Part shown: piece after piece, positions 1-13,128 of the stretch | Numbering within the stretch: position 1 is the first letter of the stretch | Layout of the letters: every line of letters starts with the position of its first letter | Source of the DNA: Thermoanaerobaculia bacterium | GTDB taxonomy: Bacteria > Acidobacteriota > Thermoanaerobaculia > UBA5066 | Direction of reading: 5' to 3' | NCBI GenBank assembly: GCA_963816185.1 | Contig: CAWFJJ010000009.1 | Span: 1-13,128 of the forward strand | Length of the DNA stretch: 13,128 nt | Made by a program: the position numbers and the translations under genes | The notes under the pieces: generated by a model | Database searches by the model: none | What the model was told of the DNA's origin: nothing | The model's input: only the letters and a program-made list of their open reading frames with translations

Positions 1-167
1 AGAAGATGCCGCGCATGGCGACCTGGGGGGCCGAGGCCCGTCGTCTCGACGAGAACCTTGCCGACGGGGCACTCACGGTAAATCCTCGCTGGCCTCCCGG
101 TTGCATTGATCCCGACCCGGAGGCGCATCATGCGAATCGCCCGCCTGCCCTCGAGGAGGACTTTCGA

Positions 168-344
168 ATGAGCAGAACGTCGAGACCACCGGCACGGGAC
201 TCCATTGATCTCCCTCCTCGCCGCGCCTTTGTGCGGCTTCTTTCGACAGCGGGCCTCACGCAAAACATGGTCGACCGGATCGCCGCGATCGAGAAGACGC
301 TCGGGATCTACGATCTCGCGCGGTTCACACCGCCTGAGCGATGA
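168..344 (+). CDS. Small hypothetical protein (58 aa, MSRTSRPPARD...FTPPER)
   Basis: In-frame ATG at 168 within ORF 6..344, preceded by a strong SD GAGGAGG at 153-159. Stop TGA 342-344 lies just upstream of the next gene. No recognisable domain. Confidence 0.5.
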   Translation: MSRTSRPPARDSIDLPPRRAFVRLLSTAGLTQNMVDRIAAIEKTLGIYDLARFTPPER

Positions 345-348
345 AGCC

Positions 349-789
349 TTGGGCTCTTCACGCCTCCGCGCGCGCGTGGCCCCCGTCTTGATCGCGACAT
401 TCGTGCAGGGCTGCGCGAGCGTGTCCGCCCACGGCATCATCAAGACTTCGAACGGAAACCCGGTCGCCGACGCATTGCTCACGCTGACCGAGCCGGAGAC
501 CGGAAGACTAACGGCGCGTTCCTCGTCCGATCTCCGCGGCTGCTTCAGCGTGTACGAGCCGGTCAAGTCCGGCGACGGCTCGTACGTCCTGCACATTTCG
601 TCTCCGGGCTACAAATCGCTCGACCTCGGCGTGCGCATGCACGAAAAACCTCTCTTCCTCGTCACCCTGGCCGGCGACAAGAGTCCCGACGAGAGCGTCT
701 CCCGCCCGATCGATCCTCGGGAACGTTCCGTCCTCTACGACGCCGCCTGTGTACCGCTGGTTCGGGGCGACGGCATCGGCCTGAGGTGA
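349..789 (+). CDS. Probable lipoprotein with a carboxypeptidase-regulatory-like/transthyretin-like beta-sandwich domain
   Basis: C-terminal part of ORF 205..789. A basic then hydrophobic segment ends in lipobox-like FVQG|C, followed by G.I...G.PVADA.LTL...D.RG.F and G.Y.L.ISSPGYK, typical of this fold. Start uncertain (TTG 349 or GTG 376). Confidence 0.65.
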   Translation: MGSSRLRARVAPVLIATFVQGCASVSAHGIIKTSNGNPVADALLTLTEPETGRLTARSSSDLRGCFSVYEPVKSGDGSYVLHISSPGYKSLDLGVRMHEKPLFLVTLAGDKSPDESVSRPIDPRERSVLYDAACVPLVRGDGIGLR

Positions 790-865
790 AGGCGGCTGTT
801 TCGGGAGTTGTCCGAAACCTTCTCGGGCAAAAAGACGTTTCCATATCCGAGCAGGAGCGCAGCTT

Positions 866-1969
866 ATGAAGCTAAAACGTATCGTGAGGTGGAGTGCGGG
901 CGCGATTTCGTTCGCGTTACTCGTGGCGTTCCTGATCGCGTACTGGACCTCGAGCAACGACTGTGCCCGCATCAGAGCCGCCCAGGGTGACGTCATGAGA
1001 GCGATCGTCTATTGCGAATACGGCCCGCCCGACGTTCTCAGGATCGAGACGATCGCCAAGCCGATTCCCAACGACGACCACGTCCTGATCAAGGTGCGCG
1101 CGGCCTCGGTCAACCCGTTCGACTGGCATTTCATGGAAGGCACGCCGTACATCGGCCGCGCCATGGGGATGGGCCTGCGCAAACCGAAGGACATACGTCT
1201 CGGCGTGGACGTGGCGGGCCGTGTCGAAGCCGTCGGCAGGAACGTGACGCAGTTCAAGCCGGGCGACGAGGTATTCGGTGCCGCGCATGGCGCCTTCGCG
1301 GAGTATGCGTGCGCTTCCGAGAAAAGGGTGGTCCTCAAGCCGGGCAACGTCACCTTCGCGCAGGCGGCTTCCGTCCCCATCGCAGGCGTCACCGCGTTGC
1401 AGGGCCTTCGCGACCGGGGAAAGGTCCAGCCGGGGCAGAGGATCCTGATCAACGGCGCCTCGGGCGGCGTGGGGACGTTCGCCGTGCAGATCGCGAAGTC
1501 GTTCGGCGCGCACGTGACCGGCGTCTGCAGCACGAAGAACCTAGGCCTGGTCCGCTCCCTCGGCGCCGACCGGGTCATCGATTACACGAAGGAGGATTTC
1601 ACGAGGGCCCAGGAGCGCTACGACCTGATCCTCGACAACGTCGGGAACCGTTCGCTGTCGGCGTGCCGGCGCGTCCTGACCCCCAGGGGGCGATACGTCA
1701 TGATCGGCGGGCCGAAAGGCCGGTGGGTCGCTCCTCTCGATCGTGCGCTCGCGGCGAAGGTCTACTCGTGGTTCGTGAGCCAGGACATCGGCATGATGAT
1801 GGCGAGAATGGACAAGGGGGACCTCGCCGTCCTGGGCGATCTCGTGCAATCGGGGAAGGTCACGCCGGCTATAGACAGGACCTACACGCTGAGTCAGGTC
1901 CCCGAGGCCATCCGTTACCTGGAAACGGGGCATGCCCGGGGAAAGGTGGTGATCGCCGTCGGTGATTGA
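866..1969 (+). CDS. NAD(P)-dependent medium-chain dehydrogenase/reductase, zinc-independent quinone oxidoreductase-like
   Basis: SD AGGAG at 853-857. Motifs YGPPDVL, VKVRAASVNPFD-like (no catalytic Zn Cys), GVDVAGRVEAVG, Rossmann INGASGGVGTFAVQIAK, LGADRVIDY and C-terminal GHARGKVVI. Alternative start ATG 995. Confidence 0.93.
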   Translation: MKLKRIVRWSAGAISFALLVAFLIAYWTSSNDCARIRAAQGDVMRAIVYCEYGPPDVLRIETIAKPIPNDDHVLIKVRAASVNPFDWHFMEGTPYIGRAMGMGLRKPKDIRLGVDVAGRVEAVGRNVTQFKPGDEVFGAAHGAFAEYACASEKRVVLKPGNVTFAQAASVPIAGVTALQGLRDRGKVQPGQRILINGASGGVGTFAVQIAKSFGAHVTGVCSTKNLGLVRSLGADRVIDYTKEDFTRAQERYDLILDNVGNRSLSACRRVLTPRGRYVMIGGPKGRWVAPLDRALAAKVYSWFVSQDIGMMMARMDKGDLAVLGDLVQSGKVTPAIDRTYTLSQVPEAIRYLETGHARGKVVIAVGD

Positions 1970-2131
1970 GACGAGTAAACACGCCCGCCTCGCGCTATTC
2001 GGGCGCACACGGGAGATCAGCGAAACCGTTGGACGTCAATGAAGTGGTGGAGCATCCTGCTCGATTATCGAACTGTGCTTCTGAAGACGCGCGCCACCAG
2101 CGGGCGCACCGGACCGCCGCAACGCGTTGAG

Positions 2132-2144
2132 AATCAGTCGCTTA
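2132..2144 (+). promoter_or_regulatory. Possible IHF-type binding site upstream of the TonB-dependent receptor
   Basis: AATCAGtcgcTTA matches the WATCARNNNNTTR consensus and lies in a relatively AT-rich intergenic stretch. A short palindrome GCAATaaATTGC is nearby at 2178-2189. Confidence 0.25.
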
Positions 2145-2248
2145 TTGGGTGCATAAGCCGGCGGGCTAGACTTGTGCGCAATAAATTGCTGCTGATGAAA
2201 AAAGGCACCCGACATACCCAGTTCGATGGTCGAGCAAGGGAGCCGTTC

Positions 2249-5194
2249 ATGAGAGGAATCTGTCTCGCGTTGCTCCTCGGGATCGTTTGCTCCAGGGGGA
2301 TGGTCCTTGCGCAGGCGGGCGGCAGCCTCACCGGAACGATCGAAGGTATCGTCAAGGTCGGCGAGAATCCCGTCCAGGGCGCTCTCGTGACGATCTCTTC
2401 TCCCGCCCTTCAGGGCAAGCGCTCGACCGCGACGGGAGCGAGTGGCGACTACATCTTCCGCCAGCTCCCTCCCGGCTCCGCCAGGGGCGGCAACGCCTAC
2501 ACGATCACCTTCGCCCTCTCCGGTATGAAGACCGCCCAGAAGACGATCGACGTCTCGCTCGGCGGCAGCACACGGCAGGACGCGACGCTCGAAGTCGCGG
2601 CGGCGGCCACGGCCGTAACCGTCTCGAGCGCGAGCCTCGCCGCGGAAGAGGAAAACGCCGCCGTCCACGGCGCGACGTTCAAGGGCGAGGACGTCCAGAA
2701 CCTCCCCGTCGGGCGCACCCTGTCGCAGATCGCGGCGAACGCGCCCGGCCTCACGACGCGCACCCCCGACGCCAGACAGCTCTCGATCTCCGGCTCGTTC
2801 CCGTGGGACAACAGGTTCCTGCTCAACGGCGTCGACATCAGCGACAACATCGGTGGATGGGCGACGGACACCCTCGTCATCGAGGACGCGGTCCAGGAAA
2901 CGCAGGTCATGACGTCGAACATCTCCGCCGAGTACGGTAGCTTCTCGGGCGGCCTCGTCAACGCGATCACCCGAAGCGGCGGAAACCACTACTCTGGAAC
3001 GGCCCGCGTGGATTTCTCCAACCCGGACTGGCAGGCCTACACGCCGATCGAAGCCCGGCAGCAGACCACCCGTCCGTCGGCCCTTTCCGAGGTCTACACG
3101 GCGACGCTCGGCGGAAAGATCGTCGAGGACCGGCTGTGGTTCTTCCTCGCCGGCCGCTACACCGACATCACGCAGGGCACGACGCTGGCCCTCACGAACG
3201 AGCCGAACACGATGACGACCACGGAACCGCGCGTCGAGGCCAAGCTCACCGGCAACATCAACGCGAGCCACACGCTCCTGGTCGACTACACCACCTCGAA
3301 TCGAAAACAAGCGAACCGCCCGACCTTCGGGAACGACTCGCCGTGGCCCACTGCCGAGACCAGCGGCGATTGGACATCTGCTGAATTCCCCGCGAACGTT
3401 TTCGTCGCCCGGTACAACGGCGTCTTCACGCCGAACCTCATCGGCGACCTCGTCTACTCCCAGAAGAAGGCCGAGTTCAAGGGCTACGGCGGTACGGGCA
3501 GCGACATCGTCAGCGACTCGCCATTTGTTTCGAATGCGTCCGGCTCCCAGACGCTCGTCTCTTACGCCGCACCCGCCTTCGACGCGACGGACCCCGAGCA
3601 GCGCAACAACAAGGACATCGCGGGCAGCCTGTCGTACTACCTCTCGGCCGGGAAGCTGGGCACCCACGACCTCAAGGCCGGGATTGACATCTTCCACACG
3701 GTTCGCACCGGAGGCAACTCGCAGTCGCCGACCAACTACGTCTTCTATGCCGATTACAAAACCGACGCCAACGGCAACCCGGTCTACGGCCCGAGCCCGC
3801 TGGGGCCCCACCAGCTGATCCCGGTCTTCGTGCCGGGCCAAAGCCTCGCGGACATCTTCCTCGCCACGCGCGGCGCCCAGACGGATATCCGGACGGACGC
3901 GTTCTACGTCAACGATTCCTTCCGCCTGGGCCGCTTCTCGTTCAACATCGGATTCCGCTACGAGAAGGTGAACGGAACGGGCCCCGGGGGCGCGACGATC
4001 ACCGACACGCACGCCTTCGTCCCGCGCCTCGGAGCGATCTGGGACGTCAAGGGAAACGGCCAGTATCAGGTCTCGGGCTCGTACGCGCAGTACGCCGGCA
4101 AGTACAACGACCTGGCGGCGGGGCAGGGGACCGTGGTCGGAAACCCGAACGCCATCTATCAGGTCTACACGGGGCCGCCGGGTGAGGGCTACGGCTTCGC
4201 CCCGGCGTTCGATCCCAGGAACTACCAGACCTACTCCGTCCTCTTCCCGCTCTTGAACTCCTTCTATCCGCCGGGCGTCTCGGCGCCGATCACGACCGAA
4301 TACACGCTGAGCGCGGGAGGGAAGATCACCCCGAAGCTCAACGCGGCCGCCACGTTCATCTACCGCAACACGAAGAACTTCCTCGAGGACTTCATCAACA
4401 ACCCGACGGCCTCCGGCAAGACCGAGATCATCTACGAGGGCGTCGACTATGGAGCGTTCGACAACCGCTACTTCGCGAACTCCGACGTCCCCCGTCACAA
4501 GTACGAGGCGCTCCTGTTCCAGGCCGGCTACACGGGAATCCGGGACCTCTTCCTGCAGGCGAACTACACGTACATGCTGAAGTCCGAAGGCACGTACGAG
4601 GGTGACGGCGCGAGCTATCCCGCCGGCTACGCGTCCCGCTACGGGAACTATCCCGAGGTCCTGCCGCTGAACAGGGTCGATCCCTACGGAAACCTCTCGG
4701 GCTATCAGAAGCACAAGCTGCGCCTCCTCGGGACGTACGCCATCCGGTCGAAGATCGGCATCTTCACCCCCGGCCTGATCTACTCGTACGATTCCGGCCA
4801 GCCCTACAACATCACGTCGACCCTTCCGCTGACGGCGATCGAGATCGCCCGCGACCCGGGGTACGCGAGCCTTCCTGCGACCCAGTTGATCTACTACGGC
4901 GACCGCGGGAACAACTTCTTCCCGAGCCAGCAGCGGTGGGATCTCGCGTTCTCATGGGAAGCGCCGGTCTACAAGACGGTGGTTCCCTGGGTGCGGTTCG
5001 CGATCACGAACCTCTTCAACCCCGCCTACCTCGTTTCGTACGACACGTCGGTCACGGCCAACACGAAGGGCCCGCTCGACTCGAACGGCCTCCCGACCAC
5101 CTACACGAAGGCCAAGACGTTCGGTACCGCGACCTCCTCGGCCAACTACCAGCCGGCGCGGACCCTGACGTTCGCGGCCGGGATCCGGTTCTAG
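2249..5194 (+). CDS. TonB-dependent receptor, Oar-like, with N-terminal carboxypeptidase-regulatory-like domain
   Basis: ATG 2249 with SD-like AAGGGAG at 2236-2242 and signal peptide MRGICLALLLGIV...VLA|Q. Plug motifs NLPVGR, LLNGVDI, AEYGSFSGGLVNAITRSGGN. Barrel motifs LWFFLAG, FNIGFRYE, PRLGAIWD, ITNLFN. Ends in an outer-membrane C-terminal Phe (AGIRF). Confidence 0.93.
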   Translation: MRGICLALLLGIVCSRGMVLAQAGGSLTGTIEGIVKVGENPVQGALVTISSPALQGKRSTATGASGDYIFRQLPPGSARGGNAYTITFALSGMKTAQKTIDVSLGGSTRQDATLEVAAAATAVTVSSASLAAEEENAAVHGATFKGEDVQNLPVGRTLSQIAANAPGLTTRTPDARQLSISGSFPWDNRFLLNGVDISDNIGGWATDTLVIEDAVQETQVMTSNISAEYGSFSGGLVNAITRSGGNHYSGTARVDFSNPDWQAYTPIEARQQTTRPSALSEVYTATLGGKIVEDRLWFFLAGRYTDITQGTTLALTNEPNTMTTTEPRVEAKLTGNINASHTLLVDYTTSNRKQANRPTFGNDSPWPTAETSGDWTSAEFPANVFVARYNGVFTPNLIGDLVYSQKKAEFKGYGGTGSDIVSDSPFVSNASGSQTLVSYAAPAFDATDPEQRNNKDIAGSLSYYLSAGKLGTHDLKAGIDIFHTVRTGGNSQSPTNYVFYADYKTDANGNPVYGPSPLGPHQLIPVFVPGQSLADIFLATRGAQTDIRTDAFYVNDSFRLGRFSFNIGFRYEKVNGTGPGGATITDTHAFVPRLGAIWDVKGNGQYQVSGSYAQYAGKYNDLAAGQGTVVGNPNAIYQVYTGPPGEGYGFAPAFDPRNYQTYSVLFPLLNSFYPPGVSAPITTEYTLSAGGKITPKLNAAATFIYRNTKNFLEDFINNPTASGKTEIIYEGVDYGAFDNRYFANSDVPRHKYEALLFQAGYTGIRDLFLQANYTYMLKSEGTYEGDGASYPAGYASRYGNYPEVLPLNRVDPYGNLSGYQKHKLRLLGTYAIRSKIGIFTPGLIYSYDSGQPYNITSTLPLTAIEIARDPGYASLPATQLIYYGDRGNNFFPSQQRWDLAFSWEAPVYKTVVPWVRFAITNLFNPAYLVSYDTSVTANTKGPLDSNGLPTTYTKAKTFGTATSSANYQPARTLTFAAGIRF

Positions 5195-5202
5195 ATTTCT
5201 TC

Positions 5203-7383
5203 TTGGCGCGCGTGCGCGTTCTGTCGGCTGTTTCGCTTCTCCTCGTCTTCGTCGCGTGCACGAAGCACCGGGAGGATACCGAAGGGAAGGTCGCCGGCGC
5301 CTCCCGGTCCCGGGGCGCGTCCGTCGTCCTCATCTCGATCGACACGCTGAGGTCCGATCACCTCCCGCTCTACGGGGCGCGAGGTCTCGAGACCCCGACG
5401 CTCGACGCGATCGCCACGGACGGAATCGTCTTCGAGCGCGCGTACAGCCCCTGTCCGCTGACGCTGCCGGCGCACACGTCCATTTTCACCGGCCTCGACC
5501 CCGCGGGGCACGGCGTGAGGAACAACGTGGGGTTCACGCTGGACGCCTCGAAGCATCCGACGCTCGCGACGCTCCTCGCGGCGCGGGGCTACAGGACGGG
5601 TGGCGCCGTCTCGGCGTTCGTTCTCCGCGGCGCGACCGGCCTTGCGTCGTCGTTCGGGTTCTACGACGACCGCATCGACGCTCCCGCCGGCGCGTCCGCG
5701 GCGGGAGCGGTCCGGCGCGCCGGGCCCGAGACGATGCGCCGGGCGCTCGCGTGGCTCGACACCGTCGCGGCGGGCCCCTTCTTCCTCTTCGTCCACCTCT
5801 ACGAGCCGCACGCGCCCTACGACCCGCCCGAGCCCTTCCGGAGCCGCTCGGCGAGCGCGTACGACGGGGAGATCGCATACGCCGACTCGATCGTCGGCAC
5901 GCTCGTCGCCGACCTCAGACGCCGCGGCCTCTACGACGGAACGCTTCTCGTCGTCCTCTCGGACCACGGCGAGGGGCTGGGGGACCACGGGGAGCAGGAG
6001 CACGGGATCCTTCTCTACCGCGAGGCGCTCCAGGTTCCTCTCGTCGTCAAGCTCCCGGGCTCCCGCCGGCACGGCACACGCGTCGCAGAGCCGGTCGGCC
6101 TCGTCGACGTCCTGCCGACCATCGCCGGGGAGCTCGGCCTCGAGCCTCCGCCGGGCCTTCCGGGCGTCGACCTTCTCGCCGTTTCCTCCGCGCGACGTGC
6201 GGCCGAGCGCCGGATCTTCGCCGAGACGATGTACCCGCGAATCCACCTCGGCTGGAGCGAGCTCCGTTCTCTCGTGGGGGCGCGCGATCACTTCATCGAG
6301 GGCGTCCGCGCCGAGCTGTACGACGTCGTCTCGGATCCCGGTGAGACGCGCGATCTCTTCGCGTCCTCCAGCGAGACCGCACGCGACTTCAAGCGCGCCC
6401 TGAACAGGATCGAAGCGCCTTACACGGCTCCGGGGCAGGTGAAGTCCGAGGACCTCAAGAAGCTCGTCTCTCTCGGCTATCTCGCCGGTGCGTCCGACGC
6501 GACCGGCCCGCTTCCCGACCCTCGCGCGAGCCTTCCGATCCTCGAGGACATGAAGAAGGCCTTCACGCTCGGCGCGGAAGGGCACGATGCGGAGGCGCTC
6601 GCGGGTCTCAAGTCGGTCCTCGCGCGCCAGCCACGCCTCTTCGACGCCCAGTACGCCGAGGCCGAAGTCCTCGCCCGGATGGGACGCCTCGACGAAGCCG
6701 CGGCGGCATACGCGAAGGCGCTTCGCCTGTCGCCCGCGCTCGCCAGTTCCATCGCCCTCGCACTGGCCCGGGTCACGCTCGAGCTCTCGCGTCCGGACGA
6801 GGCGGAGGCGAATGCCCGAATCGCGCTCCGCGAGAGTCCCGACGAGGCGCACGAGATCCTCGCCCGCGTGGCTCTCGAGCGGAACGATCTCGAGAGCGCC
6901 GAGCGTGAAGCGCGACTCGTCCACGGCGGAGCTTCGCCCGAGGCGCAAGGCGCCGTCGTCCTCGCGGAAGTGGCTCTCCGGCGCGACCGGCCCGCCGACG
7001 CGCTCGCGCTCCTCGACGCGGCGCGAAAGCCGGTGGCGGCCGCAGGCCTTTCTCTCCCGCGGAACCTGTCGTTCCTGACGGGCGATGCCCTGGCCCGCAC
7101 CTCGCGGCTGCCCGAGGCGGCCGCCGCCTTCCGGGAGGAGATCCGCGCCTATCCCACGAACGCGCAGGCCTACGCCCGGCTCGCGATCGTCCTCGCCGTC
7201 GAGCACCGGACACGCGGCGACGTGGCTGCGCTCCTCGAATCGATGTACCGCGCGAATCCATCGCCCGCGACGGCGCAACTCGCCGAACAGACGCTGGACT
7301 CCATCGGAGACCGCTCCGGGGCAGCCCGATGGGCCGCGCGCGGGCGTTCCCCCTCCGCGCGACCTTCCCGGACCTCCCGCTGA
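5203..7383 (+). CDS. Sulfatase-like (alkaline phosphatase superfamily) lipoprotein with C-terminal TPR repeats
   Basis: Lipoprotein-like signal SLLLVFVA|C. Motifs ISIDTLRSD, PLTLPAHTSIFTG, HLYEPHAPY, YDGEI, SDHGE, EHG, ELYD...DPGE. Ala/Leu-rich TPR-like helices follow (GRLDEAAAAYAKALRLSP). Start TTG 5203 or GTG 5212; the ORF extension to 4936 overlaps the receptor gene. Confidence 0.88.
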   Translation: MARVRVLSAVSLLLVFVACTKHREDTEGKVAGASRSRGASVVLISIDTLRSDHLPLYGARGLETPTLDAIATDGIVFERAYSPCPLTLPAHTSIFTGLDPAGHGVRNNVGFTLDASKHPTLATLLAARGYRTGGAVSAFVLRGATGLASSFGFYDDRIDAPAGASAAGAVRRAGPETMRRALAWLDTVAAGPFFLFVHLYEPHAPYDPPEPFRSRSASAYDGEIAYADSIVGTLVADLRRRGLYDGTLLVVLSDHGEGLGDHGEQEHGILLYREALQVPLVVKLPGSRRHGTRVAEPVGLVDVLPTIAGELGLEPPPGLPGVDLLAVSSARRAAERRIFAETMYPRIHLGWSELRSLVGARDHFIEGVRAELYDVVSDPGETRDLFASSSETARDFKRALNRIEAPYTAPGQVKSEDLKKLVSLGYLAGASDATGPLPDPRASLPILEDMKKAFTLGAEGHDAEALAGLKSVLARQPRLFDAQYAEAEVLARMGRLDEAAAAYAKALRLSPALASSIALALARVTLELSRPDEAEANARIALRESPDEAHEILARVALERNDLESAEREARLVHGGASPEAQGAVVLAEVALRRDRPADALALLDAARKPVAAAGLSLPRNLSFLTGDALARTSRLPEAAAAFREEIRAYPTNAQAYARLAIVLAVEHRTRGDVAALLESMYRANPSPATAQLAEQTLDSIGDRSGAARWAARGRSPSARPSRTSR

Positions 7384-7409
7384 GCGCGGCCCGCCGTGTC
7401 CCCCGCGGC

Positions 7410-7415
7410 TAGAAT
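7410..7415 (+). promoter_or_regulatory. Probable -10 element (TAGAAT) for the kinase gene
   Basis: 5/6 match to TATAAT, standing out in a very GC-rich 46-bp intergenic gap. It lies 14 nt upstream of GTG 7430, and no convincing SD is present. Confidence 0.5.
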
Positions 7416-7429
7416 CCCGTCAGAGCTTC

Positions 7430-10285
7430 GTGACGATCAGCGCGGGTACCCGTCTCGGCCCGTACGAAGTGCTCGCTCCGATCGGCGCGGGCGGGATGGG
7501 CGAGGTTTACCGGGCGCGCGACACGCGACTCGGCCGCGACGTCGCGATCAAGGTCCTCCCCGAGTCCGTCTCGGCCGATCCGAAGGCCCTCGCCCGGTTC
7601 GAGAGCGAGGCCCGTGCCGTCGCGGCCCTTTCTCATCCGAACATCCTCGCCCTCCACGACGTCGGCGAGACGGACGGTGTCCGCTACGCGGTGACGGAGC
7701 TTCTGGAAGGCGAGACGCTGCGGGGTCTCGTCGGCCGGGGCCTCATCCCCGTGCGGCGCGCCCTGGAGATCGTGCACGAAGTGGCCGAAGCGCTCGCGGC
7801 CGCCCACGGCAAGGGGATCGTCCACCGCGACGTGAAGCCCGAGAACGTCTTCGTGACGAAGGACGGCCGCGTCAAGCTCCTCGACTTCGGCCTGGCCCGA
7901 TCCGGACCTCTCCCCGCCGGACGCGAAGAGACGCATTCGCCGACGGTCGAGAAGCTGACCTCGGAAGGAGCGGCGGTCGGGACGGTGGCCTACATGTCGC
8001 CCGAGCAGGCGCGCGGGGAGACCGTCGAATATCGGAGCGACCAGTTCTCGCTCGGCATCGTCCTCTACGAGATGCTCGCGGGGACACGGCCGTTCAAGGG
8101 GGCGTCCGTCGCCGAGACGCTGACGGCGATCATCCGCGAGGAGCCCGAGCCGCTCGCGGCCGCGGCTCCGCAGGTGCCCGCCCCGGTCCGGTGGCTCGTG
8201 GAGCGGCTGCTGGCGAAGGACGCTCGTGGACGGTACGAATCGACGGCGGACCTCGCCCGAGACCTGAAGACCTTGAGCCTCCACCTGTCGGAGGCCGGGA
8301 TGTCGTCCGGCTCCGCAAGGGCCGCGGCAGCGAGCACGGCTGGAAGGAGAAGTTGGCGCACTCTCCCGGGTCCCGCAGTCGCCGGTCTCGTCGCCGCTGC
8401 CGTTCTCGTCACCGCCCTCGTGACGGACTCTCTCTTGAGGGGGAAAGCCCGCGGGCCAGCTCCGGTGAATCGAGTGGAGGTCCGGCTCCCGGAGGGGCAC
8501 TACCTCTCCCGGTTCCGGCAGCAATTCGCGCTCTCCCCGGACGGCAGGCTCCTCGTCTTCTCCGCGATCGCCTGGAAGGATGGAGACCCGGAGGAGAGCC
8601 CCCGGCAGCTCTTCCTCCGGCCCCTCGACAGCTTCGAGGCACGGCCGATTCCCGGCACTGAAGCGGTCGGAACGGCCGGGGGCAGGAATCCCGTCTTCTC
8701 CCCTGACGGACGGCACATCGCCTTCAGCTTCAAGTCGGACGGCAAGGACTTCCTGAAGAGGGTCCCGGTCGCTGGAGGGGCCGCCACGACGATCTGCCAG
8801 TGCGACGCTGCCTGGGGGAAGGAGTGGTCGAGCGGGTCGATCCTCTTCGCGTCGGTCAGAGGACCGCTGCAGAGGGTGCCCGACGCCGGCGGCACCCCCG
8901 AGGCGGTCACGGCGCTCGACGCCGCGGAGGGAGAGGTCAGCCACCGGCTCCCTCACCTCCTCCCAGATGGACGTACCGTGGTCTACACGGCCCTCCGCTG
9001 GGAGACGGAAGGGATGACGTGGGCGAAGGTCCGGATCTACGGCCAGCGTCTCGGCGAGAAGGAGAGAAGCCTCCTCGCGGAAGGGGGTTCGGACGGCCGC
9101 TGGGTCCCCCCGGGGAACCTCATCTTCGCCCGGGAGGGGAGGCTCTTCGCCGCCCCGTTCGACGCCTCATCCTTGCGGGTCGGCGGCCAGGCGGTCCCGG
9201 TCCTCGAGGGGGTGAGTCATTGGATCTGGGCGCCAGGCGAAGATGGGGAGAGCGGGGCCGCCAGCCTGGACGTGGCGGCCGACACCTTCGCGTGGGTCCC
9301 CGGGTCCGTGATACCCGAGCTAACGGGGTCCCTCGTCTGGATCGACAGGGCGGGCAAGAAGACGCCGGTGGACCTTCCGAAAGGACCGTTTCCAAACGGC
9401 CGGATCTCGCCGGACGGCAAGCGGCTCCTCGTCTTCTACTTCTATCCGGGGAGGCAGGCCGAAATCGTCGATCTCGCGAGCGGGGCCCGCCGCAACGTGA
9501 CCTTCGAGATGAATCCCCTCTCGGCCATCTGGGGGCCCGGACCGGACCGGATCACGTTCGTCTCCAACCACGAAGGACCGCCCAGGATCTACAGCCGGAA
9601 GGTCGACGCCGGCCCGGAGGAGGTCGAGACGCTCTGGAGGGGGACGGGCCGCGGCGGAATCGCAGTCGGTTCCTGGTCGCGGGACGGGAAGACCCTCGCG
9701 TTCGTCGTCTCCGATCCGAAGACCGGTTATGACATCTGGCTCCTCGAGCAGGGGAAGGCGCCTCGCCCGTTCGTCTCGAGCCAATTCGGCGAGATGCACC
9801 CGGACATCTCGCCGGACGGCCGCTGGCTCCTTTACACCTCGGACGAGCCGGGGCGGTACGAGGTCTTCGTGAGGCCACTCTCCGGCGGCCCTCCCCGGCA
9901 AGTCTCCGCCGGTGGAGATCGGGTGCTTGGAGGTCGGCAGCCTCTCTGGTCGCGGGACGGCTCCGCGATCACCTACTGGGGGAACGGACCGACTCCCGGC
10001 CTCTGGGTCCTCTTCCGCGTCGGCGTGACGGTGTCGGGAGACGGGCTCTCGCTCGGCCAGCCGGCGAGGCTCATCGAGGCTCCTTCCAAGGGCGTCCGTA
10101 GCTACCCTAACCACGGGTGGGACATGGCGCCGGACGGACGCATTCTCAGGGGCGAGTGGATGACCGAGGCGGACAGCCGCGCCTGGGAAGAGAAGACCCT
10201 CTCCGACCGGATTCGCATCGACCTCGGCGGCCTCCCCGCGCTTCTCTCCGGGGCGGGGAAGCAGCAGCCGGCGGGCGAGAAATAG
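7430..10285 (+). CDS. Hanks-type Ser/Thr protein kinase with a transmembrane helix and PD40/TolB-like beta-propeller C-terminal region
   Basis: Typical N-terminus (V)TISAGTRLGPYEV, then GAGGMGEVY, VAIKVL, HRDVKPEN, DFGLA, YMSPEQ, SDQFSLG. Hydrophobic AVAGLVAAAVLVTALV is followed by repeated SPDGR/SPDGK/SRDG blades. Confidence 0.95.
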   Translation: MTISAGTRLGPYEVLAPIGAGGMGEVYRARDTRLGRDVAIKVLPESVSADPKALARFESEARAVAALSHPNILALHDVGETDGVRYAVTELLEGETLRGLVGRGLIPVRRALEIVHEVAEALAAAHGKGIVHRDVKPENVFVTKDGRVKLLDFGLARSGPLPAGREETHSPTVEKLTSEGAAVGTVAYMSPEQARGETVEYRSDQFSLGIVLYEMLAGTRPFKGASVAETLTAIIREEPEPLAAAAPQVPAPVRWLVERLLAKDARGRYESTADLARDLKTLSLHLSEAGMSSGSARAAAASTAGRRSWRTLPGPAVAGLVAAAVLVTALVTDSLLRGKARGPAPVNRVEVRLPEGHYLSRFRQQFALSPDGRLLVFSAIAWKDGDPEESPRQLFLRPLDSFEARPIPGTEAVGTAGGRNPVFSPDGRHIAFSFKSDGKDFLKRVPVAGGAATTICQCDAAWGKEWSSGSILFASVRGPLQRVPDAGGTPEAVTALDAAEGEVSHRLPHLLPDGRTVVYTALRWETEGMTWAKVRIYGQRLGEKERSLLAEGGSDGRWVPPGNLIFAREGRLFAAPFDASSLRVGGQAVPVLEGVSHWIWAPGEDGESGAASLDVAADTFAWVPGSVIPELTGSLVWIDRAGKKTPVDLPKGPFPNGRISPDGKRLLVFYFYPGRQAEIVDLASGARRNVTFEMNPLSAIWGPGPDRITFVSNHEGPPRIYSRKVDAGPEEVETLWRGTGRGGIAVGSWSRDGKTLAFVVSDPKTGYDIWLLEQGKAPRPFVSSQFGEMHPDISPDGRWLLYTSDEPGRYEVFVRPLSGGPPRQVSAGGDRVLGGRQPLWSRDGSAITYWGNGPTPGLWVLFRVGVTVSGDGLSLGQPARLIEAPSKGVRSYPNHGWDMAPDGRILRGEWMTEADSRAWEEKTLSDRIRIDLGGLPALLSGAGKQQPAGEK

Positions 10286-10288
10286 AGG

Positions 10289-10384
10289 ATGGCGCTCGAA
10301 GCTGGCACCGGGATCGGCCGCGAAAGATGCCGTTCAGCTGGAGGGGCGCTCGACGATCGTGCGCTGGAGCGAGACTTGAGCTGA
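10289..10384 (+). pseudogene. Possible 5' remnant of a second tandem Ser/Thr kinase gene
   Basis: ATG 3 nt after the kinase stop encodes MALEAGTGIGR..., resembling the M-x-L-x-x-GTRLGPY start of this kinase family (compare TISAGTRLGP). Similarity is lost after about 10 codons, and the frame stops at 31 aa next to the att repeat. Confidence 0.35.
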
Positions 10385-10391
10385 AAGGCAA

Positions 10392-10436
10392 TGGTGGAGC
10401 TGAACGGGATCGAACCGTCGACCTCTTGAATGCCAT
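10392..10436 (-). repeat. Displaced 3' fragment of tRNA-Ala (45-bp att direct repeat)
   Basis: Identical to 12074..12118, i.e. tRNA positions 32-76, from the first base of the anticodon loop through CCA. It has no 5' half, so it is not a functional tRNA. Confidence 0.96.
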
Positions 10437-10512
10437 AAAGGCCGCCTCCATCATTTTCCCAGGAGATTCTGAGACTTAGGCGGCGAGGGAGCGCCCTGCC
10501 TGGGGCATTCGT

Positions 10513-10532
10513 GCATGCCGGATCGCTGTACG
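10513..10532 (+). repeat. 20-bp motif, copy 1 (candidate integrase arm-type site)
   Basis: GCATGCCGGATCGCTGTACG, 19/20 identical to 12030..12049 in direct orientation. Confidence 0.75.
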
Positions 10533-10867
10533 CGTCACGCATCGGCGCGGATCGTGATTTCCGCGGGGGCCTGTCAAGTGGAAAAGTGGCCTGCATGGGA
10601 CACTGCGAGGACAGGTCCACTTTGGTCACCAATGCAGACGGTTTTGGTCAGTAGCTGAGCGTGCCGTATGCCTCGGCTGGGATTGCAGCTCCCTCGCTGA
10701 CGGCCCGCGACGTCACGCCGCTTGCTGTGGCTCTCGCGCGACCACCTGCGCGCGCGAGTACACGTGCTCGGTCGTCGCGCTCTCGCGCAAGCGGCGCGCC
10801 GCGCTACCGGCTCTCGACTCCGGCGCTGCTGATCGGCTTTCCTCTCGGCGTACCCGGCGCACCATCC

Positions 10868-11164
10868 GCCCCCGCGCGCGGCGAGCTCCGGCGTGCGGGG
10901 CGTTGGTGCCGGGCGCTCTGCAGCGCGCGCGCCGGGCGGGGCCCCACGTTCCCCTGCCCGTCACGCGCGCGCATCCCGCATTCGCGCGTTCGCTGGCCGG
11001 TAATGGCCTATTACCGTCCCCGGGTCTTTCATTTCCCGGCCGCGCGTGCGCGGCCGGGGGCACCCCGCACGCCTCCGGGGCGCTTCGGCGCCCTTCACAT
11101 AACGCGAGCGCTATGTGCTCAGGGTGCGCGCGGTAGCGCGCACCAACTCGCCGCGCGCGGGGGC
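10868..11164. other. Structured non-coding module A
   Basis: Perfect 18-bp closing stem 10868-10885/11147-11164 and 11-bp stem 10890-10900/11063-11073. Hairpins at 10923-10972, 10998-11016, 11035-11058, 11078-11093, 11096-11117 and 11123-11144. Homologous to the reverse complement of module B. Confidence 0.8.
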
Positions 11165-11619
11165 TTGGCGCCGGAGCGGCGGCAAGCGCCGTGGCTTCGA
11201 GAGACGCCGGAAGAATTTTCGCGCGCGCCTTCGGCGCGGTCGCTGAAGGCGCGTCACGCTCCGTGCTTCGCTTCCGCGCGCGGCATCTGCGGTTCTCGTT
11301 CCTGCGCGTCCTCGATCCCGCGCGCGGGCACGGCCCGCGCCGCGCCGGGCCCCGCGCTGGCGGGAGCATGCCCGCGAGGTGGTCGAGCACGGCGCGCCAG
11401 CGACCGCGCGCAGACGACCGAGCGGAAGCGACGCATGCGCACTGCCAGCGCTTTACCGCCGCGGCCGAAGGCCGCCGCCGCTAGCCACGTGGCCTTGCGC
11501 GGCACGCACGCGTGCGGCGCGTGGACCGAGCACGCTTGCGCGCGCAGGCGCACGCGCCCTTCATTCGCGCGCCGCGCAAGGCCCTTCGCCGCTCGCGCCC
11601 GGGCCGGGCGCGCACCGCA

Positions 11620-11875
11620 CGCCCCCGGCGGGTTTACATAGCGCCCCGTTATGTAAACGGCCGAGCGCAGCGAGGCCCGGAGGCGAGAGGGGTGCCGCCG
11701 CGGAGGCGAAGCGCGGAGCGGGACATGAAAGTGCCGGGGCCGATAAACGCGTTTATCGGCAAGCGGGATCTCGCAGCGCGCGTGCCCGATGGGAGGGCCG
11801 GGGAGGGACCCGCGGGCACGCGCGCTGCCCCGCGGCCGGCGCCACCAGCCCCTCTCGCCGGAGCCGCCGGGGGCG
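11620..11875. other. Structured non-coding module B (inverted, diverged copy of A)
   Basis: Perfect 12-bp closing stem 11620-11631/11864-11875 and 11-bp stem 11682-11692/11849-11859. Hairpins at 11632-11658, 11659-11677, 11739-11760 (perfect 22-bp palindrome) and 11773-11828 (perfect 16-bp stem). Confidence 0.8.
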
Positions 11876-12029
11876 CTGTCTCCCCGTCGTGCTCTCCCCC
11901 GTCGGGTGTCCGCATCGCCGCTACAGGTCGCGCGAGAAGCGCGTCCTCGCCTCGATCGCCGCGTCGTTCGCGAGGCGCGAAACACGTCTGCCGGCGTTCG
12001 ATTTCGGGCGCTTTATCGGCGTCCTCCCC

Positions 12030-12049
12030 GCATGCCGTATCGCTGTACG
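12030..12049 (+). repeat. 20-bp motif, copy 2 (candidate integrase arm-type site)
   Basis: GCATGCCGTATCGCTGTACG, 24 bp from the tRNA CCA end and 19/20 identical to 10513..10532. Confidence 0.75.
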
Positions 12050-12073
12050 TCGCGCCGAGGAAGGCTTCTAAAG

Positions 12074-12149
<76 letters not shown>

Positions 12150-12171
12150 ACGCCGTGCGGAGAGAGGGCGA

Positions 12172-12200
12172 AAGGTAGCACCGGGCAGCGGTACGGTCAA
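12172..12200 (-). promoter_or_regulatory. Sigma70-type promoter of the tRNA gene
   Basis: On the - strand: TTGACC (12200-12195), a 17-nt spacer ending in TGC (extended -10), then TACCTT (12177-12172), 22 nt upstream of the mature tRNA 5' end. Confidence 0.7.
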
Positions 12201-12241
12201 ACGAGCGCGGTGAAGGTAGGATCGCCGCCGAGGGGACGCCG

Positions 12242-13114
12242 ATGCGCTGGACCGAAGGCGAACAGAGTCCGGACATCGAGGACCGGCGTGGCGAGGGCGG
12301 AGGATTCAGCTTTGGCGGCGGAGGGTTCCGCCTCGGATGCGGCGGCATCATTCTTCTCGCGGTCCTCAGCCTCGTCTTCAGGAAGAACTTCTTCGCGCTT
12401 CTGGACAGCAACTCCGGCGGACCGCCCGCCGCCGACGTCACGCGCTCCGGCCCGCCCGTCTCGCAGTCGGCCGAAGACCAGCAGCGCGTGAAGTTCGTCT
12501 CGTTCGTCGTCGAGGATGTCCAACGCACCTGGGAAAAGGAATTCCCGAAGCTCGGCGGAACCTATCAGCGCGCGAAGCTCGTCCTCTTCCGTGACGCGAC
12601 GCGCTCGGGCTGCGGCTTCGCCGAGTCGGAGATGGGCCCGTTCTACTGTCCGACCGACGAGAAGGTGTATCTCGACCTCGGCTTCTTCGACGAGCTGCGC
12701 TCGCGCTTTGGCGCCCCGGGAGAGTTCGCCGAGGCCTACGTCATCGCGCACGAGTTCGGCCATCACGTGCAGAGGTTGCTCGGACTCGACGAGAAGGTTC
12801 GCCGCGCCCAGGCCGAGCGCCCGTCGATGAAGAACGAGCTTTCCGTGCGGACGGAGCTCCAGGCCGACTGCCTCGCCGGCGTCTGGGGGCACGCGACGGC
12901 CGAGAGGAACATCCTCGAGAAGGGCGACGTCGAGTCCGGCCTCGCGGCCGTATCGGCCGTGGGCGACGACCGGCTTCAAAAGGCAGCGACCGGGCGCGTG
13001 AGTCCCGAGTCGTGGACGCACGGCTCGTCGAGGGAGCGCACGGAGTGGTTCACGCGGGGGTTGCAGACAGGTCAGGTCGGTGCCTGTGACACGTTCGCGC
13101 GGGCGGCGCGCTGA
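12242..13114 (+). CDS. ypfJ: YpfJ-like neutral zinc metallopeptidase
   Basis: N-terminal MRW....S..IEDRRG, Gly-rich linker and TM helix, then SGCGFA....GPFYCP.D.KVYLDL.FF, zinc motif YVIAHEFGHHVQ, ELQADCLAG and THGSS.ER..WF. SD-like GAGGGG upstream. Confidence 0.92.
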   Translation: MRWTEGEQSPDIEDRRGEGGGFSFGGGGFRLGCGGIILLAVLSLVFRKNFFALLDSNSGGPPAADVTRSGPPVSQSAEDQQRVKFVSFVVEDVQRTWEKEFPKLGGTYQRAKLVLFRDATRSGCGFAESEMGPFYCPTDEKVYLDLGFFDELRSRFGAPGEFAEAYVIAHEFGHHVQRLLGLDEKVRRAQAERPSMKNELSVRTELQADCLAGVWGHATAERNILEKGDVESGLAAVSAVGDDRLQKAATGRVSPESWTHGSSRERTEWFTRGLQTGQVGACDTFARAAR

Positions 13115-13128
13115 AACGCCGCGCCCGA

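Follow-up and report, generated by a model that had tools for sequence, protein, structure and literature searches.

A conserved non-coding unit of about 1.2 kb (positions 10668-11895) is the non-coding hallmark of a family of integrative, site-specific islands that occur in one family of uncultured Acidobacteriota. In this unit, two homologous, inverted modules of about 300 nt enclose a spacer that is likewise conserved and structured. The window, meaning the whole 13,128-nt stretch that was analysed, comes from the metagenome-assembled genome of an uncultured acidobacterium (Thermoanaerobaculia/Holophagales). We tentatively favour reading the unit as a replication region that acts in cis and carries a single-strand initiation structure on each of its two strands. 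The parts of the unit and its surroundings are listed in Table 1.

Table 1. Features of the paired-module unit and its flanks in the window; identities are to homologous loci (L numbers) in related genomes
Feature	Positions	Strand	Support or remark
Distal att-like junction, 45-nt direct repeat of the 3' part of tRNA-Ala(GGC)	10392-10436	-	100% identical to 12074-12118
Junction segment, distal repeat to conserved unit	10437-10667	.	~80% in L003, L004, L005, L008, L010
Outer block, conserved leader outside module A	10668-10857	+	94-96.5% over ~200 nt in L006, L009, L014, L032
Module A	10858-11173	+	nhmmer, R1, MFE z, covariation
A closing stem P1	10868-10885 with 11147-11164	+	
A long-range helix P2	10890-10900 with 11063-11073	+	
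A hairpin P3	about 10920-10972	+	
A hairpin P5	10998-11004 with 11010-11016	+	
A conserved unpaired CTTTCATTTCCC	11026-11037	+	
A hairpin P6	11038-11055	+	
A P7	about 11077-11094	+	
A P8	11096-11117	+	
A P9	11123-11144	+	
Left spacer	11174-11350	+	84-92% in close relatives, 78-80% in divergent ones
Variable centre with mosaic breakpoint	11347-11405	.	similarity to many relatives stops at 11346-11352
Right spacer, lineage unlike that of the closest relatives	11352-11572	-	75-85% to L013, L039, L041; not L003-L009
Module B, inverted paralogue of A	11573-11886	-	nhmmer, R1, MFE z
Linker, module B to tRNA	11887-12073	-	87-99-aa ORF here in thirteen loci, some of them duplicate fetches
tRNA-Ala(GGC)	12074-12149	-	ARAGORN; Rfam tRNA 64.2 bits
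Proximal att-like repeat, 3' 45 nt of tRNA-Ala(GGC)	12074-12118	-	

The initial annotation had aligned module A colinearly with the reverse complement of module B, and this relationship was recovered by blastn (71.4% identity over 283 nt, E = 4.4e-19; reciprocal search, 72.0% over 254 nt, E = 4.6e-18) and by MAFFT, with a mean column identity of 77%. Matches to the HMM and the covariance models place the module bounds wider than the 10868-11164 and 11620-11875 given at that time, with nhmmer scores of 232 bits for A and 204 bits for B, and the covariance model R1, which describes a shorter core and not the whole module, scores 159.5 bits in A (10884-11080) and 137.2 bits in B (11675-11865). 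The source genome (5.09 Mb) contains no module copies beyond these two. The compensatory changes noted earlier are present in the central stem, where GGCGTGCGGGG pairs with CCCCGCACGCC in A and GGCGAGAGGGG with CCCCTCTCGCC in the P2 helix of B, and in a hairpin that reads CGGTAA/TTACCG in A and CGATAA/TTATCG in B, while the closing stem is perfect in both modules at 18 pairs in A and 12 in B. Every specific statement made earlier about the two modules was upheld; the unit is larger than was then seen, the modules being parts of a 1.2-kb unit within tRNA-integrating islands. In folding calculations, module A reaches a minimum free energy of -207.1 kcal/mol, compared with -176.8 +/- 4.6 kcal/mol for its shuffles (z = -6.55; 0/100 shuffles as low), and module B, in which P3 forms 16 bp without a mismatch (11773-11788 with 11813-11828), has a z of -2.71 (2/200 shuffles as low). 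The left spacer includes a conserved "tail" domain (11205-11350), for which RNAalifold predicts 35 pairs, 11 of them with changes on both sides, and an imperfect palindrome (72% over 178 nt) spans 11264-11435. The spacer alignment shows that the variable centre of the window is short of about 120 columns that are present in close relatives, and part of the outer block (10704-10835) retains 77-86% identity in the divergent elements L034, L039, L041, and L050.

Selection on the fold, previously proposed from the two window copies, is borne out by 56 distinct homologues, in which 28 of the 41 modelled pairs show changes on both sides in an alignment that was fitted to the covariance model and so favours the structure; the same covariation is found in plain MAFFT alignments. 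Pairing cells amount to 97.3%, compared with 84.7% in shuffled alignments, none of which (0/500) reaches the observed value, and with 35-49% when partners are slid, and none of 500 shuffles attains any of five covariation measures. For example, one central helix position occurs as four pair types (GC 21, AU 14, UA 11, CG 7) and is unpaired in only two sequences, and in homologue alignments the closing stem P1 of the window carries a 1-bp insertion that is compensated by an insertion on the other side of the stem. The element thereby displays the covarying secondary structure by which structured non-coding RNA genes are recognised. The four well-supported helices contain 14 G-U cells vs 25 A-C cells among about 1,900, i.e., they are almost purely Watson-Crick and show no strand asymmetry, which is predicted by constraint at the DNA level or on both strands rather than by an RNA made from one strand. 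The earlier statement that the module belongs to no recognised family also stands, as only tRNA reaches the gathering score of Rfam 15 over the whole window, and at E values up to 10 the best non-tRNA matches within 10286-12160 score 9.9-20.2 bits vs gathering scores of 40-112.

In the window, the module pair is contained in a 1.64-kb gene-less insert between tRNA-Ala(GGC) and a 45-nt copy of its 3' end. An unoccupied site is found in a relative (G007), where the tRNA is directly followed by the homologue of window positions 10327-10391, so that the intact tRNA, the 3' direct repeat, and the empty site of a tRNA-bounded island are all present; partial tRNA copies also occur beside the elements of relatives. 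Neither integrase nor replication genes and no coding-type ORF were found inside the insert, and full relatives carry such genes; the window copy is therefore a gene-less derivative and not an autonomous island. Protein coding of the region was considered and rejected, since the long ORFs (e.g., 10661-11641 on the + strand, 326 aa) have flat codon-position GC and suffer 1-nt indels between homologues. GC1/2/3 are flat at 0.68-0.80 in the ORFs of 10286-12073, compared with a GC3 of 0.83-0.88 and a GC2 of 0.47-0.57 in the flanking genes, and no ORF across the region passes the coding-type filter. In the junction segment (10437-10667), no ORF with coding-type GC3 was found; in relatives, its place is taken by island cargo or by a gene for an XRE/RstR-like repressor, as in L006, L009, L032, and L038, where the replacement is cargo or an HTH gene. 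The source genome has no close integrase (best match 33% identity over part of the protein). The island primase is absent from a set of genomes that includes that of the window and four relatives (G000, G006, G008, G027, and G004); all hold tRNA-Ala-linked copies with intact folds and only a 27-30%-identical DnaG-like match. The gene-less, att-flanked copy of the window suggests a non-coding hitch-hiker on tyrosine-integrase islands.

Covariance model matches were obtained in 37/62 genomes of one family, with up to 16 modules per genome; G037 and G042, which gave only tRNA matches and support no conclusion here, are possibly among the non-matching genomes of this search. Genome-wide matches recur as +/- couples 1.2-1.4 kb apart, with spacers of 340-990 nt between the convergent modules. 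The initial proposal that the inverted arrangement places one copy on each strand holds across the fetched loci, where 22/22 adjacent pairs, about 15 of them distinct, are convergent (+ then -), and two homologous signals in inverted orientation, one per strand, are also what characterises an ssi pair. There are 1-8 pairs per genome, always within mobile or defence islands and not dispersed among operons, and module copies in the same genome are 70-80% identical. The left half of the unit assorts independently of the right half, and the breakpoint between them recurs at 11346-11352. A blastn search (distant setting) with 10668-11895 gave zero matches among phages and plasmids, and the module motif pattern gave 0 matches in viral contigs; an IMG/VR contig with a 49%-identical primase has no module, which shows little, this contig being a fragment with an estimated completeness of 17%.

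In other genomes, the pair lies at one end of 10-18-kb islands encoding an XRE/RstR-like repressor, a DnaG-type primase(-helicase), and a small, Xer-like tyrosine integrase, with variable and largely defence-type cargo and with tandem stacking. For example, the order in G011 is tRNA-Ala, the small linker ORF (ORF87), module pair, HTH gene, 18 kb of cargo, integrase, and partial tRNA, followed by a second unit of ORF87, pair, and HTH gene and then by a third partial tRNA. In L082 and L084, the pair is followed by cargo and the HTH gene, then by a divergent DnaG-type primase, which has 626 aa in L082, a gene of unknown function, and the integrase, after which the next pair begins. Loci of the island-type primase lie 1.3-5.2 kb from a module in 17/17 cases (16/16 in five genomes and 1/1 in G011). 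The island integrases measure 337-352 aa, and those of the primase-type islands L082 and L084 have SAM-like N-domains, which are also present in Xer and integron integrases. Over its full length, the repressor of L040 scores 81.1 bits against the RstR family model (cut-off 80), and the other three tested fall below it at 58-63 bits. The ORF87 family (87-99 aa) has no match in Pfam, NCBIfam, or PHROGs, and a 565-aa protein of the G011 island has none in Pfam or PHROGs and uninformative Atlas scores of at most 0.82.

These islands resemble tycheposons and PICI-like islands, which are described as combining a tyrosine recombinase, a primase/helicase module, variable cargo, and integration at tRNA genes with partial tRNAs at the flanks, and in which each new integration moves the older elements further inwards and degenerate remnants occur often (10.1101/2020.12.28.424599). 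The likeness between the tycheposons of Prochlorococcus and the present islands is one of outline, compared by description, and the portion of the tycheposon account cited here mentions no paired structured non-coding unit (10.1101/2020.12.28.424599). A limited literature search on Thermoanaerobaculia non-coding RNA and on Acidobacteria mobile elements, covering main texts, turned up no account of such an element.

In the replication-region reading, unwinding of the central spacer would expose one module copy on each strand, which would fold as single-stranded DNA and signal initiation on that strand to a primase; this primase would be the island's own or, for gene-less copies, the host DnaG. 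Primed from A (+ strand) and B (- strand), synthesis would run outwards in both directions, following the same logic as the pair of opposed ssi signals in the RSF1010 oriV, though on a much larger and more ornate scale. According to the portion of the RSF1010 account cited here, the archaeo-eukaryotic-type primase RepB' initiates at the 40-nt inverted repeats ssiA and ssiB, each with one hairpin and each encoded a single time, on opposite strands; helicase unwinding exposes both, and leading-strand synthesis begins from them on either strand (PMC8567376). The shared features are two homologous, opposed, hairpin-forming non-coding signals and, where the island is complete, an adjoining primase-encoding replicon (PMC8567376). 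The present system differs in its modules of ~300 nt with about nine helices, its structured spacer of several hundred nt, its linked primase of DnaG type, and the absence of iterons from the eight elements scanned. Single-strand signals of comparable size are familiar from plasmid sso sequences, F Frpo, the Ff intergenic region, the G4 origin, and CTX phage ig-1, which measure 150-500 nt and function only as a folded single strand of DNA. The layout of CTX phage RS2, with an att site, a structured region, a repressor gene pointing towards it, and a divergent replication gene, is also similar. In rolling-circle and filamentous replicons, each of these structured single-strand signals occurs as a single copy with one orientation, unlike the paired inverted modules, and the annotated islands yielded neither an HUH replication initiator nor a filamentous-phage gene.

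The invariant one-copy-per-strand geometry fits this reading, and the selected fold, the non-coding composition, the island membership, the primase linkage, the base-pair chemistry, and the insertion status were also counted in its favour, although common descent inside one island family may by itself account for the primase linkage. Against it, neither iterons nor an AT-rich unwinding element, as expected of a plasmid-type origin, were found in eight elements, there being no recurrent directed 9-mers except (CG)n-type stem sequence, and AT content peaks in the 13-nt GGAAGAATTTTCG at 11209-11221. The modules are 7-8 times as long as ssiA/ssiB and far more branched, and the intact copies in primase-less genomes count against an origin, since an orphan origin should decay. 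If the unit is an origin, it would show how replication starts in primase-encoding islands of the tycheposon/PICI type and would extend ssi signals to a new scale.

A close rival, given about one chance in three, is a convergent pair of ornate structured RNAs that would include the outer leader and the tail domain and be transcribed towards the centre, either as 3' extensions of the repressor, ORF87, or tRNA transcripts or from promoters of their own, and that would serve the immunity of the island, the control of its copy number, or its interaction with the host; in a variant of this reading, the RNA would be a pre-primer or R-loop former at an island origin. Contigs from RNA libraries of three studies (X15 and X17 from one study, X16, and X18), with word depths mostly of 2-20, map to the outer block, parts of the modules, and the spacer (e.g., 11058-11248 joined to 11406-11642 in a contig of a relative, 11079-11324, 11136-11324, 11567-11712, and 10866-10970); one contig enters 10668-10732 from outside. 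These contigs fit RNA at least as well as a replication region, but they carry neither strand, ends, nor level, and DNA carry-over may explain them. Stretches without coverage (10478-10669, 10990-11053, and most of 11886-12013) and the lack of a contig bridging tRNA and module B carry no evidential weight, and the word shares of the RNA runs are small (0.05-0.11) and uninformative on habitat. Flanking ORFs and tRNAs point into the element in the sense direction of the modules on 18/20 sides (10 pairs), and module B lies downstream of tRNA-Ala in the same orientation at every tRNA-linked locus, an arrangement that suits a transcribed element. The tail domain contains 59 G-U vs 4 A-C cells, and its consensus energy is slightly better in sense (-36.3 kcal/mol) than in antisense (-34.5 kcal/mol). 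The RNA-pair reading also accommodates the intact gene-less copies in genomes that lack the island proteins. However, the antisense strand folds more stably in 32/40 modules (by a mean of 7.6 kcal/mol) and has the lower consensus energy in all three module alignments, and the best-supported helices have hardly any G-U pairs. Moreover, a scan of the region found no sigma-70-like promoter, the sole terminator-like site (11279-11291, +) is within chance (0.9 expected), and strictly convergent paralogous RNA genes have no obvious rationale. Wobble pairs gave no strand assignment; 80 of 100 G-U cells fall in two weakly supported pairs, and reverse-complement alignments also give G-U-containing folds.

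The modules are like the large ornate bacterial RNAs in their size, in how many helices they have, and in their invariant unpaired motifs; of these RNAs, GOLLD, ROOL, and HEARO/omega RNA belong to mobile elements, are represented in Rfam, and have functions that are unknown or were recently found. Strong covariation and a location in prophages or mobile regions, frequently close to tRNA genes, are further points in common, whereas GOLLD, ROOL, and HEARO are single genes with a clear strand and the present modules form an obligate inverted pair without a match to any Rfam model. If the unit acts as RNA, it adds a class of paired ornate RNAs linked to mobile-element control.

A more speculative and rather doubtful proposal spans both readings, treating the two ornate 300-nt folds, one on each strand, and the structured spacer between them as a bipartite nucleic-acid device of a previously undescribed kind. 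This device would be the self-contained maintenance core of the island; with proteins supplied in trans, it could maintain itself at tRNA-Ala and spread as a "satellite" of 1.6 kb without genes, and would be either a large ssDNA priming-site origin for a DnaG-type primase or a set of convergent large RNAs controlling island replication or immunity.

It is improbable that the unit serves between convergent operons to stop transcription from both sides, to insulate, or to protect mRNA 3' ends, i.e., as a giant REP/BIME analogue with no other role. The convergent genes around the pair at most loci (the 18/20 flanks), the dense GC-rich hairpins on both strands, and the mosaic build from two repeat types that alternate in orientation would suit it, but simple terminators and REP hairpins need neither a long-range helix around a multi-branch core nor invariant unpaired motifs conserved across genera. 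BIME/REP sequences and REPINs consist of 20-40-nt units in hundreds of near-identical copies that pair with each other and form hairpins; they share with the present elements the two repeat types, the alternating orientation, and the position between convergent genes, whereas the modules here are 300 nt long, few, divergent (70-80% within a genome), and self-folding, with merely 1-8 pairs per genome, all in mobile or defence islands.

Equally unlikely is a non-autonomous element, either a fold-back, MITE-like unit with the modules as structured terminal repeats or, by analogy with attC or CTX phage attP, a folded-DNA recombination site for the Xer-like integrase; the gene-less window unit between 45-nt direct repeats, the recurrence of this minimal unit in G011 between the second and third partial tRNAs, the independent assortment of the halves, and the small integrases, two of them with Xer- and integron-like N-domains, are consistent with it, but the tRNA-end repeats and the cargo both lie outside the pair, so that the modules are not the termini of the mobile DNA, and the breakpoint is the variable, indel-rich centre without a conserved core sequence. 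Nor do copy numbers agree with a MITE or fold-back element, as there is one pair in the source genome, 70-80% identity between copies within a genome, and no burst of near-identical copies, and A and B are 72% alike while orthologous modules are far closer (94-96.5% in the outer block), unlike co-evolving terminal repeats.

The unit is a large, strongly covarying structure without a described family, present in multiple copies across a family of abundant uncultured soil and wetland Acidobacteriota, and its module pairs are tied to islands bearing restriction, toxin, and other defence genes. Whether it acts as DNA or as RNA, the covariance model is a marker of these islands and of their gene-less remnants in metagenomes.

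Modules A and B, which the initial annotation had described as inverted copies with compensatory base changes, are paralogues, with a blastn identity of 71.4% over 283 nt between A and reverse-complemented B (E 4.4e-19; reciprocally 72.0% over 254 nt) and a mean column identity of 77% in a MAFFT alignment. The window is the entire contig C9 (13,128 nt) of a 5.09-Mb draft genome with 68% G+C, and a genome-wide search found no third copy, A and B being the sole matches. The stems named in the initial annotation are all at their places, namely the central helix, the hairpin CGGTAA/TTACCG against CGATAA/TTATCG, and a closing stem of 18 bp in A and 12 bp in B. The folding energy of module A lies far below that of shuffled sequence (-207.1 vs -176.8 ± 4.6 kcal/mol, z -6.55), and that of module B modestly below (z -2.71).

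The observation is real, and the inference drawn from it, selection on the fold, stands. In a plain MAFFT alignment of 35 module cores, the central helix GGCG-NNN-GGGG/CCCC-NNN-CGCC is unbroken in every core, while one of its positions occurs as UA (10), AU (10), GC (10), and CG (5), and neighbouring pairs exchange AU 20 for CG 15, GC 29 for AU 6, and GC 31 for UA 4. R1, a covariance model of the 201-position module core, gave an alignment of 70 matches (56 distinct), and although fitting to a model favours structure, both-sided changes occur in 28 of 41 pairs, 97.3% of cells pair (84.7% after shuffling), not one shuffle out of 500 attains any of the five measures used, and the MAFFT alignments, which were not fitted to the model, concur. 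Sliding the partners by 1–3 columns lowers pairing to 35–49%. The closing stem covaries through CG/GC swaps, and in the window's lineage it has gained 1 bp via matched insertions on both strands.

The unit is a new, strongly covarying, non-coding, obligate inverted pair. In the fetched loci, nhmmer gave 57 module matches, and the proposal of one copy per strand holds in all 22 listed pairs (about 15 distinct, several loci having been fetched twice), where adjacent matches lie on the plus and then the minus strand. Spacers measure 342–988 nt, with one exception of 1,778 nt, into which an IS3-type element (HTH_Tnp_1 and rve domains) is inserted. Within the left spacer, a tail domain of 146 nt is predicted to form 35 pairs, of which 11 are changed on both sides. 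Indels are frequent in the spacer centre; for many relatives, similarity ends at 11346–11352, and the right half of the window's unit resembles another lineage than the left half. In two runs from a single study, RNA-library contigs pass directly from 11248 to 11406 and omit the 157 nt between; a relative therefore has a shorter centre, in keeping with the indel-rich middle. In genome G003 (contig C4), some 530 nt past the syntenic tRNA-Ala, there is a 55-nt piece of the left spacer that ends at the same 11346 breakpoint; it has the appearance of a degraded copy of the element.

Coordinates of features in the window, its genome, and loci of related genomes
Feature	Location	Strand	Remarks
Ser/Thr kinase with PD40 repeats	ends 10285		flank; Pfam
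tRNA-Ala repeat	10392-10436		perfect copy of 12074-12118
Insertion	10437-12073
Whole unit	10668-11895
Outer block	10668-10857		best-conserved part of unit, 200 nt; 94-96.5% in close relatives
Module A	10858-11173	+
Module B	11573-11886	-
tRNA-Ala(GGC)	12074-12149	-	sole Rfam 15 match in window
Zinc metallopeptidase	12242-13114		flank; Pfam
Sulfatase-TPR protein, TonB-receptor-like protein, zinc-type dehydrogenase	farther upstream		Pfam
Further tRNA-like matches, window genome	C25:236415-236461; C8:371164-371214; C1:445851-445883
IS3-type element	L034 4029-5122 (= L082 13030-14123)
Left-spacer fragment	L015 2179-2232
ORF87 family	L032 9083-9346; L033 7140-7403		examples; 11 further loci
Island DnaG-type primases	L082 5814-7694; L084 6175-9378; others
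Recurring module pairs	G019:C2 2401-2423 kb; G107:C9 118-141 kb; G107:C7 1-24 kb; G086:C10 185-214 kb; G032:C37 140-154 kb		every 9-14 kb

The last 45 nt of the tRNA-Ala(GGC) gene are repeated on the far side of the unit. In the related genome G007, the syntenic tRNA, beside a zinc-metallopeptidase gene in a flank 90.6% identical to that of the window, directly adjoins the homologue of window 10327–10391. The repeat and this unoccupied site together show a 1,637-nt insertion at the tRNA 3' end, which contains no gene; the window's unit is a surviving gene-less, att-flanked copy. The initial annotation had recognised no known family, and a search of 10286–12160 against Rfam 15 at E up to 10 likewise gave, the tRNA aside, no match near any gathering score. 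The element is absent from Rfam, and no description of it was found in the literature searched on Thermoanaerobaculia and Acidobacteria. We place the feature with the structured non-coding elements that mobile DNA carries.

A motif pattern derived from the alignment matched 18 stretches among species-representative genomes, all of them MAGs titled Thermoanaerobaculia, Holophagales, Acidobacteriota, or uncultured Acidobacteriota, as well as 12 stretches in metagenomes and none in viral contigs; nothing similar to the unit was found in phage and plasmid collections. Of the 151 genomes in the window's order, 41 carry matches to R1, up to 16 in a single genome. By family, matches occur in 37 of the 62 genomes of the window's own family, two of 81 in a second, and one of seven in a third; those listed for the second and third families cover the model only partially.

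The unit is the distinguishing mark of a family of islands that integrate at tRNA genes and encode a primase. For example, near-complete G011 carries tRNA-Ala(CGC), an 87-aa ORF, the pair (B nearest the tRNA), an XRE-type HTH gene directed towards A, 18 kb of cargo (a deaminase, a two-component pair, a MacB-type ABC exporter, a SIR2-like protein, and a DUF433 protein), a 352-aa tyrosine integrase, a partial tRNA, a second ORF87 with pair and HTH gene, and a third partial tRNA. Clustering of the ORFs around all pairs yielded one recurrent neighbour, an XRE HTH protein (129–155 aa) present at 19 loci. It aligns with the NCBIfam RstR-repressor model from end to end; of four proteins tested, one passes the cut-off of 80 (81.1 bits) and three fall below it at 58–63 bits. 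The ORF87 family (87–99 aa, GC3 ~0.8) lies between tRNA-Ala and module B at 13 loci, duplicate fetches included; it has no match in Pfam, NCBIfam, or PHROGs and no counterpart in the window. Surroundings of divergent pairs include an Mrr-type endonuclease, a C5 methylase, an Eco57I-type enzyme, MazF, and IS110, IS21, and IS3 transposases.

In G019 and G032, a repeating island consists of pair, cargo, and HTH gene, followed divergently by a DnaG-type primase (Zn-ribbon and Toprim, 626–1,067 aa), an unknown gene, and an integrase (337–340 aa, SAM-like N-domain), with the next pair ~10–12 kb on. Across genera, such primases (626–1,251 aa, the long ones probably with a helicase part) are 55–57% identical and are always adjoined by a small tyrosine integrase. 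A module lies 1.3–5.2 kb from the primase at 16 of 16 island-type loci in five genomes and at the one in G011, but the converse fails, since the window's genome, G006, G008, G027, and G004 have the pair with only a 27–30%-identical DnaG-like match, presumably the housekeeping primase. No close relative of the G011 integrase was found in the window's genome. Pairs recurring every 9–14 kb suggest tandem arrays of related islands, whose cargo consists mostly of defence-type genes, restriction and toxin genes among them. The general plan of the islands resembles that of tycheposons and PICI-like elements, with a tyrosine recombinase and primase/helicase, tRNA genes as targets accompanied by partial tRNAs, integrations stacked on one another, and remnants in decay (10.1101/2020.12.28.424599).

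By analogy, the unit is tentatively read first as a cis-acting replication region. Each strand would present one folded initiation structure and, with A on the plus and B on the minus strand, priming would run outwards from the spacer, the logic of RSF1010 ssiA and ssiB (PMC8567376). A fold acting as DNA or on both strands is favoured by the four well-supported helices, with 14 G-U and 25 A-C cells among ~1,900, and by the antisense strand, whose fold is the better one for 32 of 40 modules and for each of the three module alignments. Counted chiefly against a replication region are orphan copies that stay intact where the genome lacks the island primase, the failure to find iterons in the elements examined, and signal in RNA libraries. 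That signal would fit a second possibility, held only slightly less likely, a convergent pair of structured RNAs, against which the same helix and antisense counts speak. In four RNA runs, which belong to three studies, short contigs map to the outer block, the spacer, and parts of A and B, mostly at depths of 2–20 and without strand, ends, or comparison with silent DNA; one of 430 nt runs from the 3' third of A through a shortened spacer into the 3' part of B. Sense-strand RNA is further suggested by flanking genes or tRNA reading into the modules at 18 of 20 flanks of ten pairs (one further pair with an ambiguous left ORF being omitted, and the ORFs coming from a GC3 filter and being related by descent), by the tail domain, with 59 G-U vs 4 A-C cells and a slightly better sense energy, and by two invariant U-G pairs in weakly supported helices. 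No sigma-70-like promoter was found in the element region. A terminator or insulator role and a recombination or MITE-like role are each improbable, and the remaining probability falls to explanations outside these four. The function is open to direct testing by an ssi assay and strand-specific RNA data.

A protein-coding reading of 10286–12073 is dismissed because all ORFs of at least 60 aa there have flat GC by codon position (0.68–0.80), whereas genuine window genes have GC3 of 0.83–0.88 and GC2 of 0.47–0.57, and because 1-nt indels separate homologues. Among the flanking genes, the sulfatase-TPR ORF (4936–7383) and the kinase ORF (7085–10285) overlap by ~300 nt in different frames, which probably reflects no more than the kinase ORF extending upstream in DNA rich in G+C.
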